From positions 128,643 through 192,642 of the forward strand of contig JAZSFR010000008.1 of the NCBI GenBank assembly GCA_045532335.1: DNA of 64,000 nt, read 5' to 3'. The position numbers and the translations under genes were made by a program. The notes under the pieces were generated by a model. It saw nothing but the letters and a program-made list of their open reading frames with translations, made no database searches and was not told the origin of the DNA. The stretch comes from Paludibacteraceae bacterium. Lineage in GTDB: Bacteria; Bacteroidota; Bacteroidia; Bacteroidales; Paludibacteraceae. Of this stretch, positions 1-64,000 are shown one piece after another (position 1 is the stretch's first letter; each line of letters opens with the position of its first letter).

Positions 1-178
1 TATTCAAGATGCTGTAAACAACATGGGTAAACCTTGCGCTCCGTTACTGCTAAAATTCTACTGGGATCAACTATCATGGGATATTATTGCTCAGCAATTG
101 GGCTATGCCAACGCCAATAGTGCGAAAACACAAAAAAACAAATGCATGAACAAACTCAAAAATCTCTTTAAAGCATAA
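1..178 (+). CDS. ECF-type sigma-70 family RNA polymerase sigma factor, C-terminal fragment (5' end outside window)
   Basis: Frame 2 is open from the window edge to TAA at 176-178. The tail ...LSWDIIAQQLGYANANSAKTQKNKCMNKLKNLFKA resembles a sigma-70 region 4.2 helix-turn-helix. A membrane anti-sigma-like ORF starts 7 nt later. Confidence 0.6.
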   Translation, partial: IQDAVNNMGKPCAPLLLKFYWDQLSWDIIAQQLGYANANSAKTQKNKCMNKLKNLFKA

Positions 179-185
179 TATTGAT

Positions 186-869
186 ATGGCGAACAATACT
201 GATTTAATAGATAAATACCTCCGCAACGAATTGACAGAAGACGAAAAAAATCAATTCGAGAGGTTACTTTCCACCTCTTCCGAGTCATTAGGGGATAAAG
301 ACCTAGCTTCAGAAGTGGATTTACAAAAGGAAATCATCATCGCTATTCAAGCACGTGGCTTGAAAGAATGCCTACAACAGAAAGAACAGCAAATACGCTC
401 ACAACGTCTTCGTACTAAGCGTATTATTAAACTTTCTAGTTGGGGCATAAGTTCTTCGTTTGTTGCTGCTATTGTAGTATTAGCTATGATATTAACGCCT
501 ATGGCAAAAATAATGAAAACTGAAAGTAGCGAATTTGCTGCGTCTATTACTATTCCTACTACAAGAGGCGTTAACGACCAATCCGACGAGTTACAAAATC
601 AACTATTCTTCGTGTATAGTTATATTTCTCAAAATCAATTTGACCAAGCCAACGAACTCGCTCAGCAATTGATTAAGGAGATACAAATATCTCAACAAAG
701 TATCACATCTGAAGAAACACAAGATATACTTGACCAAGCACAATGGCTTCACGCAATATGCGAAATGCACAAAGGTAGAGTGTTGAAGGCTAAGAAACTT
801 TTAAAACAAATTGCCAATAGTGATAGCTATTACTCAGAACGTGCACAAGAAATATTAGATAAACTATAG
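186..869 (+). CDS. putative single-pass membrane anti-sigma factor with helical/TPR-like outside domain
   Basis: 227 aa. The N-terminus MANNTDLIDKYLRNELTEDEKNQFERLL is typical of anti-sigma N-domains. There is one TM segment (SSWGISSSFVAAIVVLAMILTP) and a helical C-terminal domain. It sits directly after the sigma gene. Confidence 0.5.
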   Translation: MANNTDLIDKYLRNELTEDEKNQFERLLSTSSESLGDKDLASEVDLQKEIIIAIQARGLKECLQQKEQQIRSQRLRTKRIIKLSSWGISSSFVAAIVVLAMILTPMAKIMKTESSEFAASITIPTTRGVNDQSDELQNQLFFVYSYISQNQFDQANELAQQLIKEIQISQQSITSEETQDILDQAQWLHAICEMHKGRVLKAKKLLKQIANSDSYYSERAQEILDKL

Positions 870-878
870 AATCTATTA

Positions 879-1730
879 ATGAACAAATTTATTTATATAT
901 TATTCGCTATTTGCTTACTCGCTACCAATGTTTGTTGGGCAACTAGACATGCCACAATAATAGGTATTGGTGATTATCCTATAGAAAATGGGTGGAAAAT
1001 AATCAATGGTGATAATGACATTCCATTGGTAAGAGAAATGCTATTGGTTAATGGATTTTTACTGGATGATATACATGAATTAAAAAATGCAGAAGCAACA
1101 GCAGATGCTATACGTCAAGAATTTGATAGACTAATAGATGTCGTGCAAAAAGAGGATGTTGTATATGTACATTTTTCTGGGCATGGTCAACAGATAACAG
1201 ATTTAAATGGAGATGAAGAAGATGGATATGATGAGGCTTGGATACCTTTTGATGCTCAACTTTCTTACACAAAGGGAGAATATGAAGGGGAAAATCATAT
1301 TTTAGATGATGAGATTCATCAATATCTACTTCGACTAAAGCAATGCGTAGGAGAGAAAGGAAAAATAATAGTAGTTGCAGACGCTTGTCATAGTGGGGAC
1401 AGTTGGCGTAGCGAAGAACAAGAAGCATTAGTCATTCGAGGTGTTGCAGATAAATTTATATTGCCATTTGAAGTACAACCATATACCAATCATGAGGAGT
1501 ATATCAATTGGATTTATATTTCAGCGTGTAAATCGTATCAATCCAACTACGAATATAATGGTGTTGGCTCGCTTACTTATGCATTACATCAACAGAAGGA
1601 AAAACTTACAGAAATAACATGCGAACAATTACTAATAGAAATTCAAACTACAATAAAAAAGATTATTATTTATACTCAAACACCAATAATAGAATCAGCA
1701 TATAATAAAACGCAGTATTTATTAAAGTAA
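879..1730 (+). CDS. caspase family (peptidase C14, metacaspase/orthocaspase-like) protein with signal peptide
   Basis: 283 aa. Hydrophobic leader MNKFIYILFAICLLATNVCWA. Catalytic-dyad motifs VYVHFSGHGQ (His codon 1182-1184) and VVADACHSG (Cys codon 1386-1388), plus DGYDEAWIPFD between them. Confidence 0.8.
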   Translation: MNKFIYILFAICLLATNVCWATRHATIIGIGDYPIENGWKIINGDNDIPLVREMLLVNGFLLDDIHELKNAEATADAIRQEFDRLIDVVQKEDVVYVHFSGHGQQITDLNGDEEDGYDEAWIPFDAQLSYTKGEYEGENHILDDEIHQYLLRLKQCVGEKGKIIVVADACHSGDSWRSEEQEALVIRGVADKFILPFEVQPYTNHEEYINWIYISACKSYQSNYEYNGVGSLTYALHQQKEKLTEITCEQLLIEIQTTIKKIIIYTQTPIIESAYNKTQYLLK

Positions 1731-1764
1731 ATTTAGGAAATAACCTTTATCATTCTTGTTGTAT

Positions 1765-4700
1765 ATGCAAAAATTATTACTCCAATTCTGCTGTCTTATT
1801 ATTTCTACTTTATCGCTAGCTCAGAATAGCGAAGCATATAAACATTCTACTATTGATGCTATTAATCGTGGTGATTATGAATCTGCGTTGAGTTATATTG
1901 ATAAAGTTGAAAATTGGCATGTAGATTATGTATGTAACATAAGTTCAGCTATGTCTTTTTTGCAATATATGGACTCAATAAACTACAAATCTTTCTCCGC
2001 AGATAGTTTGTGTATTTATATTGGTAAAGAAATTCAATCTGCTGGACATCAATATTTTCAAACAAATAAGTTCGAAGAAGCTTTACATTCTTATATGCTT
2101 CAAGCAGAATTATATAAACATCACATAGGAATCTTCCATCCAGAGTTTGCAACCTCACTACATAATATAGGAATAGTATATATACATTTAAGACATTATA
2201 AGGAAGCGGAGGAATATCTATCAATCGCATGTAAACTTCGAAAAAACATATTTGGATCAAATAACATAGATTATGCTATTTCTTTAGAAGGATTAGCAGG
2301 TGTGTACATAGAGACTAAGAATTATGATAAAGCTGAAACATATTTATTAGAGTCATTGGTAATACAAAAAAATAATACAGATATTACAACTAATTTGGAT
2401 TTTGCCAACACACTAAATACATTAGGGCATTTATATCAATCTACTAAGAACTATAAAAAAGCTAAGGAGTTTCTTTATGAAGCATTGAAGATAAGACAGG
2501 AAGTGTTAGGAACTTCAAATAATACTTATGCTATAACACTTGCTAATATTGGAATATGTTGCTACAATCTTAACGATTATAAATCCGCCGAAAAACACTT
2601 ATTAATAGCGTTAGATATATTAAGAAACAATAATGATGATGATTATACTGCTTCTACATTGAATAGTTTAGGAGTACTATATAATGATCTCGGCAGGTAT
2701 AGCACGGCTAAAAAATATTTGTTCGAAGCTTTAGAGATGCGCAAATGCATATATGGATTGGAACACTCTATTTATGCAGAGACATTACATGATATAAGTG
2801 TGTTATATTATGACAATGGAGATTATCAAAGTGCCAAGGCATATGCGGTTCAAGCAATGAAGATACGTAAGAATACTTTAGGTACATCACATCCTGACTA
2901 TGTAACATCTTTACAAGGCTTAGCGCATACATATAGTTCTTTAGGTGATTATCCGACTGCTATAAAATATTATACGGAAGCATTAAATATCCAGAATACT
3001 ATATTCGGAAAAATTAATCGAAATTATGCATCGTCGCTAAACGGATTAGGAATCTGTTATTTTTATATGGAAAATTTCAATATTGCAGAACAATATTTAT
3101 TGGAAGGATTAAGGATTCGTAGAAATATATTACCAATATCTCATGTTGAACACATATTATCTCTAAATAATTTAGGTTTATTCTACAACGCCATCGGTAA
3201 TTATCAAGAGGCTGAAAACTATTTATTGGAAGCATTAAGGATTCAAGAAAGTTCAGAAGATGTGCGAGATATAGATTTCTCTAATACATTAAATTCTTTA
3301 GGAGCATTTTACACTAGTATTGGTGATTACAAAATAGCTATAAAATATTTTTCAACGGCTCTAAAGATACTAGAAAGAACAGAAAATAGTTTTGATAAAA
3401 TAGCAACATTAAATAACCTTGGGGCTATATACAATGAATTACAGAATTATTCTATATCAGAAAAATACTTACTACGAGCTCTTGATATTTTTAAAAGAAA
3501 TGAAATACTCACGCCAGACTATACAACTTTACTAAATAACATAGGGCGTCTCTATATGGATATGGCAATATACAATGAGGCTCGAACCTATCTACATGAA
3601 GCGTTAGAATTTCACGGACAGCAATTTGGTACTTCTAATCTTACTTGTGCTACTATACGAAATAACTTAGGGATGTTGTATGATATAATAGGGGAAAAAT
3701 ATGATGCTAAAATACATTTTGCAAAAGCATTAGATATTCGCAAATCAATCTTAGGAGTCACTCACCCTGATTATGCAAGTTCTTTAAATAATATAGGATG
3801 CTATTATGCATTTCATGGTAATTACGATGTCGCTGAAGCTTATTTTACTGATGCATCAAAAATTTCCAAAAAATACTTTACTCACTCGCTAAACTACCTG
3901 ACGGAGAAACAAAGAAAATTGTATTGGGAAACAGAACAATCCCGTTTTAACAATATCTATCCTATATATGTATACAAATACCACTTCTCCCAACCCTCTA
4001 TCTCCACCTTCGCTTATGATAATGAACTATTCCGCAAAGGTTTACTACTATCCTCTTCTAACATCATTCGTCAATCAATATTAGAGAGTAATGACAGCAT
4101 ACTAATAGAACAATGGAATGAATTAGTAGGGATAAAACAAGTTATTATGAATTTGGAAGAAAAAGATCCCACTTCTACTAATTTGGTTCATTATAAAAAT
4201 CAAGCAGATTCGTTAGAGAAAATTGTCACGAAATCAAGTGCGATATTTAGAGAAACTAAGCAACAACAATCTATAACATGGGATAGTATTCAGCAATACC
4301 TTAACCCCGATGAAGTAGCTATTGAATATTTTATTGCACCACTAAATGAAGATAGTACGATGTATTGCGCTCTGCTACTTCGGCACGATAGCCAGTATCC
4401 TGAGTTAATCCCTCTCTGTGAAGAAAAAGAGATTGTGAATTGTCTATCACAAAATCGCACGAATGATATATATACTTTCGATACTAATTCTAAAACAATT
4501 TTTAATCTTATTTGGGATAAAATACTTCCACAAATCCATGAAGGAGAAACGATTTATTTCTCACCAGCAGGATTGCTACATCAAATAGCGATAGAGAATA
4601 TCCCTTATAATCAAACGCACACTATGTCTGATGTATATACAATGGTGCGTTTATCCTCAACACGAGAAATTGTGAAGAAGGACAAAAGCATCAAACATCA

Positions 4701-5517
4701 CACAGCAACTATTTATGGCGGCATATTCTATGATGTAGATAAAACTTCATTGCTTGCAGAAAGTCGGAATTATGACACGGAAGATATGTTTGCCTACCGC
4801 AGCATATCATCCACACTCCCCAATCGAGGTTCCGTATTATATCTGCCAGGAACTAAACAGGAAGCAGAATCAATTCACTCGCTTTTGACTAGCAATAACA
4901 TCACATCAACATTATATACTGCATCTAAAGCAAATGAGGAGTCGTTTAAGTCGCTTAGCGGTAAACATCGCAATATTCTTCATATTGGCACTCATGGTTT
5001 CTATTGGGAAGATAGTACTGCTCGAAAACAAGATTATTTTTCTCAACGCATACAACTGCAAATGTTAGGAGATAACCAATTGCAAAAACCAAGCATAGAC
5101 CCATTGACTCGTTGTGGTTTATTATTTGCAGGTAGTAATATTGCCTTGTCTGGTCATTCTAATGATTTGCCAGAAGGTGTGCAAGATGGTATATTGACTG
5201 CCAAAGAAATATCTTTAATGGATTTACGTGATGCAGACCTTGTTGTACTCTCGGCTTGCGAAACAGCTAAAGGTGATATCACCTCAGAAGGAATCTTTGG
5301 TTTACAGCGTGCCTTCAAGATGGCTGGTGTACAAACAATCATCATGAGTCTATGGAAGGTCAACGACCAAGCAACCCAAATGCTGATGACTGAATTTTAT
5401 ACCAATTGGATTAGTAAGAATCAATCGAAGCGTGAAGCCTTCAAGAATGCTCAAAATACAGTTCGAGCAAAATTTGAAGAACCAGAATATTGGGCTGGAT
5501 TCATATTATTAGATTAA
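1765..5517 (+). CDS. TPR-repeat / CHAT-domain protease-like protein with signal peptide
   Basis: ATG at 1765 (the track ORF starts at TTG 1756). Leader MQKLLLQFCCLIISTLSLAQN. More than 12 repeats of a 42-aa kinesin-light-chain-type TPR (A.SLN.LG.LY...G.Y..A..Y..AL.I). C-terminal CHAT motifs ILHIGTHG (His codon 4993-4995) and VVLSACETAKG (Cys codon 5257-5259). Confidence 0.85.
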   Translation: MQKLLLQFCCLIISTLSLAQNSEAYKHSTIDAINRGDYESALSYIDKVENWHVDYVCNISSAMSFLQYMDSINYKSFSADSLCIYIGKEIQSAGHQYFQTNKFEEALHSYMLQAELYKHHIGIFHPEFATSLHNIGIVYIHLRHYKEAEEYLSIACKLRKNIFGSNNIDYAISLEGLAGVYIETKNYDKAETYLLESLVIQKNNTDITTNLDFANTLNTLGHLYQSTKNYKKAKEFLYEALKIRQEVLGTSNNTYAITLANIGICCYNLNDYKSAEKHLLIALDILRNNNDDDYTASTLNSLGVLYNDLGRYSTAKKYLFEALEMRKCIYGLEHSIYAETLHDISVLYYDNGDYQSAKAYAVQAMKIRKNTLGTSHPDYVTSLQGLAHTYSSLGDYPTAIKYYTEALNIQNTIFGKINRNYASSLNGLGICYFYMENFNIAEQYLLEGLRIRRNILPISHVEHILSLNNLGLFYNAIGNYQEAENYLLEALRIQESSEDVRDIDFSNTLNSLGAFYTSIGDYKIAIKYFSTALKILERTENSFDKIATLNNLGAIYNELQNYSISEKYLLRALDIFKRNEILTPDYTTLLNNIGRLYMDMAIYNEARTYLHEALEFHGQQFGTSNLTCATIRNNLGMLYDIIGEKYDAKIHFAKALDIRKSILGVTHPDYASSLNNIGCYYAFHGNYDVAEAYFTDASKISKKYFTHSLNYLTEKQRKLYWETEQSRFNNIYPIYVYKYHFSQPSISTFAYDNELFRKGLLLSSSNIIRQSILESNDSILIEQWNELVGIKQVIMNLEEKDPTSTNLVHYKNQADSLEKIVTKSSAIFRETKQQQSITWDSIQQYLNPDEVAIEYFIAPLNEDSTMYCALLLRHDSQYPELIPLCEEKEIVNCLSQNRTNDIYTFDTNSKTIFNLIWDKILPQIHEGETIYFSPAGLLHQIAIENIPYNQTHTMSDVYTMVRLSSTREIVKKDKSIKHHTATIYGGIFYDVDKTSLLAESRNYDTEDMFAYRSISSTLPNRGSVLYLPGTKQEAESIHSLLTSNNITSTLYTASKANEESFKSLSGKHRNILHIGTHGFYWEDSTARKQDYFSQRIQLQMLGDNQLQKPSIDPLTRCGLLFAGSNIALSGHSNDLPEGVQDGILTAKEISLMDLRDADLVVLSACETAKGDITSEGIFGLQRAFKMAGVQTIIMSLWKVNDQATQMLMTEFYTNWISKNQSKREAFKNAQNTVRAKFEEPEYWAGFILLD

Positions 5518-5550
5518 CATTTTTATCGTAATAACACATGATACATTCTG

Positions 5551-5579
5551 AGATGGCAATTTTTTGCCATCTTTTTTTT
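5551..5579 (+). terminator. intrinsic terminator after TPR-CHAT gene
   Basis: Stem AGATGGCA / TGCCATCT, 6-nt loop, T8 run. Confidence 0.8.
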
Positions 5580-5679
5580 GCATAAAGGTTACTTTTCATA
5601 AAGTTATGTCATATATCAACAAAATCACAAAAAAGTGTGGTAAAAAGATATAATATTAACTTCTAAACCCCCAATTCTT

Positions 5680-6315
5680 ATGAAAACTGATTTAAATCAA
5701 GCAATCTTCATGGTGAAGAAGATGATCAAACAAATTAACACCAACGCTATTGACAAGGAAAAAAGTTGTCAACAACTAAATGCTATTGTTGAATTTGCAC
5801 AACAAGAGAATATGCTGCAAGCAGCCCAAACAGCACAGAAATGTTTAATTAAATTCAAATATACCACCTATCCTAAATCATTGCTAACTAGTCTATATAA
5901 ATTAAACGCTCTATTGTGTGCGAGAAAGAAGAAAATACGCATGATGGCGTATCGTGAAGCCAAAGCAAGAGCAAGTTTTTTCTTCGGGATAAAAAATATA
6001 AAAGATAAACATGATTTATCACTATACGATGTCGTTCGAATTCCCACGCAAGGAGGTATGCATTACTCAGTCATCACAAATATCAAGCGCAAGCAAGTTG
6101 TAGAATGTTATCCGATTACTTCTACTAACCAACAGCGATTATCTTTGGTAGGATGTGATTACTATCCACTGCAATCTACTTCCGAGAACGGCGAGCAACT
6201 ATTCCTTACATCATCACGCATACAAATACCATATGATGCTGCGGCTAAAAGTTTCATCCGAAAGTATGACAATCCTGCGGAAATAAAACTCGCTTTGACT
6301 GCTTTTGCTAATTAA
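5680..6315 (+). CDS. hypothetical protein; C-terminal half resembles a MazF/PemK-fold toxin domain
   Basis: 211 aa with a helical N-terminal ~100 aa. The C-terminal segment LYDVVRIPTQGGMHYSVITN...VVECYPITSTNQQ...LFLTSSRIQIPYDA...PAEIKLALTAF parallels the MazF layout (GDIvwVdf / RPavVls / vvPiTs / dQirtid / C-terminal helix). This is by-eye similarity only. Confidence 0.45.
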   Translation: MKTDLNQAIFMVKKMIKQINTNAIDKEKSCQQLNAIVEFAQQENMLQAAQTAQKCLIKFKYTTYPKSLLTSLYKLNALLCARKKKIRMMAYREAKARASFFFGIKNIKDKHDLSLYDVVRIPTQGGMHYSVITNIKRKQVVECYPITSTNQQRLSLVGCDYYPLQSTSENGEQLFLTSSRIQIPYDAAAKSFIRKYDNPAEIKLALTAFAN

Positions 6316-8411
6316 TGTATAACCTTAGAAAAAAAACAATTATTATGGATACAACATTCACTTTCGACAAAACAAACAAGGAACAATGCCTTGCATTAGA
6401 TTTAGTGCAAAACACCAACATCAGTTTCTTTCTTACTGGTTGCGCAGGCACAGGTAAAACCACATTCTTGCAATACATTCAGCAGAATGTAAAAAAACAA
6501 TTTGTATTGGTTGCACCCACAGGTATTGCTGCGCTTGTAGCAGGTGGCACAACTATACATTCATTCTTTGGTATGCCATGGGAACCTATCACGTCAAAAA
6601 CAACATTAGATGATTTTTCTTTGAATGATTCTAAATGGGAAACTTTACGAGCAGTAGATACCATTATTATTGATGAAGTTTCAATGGTTAGGTGTGATAT
6701 GATTGATGGTATTGATAAGGTGCTACGAGCAGCTACACTATCTTCACTTCCTTTTGGCGGAAAACAAATCATCTTTTCTGGCGACTTGTATCAGTTGGAT
6801 CCCGTTTATCAAACAAACGACGAGGGGTTGGTTAATTTCTATCAAGAAGAATACCATACATACAAACCCTATTTCTTTTATGCTCATGTATTCCAACAGA
6901 TGAAATTGTTCCGCATTGAATTGCAAAAAGTGTATCGCCAAAAGGATGCTCAATTCTTATCAATACTAAAACATATTAGGCAATGTGAATATATTAGAAA
7001 TGATATAGAGCTTCTCAATACTACAGGTTTAGCAAATGACACAGTTAATCAAATGTTAGATAAAGACGAACAACTTACCTTGAGCGCCTATAGAGCAACA
7101 GTGGATGCTATCAATGAAAAAAAGTTGCAAGAATTACCAGAACCAAGTTACACCTATACTGGACAGATAGAAGGAAAATTCAACAAAAACAATTTCCCTG
7201 CCCCCATGGAATTAACATTAAAAATAGGTGCTCGCGTTATGTTTGTAAAAAATGACTCTAACCATCTTTGGGTAAATGGCACATTGGGAACAGTAGAAAA
7301 TTTATCTGAAGAAGATATCGAAGTAGTATTGGACAATGGTTTGTTAGTAAATGTAGATCGTGAGCGTTGGGATGCAATAGAATACGAATATGACAAAGAA
7401 ACAGGTGTGTTAGATAAAGTAGTGGTTGGCTCATATTCGCAATATCCATTAACTTTAGCTTGGGCAATCACCATCCATAAAAGTCAAGGTATGACCTTTG
7501 ATAAAGTGACTATTGATTTAGAGCGTGGAATCTTTGCTGCTGGACAATTGTATGTTGCACTGAGTCGTGTAACTTCACTTAAAGGTATGGCATTAAATGC
7601 AATCATTAAACCATCGTATATAAAGCCCAAAAAGGAGGTGGAACAATTTATGCAACAAAATAGACTTCTGCATGATATTGAGAATGCAATTGTTCAAAAC
7701 GAAGAATATTACAAAGCTTTTAGAAAACAAGATTATGATGTGGCTATGAAAGAAATAAATCGTCAATTTGCTTCCGCCATAGAAGCACACGATATGGATT
7801 TTGCTAATATTCTTGCAACACACCTAATGGATAACACCTATAATCCTGAAGAATTCTTAGCTGATAGTCTGCCTCAATCAGTTATGATAGAAAAAGGCAT
7901 GCGCAACATGTTGACAAACGCAATCATTAGTGCTAAAAATGCACAGTATGATGAAGCGTTAAATTATATCAGACGAGGTCTCGTTCTTCTGCCATCTACA
8001 CATCTCTACTATCTAAAAAGTATAATATTGTTTGAACTAAAAAGGTTTGAAGAAGCGAAACAATTACATATGGAATGGAAACAATATTTGAAAAAACATT
8101 ACGATGAAGTCAATACGACTTATCTTCTATGTGTTGCCCGAACTAATTTTGAGTTAGGTTTACCTTACATCAAAGAAATGCAAAGAATAATACGACGCAA
8201 CAAGAGTTATTATCCATTTATTCTTCGTCTTCGCAAGATGATGTTACATGACTATGATTATTTGGAAGAAGATAATGTATTGGCTCAAGCGTTTAATTCT
8301 TCTGATAGTGATTTTGAAGAACTTCTACGCAATAGTTCTCCAGATGACTATGAAAAATTAATTGAAGCGATATTGAAGCTTCCTATCAAAAGCGAATCTA
8401 CTTCAAAATAA
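6315..8411 (+). CDS. Pif1/RecD-family (SF1B) DNA helicase with C-terminal TPR-like helical extension
   Basis: Walker A GCAGTGKTT (6438-6464), DEVSM Walker B, Pif1-type GIDKVLRAA...PFGGKQIIFSGDLYQLDPV, and UvrD_C-like ITIHKSQGMTFDKV...LYVALSRV. About 240 aa of helical repeats follow. The start is either ATG 6315 (overlaps the upstream stop as TAATG) or ATG 6345. Confidence 0.8.
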   Translation: MYNLRKKTIIMDTTFTFDKTNKEQCLALDLVQNTNISFFLTGCAGTGKTTFLQYIQQNVKKQFVLVAPTGIAALVAGGTTIHSFFGMPWEPITSKTTLDDFSLNDSKWETLRAVDTIIIDEVSMVRCDMIDGIDKVLRAATLSSLPFGGKQIIFSGDLYQLDPVYQTNDEGLVNFYQEEYHTYKPYFFYAHVFQQMKLFRIELQKVYRQKDAQFLSILKHIRQCEYIRNDIELLNTTGLANDTVNQMLDKDEQLTLSAYRATVDAINEKKLQELPEPSYTYTGQIEGKFNKNNFPAPMELTLKIGARVMFVKNDSNHLWVNGTLGTVENLSEEDIEVVLDNGLLVNVDRERWDAIEYEYDKETGVLDKVVVGSYSQYPLTLAWAITIHKSQGMTFDKVTIDLERGIFAAGQLYVALSRVTSLKGMALNAIIKPSYIKPKKEVEQFMQQNRLLHDIENAIVQNEEYYKAFRKQDYDVAMKEINRQFASAIEAHDMDFANILATHLMDNTYNPEEFLADSLPQSVMIEKGMRNMLTNAIISAKNAQYDEALNYIRRGLVLLPSTHLYYLKSIILFELKRFEEAKQLHMEWKQYLKKHYDEVNTTYLLCVARTNFELGLPYIKEMQRIIRRNKSYYPFILRLRKMMLHDYDYLEEDNVLAQAFNSSDSDFEELLRNSSPDDYEKLIEAILKLPIKSESTSK

Positions 8412-8437
8412 ATAACCAGCTAAAAATCCTCCTAACA

Positions 8438-8926
8438 ATGAAAAAACTAATCATTCTTGCTTTATTAGCGTTTGCACTTTTTACTTCATGCCAGCAACGC
8501 CCACAAGTGTTTGGCGTTTATATTGACGGTACTTTTGAACAGTTCTTAAAAGATTTGGATAAAGAGCCATGGAAATATCCAATCAACATTGACACGATTC
8601 AGCATCTTTCTAAAAGTGAAATTTCAATAAAAGCCTATTCTACAGAGGTAATTGATCTAAATGAAGATAGTGTAAAAGTCGATTCTATCTATATCGATAT
8701 TGAATTAGAAAAAGAAAAAATCAAACAATTCTCTTACACTCTTGATATGTCGGAAACTGATTTTAAAGCCATCCAGCATGCATACGAACGCATATATGGG
8801 AGTGTAAGATACCATGATATTACTGAATATGGTAACTATTGTTCTTGGATGATAGGAAAAACATCTTTATGGCTTAGTTACGATTTTGCTGAACAACAAA
8901 CAAAATATGAATACTTTATTAACTGA
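8438..8926 (+). CDS. hypothetical lipoprotein
   Basis: 162 aa. Signal peptide plus lipobox MKKLIILALLAFALFTSC. It starts 26 nt after the helicase stop. Confidence 0.6.
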   Translation: MKKLIILALLAFALFTSCQQRPQVFGVYIDGTFEQFLKDLDKEPWKYPINIDTIQHLSKSEISIKAYSTEVIDLNEDSVKVDSIYIDIELEKEKIKQFSYTLDMSETDFKAIQHAYERIYGSVRYHDITEYGNYCSWMIGKTSLWLSYDFAEQQTKYEYFIN

Positions 8927-9028
8927 TATAGTTCGCGTAATGTAATAAACATATACATGAGATAATACCTTCGGCACTCGAAATTTTTTTCACAAAAAAC
9001 AATCACGCGGGAATATTCGTAAAACGAC

Positions 9029-9088
9029 ATGTGGCGGAAGTGGCGGAATGGCGGAAAGTTTCCGCCACAAGCGCCACTTCCGCCATCT
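9029..9088. repeat. nested imperfect palindrome built from GTGGCGGAA words
   Basis: GTGGCGGAAGTGGCGGAATGGCGGAAAGTTTCCGCCACAAGCGCCACTTCCGCCAT. Inner pairing GGCGGAAA / TTTCCGCC, outer pairing TGGCGGAAGTGGCG / CGCCACTTCCGCCA. Confidence 0.8.
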
Positions 9089-9141
9089 GCGTAATTAAGA
9101 ACGGAGTATTGATTTTCAGGGAGATGGGATGTTGGAAGCAA

Positions 9142-9185
9142 TTCCTGCGGACTTTTTGAGGAGGCTGAAAATGTGTCCGCAGGAA
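9142..9185. repeat. 11-bp perfect inverted repeat
   Basis: TTCCTGCGGAC (9142-9152) and GTCCGCAGGAA (9175-9185), followed by the near-duplicate GTCCGTAGGA. Confidence 0.85.
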
Positions 9186-9252
9186 GTCCGTAGGAGAGTG
9201 GGCTTATTCTTTAAGCCATTGATTATGAGAGATAGTGACACTTGAAAAGTGT

Positions 9253-9311
9253 GTGCGCAATCTGCGAATTATGCGAATTCGCACTTTTCGCAGAAATCGC
9301 AGTTTGCGCAC
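9253..9311. repeat. nested inverted repeats
   Basis: Three nested pairs: GTGCGCAA / TTGCGCAC (9253-9260 / 9304-9311), TCTGCGAA / TTCGCAGA (9261-9268 / 9287-9294), and the central palindrome TGCGAATTCGCA (9272-9283). Confidence 0.85.
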
Positions 9312-9502
9312 ATAGAAATGTATGGATAGGAGGTAGTGGCACTAGCCGTACTAGTGATTCTAGTTGCACTGGTTGAAGATTCGCAGAAACTTACTTCTCA
9401 TCCATCCTAAGTGGTGTCGGAGTGGTAACGGTGTTGCTATAAGATAAGCAAGAGATGTGAATCACATAGTAATCCTATACTAATCTTATAGTAATCACAT
9501 AG

Positions 9503-9524
9503 TATGAACCCGTCATGAACCCGT
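9503..9524. repeat. tandem 11-mers (T/C)ATGAACCCGT x2, part of a dispersed intergenic element
   Basis: TATGAACCCGT CATGAACCCGT. The second copy of the element is at 29700-29721 (TATAAACCCGT TATGAACCCGT). Both are preceded by GGAGTGGTAACGG (9419-9431 and 29677-29689). Confidence 0.8.
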
Positions 9525-9604
9525 GATTAGTAGTTAATAGTTAATAATTAATATCTTTCTTAGATAGATAAAATCTATCTTTTTTGCAAATAATCTGTGT
9601 TTTA

Positions 9605-9636
9605 CTTGCATATGTGGAAAAAAAATTATACTTTTG
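9605..9636 (+). promoter_or_regulatory. promoter of thiL (-33 CTTG / -7 TActTTTG)
   Basis: TACTTTTG at 9629-9636 and CTTG at 9605-9608, with a 20-nt spacer. Confidence 0.5.
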
Positions 9637-9660
9637 TGCCCGATTTTAATATGCATAACT

Positions 9661-10686
9661 ATGGCTACACAGATTTCGACATTAGGGGAGTTTGGTTTGA
9701 TTAAGCACTTGACCAAGGATTTTCAATCACAACAAGCCTCTACACAAAAGGCAATTGGCGATGATGCTGCGGTACTCAACTTCGGCAACAAACGCACATT
9801 GGTGACTACTGACCTATTGTTGGAAGGTATTCACTTTAACCTTGAATATGTGCCCCTCAAACACCTTGGCTATAAAGCGGCCGTGGTGAACTTCTCCGAT
9901 ATCTACGCCATGAATGGCAAGCCTACACAAATAACTGTGTCTCTAGGTATTAGCCAACGATTCTCTGTAGAAGACCTAGAACAACTATATGCCGGCATCA
10001 AACTCGCTTGCGAGCGCTACGGCGTTGATCTCGTAGGTGGTGACACCTGTTCATCCATGACCGGTTTGACCATCTCTATCACCTGTTTGGGCGAAGGATA
10101 TGACTCCGATATTGTTTATCGCAACGGAGCACAAGTCAATGACTTGATCTGTGTGACGGGTAATCTAGGTACTGCGTATATGGGTTTGCAATTGCTTGAG
10201 CGCGAGCGCATCGTGATGAACGCGGACGAGAATGCAACTCCTGCTTTTGAAGGTCGTGAGTACTTGCTTGAGCGTCAACTCAAACCAGAGGCACGCAAAG
10301 ATATCATAGAACAACTGCACAAAGCGGGCATCAAACCAACAGCGATGATGGACATCTCGGACGGATTGAGCAGCGAGCTCAAACATATCTGCTCGCAATC
10401 GGGAGTGGGTTGCGCAATCTACGAAGATAAACTGCCAATCGACTACCAAGCTGCGGCGCTAGCCGAGGAGATGAACCTCAATATCGTAACCTGCGCACTA
10501 AACGGCGGTGAAGATTACGAACTCTTATTCACCTGCAAACTGGATGATTATGAGAAGCTCGTTCCAATAGAGGATGTCTATCTCATCGGTCATATCACCA
10601 AAGTCGAGCACGGACTGAACATCGTGGGACGCAATGGCGAAGAACTGCCTCTTCAAGCCCAAGGATGGAGCGCTTTCAAGGAGTGA
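9661..10686 (+). CDS. thiL: thiamine-monophosphate kinase
   Basis: MATQISTLGEFGLIKHL...IGDDAAVL is an AIR-synthase-related fold typical of ThiL. ATG 9661 is chosen because the -7 promoter box (9629-9636) lies inside the longer TTG-started track ORF. Confidence 0.85.
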   Translation: MATQISTLGEFGLIKHLTKDFQSQQASTQKAIGDDAAVLNFGNKRTLVTTDLLLEGIHFNLEYVPLKHLGYKAAVVNFSDIYAMNGKPTQITVSLGISQRFSVEDLEQLYAGIKLACERYGVDLVGGDTCSSMTGLTISITCLGEGYDSDIVYRNGAQVNDLICVTGNLGTAYMGLQLLERERIVMNADENATPAFEGREYLLERQLKPEARKDIIEQLHKAGIKPTAMMDISDGLSSELKHICSQSGVGCAIYEDKLPIDYQAAALAEEMNLNIVTCALNGGEDYELLFTCKLDDYEKLVPIEDVYLIGHITKVEHGLNIVGRNGEELPLQAQGWSAFKE

Positions 10687-10758
10687 TAATTCCCACTGAT
10701 CTCACGGATAATCACAGAAAGACAACAAATACTCGAAACTTATTAAACTCTATATAGA

Positions 10759-13455
10759 ATGGACGCAAAATACAATCCTAAAGACATTGAAGCCAAATGG
10801 TATCAATATTGGCAAGACAAGAAGTTATTTCACAGTACTCCTGACGGTCGTGAGGCATACACCGTAGTTATTCCTCCACCAAACGTGACAGGTGTGCTGC
10901 ACATGGGACACGTACTCAACAATACTATCCAAGATATCTTGGTTCGTCGCGCTCGCCTTGAGGGCAAGAACGCTTGTTGGGCACCTGGTACTGACCACGC
11001 TAGTATTGCTACCGAAGCTAAGGTTATCAAACGCCTCAAAGAGCAAGGCATCAACAAGAGTGATTTGACTCGTGAGGAGTTCCTCAAGCACGCTTGGGCA
11101 TGGACTGAGGAGCACGGAGGTATCATCTTGAAGCAATTGCGCACTTTGGGCTGCTCTTGCGATTGGGACCGTACGGCTTTCACTATGGACGAGACACGCT
11201 CCAAAGCTGTGATTGATGTGTTCTGCGACCTATACAACAAGGGATTGATCTACCGCGGCTTGCGTATGGTGAACTGGGATCCAGAGCGCCAGACTGCCCT
11301 CTCTGACGAGGAGGTGATCTACCAAGAGGAGCATAGCAAGTTGTACTATATGAAGTACTACATAGTGGAAGGTGATGAGGTTCAGGAGTTCAGTGGTTCA
11401 GAGGAGAATGTTATTCATAAAGATGAGAAAGGTTACTACGCCGTAGTGGCTACCACTCGCCCTGAGACCATCATGGGTGACGTGGCAATGTGTATCAACC
11501 CTAAAGACCCTAAGAACCAATGGCTGAAAGGCAAGCACGTGATAGTACCAAAAGTAGGTCGTGTGATTCCTGTGATTGAGGACCGCTACGTGGAGATTGA
11601 GTTCGGTACCGGTTGTTTGAAGGTGACTCCTGCACACGACGTGAATGACTACGCATTGGGACAAAAATATGACCTCACCACCTATGATATCTTTACCGCA
11701 GACGCGCACGTGAATGTAGAGGGATTGGAGGCAGATATCTATCCTAATGTAGCTGCATACCAAGGCATGGACCGCTTCGATTGCCGCAAGCAAATCGTAG
11801 TGGATCTACAAGCCGAAGGATTGGTGGAGAAAGTGGAAGACTACACCAACAAGGTGGGTTATTCTGAGCGTACGAATGTGCCTATCGAGCCACGCTTGAG
11901 TTTGCAATGGTTTATCCGTATGCAGCACTTTGCAGATATCGCTCTTCCACCAGTAATGGAGGATGATATTGTGTTCTATCCAACCAAATACAAAAACACT
12001 TATCGCAACTGGCTTGAGAATATCAAAGACTGGTGTATCTCACGCCAACTCTGGTGGGGACATCGTATTCCTGCGTACTACGAGAAAGCGTTGCTAGAGG
12101 AGACAGGCGCAGAGAACTATCCAGAGGATAAGATCATCGTAGCGCCAAACATCGAGGCAGCGGCCGAAAAGTCTGGCTTGAGCATAGATGCGTTGGTACA
12201 AGACGAAGGTGCATTGGATACATGGTTCTCATCATGGCTCTGGCCAATCAGCCTCTTTGATGGCATTGAGAACCCTGGTAATGAGGAGATTAACTATTAC
12301 TACCCAACCGCTGACTTGGTGACTGGTCCAGATATCATCTTCTTCTGGGTAGCACGTATGATTATGGCGGGTTATGAGTATATCGGCAAGATGCCATTCC
12401 GTCATGTATATTTCACCGGTATTGTGCGCGATAAATTGGGTCGCAAGATGTCTAAGTCATTGGGTAACAGCCCTGATCCATTGGATCTCATCGAGCGCTT
12501 TGGTGCGGACGGCGTGCGTATGGGTATGATGCTCTGCGCTCCTGCGGGCAATGATATCTTGTTCGACGATAGCCTCTGCGAACAAGGACGTAACTTCTGC
12601 AATAAGATTTGGAACTGCTTCCGATTGATTAAGGGTTGGGCGGTCAGCGACCGAGGCGAACAAAGCGATGCCGCAGCTTGGGGCGTTGAGTGGTTTGAAG
12701 CAGTATTGGCTAAAGCACAAACAGAGGTGGCTGACTTGTTCAGTAAGTACCGTTTGAGCGAGGCGTTGATGGCTATCTACAAGCTCTTCTGCGACGAGTT
12801 CTCTGGTTGGTACTTGGAGATCATCAAACCTGCATACGGTCAACCTATTGACAAGGCAACCTATGAGAAGACTATCCAATTTATGGATACGATGCTCAAG
12901 TTGTTGCACCCATTCATGCCATTCATTACCGAGGAGTTGTGGCAAGCAATTGAGGAGCGCCAAGAGGGCGAATCACTCATGGTTTCTCCTTTGGAGAAGG
13001 TTCAGGAGTTCAGTGGTTCAGAGGTGAAGGAAGCTGAACAATGCTTTGACATCATCTCTGCTATCCGCAATATCCGTGCGCAAAAGAATATCTCTCCTAA
13101 GGAGATGTTGACATTGGTTTGTCCAGAGGCATTGCCAGCAGTGGTAGTGAAATTGGCGAATGTAGAGTTGGCTGTAGGTGCGGAGAAGAGTGCTGGTAGC
13201 GCATCTTTCATCATCGGTACCACCGAGTATAGCGTGCCATTGGAGAAGTTCATCAATGTGGACGAAGAATTGAAGAAACTCGAGGCCGAGTTGGCTCACC
13301 AAGAGGGCTTCTTGCGTGGTGTGATGGGCAAGCTGAACAACGAGCGCTTTGTGCAAAACGCTAAGCCAGAGGTGGTAGAGTTGGAGCGCAAGAAGAAAGC
13401 GGATGCTGAGAGTCGCATTGCCACCATCAAGGAGGCAATTGCTCAACTGCGTTGA
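10759..13455 (+). CDS. valS: valine--tRNA ligase
   Basis: 898 aa. Class I HIGH-type motif ([11 protein letters not shown]), KMSKS present, C-terminal coiled coil. Confidence 0.97.
11378..11404 (+). repeat. 27-nt perfect repeat inside valS, copy 1
   Basis: AGGTTCAGGAGTTCAGTGGTTCAGAGG is identical to 12998-13024, in the same reading frame, and encodes VQEFSGSE. Confidence 0.9.
12998..13024 (+). repeat. 27-nt perfect repeat inside valS, copy 2
   Basis: Identical to 11378-11404. Confidence 0.9.
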
Positions 13456-13517
13456 GCGGGACGGGCAAAGCCCTAAAGGACGCTTCGCTATAGGTTATAG
13501 GCAGTTTGTAAACTAAT

Positions 13518-13778
13518 ATGAGAGATTTAGCATCACTTCGTGAGGAGATTGACCAATTGGATGAACAGTTGTGGGGGGTTATTGGTAAGCGTGCAGATGT
13601 GGTTCGCCAAATAGGCGAATGGAAACGTCAGCACGGTGAGCAGGTAATCCAACCTGAACGATGGCAAGAGGTCTTACAACATTGTCAATCTGTAGCCGAT
13701 AGACACGGACTGAGTGAGACGGTGGTTCAAGAAGTGATGGAAGCAATACACAACGAGAGCGTCAGGATAGAGTCCTGA
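13518..13778 (+). CDS. chorismate mutase (AroQ type, small)
   Basis: 86 aa. LREEIDQLDEQLWGVIGKRADVVRQIGEWKRQHG is typical of the CM_2 helical fold. Confidence 0.75.
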   Translation: MRDLASLREEIDQLDEQLWGVIGKRADVVRQIGEWKRQHGEQVIQPERWQEVLQHCQSVADRHGLSETVVQEVMEAIHNESVRIES

Positions 13779-13873
13779 TGCTTTTGTTATCTAGTTTGGC
13801 ACGGTTTTTGTAATATTCAACACAGGAAAAAATATTCCTTGTTTTGGCGTGTAATATATAAACTATTTATCAT

Positions 13874-14869
13874 ATGCAAACAACAGTTGATATTCGTGAA
13901 TTGCAAGAGCGCATTGAGCGCGAGAGTTCTTTTGTAGATGCTCTAACCATGGGCATGAACCAAATGATTGTGGGTCAAAAACATTTGGTAGAGAGTCTTT
14001 TGATTGGTCTTTTGGCAGATGGACATATCCTATTGGAGGGTGTTCCTGGTTTGGCAAAAACCTTGGCCATTAAAACATTGGCACAGTTGGTGAAAGCGGA
14101 TTTTAGCCGTATTCAGTTTACTCCTGACCTCTTGCCTGCCGATGTGATTGGTACACAAATCTACTCACAAAAATCAGAGGAGTTTAAGGTAAAACAAGGC
14201 CCTATCTTTGCTAACTTCGTATTGGCAGATGAGATCAACCGTGCTCCAGCTAAAGTGCAATCTGCGTTGTTGGAGGCTATGCAAGAGCGTCAAATCACCA
14301 TCGGTGAGCAGACATATAAACTCGATGAGCCATTCCTCGTGCTCGCTACTCAAAACCCTGTGGAGCAAGAGGGTACTTATCCATTGCCAGAAGCACAAAC
14401 AGACCGTTTTATGCTTAAGGTAGTGATCGGCTATCCTAAGAAAGAGGAAGAGAAACAGATTATTCGTCAAAACATCACAGGCGAGAAGGTTGTGGTCAAT
14501 CCTATCTTGAGCACTGAGGATATTCTCAAAGCACGCGAGATTGTGCGTGAGGTGTATATCGATGAAAAGATTGAGCGTTACATCGTAGATATCGTGTTTG
14601 CTACTCGTGAGCCTGAGGCATATGGTTTGGAAGGTCTGAAACCAATGATTAACTTTGGTGGCTCCCCACGTGCTAGTATCAACTTGGCATTGGCAGCCCG
14701 TGCATACGCCTTTATCCATCGTCGCGGTTATGTGATCCCAGAGGATGTACGAGCAGTTTGCTACGATGTACTTCGTCATCGTATTGGTCTTACCTATGAG
14801 GCTGAGGCTAATAATATCACAACCGAAGATGTGATTACTGAGGTTTTGAACGCTGTACAAGTACCATAA
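13874..14869 (+). CDS. MoxR-family AAA+ ATPase (first gene of Bat/aerotolerance-type operon)
   Basis: 331 aa. HILLEGVPGLAKT Walker A, ILADEINRAPAKVQSALLEAMQE, and the MoxR-typical VLATQNPVEQEGTYPLPEAQTDRF. Confidence 0.95.
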   Translation: MQTTVDIRELQERIERESSFVDALTMGMNQMIVGQKHLVESLLIGLLADGHILLEGVPGLAKTLAIKTLAQLVKADFSRIQFTPDLLPADVIGTQIYSQKSEEFKVKQGPIFANFVLADEINRAPAKVQSALLEAMQERQITIGEQTYKLDEPFLVLATQNPVEQEGTYPLPEAQTDRFMLKVVIGYPKKEEEKQIIRQNITGEKVVVNPILSTEDILKAREIVREVYIDEKIERYIVDIVFATREPEAYGLEGLKPMINFGGSPRASINLALAARAYAFIHRRGYVIPEDVRAVCYDVLRHRIGLTYEAEANNITTEDVITEVLNAVQVP

Positions 14870-14889
14870 CAGACCGCTCAGCGGACAGT

Positions 14890-14922
14890 TAGAGTTGAGT
14901 GTTTAGTGTTTAGAGTTTAGAG
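14890..14922. repeat. 7-nt periodic GTTTAG-word spacer between moxR and DUF58 genes
   Basis: TAGAGTTGAGTGTTTAGTGTTTAGAGTTTAGAG. TAG at 14904, 14911 and 14918 covers all three frames. Confidence 0.85.
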
Positions 14923-14925
14923 GGA

Positions 14926-15789
14926 ATGACTTCAGAAGAACTATTAAAACGAGTACGGAAGATAGAGATTAAGACTCGCCGATTGAGTCGCAATATCTTC
15001 GCGGGCGAGTATCACTCGCAGTTCAAAGGACGCGGTATGGCGTTCTCTGAAGTGCGCGAGTATCAGCCTGGAGATGATGTGCGCTCTATTGACTGGAATG
15101 TGACTGCACGTCTCAATAAACCCTATATCAAGGTCTTTGAGGAAGAACGCGAGCTGACCGTGATGCTGCTAGTGGATGTGTCAGGTAGTCGCCATTTCGG
15201 TACGCTTACCCAGATGAAGCGTGATATGATGGCGGAAGTGGCTGCAACCTTGGCGTTCTCAACCATTGCGAACAACGATAAGGTGGGTGTGATATTCTTC
15301 TCCGATAAAATAGAGAAATTTATTCCGGCTCAAAAGGGTAAGACGCATGTCTTGCATATTATTCGTGAGTTGTTGAGCTTTGAGCCTACATCAACGGGAA
15401 CGGATATAGCACAAGCGTTGCAATATTTCTCCAATGCGCAAAAACGTCATTGTACCGCATTCCTGATTTCGGACTTTATTGGTGTGGAAGGATTGGAAAA
15501 ACCATTGATGATTGCTTCTAACCGCCATGAGGTGAACGCTATACAGATATATGACCGTCGTGAAACAGAATTGCCTGATGTGGGATTGATCAAGTTCCAT
15601 GATGCGGAAACAGGGCAAGACTTGTGGGTGGACACCGCTGTGACTAGCGTGCGTGAGCAATATGCTAGCGAGTGGAAGCAAAATCAAAGTCGCATAGAGC
15701 AATTGTGTACGAAGACGGGCGTTAAGCGAATGAGTGTGCGTACGGATGAAGATTATGTCAAGGCATTGATGAAGTTGTTTAAGAGTTGA
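14926..15789 (+). CDS. DUF58 domain protein
   Basis: 287 aa. GEYHSQFKGRGMAFSEVREYQPGDDVRSIDWNVTAR is the characteristic DUF58 signature. Canonical partner of MoxR. Confidence 0.9.
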   Translation: MTSEELLKRVRKIEIKTRRLSRNIFAGEYHSQFKGRGMAFSEVREYQPGDDVRSIDWNVTARLNKPYIKVFEEERELTVMLLVDVSGSRHFGTLTQMKRDMMAEVAATLAFSTIANNDKVGVIFFSDKIEKFIPAQKGKTHVLHIIRELLSFEPTSTGTDIAQALQYFSNAQKRHCTAFLISDFIGVEGLEKPLMIASNRHEVNAIQIYDRRETELPDVGLIKFHDAETGQDLWVDTAVTSVREQYASEWKQNQSRIEQLCTKTGVKRMSVRTDEDYVKALMKLFKS

Positions 15790-15804
15790 GAGTTAAGAGT
15801 TGAG
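15784..15804. repeat. 7-nt periodic spacer AGTTGAG AGTTAAG AGTTGAG
   Basis: Stops TGA 15787, TAA 15794 and TGA 15801 fall in three different frames. The first is the DUF58 stop codon. Confidence 0.85.
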
Positions 15805-15806
15805 AT

Positions 15807-16727
15807 ATGATAGCAATGATTCTGGCGCTGATAGTAAGCGCAACATTAGATAGTACTACACTCTTTATCGGTGATCAAACCGATTTGCACTTGCGTGCAA
15901 CCTGTGCGGCAGGTGAGCAAGTGACTATGCCGGTGTTGAATAAAGAACTGATCCCCGGTGTGGAGATTGTGGATCGTACGATTGTAGATACGCTCTCGCT
16001 TAAAGATGGTCGTGTGCAATATGATCAATATTTGACCTTGACCTCGTTTGAGGATTCGTTGTTCTATATCGCACCTCTGCCTTTTGTGAACGGAGATGAC
16101 ACGGTATGGAGCGAAGGTCTAACATTGAATGTGGTACAACCTTTTGAAATGGATACTACCGATATGGCTATCACAGATATTAAGGGTGTGTATAAAGCAC
16201 CTATCTGGTGGTGGGGTATCTTCAGATGGGTGTTGCTAGCGCTCTTATTGGCAGGTGTAGGAGTTGCAGGTTATTACCTGATAACCTACTTGCAGAACCG
16301 CAAGCGTGAAGAACAGGGTAATGACGTGATTACCGTACCTTTGCGCCCAGCCGAGGAAGTGGCATTGGAGAAGTTGGATGCCATTAAGGAGAAGAAAATC
16401 TGGCAACAAGGTCAAGTGAAGGAGTATTACACCCAACTCACTGATGTGGTGCGTGAGTATATCGCGCGTCGTTTTGAGGTGAGTAGCGTGGAGCAGACAT
16501 CGGATGAAACATTGCGAGACATACGTCCATTACTCAACGAACGCAAAGACCTATATGACCAATTGCGTAAGATGCTGACTTTGGCTGACTTGGTTAAGTT
16601 TGCTAAGTGGAGCACCACACCTGATGAGAATGAGTTGAGTTTGCGTAATGCATATACTTTTGTGAAGGAAACTGCGACAGAGTCGCAAGAGGAGTTGAAA
16701 GTTGAAGAGTTAAAGTCGAAAGTTTAA
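15807..16727 (+). CDS. membrane protein of Bat operon (DUF4381-like)
   Basis: 306 aa with a central TM helix (WVLLALLLAGVGVAGYYLI). It occupies the conserved position between DUF58 and BatA. Confidence 0.6.
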   Translation: MIAMILALIVSATLDSTTLFIGDQTDLHLRATCAAGEQVTMPVLNKELIPGVEIVDRTIVDTLSLKDGRVQYDQYLTLTSFEDSLFYIAPLPFVNGDDTVWSEGLTLNVVQPFEMDTTDMAITDIKGVYKAPIWWWGIFRWVLLALLLAGVGVAGYYLITYLQNRKREEQGNDVITVPLRPAEEVALEKLDAIKEKKIWQQGQVKEYYTQLTDVVREYIARRFEVSSVEQTSDETLRDIRPLLNERKDLYDQLRKMLTLADLVKFAKWSTTPDENELSLRNAYTFVKETATESQEELKVEELKSKV

Positions 16728-16737
16728 AGTTAAGGGT

Positions 16738-17727
16738 ATGACATTTGCTAGTCCAGGATATTTGTTTTTGTTGCTACTATTAGTACCAATAGTAGGTTGG
16801 TATATATGGAAATTGCACAGTGCGCATGCTGCGGTGCAGTTGTCATCTACTGCTAGTTTGCAACAGCAACCTAAGAGTCTGCGCGTATGGTTGATCCATG
16901 TGCCTTTTGTGTTGCGCGTGTTGTTAGTGACCTTGTTGTCCTTGGCATTGGCGCGACCACAATTGAGCAATCGTTGGCAGGCGGAGTCCACCGAAGGTAT
17001 CGATATCATGATGGCATTGGATATCTCAGGTACAATGCTAGGCGAGGACCTTAAGCCTAACCGTTTGGAAGCGGCTAAAGCGGTGGCAACGGATTTTGTG
17101 CTGTCTCGTCCTAATGATCAGATTGGTTTGGTCGTGTTTGCTGGTGAGAGTTTTACGCAATGTCCTTTGACTACAGATCATGCGGTGCTTGTCAATCTGT
17201 TCCAGTCTGTTAAGTTTGGAATGATAGAGGATGGTACTGCCATAGGTTTGGGTCTAGCTAATGCGGTTAATCGCATGAAAGACTCACCTACGAAGTCCAA
17301 AGTAGTGATTCTGTTGACTGATGGTAGTAATAACCGTGGTGATATTGATCCACAAACAGCTGCTGAGATTGCTAAGACCTTTAATATACGCGTGTACGCG
17401 ATAGGCGTAGGTAGTTATAGCAAAGAGGTCAAGGTGCCTATCCATACTCCATATGGTGTGCAATATGGTACGATGAGCTCGGAGTTTGATGAGACAACCT
17501 TGCGCAATATTGCGCAAATGACTGGTGGTGAGTATTTCCGCGCCACAGATAACAATAGTCTGCGTGCTATTTATAGTCAAATTGACCAACTAGAAAAGAC
17601 CAAGATTCGTGTGCGTGAGTATTCTAAACGCACCGAGCATTTTGCTCCGTTCTTGATGGCAGCATTGGCATGTATGTTGTTGGAATTGTTGATCCGTTAC
17701 TTTGTGTTAAGAACGATAGCAGAGTAG
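16738..17727 (+). CDS. batA: VWA domain protein BatA
   Basis: 329 aa. N-terminal TM helices, MIDAS motif ALDISGTM, von Willebrand A fold, C-terminal TM helix. Confidence 0.9.
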   Translation: MTFASPGYLFLLLLLVPIVGWYIWKLHSAHAAVQLSSTASLQQQPKSLRVWLIHVPFVLRVLLVTLLSLALARPQLSNRWQAESTEGIDIMMALDISGTMLGEDLKPNRLEAAKAVATDFVLSRPNDQIGLVVFAGESFTQCPLTTDHAVLVNLFQSVKFGMIEDGTAIGLGLANAVNRMKDSPTKSKVVILLTDGSNNRGDIDPQTAAEIAKTFNIRVYAIGVGSYSKEVKVPIHTPYGVQYGTMSSEFDETTLRNIAQMTGGEYFRATDNNSLRAIYSQIDQLEKTKIRVREYSKRTEHFAPFLMAALACMLLELLIRYFVLRTIAE

Positions 17728-17730
17728 AGC

Positions 17731-17757
17731 TTATAGTTTAGTGTTTAGTGTTTAAGG
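17731..17757. repeat. 7-nt periodic GTTTAGT spacer between batA and batB
   Basis: TTATAGTTTAGTGTTTAGTGTTTAAGG. Stops at 17734, 17739, 17746 and 17753 cover all frames. Confidence 0.85.
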
Positions 17758-17766
17758 CAAGGATAT

Positions 17767-18801
17767 ATGTTTCGATTTGCTAATATAGAAATATTATGGT
17801 GGCTGCTCACGATTCCTGCGTTCGTGGTGGCGTATGTAGTCTATACTCGTCGTAAGGCGCGTCAGTTGGCAGAGTTTGGTGATCCTGAACTCATGGCCCA
17901 ACTCATGCCAGATGCTTCTAAGAGTCGTCCGATATGGAAGTTTAGTTTGCTGTTGCTCGCCTTGGTGTTGTTGATTATCGCAGCTGCTCGTCCTCAGTTT
18001 GGACAAAAAGAGAAGACTGTTAAACGCCAGGGTATCGAAGTAATGGTGGCGTTGGATATATCTAACTCCATGCTTGCAGAGGATGTGGCACCTAATCGTT
18101 TGGACCGAGCTAAACAAATGCTCAGCAAGATGATTGATAATATGGTGGACGATAAGGTGGGCTTGGTTGTATTTGCTGGAGAAGCGTTTACGCAATTGCC
18201 TATCACCTGCGACTACGTGTCTGCCAAAATGTTCCTCAATACCATATCTCCAAATTTGATTGCTACACAAGGTACCGCTATTGGTGCGGCGCTCCAAACC
18301 GCTATCACAGCTTTTGGTGGTAATGAGAGCGAGGTAGGACGTGCTATCATCTTGATTACAGATGGTGAGAACCACGAAGATGATGCGATAGCTGCGGCTA
18401 AACAAGCGCAGGAGTTGGGTATACAAGTGTTTGTGGTGGGTATCGGTAAACCCGAAGGTTCTCCTATCCCTATGCCTGGTACGAATGATTATTTTAAGGA
18501 TCGTAGCGGACAAGTCGTGGTAAGTCGTCTCAATGAGGAGATGTGTCAACAAGTGGCGCAAGCGGGTAAGGGTATCTATGTACGTTGTGATAATACTAAT
18601 ACGGCGATGCGTGCTTTGCAACAAGAGTTGGAGAAAATCGCTACTGCGGAATTGGAATCCACGGTGTATGCCGATTATAACGAACAATACCAGTCATTTG
18701 TATTGTTGGCATTATTGCTCCTTGTGATAGAATTCTTCATAATGAGTCGAAAGAATCATCGCCTTCATCGCATGGATTTGTTTAAAGAAAGTGAAAACTA
18801 A
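17767..18801 (+). CDS. batB: VWA domain protein BatB
   Basis: 344 aa. MIDAS motif ALDISNSM, VWA domain, TM helices at both ends. Confidence 0.9.
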   Translation: MFRFANIEILWWLLTIPAFVVAYVVYTRRKARQLAEFGDPELMAQLMPDASKSRPIWKFSLLLLALVLLIIAAARPQFGQKEKTVKRQGIEVMVALDISNSMLAEDVAPNRLDRAKQMLSKMIDNMVDDKVGLVVFAGEAFTQLPITCDYVSAKMFLNTISPNLIATQGTAIGAALQTAITAFGGNESEVGRAIILITDGENHEDDAIAAAKQAQELGIQVFVVGIGKPEGSPIPMPGTNDYFKDRSGQVVVSRLNEEMCQQVAQAGKGIYVRCDNTNTAMRALQQELEKIATAELESTVYADYNEQYQSFVLLALLLLVIEFFIMSRKNHRLHRMDLFKESEN

Positions 18802-18814
18802 AAAGCATAGAAAG

Positions 18815-19516
18815 ATGAATCGAATCTTAGTTATATTCATAGCGTTATTCAGCATTACGCAACTATGGGCTCAACAAGAGAGTCCTGATTTGCGTCGTGG
18901 CAACAAGGAATATAAGCACGAGAACTATACCGAAGCGGAGGTCAATTATCGTCGTGGTTTGGAAAAAAAACACGACTCTTTTGAGGGACACTTTAATCTC
19001 GGAGATGCGCTTTTTCGCCAGGAGAAGTATCCTGAGGCCCTGGAGCAATACCAAAAAGCCGAAAGTTTGCTCAAGGGGGATGATAAGACACGCAAAGCAG
19101 AACTAGATAGGCGATTGGCAGCAACCTATCATAATATGGGTAATGCATTGTATGCGCAACAACAATACGATAAGTCTGTGGCTGCATATCAACAATCCTT
19201 GCGCCATAATCCGAAAGACAATGATACGCGTTATAACTTGGTAAAAGCTATGCAGCAGTTGCAACAGCAACAACAGCAACAACAGAATCAAAACCAACAA
19301 CAAAACCAAGAGCAGAAGAACGATTCTACCCAACAGCAACAACAAGATCAGCAACAAGAGCAGCAGCAAAATCAACAACAAGAGCAGAATCAAGATCAGA
19401 TGGATCGTGAAACAGCCGAGCAGATTTTGCAAGCACTTGAGCAAGATGAACAAGAGACACAAGAGAAACTTCAACGCCAACAAGGTAAGAAACGTCGCGT
19501 AGAGAAAAACTGGTAA
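18815..19516 (+). CDS. batC: TPR protein BatC with Gln-rich C-terminal tract
   Basis: Start taken at ATG 18815 (MNRILVIFIALF signal). TPR repeats are followed by a long Q/N/E tract. Confidence 0.8.
   Translation: MNRILVIFIALFSITQLWAQQESPDLRRGNKEYKHENYTEAEVNYRRGLEKKHDSFEGHFNLGDALFRQEKYPEALEQYQKAESLLKGDDKTRKAELDRRLAATYHNMGNALYAQQQYDKSVAAYQQSLRHNPKDNDTRYNLVKAMQQLQQQQQQQQNQNQQQNQEQKNDSTQQQQQDQQQEQQQNQQQEQNQDQMDRETAEQILQALEQDEQETQEKLQRQQGKKRRVEKNW
19252..19398 (+). repeat. CAA/CAG-rich low-complexity tract in batC (poly-Gln/Asn/Glu)
   Basis: It translates to QQLQQQQQQQQNQNQQQNQEQKNDSTQQQQQDQQQEQQQNQQQEQNQDQ. Confidence 0.9.
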
Positions 19517-19520
19517 GATT

Positions 19521-21356
19521 ATGAAAAAGATACTATCGATACTATTTATTTTAACGGTGGCCATTCCGTCATTTGCCGCGGATGGGGTAGAGTTCAAAGC
19601 CTCTGCACCCGCTCAGGTAATTGCTGGTAAGCCATTCCAATTGACTTACTCGGTCAACCAACGTGCGAAAGATTTGCGAGCACCAGAGTTTACGGATTTT
19701 GAGTATATCGCTGGACCATATACCTCGCAGTCATCCTCTACTTCGTTTGTCAATGGTAAGCGTACATCCTCTTTTACGCTGACTTATACCTATACCCTTA
19801 AAGCAGAGAAGGATGGAACATACACTATTCCACCTGCGACCATTAAGGTAGATGGGGATCAATATACTTCTAATGGGGTACGTATCACGGTACTTCCGCC
19901 AGATAATGTGAACGCAAGTTCTTCAAAAGCCTCAAATAGTGCAAGCGGAACGAGTCAACAAAGGGAAACCACCAATGTGTCTGCGGAAAATATCTTTATG
20001 CGTACGCTCGTGTCCAAAACTAAGGTACACGAACAAGAGGCTATCCTCCTGACCTACAAACTCTATTTCGCGGGCGTGGATGTGGCGCAGTTTACCAATA
20101 ATACTCGTTTGCCAGAGTTTAAAGGATTTCTGAAACAAGATTTGGAGATAGGCGAGATACAAACTGAACTGGAGCATTATAATGGCAGAAATTACCAAAC
20201 CGCTGTATTGTATCGTGCCTTGTTGTTCCCTCAACGAAGTGGGGATATGAAGATCGATCCAGCTCACTTTGAGGCCGTGCTTCGTGTACAAAATCGTGCA
20301 CAAGTACGTAGTATTTTTGATGACTTCTTTAATAGCTACACGACTGCGCTCAAACCGCTTGAGGCTGCAGGTGTGACTATTCATGTGGAACCACTTCCTG
20401 CGGGTAAACCTAGCGGATTTAGTGGCGGTGTAGGTCAGTACGCTATCAGTAGCAAGATATCTAGTACCGAGTTGCAAGCCAATGAGGCTGTGACTTTGAC
20501 TGTTACGATTCAAGGAGCTGGCAATATGAAGCTGCTCAAAACACCCAATGTAGATTGGCCAGAGGGATTTGAGGTATATGATCCTAAAGTGACCAATAAC
20601 TTTAAAAATACTACCTCCGGCATGAGTGGCACAAAGGTAGTTGAGTATCTGGCTATTCCACGCGCAGGTGGTACTTACACGATTCCTCCTATCGTATTTG
20701 CGTACTATGATACCAAGGAGGATGCCTATCGTACGCTTTATACCCCTGAATATACCTTGAATATTGCGCGTTCTACTAGTGAGGAAAATGCTGGTGCCGT
20801 AGTTAACAATTTTGTTAATAAAGAGGATATTCAGCAACTGGGTACCGATATTCGTTATATTTATACAGGTACTGCACCTGTGGCAGAGAAACAACCTGTG
20901 TTGCAATTTGGAACAATGTTGTTCTGGTTGTGTTATGTGTTGCCTTTGTTACTAGCTGCGCTGCTATTTATTGTTTTCCGCAAGAAGATCAAGGAAAATG
21001 CCGATATCACTCGTTTGCGTTATAAGAAAGCCAATAAGGTAGCTCAACGCCGTTTGAAGGTAGCAGAACGTTTGCTTCGTGAGAACCAAAAAGAGGCATT
21101 CTACGAGGAGATTGAGCGTGCCGCATGGACGTATCTGAGTGATCGATTGTCTATCCCAACAGCCCAACTCAATAAGGAGAATATTGCACAAATTCTTCGT
21201 GATAAGGCTGTGAATGACGAACTAATCAAAGAGGTTCATCAGGTATTGACAACAGCAGAGTTTGCACGCTATGCACCTACTACAGATCATGCTATGCAAG
21301 ATATGTATGATACGACGACGCGATTGATCAATGCGTTGGAAGACCAGAAACTATAA
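19521..21356 (+). CDS. batD: BatD (oxygen-tolerance) protein
   Basis: 611 aa. Signal peptide, large beta-rich domain, one TM helix near aa 465-485. Position and length match BatD. Confidence 0.8.
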   Translation: MKKILSILFILTVAIPSFAADGVEFKASAPAQVIAGKPFQLTYSVNQRAKDLRAPEFTDFEYIAGPYTSQSSSTSFVNGKRTSSFTLTYTYTLKAEKDGTYTIPPATIKVDGDQYTSNGVRITVLPPDNVNASSSKASNSASGTSQQRETTNVSAENIFMRTLVSKTKVHEQEAILLTYKLYFAGVDVAQFTNNTRLPEFKGFLKQDLEIGEIQTELEHYNGRNYQTAVLYRALLFPQRSGDMKIDPAHFEAVLRVQNRAQVRSIFDDFFNSYTTALKPLEAAGVTIHVEPLPAGKPSGFSGGVGQYAISSKISSTELQANEAVTLTVTIQGAGNMKLLKTPNVDWPEGFEVYDPKVTNNFKNTTSGMSGTKVVEYLAIPRAGGTYTIPPIVFAYYDTKEDAYRTLYTPEYTLNIARSTSEENAGAVVNNFVNKEDIQQLGTDIRYIYTGTAPVAEKQPVLQFGTMLFWLCYVLPLLLAALLFIVFRKKIKENADITRLRYKKANKVAQRRLKVAERLLRENQKEAFYEEIERAAWTYLSDRLSIPTAQLNKENIAQILRDKAVNDELIKEVHQVLTTAEFARYAPTTDHAMQDMYDTTTRLINALEDQKL

Positions 21357-21375
21357 TTATTAACGATACATATAG

Positions 21376-22089
21376 ATGATTATGAATCTACTCCTCATAT
21401 TTCTTTCGACTCTATTTGTTGATGCCAACGCATTGTATGCGGAAGGCAATTATGTTGAGGCTGCGGCAATGTACGAGCAAGTTATTGTTGATCAACCTTC
21501 TGCAGAAGTGTACTATAATCTAGGCAATGCCTATTTTAAACAAGGTGAATTGGCTCAATCTATCTTGGCATATGAGCGTGCATTGCGCCTGAAACCTTCC
21601 TACAAAGATGCACAGTATAACTTGCATTTCGCACAGTCTCGTATCGTGGATAATATAGAAGATACACACTCCTTCTTCCTATCCAATTGGATGCGTGCAG
21701 TGCGTAACGCATTGAGCATGCAGGTCTGGATGTGGTTGTCTATCGGTCTATTTATTCTCATGTTGCTTGGATTCTTCTTGTTTGCTTTTAGTCCAATGGT
21801 TTGGCTGCGCAAGACTGCGTTTTACTGTAGTGTTGTAGCTTTGGTAATATCTATCGTAGCTTGCGTGAATGCTAGCAGTTTGTATCAACGCGATACAGAG
21901 CGTGCTGAGGCTATTATTACACAGGGAATCGTGAATGCTAAGTCTTCTCCTGATCGTTCAGGAACAGATTTGTTTACGATTCACGAGGGCACAAAAGTGA
22001 TTATTACTGAGACTATTGGTGATTGGTGTTGTATTCAAGTTGGTAATAATGTGGGTTGGATGCAACTTTCATATTTGGAACGAATTTAA
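21376..22089 (+). CDS. batE: BatE-like TPR/SH3 membrane protein
   Basis: 237 aa. TPR repeats at the N-terminus, two TM helices, C-terminal SH3-like end (GDWCCIQVGNNVGWMQLSYLE). Confidence 0.8.
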   Translation: MIMNLLLIFLSTLFVDANALYAEGNYVEAAAMYEQVIVDQPSAEVYYNLGNAYFKQGELAQSILAYERALRLKPSYKDAQYNLHFAQSRIVDNIEDTHSFFLSNWMRAVRNALSMQVWMWLSIGLFILMLLGFFLFAFSPMVWLRKTAFYCSVVALVISIVACVNASSLYQRDTERAEAIITQGIVNAKSSPDRSGTDLFTIHEGTKVIITETIGDWCCIQVGNNVGWMQLSYLERI

Positions 22090-22103
22090 TTAGGTTAATA
22101 GAT

Positions 22104-22919
22104 ATGTCAGTACATGTACAAAATACGCGTATGACAACCACACGTCTGCGCAAAATGAAGCAAGAGGGCGAAAAAATCGCCATGTTGACCAGTTATGATT
22201 TTACATTAACACGTTTATTGGATGAGGCGGGAATAGAAATGATTCTTGTGGGTGATAGCGCCTCTAATATCGTATGTGGAAACAAATATACTCTTCCTAT
22301 TACGGTAGATGAGATGATTTTCCTCACCAAAGGTGTTGTCCGTGCTGCGGAGCATGCGCTCGTCGTGATAGATATGCCTTTTGGTAGTTATCAGGTTAGC
22401 GAGGAGCAGGCAGTTAGCAATGCAATTCGTATGATCAAAGAATCTGGTGCTGATGCCGTTAAATTGGAGGGTGGAGAAGAGATACTCCCTGCTATTCGTC
22501 ATATGGTACAAGCCGGTGTACCTGTAATGGGACACTTGGGATTGACTCCTCAAAGTGTAAATCAACTGGGTGGTTATGGATTGCGTGCCAAGGAAGAAGC
22601 GGAGGCAGAGAAACTATTGCATGATGCCAAACTGCTAGATGAGGCTGGTTGTTTTGCAATAGTACTAGAAAAGATCCCTGCAGAGTTAGCAAAACGTGTT
22701 ACTGAGATGGTGAGTTGTCCTACAATTGGTATTGGTGCAGGCAATGTGACGGATGGTCAAGTGCTTGTGCTACATGATATGTTAGGATTGAATGAAGGAT
22801 TCAAACCTAAATTCTTGCGCCAGTTTGCACATTTGGGCGAGACCGTAAAGACAGCAGTGAGCGAGTATATTTCCGCAGTCAAAGACACTACATTCCCTTC
22901 TCAAGAGGAGAGTTATTAA
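22104..22919 (+). CDS. panB: 3-methyl-2-oxobutanoate hydroxymethyltransferase
   Basis: KIAMLTSYDF...ILVGDS...VIDMPFGSY...VKLEGG are PanB signatures. ATG 22104 is chosen over the longer track ORF, which overlaps batE. Confidence 0.93.
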   Translation: MSVHVQNTRMTTTRLRKMKQEGEKIAMLTSYDFTLTRLLDEAGIEMILVGDSASNIVCGNKYTLPITVDEMIFLTKGVVRAAEHALVVIDMPFGSYQVSEEQAVSNAIRMIKESGADAVKLEGGEEILPAIRHMVQAGVPVMGHLGLTPQSVNQLGGYGLRAKEEAEAEKLLHDAKLLDEAGCFAIVLEKIPAELAKRVTEMVSCPTIGIGAGNVTDGQVLVLHDMLGLNEGFKPKFLRQFAHLGETVKTAVSEYISAVKDTTFPSQEESY

Positions 22920-22946
22920 TAGATTAAATAGAGCGATTCTATTCGT

Positions 22947-22983
22947 AATGCTCTGCGTTTTGCCAACGCAGAGCATTTTTTTT
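22947..22983 (+). terminator. intrinsic terminator after panB
   Basis: 13-bp stem AATGCTCTGCGTT / AACGCAGAGCATT followed by a T-run. Confidence 0.85.
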
Positions 22984-23032
22984 GTCCAAATTGCCACATG
23001 GAAACTACAAAAGTGTTAAAGTTTTCTAAAAA

Positions 23033-23064
23033 TTTGGTTATTTCAAAAAAAAATACTACTTTTG
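23033..23064 (+). promoter_or_regulatory. promoter of TetR/efflux operon (-33 TTTG / -7 TActTTTG)
   Basis: TTTG at 23033-23036, a 20-nt A-rich spacer, and TACTTTTG at 23057-23064. Confidence 0.65.
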
Positions 23065-23089
23065 CACGCTTTTTGTAAAATGGAGTAAT

Positions 23090-23707
23090 ATGGCAGAAAT
23101 AAAAGAGGAAATATTAAAAATTTCAATCACGCGAATGCAACAAGTGGGCATTCGTAGTGTGTCCATTGATGATATCTGCCACGAGTTGGGAATAAGCAAG
23201 AAAACATTCTATGTTTATTACCCATCAAAAGACGAACTATTGGTTGAAATATTGGCAAAGCACCAAGAGAAAGTATCTTACGAGTTAGCGCAATCACTGA
23301 GCAAACGGACAGTAGAACAAAGTCTGATGGAATGGGCCAAAATCGCCAAGCATGCGGAAAAGCAAATGATCAAGACGCCTCCGATGATTTATGATTTGGA
23401 GAAATACTATCCGCAACTTTTCAATCAGCACAAAGCCTATATGCGAGCTGCTACAGAAGAGATATTGGTACAATTTTTGCAAAAAGGAATCAATGAGGGC
23501 GTTTTTCGCCAGGAGATAGACGTGAGGATTGTGGCAATGGTGTGCTTAGATATTCAATACCGACTAATGGAGTTTGTTTCAAAAGGCGAGAAACCACGCG
23601 AGGAGATTTTGCGAATCGGTCACCAAGGTATGGATATTTTGGTACGAGGCATACTGACAGAAGATGGACTATTGCGGTTGAGAGAAAAAATGAAAAATAA
23701 CATATAA
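23090..23707 (+). CDS. TetR/AcrR family transcriptional regulator
   Basis: 205 aa. N-terminal HTH (GIRSVSIDDICHELGISKKTFYVYYPSKDEL). It lies upstream of the efflux operon. Confidence 0.9.
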   Translation: MAEIKEEILKISITRMQQVGIRSVSIDDICHELGISKKTFYVYYPSKDELLVEILAKHQEKVSYELAQSLSKRTVEQSLMEWAKIAKHAEKQMIKTPPMIYDLEKYYPQLFNQHKAYMRAATEEILVQFLQKGINEGVFRQEIDVRIVAMVCLDIQYRLMEFVSKGEKPREEILRIGHQGMDILVRGILTEDGLLRLREKMKNNI

Positions 23708-23725
23708 TATATTAAGGTATAAGAA

Positions 23726-25054
23726 ATGAAAAAAACAATTGTAATCTTTGCATGTTTGGCTCTATTGAGCCAAATGATCTGGGCAGAGGATCATGTGATG
23801 GCAGCCACTAAGCCAATGGCTACCCCTGAAGTACCTGCTCAATTAAGCTTAAGCCTCAGCGAAGCTCAAGATTATGCAGTAGCAACCAATCGTAGTTTGC
23901 GTAATGCAGATCTTGCGGTGCAAAAAGCCTACGCACAACGTTGGCAGACCATTGCTGCGATGTTGCCACAAGTAGATATGTCGTGGGGGTATTCCTCTAT
24001 GTTTAATTACATGATGAATATTGGTGGTAATGCACTACCTATGAACGACAATGGAACATTAGGCGTAACTGCTAGTGTCGGTATCAATGGTCAAGCGATA
24101 GTGGGAGCTTTGCTCAATAGTATCGCTATTGATATGCAAAAATTGAACTTACAACAATCAGAGGATAACCTCCGCGCTAATGTGAAGTCTTCTTATGCAT
24201 CTGTGTTGGTACTCGAAGATGTGGTGAAACTATTAGATGCTTCTCTCAAAAACATTGAGGATTTGGCCGCTATGACCCAACGCTCAGTGGACGTGGGCGT
24301 AGCCGAGCAAACCACTGCTGACCAAATTCAAGTACGAGTAAACACCCTCAAAAACAACATTAATGCCAATAAGCGTTCTACTCAATTGGCTATCAATGCG
24401 CTGAAAGTATTGCTCAATGTTCCTGTGGAAACCGAGTTGACACTTACCTCTAAGTTAGATGATATGCTTTCTGCGGAGGCGATATTGCAATTGTTGGGTA
24501 AAGACTTTGTGTTAGAAAACAATCTAAGTTACCAAATGCTAGCTAAGAATGTTGAGTTAGCGAAAACCAATGTGCATATGGCAGGTTGGGCATATGGTCC
24601 TACTGTTGCTATTGGATATCAATATAGTGAGAAAAGTTATTTTGGAAAGTCAGAGGGATTGAATATGACCCCTCCAAATGCGCTCAGCGTGAGTGTTAGT
24701 ATGCCTCTATGGTCATCTGGCAAGCGTGCTGCGGGTGTAGTGGAGAAGAAGATTGCCTTGGAGGAAGCACGCAATACCTTTGCTGAAACGACCGATAATC
24801 TTGGAATCCAAAATGAGCAATTGCGCTATAACGTTCAAAATGGTTATGAGACATATTTGACAGAAAAGGATAATATGGACGTAACTCAACGCATCTTTGA
24901 GTCAACCACTAAGAAGTTCAATCAAGGTGTGGCTTCTAACCTCGAATTGGTGAATGCAAGCAATGACCTTATTACAGCTCAGTCTACTTATGTGCAGGCT
25001 GTACTTTCACTAGTGAATGCACAAGTGGAATTGGAAAAGTTTCTTAATTTATAA
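23726..25054 (+). CDS. TolC-family outer membrane efflux protein
   Basis: 442 aa. Signal peptide, two-repeat helical/barrel pattern, operon context. Confidence 0.88.
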   Translation: MKKTIVIFACLALLSQMIWAEDHVMAATKPMATPEVPAQLSLSLSEAQDYAVATNRSLRNADLAVQKAYAQRWQTIAAMLPQVDMSWGYSSMFNYMMNIGGNALPMNDNGTLGVTASVGINGQAIVGALLNSIAIDMQKLNLQQSEDNLRANVKSSYASVLVLEDVVKLLDASLKNIEDLAAMTQRSVDVGVAEQTTADQIQVRVNTLKNNINANKRSTQLAINALKVLLNVPVETELTLTSKLDDMLSAEAILQLLGKDFVLENNLSYQMLAKNVELAKTNVHMAGWAYGPTVAIGYQYSEKSYFGKSEGLNMTPPNALSVSVSMPLWSSGKRAAGVVEKKIALEEARNTFAETTDNLGIQNEQLRYNVQNGYETYLTEKDNMDVTQRIFESTTKKFNQGVASNLELVNASNDLITAQSTYVQAVLSLVNAQVELEKFLNL

Positions 25055-25076
25055 TGATATTAAATAACAATAGATA

Positions 25077-26081
25077 ATGAAAAAGATTGTATTATTGATG
25101 GCTGTAGCAGTATGCATGATTGGCTGCGGCAAGAAAGATGCTCAAGCTACTCAAGAGGCTGAGCGCGTGGAAGTGGTAGGCACCATGATCCTCGAAAATC
25201 ATGAGATTGAGCGCGTGCTCAATATTAGTACTAACCTTCAAGGTTATTTGACACAAAATGTAGCACCTTCTTTGACGGGTAAAATCGAACACATCTTTGT
25301 GGAAGTGGGTGATCGTGTAAAGGAAGGAGATATGCTTGTTCGTATGGATCAAAACCAATACCTTACATCCAAAATCCAACTGGCTAATTTGGAGATTGAG
25401 ATGGGACGCTTGGAGGCATTGCTCGAGACAGGTTCTGTGAGTCAACAGACCTATGACCAAACCAAAGTATCTTATGACCAACTCAAGCAAAATCTCTCTT
25501 TCTTGGAGACAAACACCTACGTTAAAGCTCCTTTTGAGGGAGTAATCTCTGCGAAGACATACGAGGATGGCGAATTGTATGGTGGTCAGCCAATCGTAGT
25601 TTTGACCCAAGTGAAGAAACTCAAAGCCCTTATCGCTGTACCAGAAACCTACTATCCATTGATTAAAGAGGGTATGAAACTCACAGTACAAAGTGATATT
25701 TATCCTTCTGAGACATTCCCTGCTACCATTGAAGTGGTATATCCAACTATTGATGCTGCTAGCCATACTTTCCAATGCAAGGTGGTTATTCCTAATGCAA
25801 GCGAGAAACTGCGTCCTGGTATGTATGTTACCACTACTCTTGGTCTTGGTAAGGAGAATACAATTGTGGTGCCTTATCAATCAGTAGAGAAACTCATTGG
25901 TTCTAACGAGCGTTATGTGTTTATCAACGAGAATGGTTATGCTAAACGTGTGAGCGTGAAACTTGGACAACGTTTTGACGAGCAAATCGAAATCATCGCT
26001 CCTGAAATCCAACCAGGAGTAGAGTATATCCACAAAGGTCAAAGCAAATTGGTGGATGGTGTGAAGATTGAAGTGAAATAA
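25077..26081 (+). CDS. efflux RND transporter periplasmic adaptor subunit
   Basis: 334 aa. Lipobox MIGCGKK, and HlyD/biotinyl-lipoyl-like motifs (AP.EGVIS). Confidence 0.9.
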   Translation: MKKIVLLMAVAVCMIGCGKKDAQATQEAERVEVVGTMILENHEIERVLNISTNLQGYLTQNVAPSLTGKIEHIFVEVGDRVKEGDMLVRMDQNQYLTSKIQLANLEIEMGRLEALLETGSVSQQTYDQTKVSYDQLKQNLSFLETNTYVKAPFEGVISAKTYEDGELYGGQPIVVLTQVKKLKALIAVPETYYPLIKEGMKLTVQSDIYPSETFPATIEVVYPTIDAASHTFQCKVVIPNASEKLRPGMYVTTTLGLGKENTIVVPYQSVEKLIGSNERYVFINENGYAKRVSVKLGQRFDEQIEIIAPEIQPGVEYIHKGQSKLVDGVKIEVK

Positions 26082-26094
26082 ATTCTAAACGACT

Positions 26095-29000
26095 ATGGCA
26101 ATTTATAAAACCGCGATTAAAAACCCCGTAACGACCATGCTGGTATTCGTTGCGGTGATGATCATAGGTCTGTTCAGTTTTGTGCAACTACCTGTGGATC
26201 AGTTTCCTGAGATGGATCCTCCATACGTGATGGTGATGACCACCTATCCAGGAGCCTCTGCCTCGGAGATAGAAACGAACGTCTCCAAGATCATGGAGAA
26301 CAGTTTGACTTCAGTAGATAACTTGAAGTATATCAACTCGACCAGCAAGGATAACGTATCACTCGTTGTATTGGAATTAGAGTGGGGATGTGACATCACG
26401 GAAGCCGTCAACGACGTGCGGTCGTTCTGCGATATGGCGAAGAACCAGTTGCCAGACGGTTGTTCGTCGCCAATGGTGTTTAAGTTCTCCTCAAGCACCA
26501 TGCCTATCTGCCAATACTCTATTACGGCAGACGAGTCGTATGCTGCGCTCGATAAGATCCTCAACGATGAGGTGATTCCACAACTCAACAAGATCAACGG
26601 TATTGGTAACTTGTCGGTATCTGGTGCGCCAGACCGCTATGTATATGTGGATATTGACCAACAGAAGTTGGACGCATACGGTATCTCTTTGGAGCAAGTA
26701 GGTCAGGTGATCTCTGCTAACAACTTGAACCTGTCTTCGGGTACGGTGAAGATGGAGAAGGAGCAATACCAAATGCAGGTGCGCTCGGAGTTCATCGAAA
26801 GTAGCGAGATCAACGACCTGATGGTGACTATCACCCCACAAGGACAACAAGTGTTTGTGCGTGACATTGCTACTGTGCGCGATACCATCAAGGATCTATC
26901 GCTCGACGAGAAGACCAACGGTCGTGAGGCTGCGCGTTTGATTGTGGCTAAGCAATCAGGCTCCAATACCGTGCAAGTCTGCGAGGATGTGCAAGAGGAG
27001 TTGGCTAAGATTCAAAAGCAATTGCCTACCGACGTGAAGATTCAAGAGATCTACAACTCGGCTGACGATATCCGCAATAGTATCAACTCGCTCGAAGAGT
27101 CTGTGCTCTACGCATTGCTCTTCGTGGTGCTGGTGGTATTGTTCTTCCTCGGCAAATGGCGTGCGACCATTATCATCTCCCTCACTATTCCAATCTCGTT
27201 GATTGTAGCCTTCATCTACTTGAAGATGGCAGACTCCTCAATCAACATTATCTCGCTCTGCTCACTCAGTATCGCGATTGGTATGGTGGTGGACGATGCG
27301 ATTGTGGTGCTCGAGAATATCACCCGCCATATTGAGCGTGGTGAGAACCCTCGCGAGGCCTCTATCTATGCCACCAACGAGGTTTGGGTCAGCGTTATTG
27401 CAACTACCCTTGTGCTTGTGGCTGTGTTTGTGCCTCTGACCATGATGGATGGTATGGCAGGTATCATGTTTGAGTCACTGGGTTGGATTGTTACAGTTGT
27501 TTGCTGTACTTCTACCGTGATCGCTATCACCCTTACTCCTATGCTCTGCTCGAAACTATTGCAGGCACGCAAATTCCATGTGGAGAATGGCAAACTGATT
27601 GATGATAGTGCCAAGAAGACTTGGTACGACCGCACTGTCGTTGCGTTCCTTGACAAAGTGGATGCTGCTTATGCCAAGTCGCTGGGTTGGTGCTTGCGTC
27701 ATAAGACATTGACTATCATTGCATTGTTTGTCTTCTTTGCAGCGTCATTGGTGCCATTTGCTATGGGTAAAGTGGGTACCGACTTTATGGCGCAAGAAGA
27801 TGATGCATTCTTGAGCGTAACGGTTGAGTTGCAACGTGGTACGCGCATCGAAGAGACCGTCAAGACAGCTCGCAAATTGGAAGAGCGTTTCATGTTGCTC
27901 GTACCTGAGATTCAGATGATCTCTACCTCCGCGGGTAGCAACGATGATGATGGTACAGGTGCTATCTTCTCTACTACAATGAACAATACCATCTCTATGA
28001 CTATCCGTTTGAACAAGAAATGGGAGCGTGAACGCACTATCTGGCAAATCGCTGAGGTGCTGCGTCAAGAGTTGGCACAATATCCAGAAATCATTGAGTA
28101 TCAGGCTGCTTTGAGTAGCGATGGTCCTGGTGGTGGTAATACGGTAGATGTAGAAATCTATGGTTATGACTTTGATATCACCAACCAAATGGCTCAGCAA
28201 ATCATCGCCCTTACCAAAGAACTTCCAGGTGCTCGCGATGTATTCTCTGACCGTGATGACGACCGCCCTGAGATCAAGATCATCGTGGACAAGGAGAAGG
28301 CTTCTCGCCACGGATTGACCTCTGCTACTATTTCCTCTTACCTGCGTAACCGTGTGAATGGTATGGCTGTAGGCTTCCTGAAGGAGGATGGTGATGAGTA
28401 TGATATTCTTGTGCGTTTGAAAGAAGAGAACCGCAACTCCATCTCTGATGTGCTTGATTTCTCTATCCCAACACCAATGGGACAAACCATCAAACTCTCA
28501 GAGATCTGCTCGGTGGACGAGTATTGGGCACCACCAAAAATCGTTCGTAAGTCACGTCAACGTATTGTGACTGTGAAGGTTACTCCATACGAAACTTCAC
28601 TTGGTGAGTTGGCACAAGCTATCAACACACAAGTTTTGCCTCAAATCGACAAACCAGCTGGTTATTCCATCCGTTTAGCAGGTTCATATGAGGATCAACA
28701 AGAGTCGTTCGGCAAGTTGGGTATGCTCGGTGCATTGATTCTGATCCTTGTATATATTGTTATGGCGAGTCAGTTTGAGTCGTTCAGCAACCCTGGAATC
28801 ATTATGTTTACTGTGCCATTTGCGCTATCGGGTGTGATCCTTGCGTTGTGGATTACGGGTGTATCACTCGATATGATTGGCGCCTTGGGTATTGTCCTCT
28901 TGGTGGGTATCGTGGTGAAAAACGGTATCGTGCTGGTGGACTATATCAACCTGATGCGTGAGCGTGGACACGACCTCAACGAGGCTATCCAAATCTCTGG

Positions 29001-29280
29001 TCAAAGCCGTATGCGTCCTGTTTTGATGACAGCGTTTACCACTATCTTGGGTATGGTGCCAATGGCTGTGAGCCAAGGAGAGGGTGCCGAGATGTGGCGC
29101 CCATTGGGTATCGTCGTAATCGGCGGTTTGACAGTAGCTACTTTCTTGACATTGTATATTGTACCTGTGATCTATGGTGCGATGTCGAAGAAAGGCGAGC
29201 GCGACAAACTCAAGAAAGTGCGTGAGAACTTCATCTTCATGGATATTGATGTGAAAGATTGCGAAGAAAACGAAAAATAA
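26095..29280 (+). CDS. efflux RND transporter permease subunit (AcrB-like)
   Basis: 1061 aa. 12-TM RND layout with two large periplasmic loops and the conserved GMVVDDAIVV motif. Confidence 0.95.
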   Translation: MAIYKTAIKNPVTTMLVFVAVMIIGLFSFVQLPVDQFPEMDPPYVMVMTTYPGASASEIETNVSKIMENSLTSVDNLKYINSTSKDNVSLVVLELEWGCDITEAVNDVRSFCDMAKNQLPDGCSSPMVFKFSSSTMPICQYSITADESYAALDKILNDEVIPQLNKINGIGNLSVSGAPDRYVYVDIDQQKLDAYGISLEQVGQVISANNLNLSSGTVKMEKEQYQMQVRSEFIESSEINDLMVTITPQGQQVFVRDIATVRDTIKDLSLDEKTNGREAARLIVAKQSGSNTVQVCEDVQEELAKIQKQLPTDVKIQEIYNSADDIRNSINSLEESVLYALLFVVLVVLFFLGKWRATIIISLTIPISLIVAFIYLKMADSSINIISLCSLSIAIGMVVDDAIVVLENITRHIERGENPREASIYATNEVWVSVIATTLVLVAVFVPLTMMDGMAGIMFESLGWIVTVVCCTSTVIAITLTPMLCSKLLQARKFHVENGKLIDDSAKKTWYDRTVVAFLDKVDAAYAKSLGWCLRHKTLTIIALFVFFAASLVPFAMGKVGTDFMAQEDDAFLSVTVELQRGTRIEETVKTARKLEERFMLLVPEIQMISTSAGSNDDDGTGAIFSTTMNNTISMTIRLNKKWERERTIWQIAEVLRQELAQYPEIIEYQAALSSDGPGGGNTVDVEIYGYDFDITNQMAQQIIALTKELPGARDVFSDRDDDRPEIKIIVDKEKASRHGLTSATISSYLRNRVNGMAVGFLKEDGDEYDILVRLKEENRNSISDVLDFSIPTPMGQTIKLSEICSVDEYWAPPKIVRKSRQRIVTVKVTPYETSLGELAQAINTQVLPQIDKPAGYSIRLAGSYEDQQESFGKLGMLGALILILVYIVMASQFESFSNPGIIMFTVPFALSGVILALWITGVSLDMIGALGIVLLVGIVVKNGIVLVDYINLMRERGHDLNEAIQISGQSRMRPVLMTAFTTILGMVPMAVSQGEGAEMWRPLGIVVIGGLTVATFLTLYIVPVIYGAMSKKGERDKLKKVRENFIFMDIDVKDCEENEK

Positions 29281-29302
29281 GCTCCTTAATCCAAATGTAA
29301 TT

Positions 29303-29596
29303 ATGAAAAGTGTAATGATTATATTCAATCAAGCTAATACCGAACGTGTGGAGTATATGCTTGATATGTTAGAGATACGTGGCTTTACCTTCTTTGAGGA
29401 AGTACAAGGTCGTGGTAGTAAGAATGGCGAGCCTCGCCGTGGTACACACGCGTGGCCAGAGATGAACTCTTGTGTCATCACCATCGTGCCAGACGAGAAG
29501 GCTCCTTTATTGCTCGAAGCAGTAAAGAAACTTGATAAACGCAATGAGGAAGTCGGTGTGCGTGCTTTTATGTGGAATATAGAGGCAACGGTATAA
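29303..29596 (+). CDS. small P-II-fold-like transporter-associated protein
   Basis: 97 aa. The pattern MIIFNQ...RGFTFFEEVQGRGSK...ITIVPDEKA is P-II-like beta-alpha-beta. It is the last gene of the RND operon before the terminator. I recall a Bacteroidota family of this kind (PG0541-like) but cannot verify the name. Confidence 0.5.
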   Translation: MKSVMIIFNQANTERVEYMLDMLEIRGFTFFEEVQGRGSKNGEPRRGTHAWPEMNSCVITIVPDEKAPLLLEAVKKLDKRNEEVGVRAFMWNIEATV

Positions 29597-29615
29597 ATCC
29601 GATTACCATAATCAA

Positions 29616-29662
29616 CTAAAGTGGGTGTGTCAAAGTTTGGCACACCCACTTTAGTTTTTTTT
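29616..29662 (+). terminator. intrinsic terminator after RND operon
   Basis: 14-bp stem CTAAAGTGGGTGTG / CACACCCACTTTAG followed by T8. Confidence 0.85.
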
Positions 29663-29676
29663 ACGGACTGATAACG

Positions 29677-29735
29677 GAGTGGTAACGGGGAAAGTAGGGT
29701 ATAAACCCGTTATGAACCCGTAATTGATAGTATGC
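29677..29735. repeat. second copy of dispersed intergenic element
   Basis: GGAGTGGTAACGG ... TATAAACCCGTTATGAACCCGTAATTGATAG, matching 9419-9535 apart from a ~60-nt insert in the first copy. Confidence 0.7.
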
Positions 29736-29753
29736 TGGTAATTGTTAGTATAT

Positions 29754-29784
29754 AACAAAAGAAGAAGCATTTCTGCTTCTTCTT
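29754..29784 (-). terminator. terminator after tRNA-Asp
   Basis: Stem GAAGAAGCA / TGCTTCTTC (extendable to 11 bp), followed on the minus strand by TTTTGTT. Confidence 0.7.
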
Positions 29785-29785
29785 G

Positions 29786-29859
29786 CGGTGCGGACGGGAC
29801 TCGAACCCGCGACCCCATGCGTGACAGGCATGTATTCTAACCAACTGAACTACCGCACC
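29786..29859 (-). tRNA. tRNA-Asp (anticodon GTC)
   Basis: The reverse complement folds as a cloverleaf: acceptor GGTGCGG/CCGCACC, D arm GTTC..GAAT, anticodon stem CATGC/GCATG with loop CTGTCAC, T arm GCGGG TTCGAGT CCCGT. CCA is not encoded. Confidence 0.93.
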
Positions 29860-29895
29860 AATTGTTATGTCTTGGTTCATTTCCGAAACCGAGTG

Positions 29896-29927
29896 CAAAG
29901 GTACTGCTTTTTTTTGAAATGACCAAA
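29896..29927 (-). promoter_or_regulatory. promoter of tRNA-Asp
   Basis: On the minus strand: TTTGGTCATTTCAAAAAAAAGCAGTACCTTTG. It is nearly identical to the tRNA-Phe and rplM promoters. Confidence 0.75.
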
Positions 29928-30025
29928 TAAATTGCGAAAAAAAGTTTTATTTCATGCGATTTTGTTAAATTTACTTGTCAAAATAGAGAAATATATGCTA
30001 TAAAACATATTTTTATGGGCTAAAA

Positions 30026-30057
30026 TTTGGTGGGTATGGAAAAAAGCAGTACCTTTG
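30026..30057 (+). promoter_or_regulatory. promoter of candidate sRNA
   Basis: TTTGGTGGGTATGGAAAAAAGCAGTACCTTTG, same extended consensus. Confidence 0.65.
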
Positions 30058-30063
30058 CACCGT

Positions 30064-30132
30064 GTTTTTCATGGTATTAGATTTAAGGTTAAGTAAAGAT
30101 TGGGTTGTCGGGAGACAATCCTCTTTTTTTTT
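30064..30132 (+). ncRNA. candidate small RNA (~65 nt): consensus promoter followed directly by intrinsic terminator
   Basis: A TTTG-N20-TAccTTTG promoter at 30026-30057 points away from tRNA-Asp. An 8-bp stem (GGGTTGTC / GACAATCC) with a GGGA loop and a T-run sits at 30102-30132. No plausible CDS lies downstream on this strand (pepD is convergent). Confidence 0.45.
30102..30132 (+). terminator. terminator of candidate sRNA
   Basis: GGGTTGTC-GGGA-GACAATCC, then TCTTTTTTTTT. Confidence 0.7.
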
Positions 30133-30180
30133 GTAAAAATCTAGTATGACTAGAGATTTTAGTTTCGCTAGATTAAACTA

Positions 30181-30212
30181 AAAAAGGTTACTCATTTCGA
30201 GTAACCTTTTTT
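30181..30212. terminator. bidirectional terminator (serves pepD on the minus strand)
   Basis: A5-GGTTACTC-loop-GAGTAACC-T6. Confidence 0.8.
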
Positions 30213-30230
30213 GTTTATAGAGCGATTTTA

Positions 30231-31670
30231 TTAAAGCGCTTTGAGTGTTGCCAAAAGATATTCGTAGAATTTAGCCACAGATGGGACATTCACTTTCTCG
30301 TCTGGAGAGTGTGGATATTTGATGGTTGGTCCAAAAGAAATCATGTCCATACCAGGATAGTTGCGACCAATGATACCACATTCCAATCCTGCGTGGATGA
30401 TAATCACGCGTGGTTCAACACCATAATTCTCTTGGTAGGTTGTTTTCATTACCTGTAGGATATGGCTATTGAGGTTTGGTTTCCAACCAGGATATGATCC
30501 AGAGAATACGACCTCCGCCCCTGCCATGGCAAATACAGACTCAATGATGGATTGCAATTCCTCTTTGCGGGACTCTACGGATGAACGGGTCAAGCACATG
30601 ACGGTCACGCAGTTATCTTCGGTAACCAACATGGCGAGATTGTTACTGGTCTCAACCACGTCAGGCATCTCAGGGATGACACGATATACTCCGTGAGGGC
30701 AAGCTGTGATAGCGTGGATTAAGAAGTCTTGTACATCTTCTGGCAATTCGGTTGCAGGGCACTCAACCTCGGTAGCAGTCAATTGGATATTGTCTTCCAC
30801 GCCATCGTATTCTGCGATGAAGAGGTCTTCGTATTCTGCTACAAGATCCATGATCTCATCAACGCCCTCCGCAGGAATGGTGATTACAGCTGCTGCCTCG
30901 CGCGGGATGGCGTTGCGCAGGCTACCGCCTTCCACGTATGCCAAACGAGCCTCGTAGTTCGCTACAGCGTCTTTCAAGAAACGGAACAGCAGTTTGTTTG
31001 CGTTGGCGCGTTGCAAGTGAATATCACAACCTGAGTGACCGCCTTTGCAACCAGTAACACTGACTTTGACTGCTACATCACCCTCCTCTACTTCTACAGG
31101 AGTGTAGTGGAACTTAGCGGTAGTATCTACACCACCTGCACAACCTACATACAACTCGCCCTCGGCCTCAGAGTCTAAGTTGAGCAAGGTTTTGCCTTGT
31201 AACATACCACCTTCCAAGGCAAAAGCACCGTACATACCTGTCTCCTCGTCAACAGTAACCAATACTTCCAATGGAGGATGTACCACTGACTTGTCTGCCA
31301 AGATTGCCATAGCAGCGGCTACGCCAATACCGTTATCTGCGCCTAGAGTAGTGCCTTGGGCTGTTACCCATTCGCCATCTACATATGCTTCGATAGGGTC
31401 CTTCTCAAAGTCAAACACGGTATCATTGTTCTTTTGTGGAACCATGTCCATATGACCTTGAAGGATCACACCTGGATGATTCTCATAACCTGGACTAGCT
31501 GGTTTACGGATAATCACATTACCGATGGTATCAACTATGGTCTCTAGACCTAAACTCTTGCCGTATGCTGCCAAAAATGCAGATACTTCCTCTTTCTTAC
31601 CCGATGGGCGAGGAATTTGGGTGAGGCTATAAAAATGCTCCCACACCGCTTTTGGTGCTAAATTTTTCAT
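30231..31670 (-). CDS. pepD: aminoacyl-histidine dipeptidase (Xaa-His dipeptidase)
   Basis: 479 aa. The N-terminus LAPKAVWEHFYSLTQIPRPSGKEE and GHMDMVPQ / GADNGIG metal-binding motifs fit the M20C family. Confidence 0.9.
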   Translation of the reverse strand: MKNLAPKAVWEHFYSLTQIPRPSGKKEEVSAFLAAYGKSLGLETIVDTIGNVIIRKPASPGYENHPGVILQGHMDMVPQKNNDTVFDFEKDPIEAYVDGEWVTAQGTTLGADNGIGVAAAMAILADKSVVHPPLEVLVTVDEETGMYGAFALEGGMLQGKTLLNLDSEAEGELYVGCAGGVDTTAKFHYTPVEVEEGDVAVKVSVTGCKGGHSGCDIHLQRANANKLLFRFLKDAVANYEARLAYVEGGSLRNAIPREAAAVITIPAEGVDEIMDLVAEYEDLFIAEYDGVEDNIQLTATEVECPATELPEDVQDFLIHAITACPHGVYRVIPEMPDVVETSNNLAMLVTEDNCVTVMCLTRSSVESRKEELQSIIESVFAMAGAEVVFSGSYPGWKPNLNSHILQVMKTTYQENYGVEPRVIIIHAGLECGIIGRNYPGMDMISFGPTIKYPHSPDEKVNVPSVAKFYEYLLATLKAL

Positions 31671-31678
31671 ATATGTAT

Positions 31679-32722
31679 TTATTCAATAGTTAATTCTCCA
31701 CATAGGGAAATAGAGAGAAGTTGCTTTACTTTTTCTACATCATTTGGATTCTCACCAAGCAAGTGCATCATCTTTGTCAATAATGCTTCGGTTGTAATGT
31801 CATATCCCGATATTACACCCGCTTTCAATAGGTTCATGCTCACTGCATAATGTCCCATAGATACCGATCCTGTATGACATTGTGTCTTATTCACAATCAC
31901 CACGCCTCTATCTACTGCATTGCGTAAACGGCGATATAACCATTCGTGCGTAGGTGCATTACCCGCTCCGAATGTCTCTAATACTACACCTTTTAAATTA
32001 GGAATATCCAATACTGCTGCCACAACATCCTCTGTAATGCCCGGGAAGAGTTTTAATATAGCTACGCGTGTATCAAATTTCTTCATCAACCCCAACGGCA
32101 ATCTTTCTCCGCCAAGTGGCTCAATAAACTGTCTGTTATAGGTGATATGTACACCCGCCTTGGCCAGTGCAGGGTAGTTGTAAGACTTGAATGCCGAGAA
32201 GTGCTCCGCATTACGTTTGGTCGTTCTGTTACCGCGATATAGTTCGCCATCCATATATAGGCAAACCTCAGGTACGATTGGACCATTTGCATCATATGCT
32301 GCGGCTATTTCAATGGCGGTCAATAGATTTTCCTTAGCATCCGAACGCAGTACACCTACTGGCAATTGACTGCCTGTGAATACCACTGGTTTGCTGAGAT
32401 TATCAAACATAAAACTCAACGCTGAGGCTGAATACGACATGGTATCTGTGCCGTGCAAGATGACAAATCCATCATACTCATCGTAATGATCATATACCAT
32501 TTGTGCCATTTGTATCCAACTCTCTGGGTTCAAGTCAGAAGAATCCAATAATGGCTCAAAAGGTGTCATTTCTACTTGAATATCACCAGCAAAGAGCTCT
32601 GGTACAAAGGCCTTGAAGGTTTGCATGTCTGCAGGATGCAATGCTCCTGTCTCTGCATCACGAACCATTGAAATGGTACCTCCTGTCAAAATCAGTAGAA
32701 CTTTCATTGTTGCAGTTTTCAT
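31679..32722 (-). CDS. ansA: type I L-asparaginase
   Basis: LILTGGTISM and ILHGTDTM catalytic motifs. Start ATG 32722 (or 32707) is chosen because the -7 box at 32734-32741 lies inside the longer track ORF. Confidence 0.9.
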   Translation of the reverse strand: MKTATMKVLLILTGGTISMVRDAETGALHPADMQTFKAFVPELFAGDIQVEMTPFEPLLDSSDLNPESWIQMAQMVYDHYDEYDGFVILHGTDTMSYSASALSFMFDNLSKPVVFTGSQLPVGVLRSDAKENLLTAIEIAAAYDANGPIVPEVCLYMDGELYRGNRTTKRNAEHFSAFKSYNYPALAKAGVHITYNRQFIEPLGGERLPLGLMKKFDTRVAILKLFPGITEDVVAAVLDIPNLKGVVLETFGAGNAPTHEWLYRRLRNAVDRGVVIVNKTQCHTGSVSMGHYAVSMNLLKAGVISGYDITTEALLTKMMHLLGENPNDVEKVKQLLSISLCGELTIE

Positions 32723-32733
32723 TAAATTCTTTG

Positions 32734-32765
32734 CAAAGATACTACTTTTTTTTCGCATATGCAAA
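32734..32765 (-). promoter_or_regulatory. promoter of ansA-pepD
   Basis: On the minus strand: TTTGCATATGCGAAAAAAAAGTAGTATCTTTG. Confidence 0.65.
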
Positions 32766-32872
32766 TTTCTTGATAAAAAAGGAGCTCGATATCTCATCGA
32801 ACTCCTCTCCACTATTATGAAAAACACTATTTATTTAAACACGATTTCTCGTGTTTTCGTAGATTCTTATCT

Positions 32873-33565
32873 TTAACTCTCACCATTAGTCATTTCCACC
32901 AACTTGTATCCTTTGCTGTGCACACTTAGAATACGCATAGGACTATTCTCTCCTAAATATTTGCGAAGATGGTTTACATATACGCTTAGCGAACGCGCAT
33001 TGAAATAGGTGTCCTCTCCCCACAAACTCATCAAGATATAGTTGCGTTCTACCAAACTATTCATGTTCTGGCAAAACATTAGCAACAATTCGTTTTCCCT
33101 GGTGCTCAAATGATGTTCGCCCAATGTTTGACGTACACTATCATAATGCACTCCGCCCAAATCAAACTCAGTTTTGTTCTTGGCATTGCCATACTGACAA
33201 CGGCGTAGAATTGCTTCTATTTGATAGGTTAAAATATCAATGGAGAATGGTTTGAAAATATAGTCATCACATCCCAACTCGTATGCGCGGATAATACTAT
33301 CTTTATCCATCTTCTCGCTGATAAATACGACGGGCAATGTTGCAAATGCGCTACGAATCAATTTCAATAACTCGTAACCATTCATGTTTGGCATGGTAAT
33401 ATTGCTCAATACAATATCATAATGGCGCTTAGGAATCAACTCCCACGCTTCTTGTCCGTCTTTCGCTGTGTCCACTACATAGGATTTGCTACGTAGGTAA
33501 TCAGCTACGACCATGCTCAAGTTGGCATCGCTCTCGATTAATAATATATGATTTGATTGAGTCAT
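32873..33565 (-). CDS. OmpR/PhoB-type response regulator, atypical receiver (Asn at phospho-acceptor position)
   Basis: 230 aa. Receiver domain plus winged-helix domain (LSTRENELL...VYVNHLRKYL...GYKLV). The expected LLD acceptor reads DIVLSNITMPNMNG (Asn55, codon 33401-33403). No kinase gene is adjacent. Confidence 0.8.
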   Translation of the reverse strand: MTQSNHILLIESDANLSMVVADYLRSKSYVVDTAKDGQEAWELIPKRHYDIVLSNITMPNMNGYELLKLIRSAFATLPVVFISEKMDKDSIIRAYELGCDDYIFKPFSIDILTYQIEAILRRCQYGNAKNKTEFDLGGVHYDSVRQTLGEHHLSTRENELLLMFCQNMNSLVERNYILMSLWGEDTYFNARSLSVYVNHLRKYLGENSPMRILSVHSKGYKLVEMTNGES

Positions 33566-33632
33566 TATATCATGCTTTATTTACCAATTCATATACTACA
33601 AATACCGTGCCAAATGTCAAGATGTGCTAATT

Positions 33633-34553
33633 TTATTGAGAGAAATCTAAATATATTGATATCTTTTCAATATCACTAGGACTTAGACCTTTAATTTTTT
33701 TAAGTTCCTCAGCCGATTTGATGCGTATGTGCCTTCGCCTATATTCATATATGGCTTTGGCCTGTTCGAAACTCAAATATGGATGTCGGTGTAATACCTC
33801 GGGTCGTATTTTGTTGACCGGCATTTTGTTGAGCACTACACTATCTATGTAAAAATGGGGTAGTATACTATCAGCGACCACCTTGTCCATACCTCTCGCT
33901 TCTAATATTTGTTCCACTCTAGCATACCCACCTAATTGTTCTCGGTAGCGAACAATCATTTTGGCTCGATACGATCCGATACCTCTAATTAGTTTCAATT
34001 CCGTAGTGTCTGCCGTCCGCAAGTTCAATATGGTGTCTTTCTTTATGCTTCTCCATTTAGGCAAACTATCCAAGTGGATAGTATCTACCTGTGCCGAATC
34101 TACTGCGATGCTATCTTGTTGAATACATATATAAGGTTCTAGTGCAATGTACATGCTGTCGGTCATGCCGTAGAGTTTTTTCATATCCTCTTTTTGGCGA
34201 TACCTTCCTCCCTTAGCACGGTACTTGAGCATGTTTTTTGCCTGCCATGGCTTAAATCCTAAATGCAATAGCGTGACGCTATCCACTGTGTTGGGATCAA
34301 ACATTTGCATCCGTATTTCGATTGTATCACGCTTGTATGTCTTTTTCCATGTGGATTTATGGATGCTGTCTTGTTTGGCTTGGTAGTCTTCAAAGTTAGT
34401 TTTTATAGAATCTTCGACCAATACAATTGGTTTAGTCTCTGGTTGCAAATACTTAGTCGCCACCATTCCTGCAGCAATGAGCACGGCGAGAATCAATAGT
34501 CCCAACCATTGCTCTGCTGTCAACAAAAATATCTTCTCTCTCTTCTTCATCAA
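33633..34553 (-). CDS. helix-hairpin-helix (ComEA-like) DNA-binding membrane protein
   Basis: 306 aa. N-terminal TM helix. Two HhH-type segments (ELKLIRGIGSYRAKMIVRYRE ; ELKKIKGLSPSDIEKI). Confidence 0.7.
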   Translation of the reverse strand: MMKKREKIFLLTAEQWLGLLILAVLIAAGMVATKYLQPETKPIVLVEDSIKTNFEDYQAKQDSIHKSTWKKTYKRDTIEIRMQMFDPNTVDSVTLLHLGFKPWQAKNMLKYRAKGGRYRQKEDMKKLYGMTDSMYIALEPYICIQQDSIAVDSAQVDTIHLDSLPKWRSIKKDTILNLRTADTTELKLIRGIGSYRAKMIVRYREQLGGYARVEQILEARGMDKVVADSILPHFYIDSVVLNKMPVNKIRPEVLHRHPYLSFEQAKAIYEYRRRHIRIKSAEELKKIKGLSPSDIEKISIYLDFSQ

Positions 34554-34556
34554 CTC

Positions 34557-35723
34557 TCAACTTTCAACATTCCTCACCACCGACTCTATTATGCCATCTT
34601 GCAGATAAGTCTTCAGCATATCTCCTTCTTTTACATCTTCTTTTCTCATCACGGGTTTGCCATTCGACATGGTTAGACTATAACCCATTTTGAAGATTCT
34701 CTTTGGCGAATGTAGTTCTATTGTTTTGGCCCACATGTGCAGTTGATTCTGCTCTTGCATGATTAGTCGTTGTGCCGAATAACTCATACGCTGTAAGTAT
34801 GTTTGCAATCTGTTATTCTCTTGTACGACAACCTGTTGAGTTGCTTTGTGTAGACGCAATGCCAATTGATTGATTGCTTCCACCTGCTCTGCAACGCGTT
34901 CGATGAGCCATTCCGCAGCCGCTGTAGGAGTCTTCACAGATGTGTGCGCCACCATATCTACAATACTCATATCTCTGGTATGACCGATACCTGAGAGAAT
35001 AGGCAACGGAAACTGTGCACAATGACTAGCCAATTCATAGTCATCAAAACATCCTAAATCTGTTGTTGCACCACCTCCACGAATAATAACCACTATATCC
35101 CATTTCTCCTCCTCGCTAGCTATCTTGTTCAATGCTTTGATAATACTTTTTGGGGCATTGTCGCCTTGCATTACGGCAGCAAACAATTCTAACTCATACT
35201 TCACTCCAAAGCGATTATTCTGCAATTGGTCACAAAAATCGCCATATCCTGCGGCATCTGCAGCCGATATTACCGCTATTTTTCGAACGAGGGTGGGGAG
35301 CGTCAAACTCTGTTGCAATTCCATTACCCCGTCTTCGGTCAATCGGCGAATGGTAGCTTGGCGTTGTTTAGCCAAATCGCCTTGCGTATAGGTGGGATCT
35401 ATGTTCCATACATTCAAACTCAATCCATATACAGGATGAAAGGTTACACTCACTTCCACCAACACTTGCATACCCACACGCAGTGCTTGCCCTGTTTCTT
35501 GAACGAAATAGGCAGAAAGCAAACTATACACATTGCTCCAGCAGGTTGCTCTCACTTTAGCCGCCAGCATATTGTCGTCGGCTTTTTCTACGAGTTCCAT
35601 ATAGCAATGTCCTCGTGCACTCAGCGAGGCAATCTCCGCGCGTACCCAATAGCGTTCAAGCAAGTCGTTCTCTACAACCTGCTGAATCTCTACGCATAAT
35701 TCCGATAAACTATATTGTTTCAT
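34557..35723 (-). CDS. xseA: exodeoxyribonuclease VII large subunit
   Basis: 388 aa. LSELCVEIQQVVE...VRAEIASLS..GHCY OB-fold start, and IIRGGGATTDL catalytic-domain motif. Confidence 0.9.
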   Translation of the reverse strand: MKQYSLSELCVEIQQVVENDLLERYWVRAEIASLSARGHCYMELVEKADDNMLAAKVRATCWSNVYSLLSAYFVQETGQALRVGMQVLVEVSVTFHPVYGLSLNVWNIDPTYTQGDLAKQRQATIRRLTEDGVMELQQSLTLPTLVRKIAVISAADAAGYGDFCDQLQNNRFGVKYELELFAAVMQGDNAPKSIIKALNKIASEEEKWDIVVIIRGGGATTDLGCFDDYELASHCAQFPLPILSGIGHTRDMSIVDMVAHTSVKTPTAAAEWLIERVAEQVEAINQLALRLHKATQQVVVQENNRLQTYLQRMSYSAQRLIMQEQNQLHMWAKTIELHSPKRIFKMGYSLTMSNGKPVMRKEDVKEGDMLKTYLQDGIIESVVRNVES

Positions 35724-35726
35724 ATC

Positions 35727-35747
35727 ACTAAATACTAAACACTAAAC
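35727..35747. repeat. 7-nt periodic ACTAAAC (minus strand GTTTAGT) spacer at the comEC/xseA junction
   Basis: Minus-strand TAG at 35730, 35737 and 35744 (period 7). The first is the comEC stop, and the repeat encodes the comEC tail SLVFSI. Confidence 0.85.
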
Positions 35748-37131
35748 TTGTTCCTAGCGCTCCTACTACTCCGATGATCCACCACCATCTCACTCTATCT
35801 CCTCGCATCATTAGTATGCCGCATACCAATGCGATATACATACATCCTGCACTTATCCCACTGATTTCCATTTGAGTAGTCGAGTAGGGCAGGGACTCTA
35901 TCCACTCCACCGCCTCTCGCATTACCCAGGTACTCCATTTGGCTACTATACCTAACCACTCTCCGATTACACACCACGAGAAGGCCAAAGTGCCAAAACC
36001 TAATAGCAGGACCACAAAGGCCATCGGGATGACGATCAGATTGGTTAATGCAAAATAATTACTTGTCTGTCCAAAATAATACAAGGTCAAAGGCATGGTT
36101 GCCAATTGTGCGCCAACGGATACCATCAGCAATCCGCCGATATACTTGCTCCATTTACTCCTCAACCTCGTATGTTGTTGCATCCAAGAGGCTATCACCA
36201 TAATGCCCATGACGGCTGCAAAACTCAACTGAAAACTTACGCTCCATAATGCCAATGGATTGATCAATAATATGATAACCGCTGCGGCTAAAATGGGGTT
36301 CCAACGCGATGTGTGTCGTCCCATTAAGTATGTCAATTCCCAAAAACTCAACATCAGCGCACTACGCATCACCGATGGACTCAAACCTGTGACAAACGCA
36401 TAAATCCAGAGTAATACTAGTAATATACTACTGAGCAACCATCGTTTGCCTTTTTCTTCGTATAAGGGTTTTCCCCAACCGCCCAGGGTTAATATCCACA
36501 TGATGATTCCCCAAACAATACCTGTGTGCAATCCGCTCACGGCCAGAACGTGCATCGCTCCTGATGCCGAGAAACTCTGCTGTATTCCTTTGTCTAACTC
36601 CCCTCTGTATCCCAATGTCAGTGCCGATAATATCCCCAACTCTTTGCCATCTATTCCCATCTTTTTGTATTGCTCGCTCAAGGCATACTGACACCGCTGT
36701 GCTATGGCTCGGATTCCTTTTCTTGGTTGATGACCGACTATTTGCCAATTGCCTCTATGTGCCCATGCTGTACCTACTATCCCTTGTCGGCGTAAATATA
36801 AACCATAATCAAAATCTCCCAATGTGTCTCCTCGATGAATACTCGTTTCTACTAGTAGAATATCTCCCTCGTGGGGCATAGGCAGACTGTCTTTTTGCAG
36901 GTAGAGTAGGATATTTTTGCCGTCTTCTAGGCTGGCTTCGTAGCGAATCGTTTTAGATCGTTCTTGCCCTTCGCTCTGCACGTGGAAGGCAAAGAGTTTA
37001 GTGGTGTCTAAATAATTGAATTCGGTGTCTTTCAATAAATTAAGCGGCTTACCACAGTAGCCGCTCAATAGTATTATTCCCACCAGCGGAACTAGCACTA
37101 GCAACCATGTATGTCCCGCCAACCATTTCAT
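35728..37131 (-). CDS. ComEC/Rec2 family membrane protein (competence-domain only)
   Basis: 467 aa polytopic protein. The motif FSASGAMHVLAVSGLHTGIV is typical of the ComEC competence domain. There is no metallo-beta-lactamase domain. Confidence 0.8.
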   Translation of the reverse strand: MKWLAGHTWLLVLVPLVGIILLSGYCGKPLNLLKDTEFNYLDTTKLFAFHVQSEGQERSKTIRYEASLEDGKNILLYLQKDSLPMPHEGDILLVETSIHRGDTLGDFDYGLYLRRQGIVGTAWAHRGNWQIVGHQPRKGIRAIAQRCQYALSEQYKKMGIDGKELGILSALTLGYRGELDKGIQQSFSASGAMHVLAVSGLHTGIVWGIIMWILTLGGWGKPLYEEKGKRWLLSSILLVLLWIYAFVTGLSPSVMRSALMLSFWELTYLMGRHTSRWNPILAAAVIILLINPLALWSVSFQLSFAAVMGIMVIASWMQQHTRLRSKWSKYIGGLLMVSVGAQLATMPLTLYYFGQTSNYFALTNLIVIPMAFVVLLLGFGTLAFSWCVIGEWLGIVAKWSTWVMREAVEWIESLPYSTTQMEISGISAGCMYIALVCGILMMRGDRVRWWWIIGVVGALGTSLVFSI

Positions 37132-37171
37132 ATACCGCCTAACCGTCTAACCGATATTAACCGCTTACCGA

Positions 37172-37819
37172 TTAATCCTGCTTCAGTAGGTTAACCATTG
37201 CGATTGGATCTTCTGCGCCGAATACCGCACTACCTGCTACCAATATATCCGCACCTGCTTTCCATAATTCGGGTGCCCATTTGGCATTCACACCGCCATC
37301 TACCTCTATCAGGGTCTTCAATCCGCGGCGATCAATCTCCTCTCGTAGATAGCGCAAACGGTCCAATGACTCCACGATAAAACTTTGACCACCGTATCCT
37401 GCTTGCACAGACATAAGGAGCACCATATCCACTTCACCCAAGTATGGATCGAGACTATGGATGTCGGTCTTTGGGTTGATAGTTAGGCAGGTGCGTACAC
37501 CTTTCTGGCGAATCAACTCAATCACTGGCATTGGATCATCTACTGCCTCAATATGAAAACCTACACTCCACGCACCTGCGTCGCAAAAACGCTCTACATA
37601 CTTCTCAGGATGGGTAATCATCAGGTGCACATCCAGAGGTTTTGTGCAATGTTTGCGGCAGGCTTCCATAACTGGAAAACCAAACGAAATGTTTGGTACA
37701 AACACGCCGTCCATAACATCAATGTGTAGGTACTCTGCGCTGCTTTGATTGATCATCTCGCAGTCGCGTTGCAGATTGCCAAAGTCGGCAGATAATAATG
37801 ATGGTGATATTGCTCTCAT
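37172..37819 (-). CDS. rpe: ribulose-phosphate 3-epimerase
   Basis: 215 aa. ISPSLLSADF...HIDVMDG.FVPN...MSV.AGYGGQ.F motifs. Confidence 0.95.
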   Translation of the reverse strand: MRAISPSLLSADFGNLQRDCEMINQSSAEYLHIDVMDGVFVPNISFGFPVMEACRKHCTKPLDVHLMITHPEKYVERFCDAGAWSVGFHIEAVDDPMPVIELIRQKGVRTCLTINPKTDIHSLDPYLGEVDMVLLMSVQAGYGGQSFIVESLDRLRYLREEIDRRGLKTLIEVDGGVNAKWAPELWKAGADILVAGSAVFGAEDPIAMVNLLKQD

Positions 37820-37928
37820 ATATCCTTACCTTTAAACTCTAAACTTTTTCTATTCCCACAGATCTCACTGATTTTGCACGGATTCCCAATAGTTTATAAT
37901 TAGTGAATATCCGTGAAATCCGTGGGAC

Positions 37929-39050
37929 TTATATCATATAAAATGTCGCAGACATTTTCCCCCACTCATATTTCTTCTTCTCCTCTTTCAAGTACTCTGT
38001 GAATGTCTCTTGTCTATCGTACCCATAGTAGTCTTTTAGACTCTGAGCTATCGCTTCCACTTTTGGCTCGCAAGCGTAACCCATCTTGCCGTCATGGATG
38101 ATTTCGCCTAGTCCACCTACATTGGTTACCAAACATGGTTTCTCAAAGTGAAATGCCACTTGTGTCACACCGCTCTGTGTGGCAGACTTATAAGGTTGTA
38201 CAATCAAATCTGCTGCACCGAAATACTTGCATAAGTCTGCATCAGCTACAAACTCATTCTTCACAATGACTCGATCTTTTAACCCGTTGACTTCTATCTG
38301 TGCGCGATATTTGTCCTCGTCCTCGTAAAACTCACCTGCGATAATCAACTGCAAGTCCTTCAAATCATCTTTCACCTGTCCAAAAGCATCAAGCAGCCAG
38401 TCCAAACCCTTGTAGGCTCTCACGAGTCCAAAGAACAACATATAGTTCTTCTTCTCATCCAATCCCAACACCTGGCATGCACCCCTCTTGCTCATGGGTT
38501 CGCCATAGTGGTCATACACAGGGTGTGGAGAGAATGTCTTAGGTTTGTTCTCCTTATCGAGTTTAGCGATATCCTTCACTACGCTGTCTGATAGGGCCAC
38601 AAAACCATCAGTCTGCTTAACATAAAAAGGTGCAAATAACTTGTCTAAGATATTTGGCTCGTGTGGTATCATATTGTGTACCAATGCGATACAACGGGTC
38701 TTGCCGTTTCTCTTGACGAGTTTTTGGATAATGCCGTAGCAGGGGGCGAAGAAGGCCATCCAGTAGCAACTGATCACCATGTCGGGTGCCTCTTTTTGTA
38801 GGCGTTTACCCACGCGTAACCAGTTGAATGGATTGCATGAGTGGATGGCACGGCGGATAGTGATGCCTTCGGGAGCAGCTTCTTGACTGAATTGCGTTTT
38901 ACCAGGGAATAGGAAACTAGGGTATTGCAAGGTAAAAGTCAAGACTTCTACCTCGTGTCCTTCTAGGATAAATTGTTTAGCCAGTCGTTCGTTGAACGCT
39001 GCTAGCCCACCTCTGTAAGGCCATGCTGTACCTAGTATAACTATTTTCAT
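37929..39050 (-). CDS. GT4-family glycosyltransferase
   Basis: MKIVILGTAWPYRGG start (ATG 39050, downstream of the -7 box at 39086-39093). C-terminal E..G....E GT-B motif region (SATQSGVTQVAFHFEKPCLVTNVGGLGE). Confidence 0.8.
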   Translation of the reverse strand: MKIVILGTAWPYRGGLAAFNERLAKQFILEGHEVEVLTFTLQYPSFLFPGKTQFSQEAAPEGITIRRAIHSCNPFNWLRVGKRLQKEAPDMVISCYWMAFFAPCYGIIQKLVKRNGKTRCIALVHNMIPHEPNILDKLFAPFYVKQTDGFVALSDSVVKDIAKLDKENKPKTFSPHPVYDHYGEPMSKRGACQVLGLDEKKNYMLFFGLVRAYKGLDWLLDAFGQVKDDLKDLQLIIAGEFYEDEDKYRAQIEVNGLKDRVIVKNEFVADADLCKYFGAADLIVQPYKSATQSGVTQVAFHFEKPCLVTNVGGLGEIIHDGKMGYACEPKVEAIAQSLKDYYGYDRQETFTEYLKEEKKKYEWGKMSATFYMI

Positions 39051-39085
39051 ATAGTCAAGTGTATCTTCGTTTGTGAATGACCTTG

Positions 39086-39117
39086 CAAAGGTACAAAAAT
39101 TCTTGCATATTTGCAAA
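39086..39117 (-). promoter_or_regulatory. promoter of GT4 gene (and possibly the downstream rpe-comEC-xseA run)
   Basis: On the minus strand: TTTGCAAATATGCAAGAATTTTTGTACCTTTG. It is divergent from the glyQS promoter. Confidence 0.65.
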
Positions 39118-39141
39118 CAAAAAGAATAATTCTCTTTTAAA

Positions 39142-39173
39142 TTTGTGTATATCACAAAAAATCACTACCTTTG
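39142..39173 (+). promoter_or_regulatory. promoter of glyQS
   Basis: TTTGTGTATATCACAAAAAATCACTACCTTTG. Confidence 0.65.
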
Positions 39174-39241
39174 CACCCAAATTGGCTTTTTGTGCCAACT
39201 TCTGAACTTCTAAACAATTGAACTATTAAACTTAACAAGAT

Positions 39242-40786
39242 ATGGCAACACAAGAAGAAACCTTCAAAAAACTAGTCGCACACTGCAAGGAGTACGGTTT
39301 TGTATTCCCTAGCAGCGAGATTTACGACGGACTTGGCGCCGTGTATGATTACGGTCAAAACGGTGTAGAACTCAAGAACAACATCAAGAAATACTGGTGG
39401 GACGCTATGACCATGCTTCACGAGAATATCGTGGGTATTGACGCTAGTATTTTTATGCATCCAACCACTTGGAAAGCATCTGGTCACGTGGACGCATTCA
39501 ATGATCCACTCATCGACAACAAAGATAGCAAGAAGCGCTACCGCGCAGATGTACTTATTGAGGACCAACTTGCTAAGTACGACGAGAAGATCGAGAAAGA
39601 GGTGGCCAAAGCTCGCAAACGCTTCGGCGAGAGTTTTGACGAGGAGATGTTCAAGCAAACCAATGAGCGTGTAAAAGTTAACGTGGAGAAACGCAATGCT
39701 CTTCACGAGCGTTTTGCTACCGCTCTCAATGATAGCAACCTTGAGGAACTCAAACAAATCATCCTTGATGAGGAGATCGTTTGCCCTATCTCTGGTACCC
39801 GCAACTGGACCGATGTGCGTCAGTTCAACCTCATGTTCTCTACCGAGATGGGTTCTACTGCCGATGGCGCCATGAAGATTTATCTTCGTCCTGAGACTGC
39901 ACAAGGTATCTTTGTAAACTACCTTAATGTACAAAAGACTGGTCGTATGAAGATTCCTTTCGGCATCGCACAGATCGGTAAGGCTTTCCGTAACGAGATT
40001 GTAGCTCGCCAATTCGTATTCCGTATGCGTGAGTTCGAGCAAATGGAGATGCAGTTCTTCGTTCGTCCTGGCGAGGAGATGAAGTGGTTTGAGTACTGGA
40101 AAGAGTTCCGTCTCAAATGGCACAAGGCTCTAGGTATGGGTGATGAGAATTACCGCTATCACGATCACGATAAGTTGGCTCACTATGCTAACGCAGCTAC
40201 TGATATTGAATTCCAAATGCCATTTGGTTTCAAGGAGGTAGAGGGTATTCACAGCCGTACAGACTTCGATTTGAGCCAACATGCACAATATAGTGGTAAG
40301 AAGATCGAGTACTTCGATCCAGAACTCAACAAGAGCTATACCCCATATGTAATTGAGACTTCTATCGGTGTTGACCGTATGTTCCTCTCTGTTATGTGCG
40401 GTGCATATAAGGAGGAGGTGCTCGAGGGTGGTGACACTCGTGTGGTATTGAACTTGCCAGCTGTGCTCGCTCCTGTTAAGGCGTGCGTGATGCCTCTCGT
40501 GAAGAAAGATGGTCTTCCAGAGAAAGCGCGCGAGATCGTGGATATGCTCAAGTATGACTTCCACACCAACTACGATGAGAAAGACTCTATTGGTAAACGT
40601 TATCGTCGTCAAGATGCAGTAGGTACACCATTCTGTATCACTGTGGATCACGACACCTTGAATGACAATTGCGTGACTATCCGCCACCGTGACACCATGG
40701 CACAAGAGCGCGTAGCTATCGACGACTTGCATGCTATTTTGAGCAAGGCTTGCAACATGCGCGAGACTTTCAAGAAACTTAAGTAA
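39242..40786 (+). CDS. glyQS: glycine--tRNA ligase (alpha2 homodimeric type)
   Basis: 514 aa. FVFPSSEIYDGL..YDYG..G, RPETAQG, FRNEI class II motifs. Confidence 0.95.
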   Translation: MATQEETFKKLVAHCKEYGFVFPSSEIYDGLGAVYDYGQNGVELKNNIKKYWWDAMTMLHENIVGIDASIFMHPTTWKASGHVDAFNDPLIDNKDSKKRYRADVLIEDQLAKYDEKIEKEVAKARKRFGESFDEEMFKQTNERVKVNVEKRNALHERFATALNDSNLEELKQIILDEEIVCPISGTRNWTDVRQFNLMFSTEMGSTADGAMKIYLRPETAQGIFVNYLNVQKTGRMKIPFGIAQIGKAFRNEIVARQFVFRMREFEQMEMQFFVRPGEEMKWFEYWKEFRLKWHKALGMGDENYRYHDHDKLAHYANAATDIEFQMPFGFKEVEGIHSRTDFDLSQHAQYSGKKIEYFDPELNKSYTPYVIETSIGVDRMFLSVMCGAYKEEVLEGGDTRVVLNLPAVLAPVKACVMPLVKKDGLPEKAREIVDMLKYDFHTNYDEKDSIGKRYRRQDAVGTPFCITVDHDTLNDNCVTIRHRDTMAQERVAIDDLHAILSKACNMRETFKKLK

Positions 40787-40814
40787 TTGCTAGTCTCACT
40801 AGTACTAATAATCA

Positions 40815-40847
40815 CAGGCAACCTTTACGGGTTGCCTGTTTTTTTTA
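40815..40847 (+). terminator. intrinsic terminator after glyQS
   Basis: CAGGCAACC / GGTTGCCTG followed by T9. Confidence 0.85.
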
Positions 40848-40864
40848 CTCGGTTAGAGTTGTAA

Positions 40865-40906
40865 TAAAAAAATCGCCACTTATGTCTGTTAAACATAAAT
40901 GGCGAT
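40865..40906 (-). terminator. terminator after starch-binding protein gene
   Basis: Arms ATCGCCACTTATGT (40872-40885) and ACATAAATGGCGAT (40893-40906), one mismatch. A T-run follows on the minus strand (A7 at 40865-40871). Confidence 0.7.
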
Positions 40907-40954
40907 ATCTTCTGGCTGACACACCGTTTTTAGGGATAGTATGAAGGTCTTATT

Positions 40955-42034
40955 TTACTTTACTTCTTGACCTAGGAGATTAAACATCACACCATCACGC
41001 AATACAACGATTTGACCGTTGTAGATAGTTTTGGTCGCGTGTTTAGTGGTTACTATATTTTCTACATCTGTAGATTCTGGGCAATCAACTACGGTATAAG
41101 TAGCCTTAGTCGCACCATCGGTAGCAATAGCTACGCAAGTGTTCTCCTTGATGCCAGCGATATCTACTGTTTGGTTAGCATCGCCATTCCAACCAGCACC
41201 ATTCTTGAAAATGATATTGAGTTCCGCACAGTGCTCGGTAACTGCATACCACTCGCCTTCTTGAGTAGGAATAACCTCTTTGCCTGGCTCGCTTGCGTGC
41301 CATACCCATGCTGTGATTTGGTCAGTCCACTCTGCAGGAACAGTAGCCTTAACCGTGATGTCTTTTGGCTCTGGTAGTGGATCTGTACCTGGGTTATCAC
41401 CCTCGCAATCAACAGCGGTGTAGTTAGCTTTACCAGCACCAGCAGTGATCTCGATACAAGTGTTCTCTGTGAAAGTCATATCTACAGTTTGGTTTGCATC
41501 GCCATTCCAACCAGCACCATTCTTGAAGATGATGTTGAGCTCTGAGCAATTCTCAGTAACTACATACCAGTCACCATCTTTGGTAGGAACTACCTCTGTA
41601 CCTGCGCCACCAGTAGGCCATACCCATGCAGTGATTTGGTCAGTCCACTCAGCAGGAACTTTAGCTTTTACAGTGATATCCTTAGCCTCACCTGGCTCAG
41701 GCACGTTGGTAGGATCGTATACATCAGCCCATGCTTCTACTACGTCCTCTGCAGCATAAGTACGGTCAGCAACATCACTGCCATCTGCAGTTTTCTCTAC
41801 ATAAGCCCAACTTGGACCAGAGCAGTATTTATACTTCATCGCATCAGTAGCATCAGCCACATCGATGGTGTAGTGAGTGTCATCTACTTTGGTCATTTCT
41901 ACTTGACTCCAGCCATTCATCTCACCTGCGATATAGCAAGCCTTAGTACCTGCTGGAACGGTTACATTGTAAGTCAATGCGAACATTGACATTGCGCAAA
42001 TGCATGCGCTGAAAAGAGTAAAGATTTTCTTCAT
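40955..42034 (-). CDS. secreted starch-binding-module protein with T9SS C-terminal sorting domain
   Basis: 359 aa. Signal peptide, one CBM-like domain (YIAGEMNGW...), then two near-identical ~95-aa modules (KDITVKA.VPAEWTDQITAWVW...NIIFKNGAGWNGDANQTVD). The C-terminus ...IYNGQIVVLRDGVMFNLLGQEVK is a Por/T9SS CTD pattern. Confidence 0.75.
   Translation of the reverse strand: MKKIFTLFSACICAMSMFALTYNVTVPAGTKACYIAGEMNGWSQVEMTKVDDTHYTIDVADATDAMKYKYCSGPSWAYVEKTADGSDVADRTYAAEDVVEAWADVYDPTNVPEPGEAKDITVKAKVPAEWTDQITAWVWPTGGAGTEVVPTKDGDWYVVTENCSELNIIFKNGAGWNGDANQTVDMTFTENTCIEITAGAGKANYTAVDCEGDNPGTDPLPEPKDITVKATVPAEWTDQITAWVWHASEPGKEVIPTQEGEWYAVTEHCAELNIIFKNGAGWNGDANQTVDIAGIKENTCVAIATDGATKATYTVVDCPESTDVENIVTTKHATKTIYNGQIVVLRDGVMFNLLGQEVK
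41081..41683 (-). repeat. tandem duplication of ~95-aa starch-binding-like module within the CDS
   Basis: The modules at 41405-41683 and 41081-41365 share long identical nucleotide runs, for example GCATCGCCATTCCAACCAGCACCATTCTTGAA. Confidence 0.85.
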
Positions 42035-42129
42035 GTTGTTATTAGTTAATAGTTAATAATGTGTCTTTTATTGTAAAGCGGTTCAACGCCTAACCGTAAC
42101 CGTATAACCGTTTAACCGCTTCTCTTATA

Positions 42130-45100
42130 TTATTCAACAACCTTTCCCATCACATTGTAGAGAACACCCTCGTGGAGGATCATGAGTTGACCATCACGGA
42201 TGAACTTAGTTGCAGTAGTAGTCACTATAATATTCTCTACATCGGTGCCTGTGCAGTCGATGATTTTAGCCTTTCCGTTCTCCCAACCATAACATACATC
42301 CTCATCAGTCCATAGGTCGGCAGATTGAGTGCCACTACCATTGTTGAAGATGAAGTTAACCTCCTTGACATCTGTGTCGAAAGTGAAGTAGTAGAGTCCT
42401 TGTGCATTCTTCTTGATCATTTCTGCACCTGGCCATTGACCATTGTAGAGGGTAGCACCACCATCGTTCCATGCATAGAGGTGAACCTTGGTCCAGTCTT
42501 CAGGTTTTTGGAAGGCAATAGTGAGTGGAGTAGCTTGAGGAGTCTCATAGGTATATGTATGTGTTTGCACCTCTGTCTCTTGACCATTGCTCTCTGCATA
42601 AGCCTTGAGAGTTGTTGTTGAATTAATCGTGATAGCTTGGGTGTAAGTAAGTGGCCTAGCCGCCTCTTTTGGATCAGAACCATTTAGAGTATAGTAGATA
42701 GTCGCATCGTCGCCTCCACCAATAGTAGACATGGTGATGCTGAGTGTCTCGGTCTTGAATACTCTACCCTCTGGGCTAACGATGAGTTGGAATGGGATAT
42801 TACTCAGTGAGCAGTTTTGGCTGAGTTTCTCTTGGGTACCGTCCCACTCGTAGCAAGCATCTTGATCAAGGATAATATCGTTGGATTGTTCACCCTCGCC
42901 ATTGCTGAAGATGATACTTACCTCGCGTACATCACCTGGGAATACTTGGTATAACCATCCGTCGCTATCTTTGGTTTTCCACTCCATACCTGGCCAAGCA
43001 CCTAAGCTAGCACCATTCCAAGCGTAGAGGTAAACCTTCTCCCATGTAGTAGGAGGCATAAACTTAACTGTCAAAGGTGTTTGTTGTGGTTCTTGGTAGG
43101 TGTAAGTAGCCTCTTGTACCTCAGAATCAACGCCATTGAGACTAGCATATGCCTTAACGGTTACTATACCATCAATGCTGAAAGCAGCAGTGTATGTCTT
43201 TTTGGTAGCTGAAGTCTTAGGGTCAGAACCATCTACAGTATAATAGATGGTTGGTTTGCCTGTCAGTGCAATGGCTGTCATCTCAACCTCGTAGCTGGCT
43301 GTCTTGTAAATAGCAGAAGGAGTGATGCTTAATACTGGCACTTCTGCTTGGGTACTGGTATAATACATAGCAAAATTACCACCCTTGTATGCCAAAGTGT
43401 AACCTTGTGGTGTGGTGTTGTAACCACTGTTAGGACCTAACAATAGACGAACAGAACCATGGTGACCAGTGATGGTCGCCTTGTAGTAACCATTGCCTGC
43501 CTCGTCGCTCACTTTAGACTCTGAGTGTACACCCGCTGCTTTACGCGCTAGTACCATCTTGCCAATAGCGTCTTTGTATTTAGCCCAATGAGGATAGAAT
43601 ACGCATGGTACACCAGGCATAGATAAGATGAAAGCATTGGCACCTAACACACGGTCTTTGTTGTAGTCTTCCATTGATTTGCCGCAACCACCGATTTCGT
43701 CGTTGTTATCACGGCCGCCTTGGCAACCGAAATAGGTATCGTGACTGTCAACAAAAGTTACCGCGAACTTGCTCAAACCTGCGCCCAAGAGTCCTGAACC
43801 CTTACACTTGGTGTAGTCACCATCAGCAATACCTTGGATAGCAGAATACTTGGTGCTGAAGTCAAAGGCTAGTGTGTTCCAATTGACATCGTTGAGGTAA
43901 CTCTTGATGTTATTCATGTCGCCATTCCAAAACTCTACTACAGAGAAGTAGTTCGCAGCTGCATTGTTGTACATATCAATGTATTTGCCTTTGAAACCTT
44001 GTGCATAGTCATAGCGCCAGCCATCAAAACCAATCTCATCCTTCATCCATTTGAGATAAGCCTTCATCATTTCTTGTACGCGTGGGTCAGCGTGTGCCCA
44101 GTCGCGCGCAGAAGCGTAGTTGTCTTGCATATTGTAACCACCATCATCGGTTCCGGTAGCTTTACCTTGCCATTCGCCTGCCTCAGGATTGTAGTTTACC
44201 TCATCGGTCTTGCATATCCAAGAAGCATCTGGTTGGAACATACCATACTCGCCAAAGTTCTGTGGGTAGAAATCGCACCAAGAGGACTTGCAACCTGCAT
44301 GGTTGATAACAATATCTGCCACTACCTTGGTGTTAGCAGCGTGCATGCGATTGATGAACTCAAGCAATTCTTTTTGTTTGCCCCAGTCTGAGTTTTGATT
44401 GCTATATTGTGTTTGGTGATAACCAGTACCACCTTCTGATTTGCCTGATGGTGGCAACCATACAAGGTCAAAATATGAACTTATTTCACCTGATTGGTTT
44501 AATAGGGTAGACCATTTGGTGTTTCCTAATGTAGTTGTACCACTGATCACTACGTCACCAGGAGCGCCTTCTCTGTATGAGTCATAGTAGAAAGCTTGGA
44601 GCATAACATCCTCGCACTCCTCAGGAACTGAACTACCGTGAGCAGGTTTGATAGGTTCATCTTCGGTGAAGTTACCTTCTAGAGTGATGCTAGCACCATT
44701 GAAGTTAACTACTACATTGCCCTTAGTTTTTAACTCAAACACCACATTGCCATCTACATCACCTACAACACCTTCTGGTGCATTAGACACTGCACTGAAA
44801 CCCCAGTTAGAAGTCCATGTTCCGTTGGTAATCTTCATGCGATATACCACATCTTCTGCCAAATCTGAGAAAGTGTGTGTGAAAGTGTTGTCTGCATTCT
44901 TGGTCATCTCAATAGCCGTCTCGCTCCATGCTTTGTCTGCACCTACAAGTTCTGCAGAACCAGTTATGTAGTAGGTCGCATCAGGGTCTGGAGTTGTATT
45001 GCCGCAATTCTGTCCAGGACCGATATAGAGCATATCGTCCTCGTATTTCAATTTGATATAAAAATCGTAAGAACCTGCTGCATTGCAAACAAGATGGTCG

Positions 45101-45369
45101 GTGTTCTTAGTGAATTTTTGATATTCACCATATGGATCAATTGCGCACATCCATGATGCACCACTACCCATGTCGTGAAGTTGTACCTTGTCACCCTGTT
45201 GCAGGGCTACGCAAGATACTAAAAACTGCTCACGCCCTTGGTGATCTGTTTCTGATTGTGCAACAGCCTCCAATTTAGTTGTGCCGTTGATTAACAAGCC
45301 GTATGGTGCGGCGTTTAGCGAAATGCTACATAGCAGAACTGCTATTAAAAATAAGTAAAACTTTTTCAT
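42130..45369 (-). CDS. GH13 alpha-amylase with N-terminal and tandem C-terminal carbohydrate-binding modules and T9SS sorting domain
   Basis: 1079 aa. GH13 regions VVADIVINHAG, GWRYDYAQGF, VVEFWNG, FVDSHDT. Two repeats of a (TIYYT.(D/N)GSDPK module plus a starch-binding-like module HLYAWN...W-P-G.EM). C-terminal FIRDGQLMILHEGVLYNVMGKVVE sorting domain. Confidence 0.9.
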   Translation of the reverse strand: MKKFYLFLIAVLLCSISLNAAPYGLLINGTTKLEAVAQSETDHQGREQFLVSCVALQQGDKVQLHDMGSGASWMCAIDPYGEYQKFTKNTDHLVCNAAGSYDFYIKLKYEDDMLYIGPGQNCGNTTPDPDATYYITGSAELVGADKAWSETAIEMTKNADNTFTHTFSDLAEDVVYRMKITNGTWTSNWGFSAVSNAPEGVVGDVDGNVVFELKTKGNVVVNFNGASITLEGNFTEDEPIKPAHGSSVPEECEDVMLQAFYYDSYREGAPGDVVISGTTTLGNTKWSTLLNQSGEISSYFDLVWLPPSGKSEGGTGYHQTQYSNQNSDWGKQKELLEFINRMHAANTKVVADIVINHAGCKSSWCDFYPQNFGEYGMFQPDASWICKTDEVNYNPEAGEWQGKATGTDDGGYNMQDNYASARDWAHADPRVQEMMKAYLKWMKDEIGFDGWRYDYAQGFKGKYIDMYNNAAANYFSVVEFWNGDMNNIKSYLNDVNWNTLAFDFSTKYSAIQGIADGDYTKCKGSGLLGAGLSKFAVTFVDSHDTYFGCQGGRDNNDEIGGCGKSMEDYNKDRVLGANAFILSMPGVPCVFYPHWAKYKDAIGKMVLARKAAGVHSESKVSDEAGNGYYKATITGHHGSVRLLLGPNSGYNTTPQGYTLAYKGGNFAMYYTSTQAEVPVLSITPSAIYKTASYEVEMTAIALTGKPTIYYTVDGSDPKTSATKKTYTAAFSIDGIVTVKAYASLNGVDSEVQEATYTYQEPQQTPLTVKFMPPTTWEKVYLYAWNGASLGAWPGMEWKTKDSDGWLYQVFPGDVREVSIIFSNGEGEQSNDIILDQDACYEWDGTQEKLSQNCSLSNIPFQLIVSPEGRVFKTETLSITMSTIGGGDDATIYYTLNGSDPKEAARPLTYTQAITINSTTTLKAYAESNGQETEVQTHTYTYETPQATPLTIAFQKPEDWTKVHLYAWNDGGATLYNGQWPGAEMIKKNAQGLYYFTFDTDVKEVNFIFNNGSGTQSADLWTDEDVCYGWENGKAKIIDCTGTDVENIIVTTTATKFIRDGQLMILHEGVLYNVMGKVVE

Positions 45370-45425
45370 TTAGTATATGTTTTTAATATTATATTCGATT
45401 TTAGGTGTTTTGTGTTTTACCCCCA

Positions 45426-45457
45426 CAAAATTACTACATTTTTTTTAGTTGTGCAAA
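45426..45457 (-). promoter_or_regulatory. promoter of amylase / starch-binding protein operon
   Basis: On the minus strand: TTTGCACAACTAAAAAAAATGTAGTAATTTTG. Confidence 0.6.
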
Positions 45458-45474
45458 TAAAAATGCGAAAAGGC

Positions 45475-46188
45475 TTATTTTTGAGTGCATTTTTTTACGC
45501 AAACGGTTGCATTATGCACTACAAAATCAACAGCCCAATCCGCATAATCAAGATGATAAATGCGATTGGGGTCGTTTTGGTAAGCGGGACGGGGGTCCTG
45601 TGAGAGTATCTCATGCAGGATATCCCATGGACATCCCTGAGCAATGACATGTTGTTTGAGTGTCTCGTCCATCTCAACGGCTAAATGGTACTCCTTCGAA
45701 TCTTCGGCAAAACCGTTTAGTGCATCCGGATGACTGTCGGAAAAACTAAGATAAGGTTTAATATCGTAGATAGGTGTGCCATCTAGCAGGTCTGCACCGC
45801 TGACAACCAATACCAGTCCTTCTTGACTTTCTTCTACGCGCAGTAAGCGCACGCTGGTTAGTCCAATAGGATTGGGTCTAAATGGCGAACGCGTAGCAAA
45901 CACGCCCATACGCTTGTTCCCTCCCAAGCGTGGAGGACGCACAGTAGGAGACCAATCTCCATTGCCTTTCGCCTTTAACCTTTCACCTTCACCCCTCATT
46001 ATCTCGTGAAATCCCCATAGCAACCACAGGTAAGAATACTGCTCAATTCCTCTCAATGCCTCGCGTACACGATATGCGGGCGTAAATACAATACGAGTTT
46101 CGATGACTGAATCTTCGCGACTTTGACGAGGAATGCCGAATTTTTGCGAAAAACCATTGTGTGCGTGAGCGATAATGTGCAACTCCAT
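45475..46188 (-). CDS. trmO: tRNA (N6-threonylcarbamoyladenosine37-N6)-methyltransferase TrmO/TsaA family
   Basis: 237 aa. GFSQKFGIPRQS...WLLWGFH...VFATRSPFRPNPIGLT.VRL are characteristic of the YaeB/TsaA fold. Confidence 0.85.
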   Translation of the reverse strand: MELHIIAHAHNGFSQKFGIPRQSREDSVIETRIVFTPAYRVREALRGIEQYSYLWLLWGFHEIMRGEGERLKAKGNGDWSPTVRPPRLGGNKRMGVFATRSPFRPNPIGLTSVRLLRVEESQEGLVLVVSGADLLDGTPIYDIKPYLSFSDSHPDALNGFAEDSKEYHLAVEMDETLKQHVIAQGCPWDILHEILSQDPRPAYQNDPNRIYHLDYADWAVDFVVHNATVCVKKCTQK

Positions 46189-46220
46189 AGTATGATCTTA
46201 TTATAACCTCCTTAAATGCA

Positions 46221-46251
46221 GAAAAGACTTCAGAATCCCTGAAGTCTTTTC
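46221..46251 (-). terminator. hairpin after tRNA-Phe (terminator-like, weak U-tract)
   Basis: Perfect 13-bp stem GAAAAGACTTCAG / CTGAAGTCTTTTC with a 5-nt loop. Confidence 0.55.
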
Positions 46252-46255
46252 TGTG

Positions 46256-46328
46256 TGGTGCCACCAGGAATCGAACCGGGGACACAAGGATTTTCAGTCC
46301 TTTGCTCTACCAACTGAGCTATGGCACC
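46256..46328 (-). tRNA. tRNA-Phe (anticodon GAA)
   Basis: Reverse complement: GGTGCCA TA GCTC AGTTGGTA GAGC A AAGGA CTGAAAA TCCTT GTGTC CCCGG TTCGATT CCTGG TGGCACC A. By my reading there is one C-U mismatch in the T stem. CCA is not encoded. Confidence 0.88.
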
Positions 46329-46351
46329 ATTGATTATTACCAAATCGACTG

Positions 46352-46383
46352 CAAAGGTACTGCTTTTTTTTGAACTGACCAAA
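46352..46383 (-). promoter_or_regulatory. promoter of tRNA-Phe
   Basis: On the minus strand: TTTGGTCAGTTCAAAAAAAAGCAGTACCTTTG. Confidence 0.75.
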
Positions 46384-46435
46384 TGTTTTGGGATTTTTTT
46401 TCAAAAAAAAGCAGTTTTCGCTATCTTTTATGCTC

Positions 46436-47362
46436 TTAACTCAAGGATGCGAGGTATTTTTCAGCCTCCATAGCGGCTTTGCAACCACTAGCAGCAGCTA
46501 CAATGGCTTGGCGATAATATGGGTCGGCGCAGTCTCCTGCTGCAAACACGCCTGGCACATTGGTACATGGACTATGACCCTCTACTTTGATATATCCTTC
46601 GGCATCACGATCCAAGAATTCTGCAAAGAGATCTGTATTTGGTTTGTGACCGATAGCGAGGAAGAAACCATCAATAGCTATATGACGAATCTCTTCTTCT
46701 GGAGATCCTTTCTTATATACGAGATCTGCGCCCTCTACTTTCGCCTCGCCAGTGAGTTGGAGAGTATTGTGCTCAAAGAGTACCTCTATCTTAGGATTGT
46801 TAAGCACGCGTTGCTGCATAATATCTGATGCGCGGAGATAAGGCTTGCGCACAATCATATATACTTTCTCGCACAAACCTGAGAGGTAATTCGCCTCTTC
46901 ACAGGCGGTATCACCGCCACCCACAACGGCTACGGTTTTCTTACGATAGAAGAATCCATCGCATGTCGCACACGCGCTCACACCACGACCTTTATAATCT
47001 TCCTCAGATTGAATTCCTAAGAACTTAGCGCTAGCACCAGTAGCGATAATGACAGTGTCTGCCTCGTAAAGTTGAGTATCTTCTACCCACACTTTCTTTG
47101 GAGAGCATGAGAAATCTACTTTGGTCACCATCCCAGAAACGAATTCGGTACCAAAGCGCTCGGCTTGACGACGCATGTCATCCATCATTTGATAAGGTTC
47201 TACACCATCTGGATAACCAGGGAAGTTCTCTACTTCGGTTGTGATCATGAGTTGGCCACCTACTTGTAATCCTTCGATGAGAATAGGGTGGAGGTTAGCA
47301 CGCGAAGCGTATATAGCAGCGGTATATCCCGCAGGGCCAGAGCCGATAATAAGACAATTCAT
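46436..47362 (-). CDS. trxB: thioredoxin-disulfide reductase
   Basis: MNCLIIGSGPAGYTAAIYA FAD motif, redox CATCDG, GGGDTA NADPH motif. ATG 47362 is chosen because the -7 box at 47397-47404 lies inside the longer track ORF. Confidence 0.95.
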   Translation of the reverse strand: MNCLIIGSGPAGYTAAIYASRANLHPILIEGLQVGGQLMITTEVENFPGYPDGVEPYQMMDDMRRQAERFGTEFVSGMVTKVDFSCSPKKVWVEDTQLYEADTVIIATGASAKFLGIQSEEDYKGRGVSACATCDGFFYRKKTVAVVGGGDTACEEANYLSGLCEKVYMIVRKPYLRASDIMQQRVLNNPKIEVLFEHNTLQLTGEAKVEGADLVYKKGSPEEEIRHIAIDGFFLAIGHKPNTDLFAEFLDRDAEGYIKVEGHSPCTNVPGVFAAGDCADPYYRQAIVAAASGCKAAMEAEKYLASLS

Positions 47363-47396
47363 ATCGCTAATATGTGGTTTATGTTGAAATTTTTGG

Positions 47397-47428
47397 CAAA
47401 GGTAGTGAAAAAAATGCAATCGTGCAAA
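47397..47428 (-). promoter_or_regulatory. promoter of trxB
   Basis: On the minus strand: TTTGCACGATTGCATTTTTTTCACTACCTTTG. Confidence 0.65.
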
Positions 47429-47433
47429 TATTT

Positions 47434-47465
47434 TTTGTGTGTTTGAGAAAAAAGTAGTACTTTTG
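47434..47465 (+). promoter_or_regulatory. promoter of beta-barrel protein gene
   Basis: TTTGTGTGTTTGAGAAAAAAGTAGTACTTTTG. It is divergent from the trxB promoter. Confidence 0.6.
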
Positions 47466-47495
47466 CAACAAATTTGAAAAAGAAATCCAAGAGAA

Positions 47496-48146
47496 ATGAA
47501 TCGACAATTACAATATATCATCTTGCTATTATGTCTGTTGCTGACTAACTCTATGTATGCTGGCGAGTCGCAATCCAAAGTATATCAGGGTTTTAGTGGT
47601 GGTATGATGGGACATGCTAGTTATTTGTTTGGAGTGAATAATGATGCTCCTAAGACACCTGAGGGCGTATTATGCTCGCCTCAAGGTGGGTCTTTTGGTT
47701 TAGGTGGCGCATTGCGTGTGCATCTATGGAAACATTTGCGCGTGGGTGGCGAAGGTTTTGTGTCAACGATGAATATTGGAACAACCGATATGAAGCATAT
47801 ACTACAGGATGGTAGTTATATCCGAACAGGATGGGGTGGATTAGTGGTAGATGCTTGCTGGAGAAAAGAGAAAGTGTGGCCCTATATCGGTGGGTCTATT
47901 GGTGGTGGCGCGATGCGTTCGTTGTATGTGCTGGAGGGCAGCCAAGATGATTGGATAGCTGAGGATGCTGCGTGGTTACATAAAACCTCATTTTTCTACA
48001 TTAGTCCATATGTGGGTATCGATTGGTGTATGACGCAAAAGGTGCATATGACTTTTCGTGTAGATTGGCTATTGGCCTTGAGTAAAGGGGATTTAGTGAT
48101 GCCAACTGGTCCTAGATTATTGGTTGGTTTTATGTTTTGTCATTAA
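47496..48146 (+). CDS. putative outer-membrane beta-barrel protein
   Basis: 216 aa. Signal peptide MNRQLQYIILLLCLLLTNSMYAG, Gly/aromatic-rich alternating strands, aromatic-rich C-terminal end. It has its own consensus promoter at 47434-47465. Confidence 0.55.
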   Translation: MNRQLQYIILLLCLLLTNSMYAGESQSKVYQGFSGGMMGHASYLFGVNNDAPKTPEGVLCSPQGGSFGLGGALRVHLWKHLRVGGEGFVSTMNIGTTDMKHILQDGSYIRTGWGGLVVDACWRKEKVWPYIGGSIGGGAMRSLYVLEGSQDDWIAEDAAWLHKTSFFYISPYVGIDWCMTQKVHMTFRVDWLLALSKGDLVMPTGPRLLVGFMFCH

Positions 48147-48160
48147 AAAATACTGCAAAA

Positions 48161-48192
48161 TTTGTGTATTCCAGAAAAAAGCAGTAATTTTG
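48161..48192 (+). promoter_or_regulatory. promoter of metK-lspA operon
   Basis: TTTGTGTATTCCAGAAAAAAGCAGTAATTTTG. Confidence 0.65.
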
Positions 48193-48307
48193 CAGCCCAA
48201 AATTAAGAGAGGATAAATTTGACTGCTTGCGACCTCTATAAAAGAATGCTAAAAACTTGTACCACAAGCTTCAAACAGTCGGCTTGTGGATTTTTTATCT
48301 AAACAAA
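48193..48307 (+). promoter_or_regulatory. metK 5' leader with terminator/antiterminator alternative (candidate SAM-responsive riboswitch or attenuator)
   Basis: The leader is about 110 nt between the promoter (48161-48192) and ATG 48308. The terminator is CCACAAGC (48262-48269) / GCTTGTGG (48282-48289) plus T6. A competing hairpin CTTGT (48256-48260) / ACAAG (48264-48268) uses the terminator's 5' arm. The upstream part holds AGAGG (48208-48212) / CCTCT (48233-48237) and GCUAAAAA. Confidence 0.5.
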
Positions 48308-49552
48308 ATGAATTATTTATTTACATCAGAGAGTGTCAGCGAAGGACACCCAGACAAAGTGGCGGATCAAATCAGTGACGCCATTCTAGATCAGTTTTTG
48401 GCACTTGATGCCAATTCACACGTAGCATGCGAGACTATGGTTACCACGGGACAAGTGATTGTGGCAGGCGAAGTTTCGAGCGAGAAATATGTGGATATCC
48501 AAGGTACAGTACGCAAGACTATTGCGGAAATAGGTTATACCAAATCTGCCTATAAGTTTGAGGCAGAGAGCTGCGGTATTCTAACTGCATTGCACGAGCA
48601 GAGTGCCGATATTGCCCGCGGTGTAGATGGCCAGGGTACCGAAAATGTCGGCGAGCAAGGTGCTGGCGACCAAGGTATGATGTTCGGCTATGCTACTGAT
48701 GAGACAGAGAACTATATGCCATTGACGCTTGACCTAGCACACACCTTAGTATATACGCTTGCGCGCGTACGTAAGGAAGGTAAAGAGATGCTTTATCTTC
48801 GTCCAGACTCTAAGAGTCAAGTGACCATAGAGTATAGCGAACAAGGCGAACCACTTCGTATTGATACCATTGTGGTTTCTACTCAACATGACGAGGATGC
48901 TACTCAAGAGCAGATCAAGGAAGATGTGCGACGTGTGTTGTTGCCACGCGTAGCGAAACGCGATGCTCGCTATGAGGAACTTTTGAAGGGGGACTTCAAG
49001 TTGTTGGTTAACCCAACTGGTAACTTTGTGATTGGTGGTCCTCATGGCGATACAGGTTTGACTGGCCGCAAGATCATTGTAGATACTTATGGCGGTCGTG
49101 GTGCACATGGTGGTGGTGCTTTCTCTGGTAAAGATCCTTCTAAGGTGGATCGTTCTGCGGCATATGCTGCGCGTTGGATTGCTAAAAACATGGTTGCAGC
49201 AGGTGTGGCTAAGGAAATGTTGGTGCAAATTAGTTATGCCATCGGTGTGGCTAAACCAGTGAGTGTCTGCGTGAATACCTATGGTACAGCTAAGGTGTCC
49301 ATGTCTGATGGAGAGATAGCACAAGTGGTAAACGAGATGTTTGATCTTCGTCCACAAGGTATCATTGAGGCCTTGAAACTCAAACAACCTATGTACGAGG
49401 AGACTGCTCGCTATGGACATATGGGACGCACCAATGAAGTGGTGAAAAAAGTCTTCGTGGACAATGGACAAGCCTTTGAGCGCGAGGTGGAACTCTTTAC
49501 TTGGGAAAAACTTGATCGCATAGAGGATATTAAAAAAGCTTTCAGCTTATGA
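48308..49552 (+). CDS. metK: methionine adenosyltransferase (SAM synthetase)
   Basis: [40 protein letters not shown] motifs. ATG 48308 lies 12 nt after the leader terminator. Confidence 0.97.
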
Positions 49553-50109
49553 GCATAAAAAAACAAACTTGGCTTGTATCTGCCATTGTGCTGTTGGCAT
49601 TGCTGGTAGATCAGGTGTCTAAGGTTTATGTCAAGACGCATTTCGAATTGGGTGAGGCGCGCGAGGTGTTTTCCTGGTTTTGGATTGCGTTTGTTGAGAA
49701 CAATGGCATGGCTTTTGGTATAGAGTGGTTTAGCAAACTGCTATTGACCCTGTTTCGCATTGTAGCAGTGGGAGTTATCGGTTGGTATGTCCATCTGATG
49801 ATCAACAAGCAGCAAGTGCGCACAGGTTATCTCGCCACTATTGCTATGGTAATGGCAGGTGCTTTGGGCAATATCATTGACTGCGTGTTCTATGGCAAGA
49901 TCTGGGGCTATGCGGGCTGGTTTCATGGTCGTGTGGTGGATATGCTCTACTTCCCATTGATACGCAATGCGGCAGGCGAGTGCGTGTTTTTCCGTCCTGT
50001 GTTTAATATCGCTGACTCGTTCATTACGGTGGCAGTGTTCCTGATTATCCTCTTCTACCGCAAGGACTTAGATGAAAGTTTAAATCAGATTTTTCCAAAG
50101 AAGAAGTGA
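49549..50109 (+). CDS. lspA: lipoprotein signal peptidase (signal peptidase II)
   Basis: 186 aa with 4 TM helices and the motifs NNGMAFG and FNIADS. The start overlaps the metK stop (ATGA). Confidence 0.9.
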
Positions 50110-50621
50110 GAAAGCAACTAATCATACTGTGTGTCCTCTTGGCGGTTGTAGGATGCCGTCCTCGGGGTGTGTTGTCTAACCGTGAGATGCGTAATGTGCT
50201 ATATGATCTGCATCGTGCAGATGGCGCATTGCAGGTGGCAGGCTACCACTATTCCCACGACCAAGAGGTGGCAGCTTATTATAAGAATGTGTTGGATAAA
50301 CATGGAATAACCCAAGCACAGTTTGATTCTTCTTTGGTGTGGTACACGGATAATCCGCAGATTTTCAACAAGATTTATCCTAAGGTTATGGAACGCCTTG
50401 AGGCGGATTATGACCGCGAGAAACAACTCCGTGAGGCCAAAAGAGATAAGCGCCTGGCGCAAAATAAGCAGAAGAAACTAGATCTTAAGGTGGCAAAACA
50501 ACAAATCCGCGAGAAATTAGATCTGTGCCAAAAAGGCTATAAAAATCCATGGAAAGAGTGGCAAGTGGAAGAATTTTGCGAAAAAAATGTCGTAATATTT
50601 GGTCAATTGGAAAAAAAGTAG
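50106..50621 (+). CDS. DUF4296-like lipoprotein
   Basis: 171 aa. Lipobox LLAVVGC, helical, commonly downstream of lspA in Bacteroidota. GTGA overlap with the lspA stop. Confidence 0.6.
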   Translation: MRKQLIILCVLLAVVGCRPRGVLSNREMRNVLYDLHRADGALQVAGYHYSHDQEVAAYYKNVLDKHGITQAQFDSSLVWYTDNPQIFNKIYPKVMERLEADYDREKQLREAKRDKRLAQNKQKKLDLKVAKQQIREKLDLCQKGYKNPWKEWQVEEFCEKNVVIFGQLEKK

Positions 50622-50629
50622 TACCTTTG
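50598..50629 (+). promoter_or_regulatory. promoter of rplM-rpsI
   Basis: TTTGGTCAATTGGAAAAAAAGTAGTACCTTTG. The -33 box lies inside the 3' end of the DUF4296-like ORF. Confidence 0.7.
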
Positions 50630-50786
50630 CACGCTTTTTCGGGCGATTTGGTTTTCAACCTTTGAAACCCCTGAAACTTTTGAAACTTTAAAAACAATTT
50701 TTACATATTAATTCGCCATGTTGGGCAGTGGGGCTCTCGGAGCACGTAAAGTTGTCTGTCGACATGGTCAAAACATTAAAAAACAA

Positions 50787-51245
50787 ATGGATACATTAAG
50801 TTACAAGACTGTATCAGCAAACAAAGCAACTGCTCAAAAAGAGTGGGTTGTTGTTGATGCTGAGGGCCAAGTACTTGGCCGTATGTGCTCGAAGGTAGCT
50901 AAGCTCCTCCGTGGCAAGTACAAACCTAACTTCACACCAAACGTGGATTGTGGAGACAATGTGATTATCATCAACGCTGCTAAGGTAGAGTTGACTGGCA
51001 ACAAATGGAGTGAGCGCGTTTATGTTCGCTACACTGGCTACCCAGGTGGTCAACGCGAGATGACTCCAGCAGAGATGTTGGCTAAGAAAGGTGCTGACGT
51101 TCTTGTTAAGAAAGTGGTTAAGGGTATGCTTCCTAAAAACCGTCTTGGCAACAAGATCATCGCTAACCTCCACGTGTTTGCAGGTGCAGAGCACAACATG
51201 CAAGCTCAACAACCAAAACAAATTGACATCAACACACTTAAATAA
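50787..51245 (+). CDS. rplM: 50S ribosomal protein L13
   Basis: MDTLSYKTVSANKATAQKEWVVVDAEGQVLGR... is a typical uL13 N-terminus. The longer track ORF is read-through of the 5' leader. Confidence 0.95.
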   Translation: MDTLSYKTVSANKATAQKEWVVVDAEGQVLGRMCSKVAKLLRGKYKPNFTPNVDCGDNVIIINAAKVELTGNKWSERVYVRYTGYPGGQREMTPAEMLAKKGADVLVKKVVKGMLPKNRLGNKIIANLHVFAGAEHNMQAQQPKQIDINTLK

Positions 51246-51256
51246 TTATTGAAGAT

Positions 51257-51643
51257 ATGGAAATGATTAATGCATTAGGTCGTCGTAAAGCAGCAGTTGC
51301 TCGCGTTTATGTACAAGAGGGTACCGGCAAGATCACAATCAACGGTCGTGATTTGGATGTGTACTTCCCAAGTCCAATTCTTCAATATGTTGTTAAGCAA
51401 CCTCTTAACAAACTTGAAGTGGCTGAGAAATATGATATCAAAGTAAACCTCGATGGTGGTGGCTACAAAGGTCAAGCAGAGGCTTTGCGTCTTGCAATCG
51501 CTCGCGCTTTGGTGAAGATCAACCCAGAGGATAAACCAGCGTTGAAGGCTGAGGGCTTCATGACTCGCGATGCTCGTGAGGTAGAGCGTAAGAAACCAGG
51601 TCAACCAAAAGCACGCAAACACTTCCAATTTAGTAAGCGTTAA
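51257..51643 (+). CDS. rpsI: 30S ribosomal protein S9
   Basis: 128 aa. GRRK.A.ARV...G.I.ING, ending ...RKHFQFSKR. Confidence 0.95.
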   Translation: MEMINALGRRKAAVARVYVQEGTGKITINGRDLDVYFPSPILQYVVKQPLNKLEVAEKYDIKVNLDGGGYKGQAEALRLAIARALVKINPEDKPALKAEGFMTRDAREVERKKPGQPKARKHFQFSKR

Positions 51644-51782
51644 TATCCAAATAGCAGTGACTCCGTGGTGGCAATTATTTGCTCGCCACGGATTACTCTG
51701 TTATTCCACGCGTACGCGCTTCTCTGCGTAAGGGTGGCAGATGGATAAATTATCATTAAATAATTCAAACTAATCAAACAAA

Positions 51783-52619
51783 ATGAGAACAAATTTTGAT
51801 CAACTTCTCGAGGCTGGCTGCCACTTTGGCCACCTCAAACGTAAATGGAACCCAGCTATGGCTCCTTACATCTACATGGAGCGCAACGGTATCCACATCA
51901 TCGACCTCAACAAGACCGTAGTTAAAATTGACGAGGCTGCTGAGGCATTGAAAGCTATCGCTAAATCTGGTCGCAAGATCCTCTTCGTTTCTACCAAGAA
52001 ACAAGGTCAAGAGGTAGTAGCTCAAAAGGCTCAAGAGATCAACATGCCTTACATCACCGAGCGTTGGGCTGGTGGTATGTTGACTAACTTCCCTACTATC
52101 CGTAAGGCAGTTAAGAAAATGTCAACCATTGACAAAATGATGACCGATGGTACTTTCAACAACATCTCTAAACGCGAGAAACTCCAAATCACTCGTCAAC
52201 GCGAGAAACTTGAGAAGAACCTCGGTTCTATCGCTGACCTCACCCGTCTTCCTAGCGCAGTATTCGTAGTAGACGTAATGAAAGAGCATATCGCTGTTGC
52301 TGAGGCTAACCGCTTGGGTATTCCAGTGTTCGGTATTGTTGATACCAACTCTAACCCTAACAACATCGATTTCGTAATCCCAGCTAACGATGACGCTACC
52401 AAGTCTATCGAGGTTATCCTTTCTGCTGTATGCGCAGCTATCCAAGAGGGTCTCGAGGAGCGCAAGGTAGAGAAAGCTGACGAAGAGGCAGCTGCAGCAC
52501 AAACTGCAACTGAGGCTCCAGCTCCAAAAGAGCGCCGTCAACGCGTTCGCAAAGCTGCTCCTAAAGCAGAGGCTGAGAAAGTAGCAACTGTTGAGGCTCC
52601 AGCTGAGGCAGCTGAATAA
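51783..52619 (+). CDS. rpsB: 30S ribosomal protein S2
   Basis: LLEAGCHFGH...RWAGGMLTN...IPVFGIVDTN motifs, with an Ala/Glu/Lys-rich C-terminal tail. Confidence 0.97.
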   Translation: MRTNFDQLLEAGCHFGHLKRKWNPAMAPYIYMERNGIHIIDLNKTVVKIDEAAEALKAIAKSGRKILFVSTKKQGQEVVAQKAQEINMPYITERWAGGMLTNFPTIRKAVKKMSTIDKMMTDGTFNNISKREKLQITRQREKLEKNLGSIADLTRLPSAVFVVDVMKEHIAVAEANRLGIPVFGIVDTNSNPNNIDFVIPANDDATKSIEVILSAVCAAIQEGLEERKVEKADEEAAAAQTATEAPAPKERRQRVRKAAPKAEAEKVATVEAPAEAAE

Positions 52620-52654
52620 TTCAAAATTCTTAATTCTTAATTAACATTACGACA

Positions 52655-53644
52655 ATGGCTGTTACATTAGCAGATATCAAAAAGTTGCGCGACATCACTG
52701 GCGCAGGTATGATGGACGTAAAGAAAGCTCTCGAGGAGGCTAATGGCGACTTCGAGGTAGCTAAGGACTTACTCCGTAAGCGCGGTCAAGCTATCGCTGC
52801 AAAGCGTAGCGAACGCGAGGCTTCTGAAGGTTGCGTTTTGGCTAAAGCTGAGAATGGTTTTGGTGCAATCGTAGGCGTTAAGTGCGAGACTGACTTCGTT
52901 GCTAAGAACGAAGATTACGTAAATATGGTTAAGGCTATCCTCGAGGTGGCTATGACCGAGAAACCAGCTGACCTTGAGGCTCTTAAGGCTTGCAAATTGG
53001 GTGATTTCACTGTTGCTGACGCTGTAACCGAGCGCTCTGGTGTTACTGGTGAGAAGATGGAACTCAGCGACTACGCTTTCCTCGTAGCTCCTAAGGTAGA
53101 TGCTTACAACCACCTTGGCAACAAGCTCAGCGCACTCGTTGCTGCTGACGCTGAGGATGCTAACGCAGAGATCCTCCACGGTATTTCTATGCAAGTAGCT
53201 TCTATGGCTCCTATCGCTCTTGATGCTGATCACGTAGCACAAGAGGTTAAAGATCGTGAGCTTTCTGTAGCTATCGAGAAAACCAAACAAGACGAGATCA
53301 ACAAAGCTGTTGAGCAAGCTGTTCGCAAAGCAGGTATCAATCCAGCTCACGTGGATAGCGATGACCACATTGAGTCTAACACTGCTAAAGGTTGGTTGAC
53401 CCCTGAGCAAGCTGAGACTGCACGCCAAATCCGTGCTACTGTTCCTGCTGAGGCTGAGGCTAACATCAACATGAAGAAAGTGGAGATGATTGCACAAGGT
53501 CGTCTTGGCAAGTTCCTCAAAGAGAGCACATTGGTAGAGCAACAATACATCATGAGCGAGAGCAAAGAGCTCGTGAAGGATGTTTTGAAGAAGAACAACG
53601 TTAACGTAATCGACTTCAAGCGCGTAACCCTCAACCAAGAGTAA
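52655..53644 (+). CDS. tsf: translation elongation factor Ts
   Basis: IKKLRDITGAGMMDVKKALEEANGDFE is the UBA-like N-domain. Position after rpsB. Confidence 0.97.
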   Translation: MAVTLADIKKLRDITGAGMMDVKKALEEANGDFEVAKDLLRKRGQAIAAKRSEREASEGCVLAKAENGFGAIVGVKCETDFVAKNEDYVNMVKAILEVAMTEKPADLEALKACKLGDFTVADAVTERSGVTGEKMELSDYAFLVAPKVDAYNHLGNKLSALVAADAEDANAEILHGISMQVASMAPIALDADHVAQEVKDRELSVAIEKTKQDEINKAVEQAVRKAGINPAHVDSDDHIESNTAKGWLTPEQAETARQIRATVPAEAEANINMKKVEMIAQGRLGKFLKESTLVEQQYIMSESKELVKDVLKKNNVNVIDFKRVTLNQE

Positions 53645-53656
53645 TAAAACTGATAA

Positions 53657-53690
53657 AACAGCCCTCCGCGCAAACGGGGGGCTGTTTTCT
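53657..53690 (+). terminator. intrinsic terminator after tsf
   Basis: ACAGCCCTCCG / CGGGGGGCTGT (one mismatch) followed by TTTT. Confidence 0.75.
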
Positions 53691-53754
53691 ATTTAATTGA
53701 TCCCAGATTAACGGACTCTCGATTCCCGACTCCCGAATCTAAAAATATAATACT

Positions 53755-54999
53755 ATGTCACAAGAAACCCTCACCCCTGCTCCTGCTAAAAAACGCCTCC
53801 TCTCTCTCGACGTTTTGCGTGGTATCACCATCGCGGGCATGATCCTTGTCAATAATCCTGGTACTTGGTCGCATATCTATGCGCCTCTTCGCCATGCGGC
53901 GTGGAACGGTTGCACACCTACTGACCTTGTCTTCCCATTCTTTGTCTTCTGTATGGGTATAGCTATGTTTATCTCCCACAAGAAGACTAGCCATGCGCTC
54001 ACTTGGCCTGTGGCTCAGAAGGTGATCACCCGTGGTTTGCTCATCGTTCTCATCGGTTGGGCTCTCAGTTGGCTCGGTATGTTTCTTGGACAAATAACCA
54101 AAGAAGGTACCACTCTCCTGCAAGCTGTTTGGACCTATCCAATCGAGCATATTCGTATCTTGGGCGTCTTCCCACGTTTGGGGCTTGTTAGTATCTTCGG
54201 AGGTCTGCTCATGCTTGCTGCTAAGCCTAAGAACTGCCCTTGGGTAGCTGCTGTACTGATGATCATCTATTGCATTATGCAGAGCGTAACCAATAGTTTC
54301 GAACTTAACGCTGCCAACATGGAGTCGATTGTGGACCTCAAGTTGCTCGGCGATAACCATATCTACCACATGACCAATGCTGCTGGTGAGCGCATTGCAT
54401 TTGATCCAGAGGGTGTTCTCTCTACTATCCCTTGCGTGGCGCATGTGTTGATTGGCGCTTGGATGGGACATCTCATCATGAATGTCAAAGATAATTGGGG
54501 CAAAGTCACTCGCCTTCTCCTTGCTGGAGCGGTGATGATGCTTGCGGGTTTCTTGTTGGATTATGCATATCCTATCAACAAAAGTATGTGGTCTGCTAGT
54601 TATATCCTCGTTACTTGCGGTTTAGCTAGTTCCTTGCTCGCTATTCTGACATGGATCTTGGATATCCGTTTGCCAGAGCGCAACGAGAAAGAGGCTACCA
54701 CCGAATGCGAAGTAGTGACTAAGAAAGTGGCAAACAACTGGTATAAGTTCTTCGAGTGCTTTGGTGTTAACCCTTTGTTTATCTTCTGCTTGAGCGCAAT
54801 CGCTGTCTATGTGATGCGTAGCATCCGCTTTGAGTTCAATGAACAGATGTACAATGTCTGGAGCTTCTGGTATAAGGTTTGCATGCAGCCTCTCTTTGGC
54901 AACGAAGGTGGCTCGTTGGCGTGTGCCCTCAGTCTTATCTTTGTCCTCTGGGGAATCGCTTACCTTCTCTACCGCAAGAAGATTTATATTAAGCTATAA
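53755..54999 (+). CDS. membrane acyltransferase-like protein (DUF1624/DUF5009, heparan-alpha-glucosaminide N-acetyltransferase-like)
   Basis: 414 aa polytopic protein. The N-terminal RLLSLDVLRGITIAGMILVNNPG is typical of this family. Confidence 0.7.
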   Translation: MSQETLTPAPAKKRLLSLDVLRGITIAGMILVNNPGTWSHIYAPLRHAAWNGCTPTDLVFPFFVFCMGIAMFISHKKTSHALTWPVAQKVITRGLLIVLIGWALSWLGMFLGQITKEGTTLLQAVWTYPIEHIRILGVFPRLGLVSIFGGLLMLAAKPKNCPWVAAVLMIIYCIMQSVTNSFELNAANMESIVDLKLLGDNHIYHMTNAAGERIAFDPEGVLSTIPCVAHVLIGAWMGHLIMNVKDNWGKVTRLLLAGAVMMLAGFLLDYAYPINKSMWSASYILVTCGLASSLLAILTWILDIRLPERNEKEATTECEVVTKKVANNWYKFFECFGVNPLFIFCLSAIAVYVMRSIRFEFNEQMYNVWSFWYKVCMQPLFGNEGGSLACALSLIFVLWGIAYLLYRKKIYIKL

Positions 55000-55107
55000 A
55001 TTTCAAGTAACAAATAATTTTTGTAGCGTAATAATCAGTGATAATCAGTGTTATCAGTGGGAAATATGATAATTGAGATTTCTCGAGCGTAGCGAGTAGG
55101 AGTTAAT

Positions 55108-55965
55108 ATGCCCAAGATAGCAACTATAGGATTTTTCGACGGTGTCCATCGCGGACACCGTTTCCTGTTTGCCCAGTTACACGAGCATGCCAAGCACCAT
55201 CAACTAACTCCTGCTATCTATACCTTTGACTGCCATCCCAAGGAACTGCTGACTGGTCAAGCCCCTGCGATGCTCACCACGCATGACGAGCGAAAAGCCT
55301 TACTTCAGAACTACGGCGAAGTGCATTTCTTAGATTTTGCTGCGGTGCAACAGCTTACTGCAGAGCAGTTTATGTGCTACCTCAAAGAGCATGAAGGAGT
55401 AGATACTTTACTCATGGGCTACGACCATCATTTTGGTTCGGATTGCCTGAAAGGCTTCCATGAATACGAAAAGATCGCGCACAAAATAGGTTTGCATATC
55501 GAGCGTGCGCATGAGTGCTTGGTGGACGGAGTACCAGTTAGCTCATCTCGTATCCGCAAACTCATGGCTGCGGCGCAAATAGACCAAGTCAACCGCCTGT
55601 TGGGCTATACATATAGTGTTTCGGGCGTGGTAGAGCACGGCAATGCCATAGGCACAAAACTTGGATTTCCGACAGCGAATATCCGCCTCAATTCTGCCAA
55701 GCAACTCCCTGCTAGTGGAGTCTATGTAGTGATGGCTCAGGTCGATGGGGTAGAGTACAAGGCATTGGCGAATATCGGCACCAACCCAACCGTAGGCAAC
55801 GACCATCTATCTTTGGAAGTACATCTGCTTGATTTTCAGGGTGATTTGTACGACCAACCGTTGACAATTTCTTTCCTCTCTTTCCTTCGTGAAGAAAAGA
55901 AGTTCGCCTCTCTTGACGAACTAAAAAAACAAATTGCAGAAGATGTACAAATGTCTTTTGTCTAG
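55108..55965 (+). CDS. ribF: bifunctional riboflavin kinase / FMN adenylyltransferase
   Basis: IGFFDGVHRGH, GYDHHFG, GFPTANI, ...GTNPT motifs. Confidence 0.9.
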   Translation: MPKIATIGFFDGVHRGHRFLFAQLHEHAKHHQLTPAIYTFDCHPKELLTGQAPAMLTTHDERKALLQNYGEVHFLDFAAVQQLTAEQFMCYLKEHEGVDTLLMGYDHHFGSDCLKGFHEYEKIAHKIGLHIERAHECLVDGVPVSSSRIRKLMAAAQIDQVNRLLGYTYSVSGVVEHGNAIGTKLGFPTANIRLNSAKQLPASGVYVVMAQVDGVEYKALANIGTNPTVGNDHLSLEVHLLDFQGDLYDQPLTISFLSFLREEKKFASLDELKKQIAEDVQMSFV

Positions 55966-55990
55966 TTATATCCAATAGTGTAGTTCTTTA

Positions 55991-56018
55991 TACCGCAAAT
56001 TGCATACCGCAAATTGCG
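55991..56018. repeat. tandem 14-mer x2, each containing the near-palindrome GCAAATTGC
   Basis: TACCGCAAATTGCA TACCGCAAATTGCG. Confidence 0.85.
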
Positions 56019-56112
56019 TAATCTGGTAGATCTCAGGAACCTTTTTTTACTTGTGTCTTCAAACATAAGTGGCGATTTCTTTTGTCGTAGACCCTTGAAA
56101 TGCACTTGTAAA

Positions 56113-56156
56113 TCTTTAGTTATTCTTTAGTGATTCTTAGGTTATTCATAGGTGAT
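56113..56156. repeat. tandem 11-mer x4
   Basis: TCTTTAGTTAT TCTTTAGTGAT TCTTAGGTTAT TCATAGGTGAT. Confidence 0.85.
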
Positions 56157-56260
56157 TCAGCAACTTTTACCGATACTCATAGAAGTAAACTCCCATAGTG
56201 AGGTAAAAATGGTATTAATAGATAAAATTCTATTATTTTCTTATAAAAAGTATTCGTTTT

Positions 56261-56292
56261 CTTGCGTATGTGCATTTTTTTTTGTACCTTTG
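56261..56292 (+). promoter_or_regulatory. promoter of pnp (-33 CTTG / -7 TAccTTTG)
   Basis: CTTGCGTATGTGCATTTTTTTTTGTACCTTTG. Confidence 0.55.
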
Positions 56293-56357
56293 CAGCGACA
56301 TTTTATGGTCTATAACTAATTGGATACAAACCGTATCCGCTAAAACACATTAAAAAG

Positions 56358-58619
56358 ATGAATATTGTAAAAAAGGAGATTATTCTTCCTGATGGGCGTG
56401 TGATCACGCTCGAGACTGGCAAGCTGGCTAAACAAGCAGACGGCGCAGTAATGGCGACCCTCGGCAATACCATGGTTCTTGCTACAGTTTGCTCCGCAAA
56501 GACTGCGGTTCCAGGTACGGACTTCATGCCGCTTACCGTTGAGTACAAAGAGAAATTTTCTGCAGCTGGTCGTTTCCCAGGCGGTTTCACTCGCCGCGAG
56601 GGTAAAGCATCTGACTACGAGATTCTTATCGCTCGTCTCATCGACCGTGCGTTGCGTCCTCTCTTCCCAAGCGATTATCACGCTGACACTTTCGTAAACG
56701 TAACTCTCTATTCTGCTGACGGCATCGATATGCCAGAGTCTATCGCAGGTTTGGCTGCTTCAGCTGCACTTGCTTGCTCAGATATCCCATTTGAGGGTCC
56801 TATCTCTGAGGTACGCGTAGCACGCGTGAATGGTGAGTTCGTCATCAACCCAACCTTTGAGCAATGCGAGAAAGCCGACATCGAGCTCGTTGTAGCTGCT
56901 ACTCTCGACAATATCATGATGGTTGAGGGTGAGATGAAAGAGGTTAGCGAGGCAGATATGCTCGAGGCTATCAAGGTGGCTCACGAGGCTATCAAACCAC
57001 AATGCCAAGCTCAAATCGAGATGATGGAAGCATTTGGTAAGACCGTTAAGCGTGAGTACTGCCACGAGATCAACGACGATGAACTCAAACAAGCAGTTCA
57101 CGACTTCAGCTATGCTCGCGCTTACGCACAAGCTACTGCTGCTGACACCAACAAGCATCACCGCGAGGAGATGTTCACCCAAATCCGCGAGGACTTCAAA
57201 GTAGAGAAAGCTGAGTATATGGCTGCTCGTGCTGAGGCTCTTGGCGTAGAGTTGGATGACATCGATGCACTCGTAAACAAATACTACCACGATGTAGAGA
57301 AAGAGGCAATGCGTCGCTCTATCCTCGATGAGGGCAAGCGTCTTGATGGTCGTAAGACTACCGACATCCGTCCTATCTGGTGCGAGGTTTCTCCACTGCC
57401 AGGACCTCACGGATCTTCTATCTTTACCCGTGGTGAGACCCAATCACTCTCTACTGTTACACTCGGTAATAGCCGCGATGAGAAGATGATTGACGAGGCA
57501 CTTATCCAAGGTTCTGAGAAGTTCCTCCTCCACTACAACTTCCCTCCTTTCTCTACAGGCGAGGCTCGTCCACAACGTGGTGTAGGCCGTCGTGAGATTG
57601 GTCACGGTAACCTCGCTTGCCGTGCACTCAAGTCTGTAGTACCTGCTGATTATCCATACACTATCCGTGTTGTGAGCGATATCCTCGAGTCTAATGGTTC
57701 TTCTTCTATGGCTACCGTTTGCGCAGGTACTCTCGCCCTCATGGACGCTGGTGTACCTATCAAACCAGTTTCTGGTATTGCTATGGGTCTTATCTCTGAG
57801 TGCAAGGGTACTAAGTACGCTATCCTCAGCGATATCCTTGGCGACGAGGATCACCTCGGTGATATGGACTTCAAGACCACAGGTACACGCGACGGTTTGA
57901 CCGCTTGCCAAATGGATATCAAGGTGGACGGTTTGAGTTACGAGATCCTTGAGAACGCATTGGCACAAGCACACGAGGCACGTATGTACATCCTCGACAA
58001 GATCGTTGAGACCATGCCAGAGGCTCGTCCTGACCTCAAACCTCATGCTCCACGCATCGTAAGCTTCATCATTCCTAAGGATATGATTGGCGCAGTGATC
58101 GGCCCTGGTGGTAAGATTATCCAAGGTATCCAAGCTGAGACAGGTGCTGTAGTTTCTATCGAAGAGATTGCTGAGGGCGGTAAGGTAGAGGTTGCATCTA
58201 ACAACCAAGAGTCTATGGACGCTGCTATCGCTAAGATCAAAGCTATCGTGGCTATCCCAGAGGTAGGCGAGGTATATGAGTCAACTGTTAAGTCTATCAT
58301 GCCTTATGGCTGCTTCGTAGAGTTTATGCCTGGAAAAGAGGGCTTGCTCCACATCTCTGAGATCGACTGGAAACGCTATGAGACTATGGAAGAGACTGGT
58401 ATCCAAGAGGGTGACAAGATCACCATCAAACTCATGGAGGTTGACCAAAAGACTGGTAAGTTCAAACTCAGTGCTAAAGCATTGAAGGAGAAACCAGAGG
58501 GTTATGTAGAGCCAGAGCGTCCAGCTCGTGGTGATCGCGGTCCTCGTCCAGAGCGTCGTGGTCCACGCCCAGAGCGCCGCAACCCAGAGGCAGACGGCGC
58601 ACGCTTGAATCGCCATTAA
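56358..58619 (+). CDS. pnp: polyribonucleotide nucleotidyltransferase (PNPase) with Arg/Pro-rich C-terminal tail
   Basis: 753 aa. Two RNase PH domains, a KH domain ([10 protein letters not shown]) and an S1 domain, then [24 protein letters not shown]. Confidence 0.97.
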
Positions 58620-58625
58620 TTAGTG

Positions 58626-58662
58626 AAAGACTAAGCAATCCGCTTAGTCTTTTATTTTTTTT
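58626..58662 (+). terminator. intrinsic terminator after pnp
   Basis: AAAGACTAAGC / GCTTAGTCTTT followed by a T-rich run. Confidence 0.85.
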
Positions 58663-58738
58663 GTTCGGTATTTCTATTTCTGCCAAAAATAGAGAAGTTA
58701 AAAAATGTTGTAAAATGTTAAAAAAAAAACACCTTTTC

Positions 58739-58770
58739 CTTGCAAGATTTAATTTTTTTCTTTACCTTTG
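58739..58770 (+). promoter_or_regulatory. promoter of small Cys-rich lipoprotein gene (-33 CTTG / -7 TAccTTTG)
   Basis: CTTGCAAGATTTAATTTTTTTCTTTACCTTTG. Confidence 0.55.
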
Positions 58771-58861
58771 CAGTGAATTTATGAAAATAACTTAAATGTA
58801 TGTCGATGACGTGTTGGTCGGTGTGCATTTTGATTAATCAACACAACAAATTTCTTTTATT

Positions 58862-59068
58862 ATGAAAAAAGTTTTATTTTTTGCTGTAGCTGCTGTAGCT
58901 ACTTTGGCTTTTTCTTCTTGCAAAGACACAAAGTGTACATGTACAGAGAAAAACACGGGTGCTTCACAAGTGATTGATTTGTCAGGTCAAGATGTGTATG
59001 ACAACTGTGGTGATGTGGAAGATTTGCTTAATTACGCATCAGAAGGTTATCTGGACTGGGATTGTTAA
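58862..59068 (+). CDS. small Cys-rich lipoprotein
   Basis: 68 aa. Lipobox LAFSSC, then four more Cys (C25, C27, C49, C-terminal C68). It has its own promoter (58739-58770) and terminator (59083-59120). Confidence 0.6.
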   Translation: MKKVLFFAVAAVATLAFSSCKDTKCTCTEKNTGASQVIDLSGQDVYDNCGDVEDLLNYASEGYLDWDC

Positions 59069-59082
59069 TCTTCTATAAAACA

Positions 59083-59120
59083 ACAGATTATCTCTTATTG
59101 GGGATAATCTGTTTTTTTTT
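59083..59120 (+). terminator. intrinsic terminator after small lipoprotein gene
   Basis: ACAGATTATC / GATAATCTGT followed by T9. Confidence 0.85.
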
Positions 59121-59143
59121 ACATATAGTGTTGACTTATATAC

Positions 59144-60025
59144 ATGAAATACCTTTCTTACATAAGTACCACCATCTTAGGTTTGATGTTTCTTTTCTCT
59201 GCTTTTGCAAAAGCATGGGATGCAGAAACTTTTGCTGATATGTTGTTACAATATGGACCACAATGGTTTAGTATTGGAGCGCCAATTATTATTATGGCAG
59301 AATCCGTATTAGGAATGGTACTCGTATTGCAGATTAAGACAAGGTGGAGTGCTATTTGTGCTGATTGTTTTTTAGTAATTGTCAGCGCAATTTTTGCCTA
59401 TGGTGTATTGGCAAAGGGAATTCAAGACTGTGGATGTTTTGGTGTGTTTTCTAAATTGTTTACAGGAAAGCCGTGGGTAACATTCGTTAGAAACGCGTTG
59501 TTCGTAGCCATCTCAATTCCTGCGATATTGGATTCAAATCGAAAAGTACGATATATATATCCTAAAGTTTGTTTAACAATCGTTGTTGCGGCAATGGCAT
59601 GCTTTGTATGTGGATTAAGTATGCGTAAGTCATATAAATTGCCTAAAATATCCCAAGTCAGATCTAATAACCGCAGTAAAGTGATGGAAAAATTAAACGA
59701 AATTTATTCCTTTAATTCCGATTCCACTTACGTTGTTTATTTGTTTTCGTTTACTTGTCCACATTGTCAAAATTCTTTTGCAAATGTGCAACAATTTCAA
59801 CAATTTAATGTTGTTGATAAAGTTATTGGTATCGCTGTAGAAGATAAAGATGCTCAAGCACGCTTTTATCGCATATACAAACCAGAAATAGATATTATCA
59901 CTATTCCAAAAGAGCAAATGGAGCTGATCACAAATCAACTGCCTATTGGAATGTCTATCAGAGAAAATTCAATCAAAAAGGCAGAAGTAGGTTTTATTAC
60001 TTCTCCTGGACTTTTTTTGGAATAA
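59144..60025 (+). CDS. MauE/DoxX-like membrane domain fused to thioredoxin-fold domain (CPHC)
   Basis: 293 aa. About 4-5 TM helices (FLFSAFAKAWD..., CGCFG), then a soluble domain with VVYLFSFTCPHCQ. Confidence 0.65.
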   Translation: MKYLSYISTTILGLMFLFSAFAKAWDAETFADMLLQYGPQWFSIGAPIIIMAESVLGMVLVLQIKTRWSAICADCFLVIVSAIFAYGVLAKGIQDCGCFGVFSKLFTGKPWVTFVRNALFVAISIPAILDSNRKVRYIYPKVCLTIVVAAMACFVCGLSMRKSYKLPKISQVRSNNRSKVMEKLNEIYSFNSDSTYVVYLFSFTCPHCQNSFANVQQFQQFNVVDKVIGIAVEDKDAQARFYRIYKPEIDIITIPKEQMELITNQLPIGMSIRENSIKKAEVGFITSPGLFLE

Positions 60026-60169
60026 ATGACAAAGTTGATGTCATTTTGAAATGAGATTATAAAATAAAGAGGAGGTGTTGAAATCAATCACTTTCCACTT
60101 GTTCTGACCACGAATCCTACGCTATAAAGATGCGTATTGCTGATAATCATCAAATTTTGCTTATATATT

Positions 60170-60994
60170 ATGAATCGCATAATTATTTTTATATTTATTG
60201 TATTATTTTTACTACCTTGCTTTACTGAATGTATTGCACAAGGAAATTGGACAGATGAACATTCTAGTAGGGCTGCAAATCTCATAATGAGTGTACTAAA
60301 TAATATCGAAGAACGTCTAGATGAAGAGCAAAGAGAAAAAAGAAGATATGAATACCTGAAAATAGCTCAAGAAAATGCAAAAAATGCTCATGACAGGTTT
60401 TTTATTCCAGAAGAAGTAAAAAGAGAAATTACAAAAGAGCGAGCACGAATAGAATTAGAAAATAGGGAAGCAGAGAGTGAAAAACATTTGCAAAAATTGA
60501 TAGAAATCAATTATCCATATGTGGATTGCTATGAAATTAATGCAAATGGAGACTTAGTTATAGATCAGTTCTGCGTTGAGTGGAAGCAATTAGTTTCTAT
60601 GAGGTATGTAGATTTAGGTCTTCCAAGCGGTACCTTATGGGGGACAATGAATTTGATATGTCGTTATACATATGATGATGCTATCAAAAAATTTGAAAAT
60701 CAACTACCTACTCAACAGCAGTTTGCTGAACTTGTAGACCAATGTACTTGGTCTTGGGAAGATGGTTTCTATCAGGTGATAGGTCCTAATGGTAACTCTA
60801 TTTATCTCTGTGCTGCGGGGCACCGCTTTTGTGATGGCGAGGTGCACAACGTAGGTATTGGTGGCTACTATTGGTCGTCTACTCCTTACGATTCAAGTTG
60901 TGTATGGTCGTTCTGTTTTTTTTCTGACAAGGTGGACATGCACTACAATTCTCGTTGCTTCGGACAATCAGTGATTCTTGTCCAGAATCCATGA
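60170..60994 (+). CDS. secreted protein with coiled-coil region and FISUMP-type (Fibrobacter succinogenes major paralogous) C-terminal domain
   Basis: Signal MNRIIIFIFIVLFLLPCF, a charged helical segment, and a C-terminal LCAAGHRF.DG....G.GGYYWSSTP...CFGQSV pattern. Confidence 0.6.
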   Translation: MNRIIIFIFIVLFLLPCFTECIAQGNWTDEHSSRAANLIMSVLNNIEERLDEEQREKRRYEYLKIAQENAKNAHDRFFIPEEVKREITKERARIELENREAESEKHLQKLIEINYPYVDCYEINANGDLVIDQFCVEWKQLVSMRYVDLGLPSGTLWGTMNLICRYTYDDAIKKFENQLPTQQQFAELVDQCTWSWEDGFYQVIGPNGNSIYLCAAGHRFCDGEVHNVGIGGYYWSSTPYDSSCVWSFCFFSDKVDMHYNSRCFGQSVILVQNP

Positions 60995-61117
60995 AATTAT
61001 TTTGTCAAATGTTTTCGCATCAGATATATTTGAAAAATTATCAGCAGATCAGCTATCTTTAAATAGGATTTCGCAATCTTTGTACTAACTTTTAGCATCA
61101 TATGTTGAACCTCTCAC

Positions 61118-62698
61118 TTATCCTGCCCAATCTTCTCTATCAAGGTTGCGATAACCGATGGCTTCGGAGATATGTACTACCTGAATAGCATCACTACCAT
61201 CCAAATCGGCAATCGTGCGTGCCACCTTTAATATACGATCGTACGCGCGTGCGGAGAGTCCCATCTTATCCATAGCATAAGACAGAAGTTTATCTCCTGC
61301 GGCGTCTAATACACAATATTCACGAACCAATTTAGGTGTCATTTGCGCATTACAATGGATAGGTTTTTGTGCGGTAGTATTATACTCAGCAAAGCGATGT
61401 TGCTGTACCTCTCTAGCCTTAATCACTCGTGTACGCATCTTCGCGCTACTCTCACCAGGTTGTGCGTCTTTCAGCGTGGAGTAGGGAACTGCTTGAATAT
61501 CACACTGTATATCAATACGGTCCAAGAGAGGACCTGAAATACGACTCATATAGCGATGAATCTGCGCGGGAGTACATACACAAGGATGGGCTGGGTTGTT
61601 CTCTCCATAATGTCCACATGGACATGGATTCATCGCAGCAACCAACATAAACGAAGCAGGATATTCCACGCTCATCTTGGTTCTTGTAACGCAAATCTTT
61701 CTGTCTTCCAATGGTTGGCGCATTACCTCTAAAGCGCTTCTTTTGTACTCTGGTAGCTCATCTAGAAAGAGCACACCGTTGTGTGCTAAACTTATTTCTC
61801 CTGGATGAGGATTAGTGCCTCCACCCACCAATGCGACATCGGTTATTGTGTGGTGAGGACTGCGGAAAGGACGTTGCACGATCAATGCACTAGACATGCC
61901 ATCGCTCTCTTTGCGACGTGCCATCAAACCCGAAACAGAATATATCTTAGTGGTTTCTAATGCCTCTTCCAAGTTGAGCGGTGGCAGGATCGAAGACAAA
62001 CGCTTAGCCATCATACTCTTACCTGCTCCTGGAGGACCTACCATAAGCATATTGTGTCCACCAGCAGCGGCCACTTCCATCGCGCGACGCACATTCTCTT
62101 GTCCACGAACATCAGAGAAATCCAAATCTGAAGTAAAAGCATGACTAGCAAACTCTGCTGCAGTGTCCACATTGGTAGGCTCAAACATCTGTGTTTGGTT
62201 TAAGAAACGTACCACTTCCAGCAGATTCTTTAGTCCATACACCTCAAGTCCACCTACTACAGCCGCCTCGCGAGCATTTTGCTCAGGTAGAATGATGCCT
62301 TTGAATCCTGCTTTGCGTGCAGCCAATGCCATTGGGAGTACTCCTTGAATCGCTTGGAGTGTTCCATCAAGCGACAACTCGCCCATAATCATATACTGGT
62401 CAAGCAGTGCTGTCTTCACTTCTTCTTCTGCAGTTAGCATACCAATAGCCAAGGGAAGGTCATATGCTGCACCTTCTTTCTTAATGTCCGCAGGAGCCAT
62501 ATTGATCGTCAAAGTGTGACGTGGTCTATTGTAACCATTGACGGTCAAAGCTGCCACAATACGCTCATGGCTCTCTTTGACGGCACTATCTGGAAGTCCG
62601 ACCAGCGTAAATTCAAATCCTGGTACAGCATGTACTTCTATGGTAACAATCACAGCATCAATACCTTGTGGTGCTGCTCCATAACATTTAATCAGCAT
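61118..62698 (-). CDS. YifB/ComM-family Mg-chelatase-like AAA+ ATPase
   Basis: 526 aa. Lon-protease-like N-domain, Walker A GPPGAGKS, LFLDELPE, C-terminal ChlI-type domain. Confidence 0.92.
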   Translation of the reverse strand: MLIKCYGAAPQGIDAVIVTIEVHAVPGFEFTLVGLPDSAVKESHERIVAALTVNGYNRPRHTLTINMAPADIKKEGAAYDLPLAIGMLTAEEEVKTALLDQYMIMGELSLDGTLQAIQGVLPMALAARKAGFKGIILPEQNAREAAVVGGLEVYGLKNLLEVVRFLNQTQMFEPTNVDTAAEFASHAFTSDLDFSDVRGQENVRRAMEVAAAGGHNMLMVGPPGAGKSMMAKRLSSILPPLNLEEALETTKIYSVSGLMARRKESDGMSSALIVQRPFRSPHHTITDVALVGGGTNPHPGEISLAHNGVLFLDELPEYKRSALEVMRQPLEDRKICVTRTKMSVEYPASFMLVAAMNPCPCGHYGENNPAHPCVCTPAQIHRYMSRISGPLLDRIDIQCDIQAVPYSTLKDAQPGESSAKMRTRVIKAREVQQHRFAEYNTTAQKPIHCNAQMTPKLVREYCVLDAAGDKLLSYAMDKMGLSARAYDRILKVARTIADLDGSDAIQVVHISEAIGYRNLDREDWAG

Positions 62699-64000
62699 TG
62701 TTCTTAGTCTTTACTTTTTGAGTTTTCTTCTTTTTTGCTGGCGATTTTGTATCTGCACTATCAGATTTCTTGTCGTGTTTGATTTTCTTCCAGTTAAAAT
62801 CATGCTTAAAGACAAAACCTACTCCTTGTACTGTATTGGCTTGACGGAGTGAATATTTATCAACTGTATGAGTGTATGCTTTGACACGCACTTTACCATT
62901 TTTCGTCAAAAGGTACTCTACATCCAAATCTCCAAAGAAAGGACGATTGCTCAAATCGTTGTAGCGATATCCAAAATTGCCATTAATAATGAGTTGATTA
63001 ATCGGGTGAATTTGGAAATTGGCTTCGTACTCTTGACTGGCTGTCTCTCCTTCTCCATCTGTGCGGAAGTTAAATCCCATAGTAAATACGTCGGTCAGTT
63101 TGCTGAGCCATGAGTTGATTTGTCCTGTTAATGTAGAAGACAATAGTGAATATGTTTCGTTCAAACCAACGTTCTGAGTATTCTGCAAATATTCTGGAGT
63201 ATAGAAACGATTGAATACCAATAGATAGATAATTTGTCGCATCAACATCTCTTCGGTGTTAATCATAGAGTTGACTTGACTTTGCACCGACTCGTCAGAT
63301 TGTGGTAGTTCAATAGCAAACTTCAGTATTGGGTTAAATAACTGATCACTCATGTTCAATACGCAATTGACAGGCACAGAAGTTCGATTCGTAGCAATCT
63401 GTGCACTTTCAGATCCGAATAGATCGCGGAGTGAAGCGGTTGTATGGTAGTATCCTGTAATGTCCAGAGTTGGGGTTAATGGATCATTATCCCATGTGAT
63501 GCGACTACCTTCGCGGATGGTAAAGTTGCGACGTACAATATTGCCTAGTGAGAAGCTGAATAGTCCAGATTGTAGGGTATAACTTCCCTGCATTTGTACA
63601 TTTTCAGACGGGGATTCATAAATGAGTTTCAAATTGCCTTCTCCTTTACCTTTAATGCCGTCTTCTGCGCCTAATCGTATGTTGATTTCTGCCTGAGGAG
63701 TGACTTCTCCTTGCAGTGATAAACGTAATTTATTTTGTGCAGTAGGCGAAATTTTCTCTTTGGGCTTTAGCAAATTGAGCAGACCATATGAGGTGGTATC
63801 TGGTTGAACAAAATGTATAAAATTCGATTGTGTTGCTTGACTAGCACTATTGATGTTCAAATAGAACTTAGTATTGGCTTCAGTGCGAGCATGAACATCA
63901 ATCTTACAATCCATATCATTACCATAGATGTGTACATCTCCAGTTCCAAACACTTTTCCGTAGAAGAACGCTTGTTGGTTTGCAGGTAAATCCATAACTA
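62688..64000 (-). CDS. translocation/assembly module TamB-like protein, C-terminal part (5' end outside window)
   Basis: The frame is open to the window edge. The beta-rich DUF490-like C-terminus ends in a Lys-rich tail. It overlaps the downstream comM-like start by 11 nt. Confidence 0.7.
   Translation of the reverse strand, partial: VMDLPANQQAFFYGKVFGTGDVHIYGNDMDCKIDVHARTEANTKFYLNINSASQATQSNFIHFVQPDTTSYGLLNLLKPKEKISPTAQNKLRLSLQGEVTPQAEINIRLGAEDGIKGKGEGNLKLIYESPSENVQMQGSYTLQSGLFSFSLGNIVRRNFTIREGSRITWDNDPLTPTLDITGYYHTTASLRDLFGSESAQIATNRTSVPVNCVLNMSDQLFNPILKFAIELPQSDESVQSQVNSMINTEEMLMRQIIYLLVFNRFYTPEYLQNTQNVGLNETYSLLSSTLTGQINSWLSKLTDVFTMGFNFRTDGEGETASQEYEANFQIHPINQLIINGNFGYRYNDLSNRPFFGDLDVEYLLTKNGKVRVKAYTHTVDKYSLRQANTVQGVGFVFKHDFNWKKIKHDKKSDSADTKSPAKKKKTQKVKTKNNAD

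Follow-up and report, generated by a model that had tools for sequence, protein, structure and literature searches.

Introduction

The RseA–DegS–RseP/sigma-E pathway is built around a single-pass anti-sigma factor, with its N-terminus in and its C-terminus out, that is cut at a periplasmic site 1 and then by a site-2 protease, and its promoters have −35 and −10 elements of the ECF type. Switches that connect CHAT or caspase-type proteases to sigma factors are already known elsewhere. In DdvA/DdvS of Myxococcus xanthus, the transmembrane anti-sigma factor carries a periplasmic TPR-CHAT region, and DdvA controls a defence island (PMC11506125, PMC6061681); outside Myxococcota, DdvA-like proteins have been reported only from a single Comamonas (PMC11506125). 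The Craspase of type III-E CRISPR comprises Cas7-11 with the TPR-CHAT protein Csx29, Csx30, Csx31 and RpoE/CASP-sigma (PMC10028731). In the type III-B CRISPR system of Haliangium ochraceum, activation passes from SAVED-CHAT to PCaspase and on to PCc-sigma, the caspase cutting both the sigma factor and an inhibitor (bioRxiv 10.1101/2023.06.23.546230).

We describe an operon from a gut bacterium of the Bacteroidales (Bacteroidota) that encodes an ECF-type sigma factor, an anti-sigma-like membrane protein, a metacaspase and a TPR-CHAT protein. The original prediction held that no characterised system was comparable. This statement is outdated, as DdvA/DdvS, Craspase and SAVED-CHAT/PCaspase are close functional precedents; none of the three has the exact composition of the operon. 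The cassette is an uncharacterised variant of these recently described bacterial defence switches. What is new here is the basic-Gly site in the anti-sigma loop, the swapping of the TPR array, the ECF-type motif and the nearness of the CHAT fold to Csx29, DdvA and separase.

Results

Organization of the operon

The window (the whole stretch of DNA that was analysed, 64,000 nucleotides) begins with four ORFs on the + strand, at 2–178, 186–869, 879–1730 and 1765–5517, with intervening gaps of 7, 9 and 34 nt. ORF1 is truncated by the window start. ORF4 starts at the ATG at 1765, with an alternative TTG start at 1756. The features of the operon and of the genes that follow it are these:

2–178, + strand: C-terminal portion (region 4) of a sigma factor of the ECF type (ORF1)
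186–869, + strand: single-pass anti-sigma-like protein, 227 aa (ORF2)
262–290, + strand: motif site GGTTACTTTC-N12-GTCATTAG, embedded in codons 26–35 of the anti-sigma coding sequence
879–1730, + strand: metacaspase/orthocaspase-type C14 peptidase, 283 aa, with a predicted signal peptide (ORF3)
1765–3900, + strand: signal peptide (predicted) and TPR array of ORF4, the strain-variable putative sensor block
3865–5517, + strand: helical middle domain and CHAT protease domain of ORF4
5550–5581, + strand: intrinsic terminator closing the operon, a 10-bp stem at 5550–5573 followed by a T8 run
5587–5616, + strand: second motif site GGTTACTTTT-N11-GTCATATAT, directly past the terminator and 64 nt upstream of the next gene
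5680–8926, + strand: candidate sigma-controlled cargo, comprising the three genes below
5680–6315, + strand: o211, a 211-aa protein
6315–8411, + strand: PIF1/Dda-like SF1 helicase, variable in its C-terminal extension and translationally coupled to o211
8438–8926, + strand: 162-aa lipoprotein-like ORF

The terminator is strong (dG −14.3 kcal/mol, z = −4.5, with 0 of 200 shuffles equally good), and every coordinate that had been proposed for it, for the four same-strand ORFs and for their gaps was correct. Co-transcription of the four genes appears favoured because the gaps are of 7–34 nt, because start and stop codons of neighbouring genes overlap in several orthologous loci, and because there is a single terminator. 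A canonical Bacteroidetes sigma-A promoter (TTTG...TAcCTTTG) is located upstream of the sigma gene.

The sigma factor and the anti-sigma-like protein

The 58 aa of the sigma factor that lie in the window gave no Pfam match on their own. They share 72% identity with the C-terminal end of the orthologue in locus L001, which is complete at 174 aa and aligns over its whole length with TIGR02937 (sigma70-ECF; E = 5e-10, 39.3 bits, just below the cut-off of 42.9). The family profile (A3) aligns along the entire length of the solved ECF sigma factors SigW (3e-7), SigH and RpoE (E = 3e-7 to 7e-4). The assignment of the end of ORF1 to sigma-70 region 4 is consistent with these matches.

ORF2 is assigned on its AlphaFold2 model, on the family alignment (A1) and on its adjacency to the sigma gene. 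The family counts 269 representatives (E ≤ 1e-10). In every locus with enough flank, the homologue adjoins a sigma gene in the same orientation. A helical N-terminal domain (residues 1 to ~80), predicted to be cytoplasmic, is followed by the only hydrophobic segment of the protein (residues ~86–105, nt 441–500), which is preceded by RSQRLRTKRIIK. In the AlphaFold2 model (pLDDT 75), the N-terminal helices lead into one long helix that runs through the hydrophobic segment. Beyond the sole low-confidence loop, which links the membrane helix to the periplasmic domain (residues 121–131) and is modelled as disordered, the ectodomain is a five-helix TPR-like bundle (residues 132–226, pLDDT >90). The hydrophobic segment and the continuous modelled helix, with the ectodomain after it, define ORF2 in the model as a protein with a single membrane span, N-in/C-out. 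The model thus matches the anti-sigma topology that had been proposed, with a short N-domain, one membrane helix and a helical outside domain.

No sequence match to ORF2 was found in Pfam, NCBIfam or PDB, and its N-terminal domain is outside every curated anti-sigma family. It has a single Cys, with neither a zf-HC2/RskA-type domain nor an HxxxCxxC motif. The N-terminal ~55 residues of ORF2 recur in other sigma-adjacent membrane proteins (loci L021 and L022).

The disordered loop contains R127-G128 (nt 564–569), which is near-invariant across the family. An Arg or Lys followed by Gly or Asp is kept in the loop of 63 of 65 distinct homologues, and an Arg at position 127 in 58 of the 65. The homologue lineage that lacks the loop Arg has a conserved Lys-Gly three to four residues away, and tandem AVRG-AVRG repeats are found in some homologues. 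We consider R127-G128 a candidate cleavage site in the anti-sigma factor.

Two caspase-fold proteases with predicted signal peptides

ORF3 matches Pfam Peptidase_C14 (PF00656) with E = 8.5e-18 and 65.3 bits (cut-off 21.4), over profile positions 1–227 of 233. Its catalytic dyad consists of H102 (HFSGHG, 1182–1184) and C170 (DACHSG, 1386–1388), both invariant in nine divergent homologues of 39–71% identity. Among solved structures, ORF3 is closest to the metacaspases Yca1 (4f6o, E = 3e-11) and MCA2; the dyad motifs align with HYSGHG and DSCHSG of Yca1, and ORF3 also carries the acidic DGDEEDGYDE motif aligned with Yca1 and D168-x-C170. Orthocaspases cleave after basic residues (PMC6426788). The p20 dyad, the acidic DxDGDEEDGxD motif and D-x-C-H-S-G that ORF3 has in common with metacaspases imply a basic P1 specificity, and ORF3 is predicted to be a caspase of the Arg/Lys-specific type.

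ORF4 combines a Pfam CHAT domain (PF12770, E = 1.9e-45) with TPR_12 matches in 10 stretches and TPR_10 matches in 11. The CHAT dyad, H1077 (4993–4995) and C1165 (5257–5259), was invariant in sets of 11 and of 22 homologues. A Foldseek search with the AlphaFold2 model of ORF4 (pLDDT 78.7) returned the TPR-CHAT protein Csx29/Craspase as the nearest structure (7xsr_C, E = 7e-11; also 8eex and 8eey), together with DdvA (8rw5, E = 1.3e-6; 8rot, E = 8e-6), separase (1.7e-6) and SAVED-CHAT (8tl0, 3.6e-4). The TM-scores of these matches are only 0.3–0.4 because the match covers several domains. By its model, ORF4 has a separase/Csx29-like CHAT fold.

The Pfam search agrees with all of the domain calls that had been made from the sequence (C14, CHAT and TPR), and the two dyads lie at the very codons that had been assigned to them. 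The Sec-type hydrophobic leaders proposed for both proteases were likewise recognized. They were judged by eye, from hydrophobic N-termini and AxA-like sites that are conserved among homologues, and on this basis ORF3 and ORF4 are predicted to be exported.

The TPR array of ORF4 is swapped between strains of near-identical CHAT domain. Across six ORF4 variants, the residues from ~750 onwards are 94–100% identical, whereas identity in the TPR array is merely 17–52%. At the nucleotide level, the TPR region of ORF4 is ~52% identical to that of loci L005 and L006, in contrast to 96–98% in the flanking CHAT part, and is 99–100% identical to that of locus L007. A second block of divergence takes in the periplasmic domain of the anti-sigma-like protein and the N-terminal region of the caspase.

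An ECF-type motif at the operon and its cargo

An ECF-type promoter-like motif, with the consensus aGGTTACyTTy-N-GTCATwwA, recurs at the module. It was matched 26 times on the sense strand of the genome loci and never on the antisense strand (1.4 expected), and 32 times against once in independent metagenome loci, for a total of 58 sense and 1 antisense matches. Positions beyond the search pattern are invariant as well. The only sites in the 64-kb window are those at 262 and 5587, even when one mismatch is allowed. The site at 262 has the same nucleotides at synonymous positions in distant loci, and the codons used there (xGG-TTA-CTT) would be expected at a frequency of 0.001–0.011 per lineage. 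The module occurs in two gene orders. In order B, the motif sits exactly in the intergenic gap between the sigma and anti-sigma genes, and in order A it is inside the anti-sigma gene, an unusual position for a promoter. The counterpart of the site at 5587, just past the CHAT gene, is present in the distant loci L015, L020, L077, L083 and L102. The layout of the motif is ECF-like and comparable to that of the DdvS promoters (GTAA-n16-CGT, PMC6061681). We infer from these sequence patterns that the motif is the promoter of the operon's sigma factor; since it precedes the protease genes, both proteases are predicted to be sigma targets.

The upstream motif likewise suggests that o211, the PIF1-type helicase and the lipoprotein-like ORF may belong to the sigma regulon. 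The helicase matches PIF1 (E = 9e-31) and the PHROG Dda-like helicase (5e-83); in PADLOC its matches are to the candidate families PDC-S68 and PDC-M16A and to RecD-like, and the PADLOC matches of the window cargo (o211 and the helicase) are limited to candidate families. The window cargo genes are conserved in close relatives only, with mosaic identity. In other loci the variable cargo slot holds AbiH, SIR2 or PDC-S31, while most of the cargo there lacks a functional assignment and a large share consists of small secreted proteins or lipoproteins. PADLOC matched the module proteins with its generic "caspase" (1.6e-13) and "TPR" models only, gave no match for the anti-sigma-like protein or o211, and recognized no complete defence system in the window.

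Recurrence of the module in Bacteroidales

A search based on the anti-sigma-like protein recovered 16 Bacteroidales genome loci (anti-sigma identity 25–93%), and sigma, anti-sigma, caspase and CHAT genes are together in 14 of them. The other two, L006 and L015, have the sigma, anti-sigma and CHAT genes without the caspase. Among the 34 metagenome loci with enough flank from a caspase-based search, sigma and anti-sigma genes flank the caspase in 29, and five have a caspase–(lipoprotein)–CHAT arrangement with no detectable sigma or anti-sigma gene. No one protease is thus obligatory, as L006 and L015 lack the caspase and five loci lack the sigma/anti-sigma pair. Some module loci have an added trypsin-like protease. 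The module is found in different housekeeping contexts, with integrase and primase genes near it in some loci, and no SusC/FecR-type partner was found at it. In locus L055, beside a caspase, a domain resembling sigma region 2 is naturally fused to TPR-CHAT, and the fusion protein is apparently cytoplasmic.

The gene set is conserved, and it recurs far above chance. The conservation of the neighbourhood, which had been named as a check, is thus borne out, and computation also found the C14 and CHAT matches, the alignment of the catalytic residues and the recurrence of the gene order on which the original prediction had been made to depend. A chance juxtaposition of four unrelated genes was considered and is refuted, its probability being negligible, because the set still recurs around homologues as distant as 25% identity, in many genomic settings and always in one of two gene orders.

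Discussion

The cassette most likely acts as an envelope alarm that turns on nearby genes. Our main reading, to which we give a probability of roughly one half, is that it acts in the envelope as a self-contained proteolytic switch that governs an ECF sigma factor, and that it is akin to DdvA/DdvS, in a "split" and periplasmic form, and to the cascades from CHAT to caspase. A housekeeping-type promoter would maintain the sigma factor and the single-pass anti-sigma factor, together with the two exported proteases at a basal level. The TPR-CHAT protein would be the sensor, its strain-specific TPR array binding an extracytoplasmic cue and thereby activating CHAT. CHAT would then cut the anti-sigma factor at the Arg/Lys-Gly of its loop (the site-1 cut), either directly or through the Arg/Lys-specific metacaspase, the latter route being modelled on the cascade from SAVED-CHAT to PCaspase. 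Intramembrane proteolysis would follow and free the sigma factor, which would transcribe from aGGTTACyTTy-N-GTCATwwA promoters. The copy in or before the anti-sigma gene would boost the protease genes, and other copies would drive the variable cargo, here o211 and the PIF1-type helicase and elsewhere AbiH, SIR2 or PDC-S31. The direction of control (who cuts whom) would run from the proteases to the anti-sigma factor, the signal would presumably come from outside the cytoplasm, and the biological role may be defence.

The basic-Gly site in the flexible anti-sigma loop, the swapped TPRs, the motif before the proteases and the cargo, and the defence genes within some loci support this reading. 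The same observations fit the sensor/protease cascade or defence module that had been suggested originally, whose suicide variant is left without specific support. The envelope switch is further supported by the conserved gene set, the two invariant dyads, the metacaspase-type motifs of ORF3, the fold neighbours of CHAT, the [VI]-R-G in the caspase's own linker, the three precedents and the joining of a sigma region-2-like domain to TPR-CHAT in L055. Counting against it are the apparently cytoplasmic location of that L055 fusion, the loci that lack the caspase or the sigma/anti-sigma pair, the in-gene position of the motif in order A, an anti-sigma N-domain outside the curated families, signal peptides judged by eye, a window cargo that matches no recognised defence system, and cargo elsewhere that mostly lacks a functional assignment. 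A further point is that the proteases are themselves predicted sigma targets, so that their action upstream of the sigma factor is putative.

This last point also speaks for a rather doubtful alternative, in which the proteases are purely output. The anti-sigma factor would sense through its own TPR-like domain and be processed by housekeeping site-1 and site-2 proteases, and the freed sigma factor would induce the metacaspase and the TPR-CHAT protein, plus the trypsin-like protease and the lipoprotein where present, whose targets would be further proteins of the envelope or of foreign origin (remodelling, the breakdown of toxins or phage proteins that enter and the maturation of secreted cargo are examples). 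In either gene order the motif immediately precedes the protease genes, which agrees with this, as do the caspase–CHAT pairs in five of 34 loci and the largely small secreted or lipoprotein cargo downstream, and a hypervariable TPR array could recruit substrates instead of sensing. Yet the basic-Gly site of the anti-sigma loop fits the predicted specificity of the adjacent metacaspase, the fold neighbours of CHAT are all switch-type proteases of narrow specificity, a CHAT or caspase protease acts on the sigma factor or its inhibitor in three characterised systems, and the caspase forms a single block of divergence with the periplasmic part of the anti-sigma factor.

There are two further accounts. 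Abortive infection or suicide, in which CHAT activates the metacaspase, many envelope proteins are degraded to the point of death or arrest, and the sigma/anti-sigma pair only tunes expression, would resemble the promiscuous activity of activated PCaspase and its six-log abortive phenotype (bioRxiv 10.1101/2023.06.23.546230). The AbiH and SIR2 genes within some module versions and the generic PADLOC matches are in keeping with it. We regard it as very unlikely: both proteases are predicted to be exported, away from most essential targets, the dedicated sigma factor and the motif before the cargo point to a transcriptional output, and a Pfam scan found no toxin domain fused to ORF3 or ORF4. It is equally improbable, in our view, that the operon is an ordinary ECF unit for envelope stress or nutrient sensing, with no role against phage or competitors and with a variability that is put down to recombination and to the drift of surface proteins in gut populations. 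TPR swaps with sharp boundaries, beside CHAT domains of 94–100% identity, speak against this account, as do the defence genes in the variable slot, the nearby integrase and primase genes and the absence of a SusC/FecR-type partner, whereas the different housekeeping contexts, the lack of a recognised complete defence system in the window and the large number of ECF/anti-sigma pairs in Bacteroidetes would suit it.

A more specific form of the envelope switch, which we offer tentatively and hold to be rather unlikely, is a periplasmic cascade resembling an innate immune receptor. The secreted TPR-CHAT, its TPR array exchanged among strains in the manner of a receptor specificity domain, would sense an extracytoplasmic cue from an invader and act through the metacaspase to cut the anti-sigma factor at the Arg/Lys-Gly. 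The freed sigma factor would then induce, from its own motif, exchangeable defence cargo (AbiH, SIR2, PDC-S31 or helicase units). If true, such a cascade would be a bacterial counterpart of the extracellular protease cascades that feed into transcription, for example Toll/Spaetzle.

Comparison with characterised systems

The operon and DdvA/DdvS both combine an ECF sigma factor (here ECF-type) with a single-pass anti-sigma factor (here putative) and a periplasmic (here predicted) TPR-CHAT of the separase/craspase type with an intact His-Cys dyad. A flexible juxtamembrane linker is the proposed site-1 cut in both, and in both the sigma promoters (here candidates) were located by motif around the locus. 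No sequence-level similarity of the module to DdvA was found. The TPR-CHAT of ORF4 is a separate ORF with its own predicted signal peptide, whereas in DdvA it is the ectodomain of the anti-sigma factor; here the anti-sigma factor has its own small TPR-like ectodomain, and the CHCC zinc motif is absent from its N-terminal domain. The operon also has a second protease, the metacaspase, and its host phylum is Bacteroidota.

As in RseA–DegS–RseP, the anti-sigma factor is modelled as single-pass and N-in/C-out, a periplasmic site-1 cut followed by a site-2 protease is proposed, and the promoter is of the ECF type (−35/−10). The operon itself, however, encodes its site-1 candidates, clan-CD cysteine proteases rather than a DegS-type serine protease, and its putative sensor is hypervariable. 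Craspase shares with the operon a TPR-CHAT protease whose target (here a proposed one) is the protein that keeps an ECF sigma factor bound. It differs in being RNA-guided and cytoplasmic, in its soluble Csx30, which is unrelated to ORF2, and in lacking a metacaspase; the operon lacks cas7-11. CHAT, C14 caspase and sigma-factor genes are encoded together in H. ochraceum as well, but that system is cytoplasmic, triggered by cA3 via the SAVED domain and linked to CRISPR/CBASS, whereas the operon has a TPR array as putative sensor, two proteases with predicted signal peptides and a membrane anti-sigma factor as the likely target. Pfam found no SAVED domain in ORF4, and the neighbour ORFs that were scanned included neither cyclase nor cas genes.

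The p20 His-Cys dyad, DxDGDEEDGxD and D-x-C-H-S-G place ORF3 with the orthocaspases and type I metacaspases (Yca1, 4f6o; TbMCA2, 4af8), from which it differs in being small, single-domain, predicted to be exported and fixed in a sigma/anti-sigma operon. No characterised orthocaspase of the periplasm came up in a literature search. Past the catalytic Cys, the linker of ORF3 contains an invariant R187-G188, in a [VI]-R-G context similar to that of the anti-sigma loop.

Organization of the operon and its products

The window begins within a gene, and its first four ORFs lie on the + strand with gaps of 7, 9 and 34 nt. The original prediction had described this series of same-strand, closely spaced genes together with a strong terminator at their end, and the observation is confirmed.

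Features of the operon in the window
2-178, + strand: ORF1, ECF-type sigma fragment, 5' end open
186-869, + strand: ORF2, anti-sigma-like protein, 227 aa
879-1730, + strand: ORF3, caspase, 283 aa
1765-5517, + strand: ORF4, TPR-CHAT protein, 1250 aa counted from the ATG (TTG at 1756)
5550-5581, + strand: terminator closing the operon, 10-bp hairpin and T8 run; dG -14.3 kcal/mol, z=-4.5

No terminator comparable to that at 5550-5581 was found upstream of it on the + strand. Paludibacteraceae MAGs of herbivore-gut origin are close relatives, and the DNA 5' of the window start was inferred from three related loci (L005-L007). A Pfam search with the 58-aa sigma fragment alone returned no match, the fragment being too short. 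With the end of a 174-aa orthologue it shares 72% identity, and this orthologue matches TIGR02937 (sigma70-ECF) along its whole length at E=5e-10, just below the cut-off, and the profile of the family retrieves the structures of SigW, SigH and RpoE. Two cysteines of region 4 (PCAP... and ...KCMNKL; window 32-46 and 140-154) are invariant, being kept in 11/11 sigma homologues of the family alignment, distant Cyclobacteriaceae ones included. In several orthologues (L010, L011, L015, L020) regions 2 and 4 are separated by an insertion of 60-80 aa.

The domain calls made from the sequence for ORF3 and ORF4 were borne out by Pfam. ORF3 is a Peptidase_C14 (E=8.5e-18), and ORF4 contains ten TPR_12 and eleven TPR_10 matches in addition to CHAT (E=1.9e-45). 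The catalytic codons had been placed correctly, and the residues (H102/C170 of the caspase, H1077/C1165 of CHAT) are all invariant among homologues. The caspase, of which the database protein P0001 is a 100% identical copy, belongs to the metacaspase/orthocaspase type. Among solved structures it is best matched by Yca1 and MCA2, with which it has the motifs HxSGHG, DGDEEDGxD and D-x-CHSG in common. Enzymes of this type cleave after Arg or Lys (PMC6426788). All caspase homologues have an N-terminal hydrophobic leader, a putative signal peptide, with an AxA-like site just ahead of the first strand. For the CHAT region, a PDB search with the single sequence gave no match and one with the family profile gave a single insignificant hit (E=0.91); the fold search alone yielded relatives. 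The AlphaFold2 model of the CHAT half of ORF4 (pLDDT 78.7) has its nearest fold match in Csx29 of Craspase (E=7e-11), followed by DdvA (1.3e-6), separase and SAVED-CHAT.

ORF2 has no curated family by Pfam, NCBIfam and PDB sequence searches. Homology to known anti-sigma factors cannot be claimed for it, because the sequence search of the PDB was empty and the Foldseek matches were weak and TPR-like (best E=0.07). Its AlphaFold2 model (pLDDT 75) consists of two short N-terminal helices, a long helix spanning the hydrophobic segment, a disordered loop (121-131) and a confident five-helix TPR-like bundle. R127-G128 falls in this low-confidence loop. Of 65 distinct homologues, 58 have Arg in the R127 column (RG in 38, RD in 16, others in 4); in the sole lineage lacking it a Lys-Gly located three or four residues downstream is conserved, and a tandem AVRG-AVRG is present in some homologues. 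The linker of the caspase also carries an invariant [VI]-R-G. Conservation of a basic residue in a flexible juxtamembrane loop, encoded next to the gene of a protease predicted to be basic-specific, points to a candidate site-1 cleavage site.

Recurrence of the gene set

The original prediction had treated the four genes as one module, and the gene set does recur across Bacteroidales. In a word-indexed search the anti-sigma family is small (51 clusters) and unannotated; an exhaustive profile search recovered 269 cluster representatives at E<=1e-10, and 386 metagenome stretches anchored on the caspase encode a relative. A genome scan queried with the anti-sigma alignment gave 18 loci, and the match is full-length in 16 (25-93% identity). 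In all 16 the sigma gene directly precedes the anti-sigma gene, and in 14 the caspase gene follows. A CHAT gene lies downstream in every genome locus with enough flank except L012, where an integrase-bearing insertion follows. For the reciprocal test, metagenomes were scanned for relatives of the caspase (40-73% identity): 34 of the loci recovered have 1.5 kb or more on each side, and in 29 of these both sigma and anti-sigma accompany the caspase. The association of the four genes is real.

The cassette occurs in two gene orders, both fixed (optional genes in parentheses).

Gene orders of the cassette
Order A (window): sigma, anti-sigma, (trypsin-like protease), caspase, (233-aa lipoprotein), ..., CHAT
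Order B: caspase, sigma, anti-sigma, (lipoprotein, trypsin-like protease), ..., CHAT

The flanks vary by locus (rpoBC, housekeeping genes, a RhuM gene, a DUF5906 primase) while the gene set recurs, and the cassette is therefore a unit. Among the variants, two loci lack the caspase and five have caspase and CHAT with no detectable sigma pair. At locus L055 (4979-7633), directly 3' of the gene of a caspase predicted to be exported, a gene encodes an 884-aa protein with a sigma region-2-like N-terminus, TPR repeats and a CHAT domain, and with neither signal peptide nor membrane segment. Its residues 1-110 match the sigma profile of the module at E=1e-21; it is a natural fusion joining sigma and CHAT protease.

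Two extra genes, both absent from the window, are frequent in the module (L001, L008-L011, L014, L019 and many of L023-L102). One encodes a 380-aa trypsin-like serine protease predicted to be exported, and the other a 233-aa lipoprotein with no Pfam or PHROG match, which could be a protease inhibitor or substrate. A prophage origin of the module found no support: in a scan of viral contigs the caspases recovered were all distant (40% identity at most), and the module did not turn up.

A two-block motif as the probable promoter

We searched for an autoregulatory ECF promoter 5' of the sigma gene. Most loci have there a canonical Bacteroidetes housekeeping (sigma-A) promoter instead, TTTG-N19-TAcCTTTG, and some have the terminator of the preceding gene. 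A generic sigma-70 promoter scan was uninformative (58 sites versus 49 expected). A different motif, GGTTAC-N14-16-GTCA, was first noticed 3' of the CHAT gene, both in the window and in one distant locus. The genome loci plus the window (390 kb) contain 26 instances on the + strand and none on the - strand, with 1.4 expected on both strands together. The independent metagenome loci (640 kb) contain 32 and 1. Beyond the search pattern, 36 unique instances have T after GTCA (36/36) and TT after GGTTACy (36/36 and 33/36), giving the consensus aGGTTACyTTy-N-GTCATwwA.

The sites fall into two classes. Those of the first class lie within or ahead of the anti-sigma gene. The gap between sigma and anti-sigma is taken up by the motif in order B, where GGTTAC overlaps the sigma stop codon and the -10 block adjoins the ATG of the anti-sigma. 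In order A the motif is located some 75 nt into the anti-sigma gene; all lineages share the codons xGG-TTA-CTT (expected frequency 0.001-0.011 per lineage), and the -10 block is kept even where the encoded residues differ. Sites of the second class are just 3' of the CHAT gene or further downstream, ahead of variable genes. Even with one mismatch allowed, the 64-kb window has no more than two sites, starting at 262 and 5587. The motif is ECF-like and similar in layout to the GTAA-n16-CGT promoters of DdvS (PMC6061681). We infer this motif to be the promoter that the module's sigma factor recognises, in which case the predicted regulon in the window would be the caspase and TPR-CHAT genes and the unit at 5680-8926.

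Just 3' of the internal motif of order A, an in-frame ATG at anti-sigma codon 44 (GTG at 315-317 in the window) is conserved. Several database gene calls (173-183 aa; P0315-P0317, P0347) begin exactly at this codon, and an N-terminally truncated anti-sigma isoform is therefore possible, if speculative.

Mosaic identity and exchange of the TPR array

Nucleotide identity between the window and its close relatives changes abruptly along the operon.

Nucleotide identity of the window to close relatives
Sigma and cytoplasmic/TM part of anti-sigma: 96-99%
Anti-sigma ectodomain: 82-84%
Caspase, first two-thirds: 65-74%
TPR array: ~52% (unalignable) to L005 and L006; 99-100% to L007
CHAT part: 96-98%

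Six variants of the ORF4 protein are 94-100% identical from about residue 750 onward, but their TPR arrays are only 17-52% identical; thus the recognition arm was exchanged and the protease kept. Immune-type receptors are known to show such a pattern. Tandem Repeats Finder detects no repeat at the DNA level, so the array is not a recent expansion. The unit downstream of the terminator is likewise mosaic: a 200-nt patch (window 5801-6000) in the gene of o211, a 211-aa protein, is at 73-74% identity. In the PIF1-type helicase, the last ~530 residues (window 6801-8411) are at about 70% in L005/L007 and 98% in L006, and the N-terminal helicase core is at 97-99% in all close relatives compared.

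The variable slot and its cargo

The genes that lie 3' of the CHAT gene, or that separate it from the caspase/lipoprotein genes, differ by locus. In the window, the unit at 5680-8926 encodes o211, a PIF1/Dda-like helicase and a lipoprotein. Elsewhere the cargo includes AbiH (L001), a SIR2-like protein (L008; PADLOC Aga_SIR2, 3e-13), PDC-S31 (L013; PADLOC, 1.6e-29) and a STAND-like ATPase (L016); the rest comprises many proteins of no known function, often secreted. Kinship of o211 with a protein of the same length in L001 was rejected, the two being unrelated. Because the PADLOC matches of the window helicase are to candidate families only, a defence role of the module is suggestive and not established.

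Proposed function and relation to known systems

The function we favor, at a probability of about one half, is that of an ECF switch gated by periplasmic proteolysis, in which the released sigma factor would induce the module's own proteases, in a feed-forward manner, together with exchangeable cargo. The main rival, that the proteases are outputs only, we regard as unlikely, at clearly lower odds; were it correct, the module would still define a new ECF regulon, one marked by a clear promoter signature.

CHAT or caspase proteases have been tied to sigma factors in three characterised systems, which are precedents for the protease-gated switch. DdvA is a membrane anti-sigma factor whose periplasmic domain is a TPR-CHAT, with self-cleavage of the linker proposed to precede RseP, and it controls a CBASS-CRISPR island (PMC11506125). 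In Craspase, Csx30 is cut by Csx29 and an ECF sigma factor is freed (PMC10028731). In the cascade of Haliangium, PCaspase is activated by SAVED-CHAT and then cleaves a sigma factor and an inhibitor (bioRxiv 10.1101/2023.06.23.546230). The module has logic in common with these systems and belongs to none of them. Unlike in DdvA, the TPR-CHAT is a free protein, predicted to be exported, and the anti-sigma is a small separate protein that lacks a zinc motif. Relative to DdvA and Craspase a metacaspase is added, and, in contrast to Craspase and the Haliangium cascade, no CRISPR or CBASS genes were seen among the neighbouring genes scanned. A literature search found no paper describing the module or the same combination in Bacteroidetes.

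Bacterial examples of CHAT or caspase proteases that control sigma factors are recent, and the proteases are always cytoplasmic or fused to the anti-sigma. The module would be the first in which two free caspase-fold proteases, both predicted to be exported, stand beside a separate membrane anti-sigma. Its interest lies in its wide occurrence in gut and rumen Bacteroidales, the hypervariability of its sensor and the precision now reached by testable predictions (R127-G128, the promoter motif, start sites near 294-297 and 5618-5622). It offers a tractable test of whether a CHAT-to-caspase cascade operates outside CRISPR/CBASS, of what the ligands of hypervariable TPR arrays are and of how defence genes come under inducible control.

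RNA elements of the variable slot and the window

A solitary, full-length gene for 5S rRNA (Rfam 82-89 bits; L010 4289-4400, L012 11697-11807, L009 ~3240-3350) lies in the variable slot of three Bacteroidaceae MAGs, where it follows the lipoprotein or caspase gene and precedes the next one. In L012 it is followed by an integrase gene and the CHAT gene is absent. At the upstream edge of the slot, directly 3' of the 233-aa lipoprotein gene, is a conserved hairpin, GCCTACCTCTGATAGCAAyGGCTkTCAyAGGTrGGC (L001 ~9615-9655, L008 ~13497-13537, L009 ~3174-3215, L010 ~4226-4267). It shows one compensatory change between loci, T:A to A:T, has no T-run and may be a recombination or processing site. Elsewhere in the window, 30062-30133 (+) matches the FopS sRNA family of Bacteroidetes (Rfam, 77.7 bits) and adjoins a tRNA-Asp gene (29785-29859, - strand), and a SAM-II (long-loop) riboswitch (48203-48262, +; 56.7 bits) lies at the start of the ORF at 48257-49552.

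Follow-up and report, generated by a model that had tools for sequence, protein, structure and literature searches.

The DdvS/DdvA pair of Myxococcus xanthus consists of an ECF sigma factor and a transmembrane anti-sigma factor with a periplasmic TPR-CHAT part, and controls a CBASS/CRISPR defence island (PMC11506125). In the CalpL-CalpT-CalpS system of type III CRISPR, CalpT, the anti-sigma factor of an ECF-like sigma factor, has a MazF-like domain, and the sigma factor is retained by the CalpT fragment containing this domain until that fragment is degraded (10.1101/2024.05.08.593097; 10.1101/2022.08.22.504715). In B. subtilis MazF, residues R25 and T48, the equivalents of R29 and T52 in the E. 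coli protein (EcMazF), are needed for toxicity (PMC8634880). The locus described here lies at the start of a 64,000-nucleotide stretch of DNA from a Paludibacteraceae bacterium (the window), in which genes for a sigma factor and two proteases are followed by genes for a 211-aa protein, a Pif1-family helicase and a lipoprotein. Its features are as follows.

1-185, + strand: 3' end of an ECF-type sigma factor gene, truncated by the window edge (frame-2 translation)
186-869, + strand: anti-sigma-like single-pass membrane protein, 227 aa, directly after the sigma gene
879-1730, + strand: caspase-domain (Peptidase_C14) protein with a signal-peptide-like N-terminus; Pfam PF00656, E 8.5e-18
1756-5517, + strand: TPR-CHAT protease, 1253 aa, with a signal-peptide-like N-terminus; Pfam TPR_12 7.7e-98, CHAT 2e-45
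5550-5580, + strand: intrinsic-terminator-like hairpin and T-run, end of the sigma/protease operon
5587-5616, + strand: alternative-sigma promoter-like motif GGTTAC-N17-CATATAT; proposed -35 at 5587-5592, -10 at 5610-5615
5625-5640, + strand: inverted repeat TCACA-N6-TGTGG, located after the proposed -10 and before the start codon
5680-6315, + strand: small ORF, 211 aa; stop TAA at 6313-6315
5680-5991, + strand: N-terminal four-helix domain of the small ORF, residues 1-104 (AF2 model)
6016-6315, + strand: predicted C-terminal CcdB/MazF-fold domain of the small ORF, residues 113-211 (AF2 model, Foldseek); motifs YDVVxxPTQGGxH and CYPxT
6315-8411, + strand: helicase ORF, 698 aa; TAATG overlap with the small-ORF stop
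6315-7754, + strand: Pif1-family SF1B helicase core, residues 1-480; Pfam PIF1 9.2e-31, Pif1_2B_dom 1.6e-5
7755-8411, + strand: helical-repeat (TPR-like) C-terminal tail of Pif1, the gene's most variable region
8438-8926, + strand: lipoprotein, 162 aa, lipobox LFTSC, 26 nt past the Pif1 stop

Fold and family of the 211-aa protein

The 211-aa protein is a divergent relative of the MazF/CcdB toxins and belongs to a family without database annotation. Its AF2 model, built on an alignment of 34 sequences (pLDDT 95.5, pTM 0.83), comprises an N-terminal domain of four helices (residues 5-20, 26-42, 46-61 and 65-104, pLDDT >85) and a C-terminal portion of ~100 aa that is predicted to have the CcdB/MazF/PemK fold. 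The best 11 Foldseek matches to this model in the PDB are all CcdB/MazF toxins (11/11), with probabilities of 0.96-1.00, target-normalised TM scores of 0.53-0.64, rmsd of 3.3-4.8 Å and modest E-values (0.014-0.08), and structure matches in a viral library include phage proteins labelled 'Endoribonuclease' and 'PemK-like' together with proteins of 159-184 aa (E 1.9e-6 to 1e-3). A sequence-only reading of this DNA had proposed the MazF/PemK fold by eye from the motifs LYDVVRIP, MHYSVITN, VVECYPITSTNQQ, LFLTSSRIQIPYDA and PAEIKLALTAF; all five are in the translation, their order is that of the MazF key positions, and the Foldseek matches bear the proposal out. The helical extension of ~100 aa that it described ahead of the MazF-like region corresponds to the four-helix domain of the model.

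When the family was aligned by hhalign with five MazF/Kid/ChpBK sequences, three of the five verified against the PDB, the result was P 6e-4 over 84 columns at a probability of 28%, with H128 paired to EcMazF R29 and P145/T147 paired to EcMazF P50/T52. The essential Thr of MazF is present within P-x-T (T147); the essential Arg (EcMazF R29, BsMazF R25) is absent and His128 stands in its place. Within the family H128 is kept in 63/65 sequences, T147 in 62/65 and P145 in 65/65, and the R29 position is a near-invariant His, with Arg in one member. Given this replacement of the catalytic Arg, the domain could bind without being catalytic. Residues K14, K17, K85, M89 and R92 of the N-terminal domain are each kept in at least 56 of the 65 sequences.

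The protein has no match in Pfam, NCBIfam, PADLOC, PHROGs or the PDB sequences and profiles, and none of the 34 family members checked matches any Pfam model, those for PemK and CcdB included. The four-helix domain has no specific structural or sequence match, and the protein has neither a signal peptide nor a TM segment. An exhaustive profile search recovers 42 representative clusters at 50% identity, 34 of them with E<=1e-10; members are ~210-230 aa long, and nearly all are found in Bacteroidales of animal guts. There is no antitoxin ORF between the terminator and the ATG at 5680, and the gene on the 3' side is the 698-aa helicase. A family without database recognition thus gains a predicted fold, candidate active-site residues (H128 and T147) and a regulatory context.

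The sigma/protease cluster and a shared promoter-like motif

The translation of positions 1-185 is identical to the C-terminus of a 182-aa protein at a related locus (L003:2069-2617), and the full-length sigma protein of that locus matches Pfam Sigma70_r2 (E 2.1e-5) with 24.7 bits, barely above the cut-off of 24. The 227-aa protein encoded next has its N-terminus in the cytoplasm, a single hydrophobic segment at residues ~80-108 (by hydropathy window) and a TPR-like C-terminus; its Pfam TPR matches are weak and it matches no anti-sigma domain, and we infer from its position and topology that it is an anti-sigma factor. Its homologues flank family genes in the loci L010, L040 and L051. Both proteases are apparently exported, a call made by eye rather than with a predictor, from the signal-like N-termini MNKFIYILFAICLLATNVCWA (caspase) and MQKLLLQFCCLIISTLSLAQN (TPR-CHAT). 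The TPR-CHAT protein is 29-99% identical to its syntenic copies.

The terminator at the end of this operon is kept, with compensatory changes, in L026, L048, L007 and L032. The sequence-only reading had placed the small ORF and helicase in an AT-rich accessory stretch between this terminator and a lipoprotein gene, and these surroundings are confirmed, with a GC content of 30-36% over bases 1-9000 versus 44-49% beyond and a lipobox in the gene at 8438-8926. By taking the terminator as a boundary, however, it missed the stronger linkage to the upstream ECF sigma/anti-sigma/caspase/TPR-CHAT cluster and to the promoter-like motif. The lipoprotein gene, which has terminator-like sites on its 3' side (9184-9217), probably closes the transcription unit that includes the small ORF and Pif1; it is present in L042, and an unrelated 267-aa gene occupies its position in L001, L003 and L004.

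The motif at 5587 is the sole strong match in the 64-kb window on either strand (PWM 22.6 bits, the next 14.7). Its family-wide form, G[GT]TTAC-N16-18-CATA[TA]A, stands ahead of family genes, in the sense direction, in ~11 lineages, and in most related loci it lies 50-95 nt 5' of family and neighbouring genes, the adjacent genes so preceded including those for a 44-aa peptide, a 154-aa protein, a 107-aa ORF, a TPR-Asp protease and a JAB protein. In L034 and L040 the -10 element takes a variant form, and scans of L013, L030, L039, L043 and L044 gave no match to the motif. The sigma operon itself has the ordinary Bacteroidetes promoter element TAnnTTTG. The inverted repeat downstream of the motif is kept in L026 and L007 (TCACA..TGTGA) and L048 (TCAC..GTGA) and is altered in both arms in L032 (ACACG..CGTGT); it may act as an operator or form a hairpin in the 5'-UTR. 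If sigma control is confirmed, the motif would let the regulon of such sigma factors be read from genomes.

The small gene keeps company mainly with the upstream sigma/protease cluster, via the shared promoter-like motif, and Pif1, though it recurs as co-cargo, is optional and not an obligate partner. Among 17 lineages of the family defined at 70% identity, CHAT genes are neighbours in 7, caspase genes in 4, anti-sigma-like genes in 4 and a downstream Pif1 in 3, and six lineages have no CHAT, caspase, anti-sigma, sigma or Pif1 neighbour within the sequence available. A sigma gene adjoins family genes in two lineages only, many contigs being too short to show one. The company at other family loci is defence-like (a JAB+E2+E1 cassette, a type III restriction-modification system and a SIR2 protein), and tandem paralogues of the family gene occur at some.

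The Pif1 helicase and its TPR-like tail

The assignment of the downstream ORF to the Pif1 family of SF1B helicases, made earlier from its motifs, is upheld by Pfam (PIF1, PF05970, 107.6 bits, cut-off 25.9; 2B domain, PF21530, 25.0 bits, cut-off 23.9) and by the bacterial Pif1 chains 8bnv, 5ftb and 5fhd in the PDB (E 1e-85 to 1e-98). The Walker motifs GCAGTGKTT and DEVSM are present in the translation, as are PFGGKQIIFSGDLYQLDPV and TIHKSQGMTFDKV. So is the extra tail of ~240 aa, of helical-repeat type: in the window protein TPR_2 (17.5 bits) and TPR_8 (13.8 bits) are both under the Pfam cut-off, full-length homologues match the TPR models PF13432 and PF12895, and the solved BaPif1 chains carry the PDB title 'TPR domain protein'. 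A Pif1 core with such a tail is an ordinary and very widespread Bacteroidales architecture, with at least 7999 relatives at E<=1e-30, and in PADLOC-DB v2 the protein's matches are confined to the unspecific helicase components of RecD-like and candidate PDC models. DNA homology with L003, L004 and L006 ends at 7758, and at the protein level the N-terminus is 99% identical to the L003 copy but the tail 32-57%. The variable, defence-like neighbourhoods and mosaic tail of this Bacteroides-type Pif1 argue against a purely housekeeping role.

The ORFs, their TAATG overlap and the alternative ATG at 6345, which leaves a gap of 29 nt, are all present as originally described. Orthologues align from residue 6 or begin at the Met corresponding to 6345 (688-aa forms), and three related loci have a gap of 17-29 nt where the window has the overlap; this makes the overlapping start a possible but unconserved one, and the conserved start is probably ATG 6345.

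Proposed regulation, alternative readings and comparison with known systems

We infer, with about even confidence for and against, that the genes for the MazF-like effector, Pif1 and the lipoprotein form a sigma-induced operon that is cargo of the upstream island. The caspase and TPR-CHAT proteins, periplasmic in this scheme, would sense and process an envelope signal, this processing would free the sigma factor from the membrane anti-sigma factor, and the freed sigma factor would drive the promoter GGTTAC-N17-CATATA at 5587, yielding a single transcript for the MazF-like protein, the Pif1-TPR helicase and the lipoprotein. The MazF-like domain would act as a growth-arrest effector, either RNA-cleaving or RNA-binding, and the N-terminal domain would be its built-in regulator, a role proposed because no antitoxin gene is present. 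If true, an antitoxin-less MazF relative with His for the catalytic Arg would widen the superfamily's known chemistry and modes of control. A more general form of the scheme, which we regard as speculative and rather doubtful, is a modular early-warning defence of gut Bacteroidales, in which a periplasmic caspase/TPR-CHAT sensor frees an ECF sigma factor that turns on interchangeable cargo via G[GT]TTAC-N16-18-CATA[TA]A; the commonest cargo would be a His-variant MazF-like RNase held in check by its own N-terminal domain in place of an antitoxin, and in some lineages it would work with a Pif1-TPR helicase whose variable tail detects the nucleic acid or protein of an invader.

The sequence-only reading had instead suggested that the MazF-like protein and Pif1-TPR are a dedicated two-gene defence or toxin system, with the helicase sensing nucleic acid and activating or restraining the toxin. 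The genes do lie on one strand, either overlapping or no more than 31 nt apart, with no promoter motif between them, and the Pif1 tail is hypervariable, as is often so in sensor domains. The pairing itself holds in all members of the window's clade (85-99% identity) and recurs in L034, where the small protein is 35% and Pif1 42% identical, and in L038, where Pif1 lies two genes further on; presence in three separate lineages exceeds random adjacency, so there may be some functional tie to Pif1. It does not extend to ~11 informative family lineages that lack a downstream Pif1, among them the nearest outgroup homologues L026, L007 and L013 (43-52% identity), which have other genes downstream, nor to L040, 62% identical to L034, where a 152-aa gene takes Pif1's place; conversely, four Pif1-TPR homologues of other Bacteroidales have no small gene upstream. 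Recombination has left breakpoints both inside the two genes and between them, and their alleles are shuffled independently (the small protein is 97% and Pif1 69% identical in L003, 86% and 98% in L005), and no PADLOC system matches. These data support an obligate toxin-helicase pair only in part, and we consider a dedicated two-gene system unlikely.

Two further readings place the proteins of the locus in other roles. The MazF-fold protein might act on the neighbouring ECF sigma factor as a soluble anti-sigma or sigma-binding protein, providing feedback or a second checkpoint; CalpT is a precedent for a MazF-like domain in an anti-sigma factor, the family is linked to sigma/protease clusters, its N-terminal domain is a helical bundle like anti-sigma domains, and the catalytic Arg of MazF is missing. 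However, a membrane anti-sigma-like gene already stands next to the sigma gene, there is neither a DUF2080 nor PDB sequence similarity, the near-invariant His and Thr at MazF catalytic positions suggest chemistry over mere binding, and a cargo role better fits the tandem paralogues and the loci where no sigma gene is visible, which leaves such a regulator quite unlikely in our view. It is also conceivable, if improbable, that the CHAT or caspase protease (elsewhere the Asp protease or JAB) cuts helix 4 at KEKxxxMxxRE (residues 85-93) and frees a C-terminal toxin. Proteases of the CHAT, caspase, TPR-Asp and JAB types, four kinds in all, recur beside the family, conservation covers K85, M89 and R92, the released piece (residues 93-211) would be about the size of MazF, and Craspase/Csx30, CalpL/CalpT and the gasdermins offer precedents. 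Yet the caspase, TPR-CHAT and TPR-Asp proteases have signal-peptide or lipoprotein-like N-termini and the small protein has no signal or TM segment, which would put enzyme and substrate in different compartments, and the helix-4 segment is modelled as rigid, at pLDDT >95, with no exposed linker.

A sigma-induced cargo operon, the reading we prefer, can be set beside several described systems. With MazF/PemK/Kid the small protein shares the predicted barrel-plus-helix fold, the motif order and the P-x-T with its essential Thr, but it differs in having His for Arg, a beta1-beta2 loop shortened to PTQGG and an N-terminal extension of ~105 aa, and its gene has a putative alternative-sigma-type promoter rather than the upstream antitoxin and autoregulation of a TA operon. 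Structures of the gyrase poison CcdB (3tcj, 4elz, 1vub and 2vub) are among the best structural matches (target-normalised TM 0.54-0.62), but hhalign against E. coli CcdB gives no meaningful alignment (probability 0.5%), and the conserved P-x-T and His positions suit MazF better. The helicase resembles BaPif1 (5ftb, 5fhd) and 8bnv and 8bns in its core and 2B domain, and thousands of Bacteroidales homologues in its length and TPR-like tail; it differs from BaPif1 in that the Pif1 of the window's clade is putatively co-transcribed with a MazF-like gene and its tail is mosaic between strains. Like CalpL-CalpT-CalpS, the locus genetically links an ECF-type sigma factor and a protease with a protein that has a MazF-like domain, but it has no SAVED-Lon protease, DUF2080 or CRISPR context, its domain order is different and no sequence similarity was detected. 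It resembles DdvS/DdvA in that a putative ECF sigma factor, an anti-sigma-like protein with one TM-like segment and a putatively extracytoplasmic TPR-CHAT protein are encoded beside variable cargo with a non-housekeeping promoter-like motif. In the window, however, TPR-CHAT and caspase are separate secreted-type genes, unfused to the anti-sigma, and the putatively sigma-regulated cargo is a MazF-like protein plus Pif1 rather than CBASS/CRISPR. The comparison suggests that a DdvS/DdvA-like logic may operate in gut Bacteroidales, leading from envelope sensing to the transcriptional release of defence or growth-arrest cargo.

Organization of the locus and its relatives

The small ORF and the Pif1 gene lie in an AT-rich part of the window (GC 30-36% in bases 1-9000 versus 44-49% in the thiL/valS region beyond), with a sigma/protease operon to their left and a lipoprotein gene to their right. 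Both ORFs are present in the ORF list and in the raw sequence.

1-5517: operon of an ECF sigma gene (cut by the window edge) and genes for a 227-aa protein, a Peptidase_C14 caspase and a 1253-aa TPR-CHAT protein
5550-5580: terminator-like hairpin with a T-run, upstream of the small ORF
5587-5616: promoter-like motif
5680-6315, + strand: small ORF, 211 aa
6315-8411, + strand: Pif1 ORF, 698 aa
8438-8926: lipobox protein (lipoprotein), 162 aa, following Pif1

The sequence-only reading proposed that a MazF-fold-like ORF and a Pif1 helicase with a TPR-like tail form a two-gene toxin/defence pair, and its description of the locus is accurate. The TAATG overlap of the two ORFs and the alternative in-frame ATG at 6345 (29-nt gap) both occur in the raw sequence, all of the peptide motifs it quoted are found in the two translations, and the AT-rich setting, upstream terminator and downstream lipoprotein are as described. 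Conservation does not extend to the overlapping Pif1 start: alignments to orthologues begin at residue 6, the gap is 17-29 nt in three related loci, and many 688-aa database copies begin at the Met equivalent to 6345. No antitoxin-sized ORF is present upstream of the small ORF in the ORF list or raw sequence, and an Rfam scan of window positions 1-14000 returned no RNA families.

Six Paludibacteraceae genome loci share the order TPR-CHAT, small ORF, Pif1, with mosaic identities to the window: 29-99% for CHAT, 86-99% for the small ORF, and ~97% or ~68% for Pif1, in all combinations. DNA homology to locus L001 begins only at 5656, and that to L003, L004 and L006 ends at 7758, where the tail of Pif1 starts; Pif1 is 99% identical to the L003 copy in its N-terminal part but 32-57% identical in the tail (7755-8411). 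These alignments indicate that the locus is a recombination mosaic, with the TPR-like tail of Pif1 in at least two very different alleles. The TPR-CHAT gene is hypervariable between strains.

A family of MazF-type proteins

Searches with the small protein of Pfam, NCBIfam, PADLOC, PHROGs and the PDB (phmmer and profile) gave only coiled-coil noise on its N-terminal helices. A word-indexed homology search found seven close clusters, comprising near-identical proteins and one at 49% identity, and the genome matches are all Paludibacteraceae MAGs from animal guts. This search was insufficient to reveal the family, which emerged through an exhaustive profile search yielding 42 representative clusters with members of 205-235 aa. 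Residues D117, P122, T123, G125, G126, H128, C143, P145, T147 and L154 are invariant or nearly so in the alignment. Loci were sought with a degenerate DNA pattern for [YF]D[VI][VI]xxPT[QE]GGxH, giving four further genome loci and 30 metagenome matches, 24 of which have clear family members; L033, L036, L047, L052 and L053 (no family member) and L046 (marginal, E 1.2e-4) were set aside. The pattern has no match in viral contigs, and thus there is no evidence at this level that the family is phage-borne. Locus-derived members clustered at 70% identity form 17 lineages. None of Pfam, NCBIfam, PADLOC and PHROGs has an entry for the family.

An AlphaFold2 model built with the family alignment (pLDDT 95.5, pTM 0.83) folds residues 5-104 into four helices, residues 117-195 into a beta-barrel and residues 199-210 into a helix at the C-terminus. 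Its 11 best Foldseek matches in the PDB are without exception CcdB/MazF toxins (probability 0.96-1.00; target-normalised TM 0.53-0.64; rmsd 3.3-4.8 A), and a shallower first model retrieved the same families. Matches to predicted viral structures are statistically stronger (E 1.9e-6 to 1e-3); among them are a crAss-like phage protein and entries that bear the names 'Endoribonuclease' and 'PemK-like', each 159-235 aa long and of similar architecture. The C-terminal profile was aligned by hhalign with E. coli MazF, Kid, B. subtilis EndoA, S. aureus MazF and ChpBK (the first three verified against the PDB), matching over 84 columns with P 6e-4 and pairing H128 with R29 of E. coli MazF and P145-x-T147 with P50-x-T52. 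A CcdB-type assignment was dropped, as the hhalign probability to CcdB is 0.5% and the MazF alignment covers the entire domain. The fold originally assigned by eye is thus borne out by the model, Foldseek and hhalign.

In B. subtilis MazF the residues equivalent to R29 and T52, R25 and T48, are needed for toxicity (PMC8634880). The C-terminal part of the small protein is a divergent MazF-type domain in which the essential Thr is kept and the essential Arg is replaced by an invariant His; a ~105-aa helical N-domain precedes it. Two features distinguish the family from known MazF/PemK toxins: the helical domain, the His-variant fold and the lack of an antitoxin in combination, and the putative sigma-type promoter.

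Pif1 and other neighbours of the family

The 698-aa ORF encodes an SF1B helicase of the Pif1 family, with a Pfam PIF1 score of 107.6 bits and the Pif1 2B domain also above threshold. Its nearest solved relatives are bacterial Pif1 helicases (E 1e-85 to 1e-98 in a PDB search), including Bacteroides Pif1 chains with the deposited title 'TPR domain protein'. At least 7999 proteins are homologous at E<=1e-30, and among the matches listed many are 650-730 aa with 96-98% query coverage. The helical tail reported as 'extra' is therefore the ordinary Bacteroidales Pif1 tail, the whole architecture being very common. The idea that Pif1 is a housekeeping gene fixed in this place was rejected, as the flanks differ in relatives and homologues occur in unrelated contexts; the lipoprotein, thiL and valS of the window flank were not found in L001-L006.

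Four Pif1-TPR homologues at 40-47% identity (loci L055-L058) have as their sources other Paludibacteraceae, a Phocaeicola and a taxonomically unassigned metagenome contig. No family member was found near them, and the promoter-like motif was not found upstream of their Pif1-TPR genes. Those at L056:1075-7046, L057:2362-8878 and L055:911-8267 adjoin WYL-domain regulators, AAA_15/AAA_21 ATPases with a ~330-aa partner, and runs of small uncharacterised ORFs. Variable, defence-like neighbourhoods may thus be a common setting for the Bacteroidales Pif1-TPR type.

Pif1 lies downstream of the family gene in three of the 17 lineages: the window's clade, L034 (small protein 35% and Pif1 42% identical) and L038, where two ~150-aa genes intervene. 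About 11 informative lineages have a different gene there, including the nearest outgroups, in which the family gene is followed by a 154-aa protein (L026), a 44-aa acidic peptide (L007), a second family copy (L048) or nothing (L013); in L040, 62% identical to L034, a 152-aa protein takes the place of Pif1. Pif1 is a recurrent yet optional neighbour, given three co-occurrences against these alternatives and the Pif1-TPR homologues without a family gene.

Recurrent genes at family loci
L026:2918-3382; L040:224-682 (-); L038:249-1239 (-): 144-173 aa protein family (MANEIALFRNFGLATP...) directly 3' of family genes in three lineages; no Pfam or PADLOC match
L012:6389-7799 (-); L048:364-1260: tandem MazF-like family paralogues, each with its own promoter-like motif
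L001:10759-11562; L003:10799-11602; L004:10796-11578; L010:6440-7270: 260-276 aa lipoprotein-like protein; no Pfam match

The L026 member of the 144-173 aa family has its own copy of the motif, as does the highly acidic 44-aa ORF (MWYDEEGYRHDDFEG...; L007:1159-1293) that occupies the position of Pif1 after the 49%-identical homologue. Two secreted-type TPR-aspartyl-protease genes follow the L012 paralogues. The 260-276 aa lipoprotein-like gene follows Pif1 in three relatives and is also present in the Pif1-less L010; the window has its unrelated 162-aa lipoprotein in that place.

Across the 17 lineages, family genes neighbour CHAT (7), caspase (4), anti-sigma-like (4) and secreted-type TPR-aspartyl protease (4) genes. 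Other family loci include a JAB, E2 and E1 cassette, a type III restriction-modification system and a SIR2 protein, which constitute defence-like company. The cassette (117/128-aa, 308-aa, family gene, 177-aa, JAB, E2-like, E1 (ThiF)) is found at L041:188-5644, L011, L051:6035-11684 and L025, adjoins a sigma/anti-sigma/CHAT cluster in L051, and resembles ubiquitin-like conjugation defence modules; its 308-aa and 177-aa proteins have no database match.

A promoter-like motif and a putative sigma-controlled island

The motif G[GT]TTAC-N16-18-CATA[TA]A recurs in the ~100 nt preceding family genes of only 25-50% identity. It also precedes the 44-aa and 154-aa genes and a 107-aa ORF in the islands, both tandem paralogues and the TPR-aspartyl protease of L012, and the JAB gene and others in L051, L025 and L041.

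Sites of the motif
Window: 5587-5616
L010: 2942, 3024, 3445
L026: 1832, 2573
L012: 7856, 7103, 6373 (-)
L007: 367, 1108
L051: 6026, 7415, 9055, 12289

Scanned with a position-weight matrix, the 64-kb window has a single strong site, at 5587, which scores 22.6 bits; the runner-up reaches 14.7, and shuffles gave 2.6 hits of >=14. The motif is not repeated between the small ORF and Pif1, so that these two genes and the lipoprotein gene look like one transcription unit, probably ending near 9184-9217. Downstream of the proposed -10 and ahead of the start codon, a short inverted repeat (5625-5640) is conserved across homologous loci, with both arms changed in L032 (ACACG..CGTGT versus TCACA..TGTGA); it might serve as an operator or form a hairpin in the 5'-UTR. 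The sigma operon has an ordinary (housekeeping) Bacteroidetes TAnnTTTG element, and its autoregulation by the same motif was rejected, there being none upstream of sigma genes. Preceding many different cargo genes, the putative promoter motif may mark out the regulon controlled by this group of ECF sigmas, and is a more telling link of the small gene than neighbour counts.

The window begins within the ECF-type sigma gene, whose C-terminus is identical to that of a 182-aa Sigma70_r2 protein of L003. The 227-aa protein encoded next has one TM-like segment and is a putative anti-sigma, and the N-termini of the caspase and TPR-CHAT proteins are hydrophobic and, by inspection, signal-peptide-like. 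The analysis establishes the fold, the conserved residues, the neighbour counts and the sharing of the promoter-like motif. Beyond these, we propose that the exported caspase and TPR-CHAT protein process an envelope signal, freeing the sigma factor from its membrane anti-sigma to act at the promoter-like motif. The induced MazF-like protein would be an RNA-directed growth-arrest effector, with its N-domain perhaps standing in for an antitoxin.

Other roles for the small protein must be weighed against this. The two-gene reading is partly supported: the three independent co-occurrences speak for a dedicated pair with Pif1, but Pif1-less lineages, Pif1 homologues lacking a family gene, and shuffling of alleles between strains speak against it and make it unlikely. 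The MazF-like domain of CalpT (10.1101/2024.05.08.593097; 10.1101/2022.08.22.504715) raises the idea that the small protein is a non-catalytic anti-sigma, which we regard as decidedly doubtful given that the island already has a membrane anti-sigma-like gene, that the small protein has no DUF2080, and that the catalytic positions carry an almost invariant His and Thr. The recurrence of proteases beside family genes makes it tempting to see a toxin that is activated when its conserved helix-4 segment is cut; this is nonetheless improbable, since the proteases look exported, the small protein looks cytoplasmic and the model shows that segment as a rigid helix.

The sigma-release model lends itself to direct testing and offers a way into the study of sigma-controlled cargo islands of gut Bacteroidales. 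It is modelled on DdvS/DdvA of M. xanthus, in which an ECF sigma, whose anti-sigma has a periplasmic TPR-CHAT, turns on a CBASS/CRISPR defence island (PMC11506125). By analogy, window 1-5517 looks like a split version of this envelope sensor; the regulatory logic would be alike, whereas the components are split and the cargo is different.
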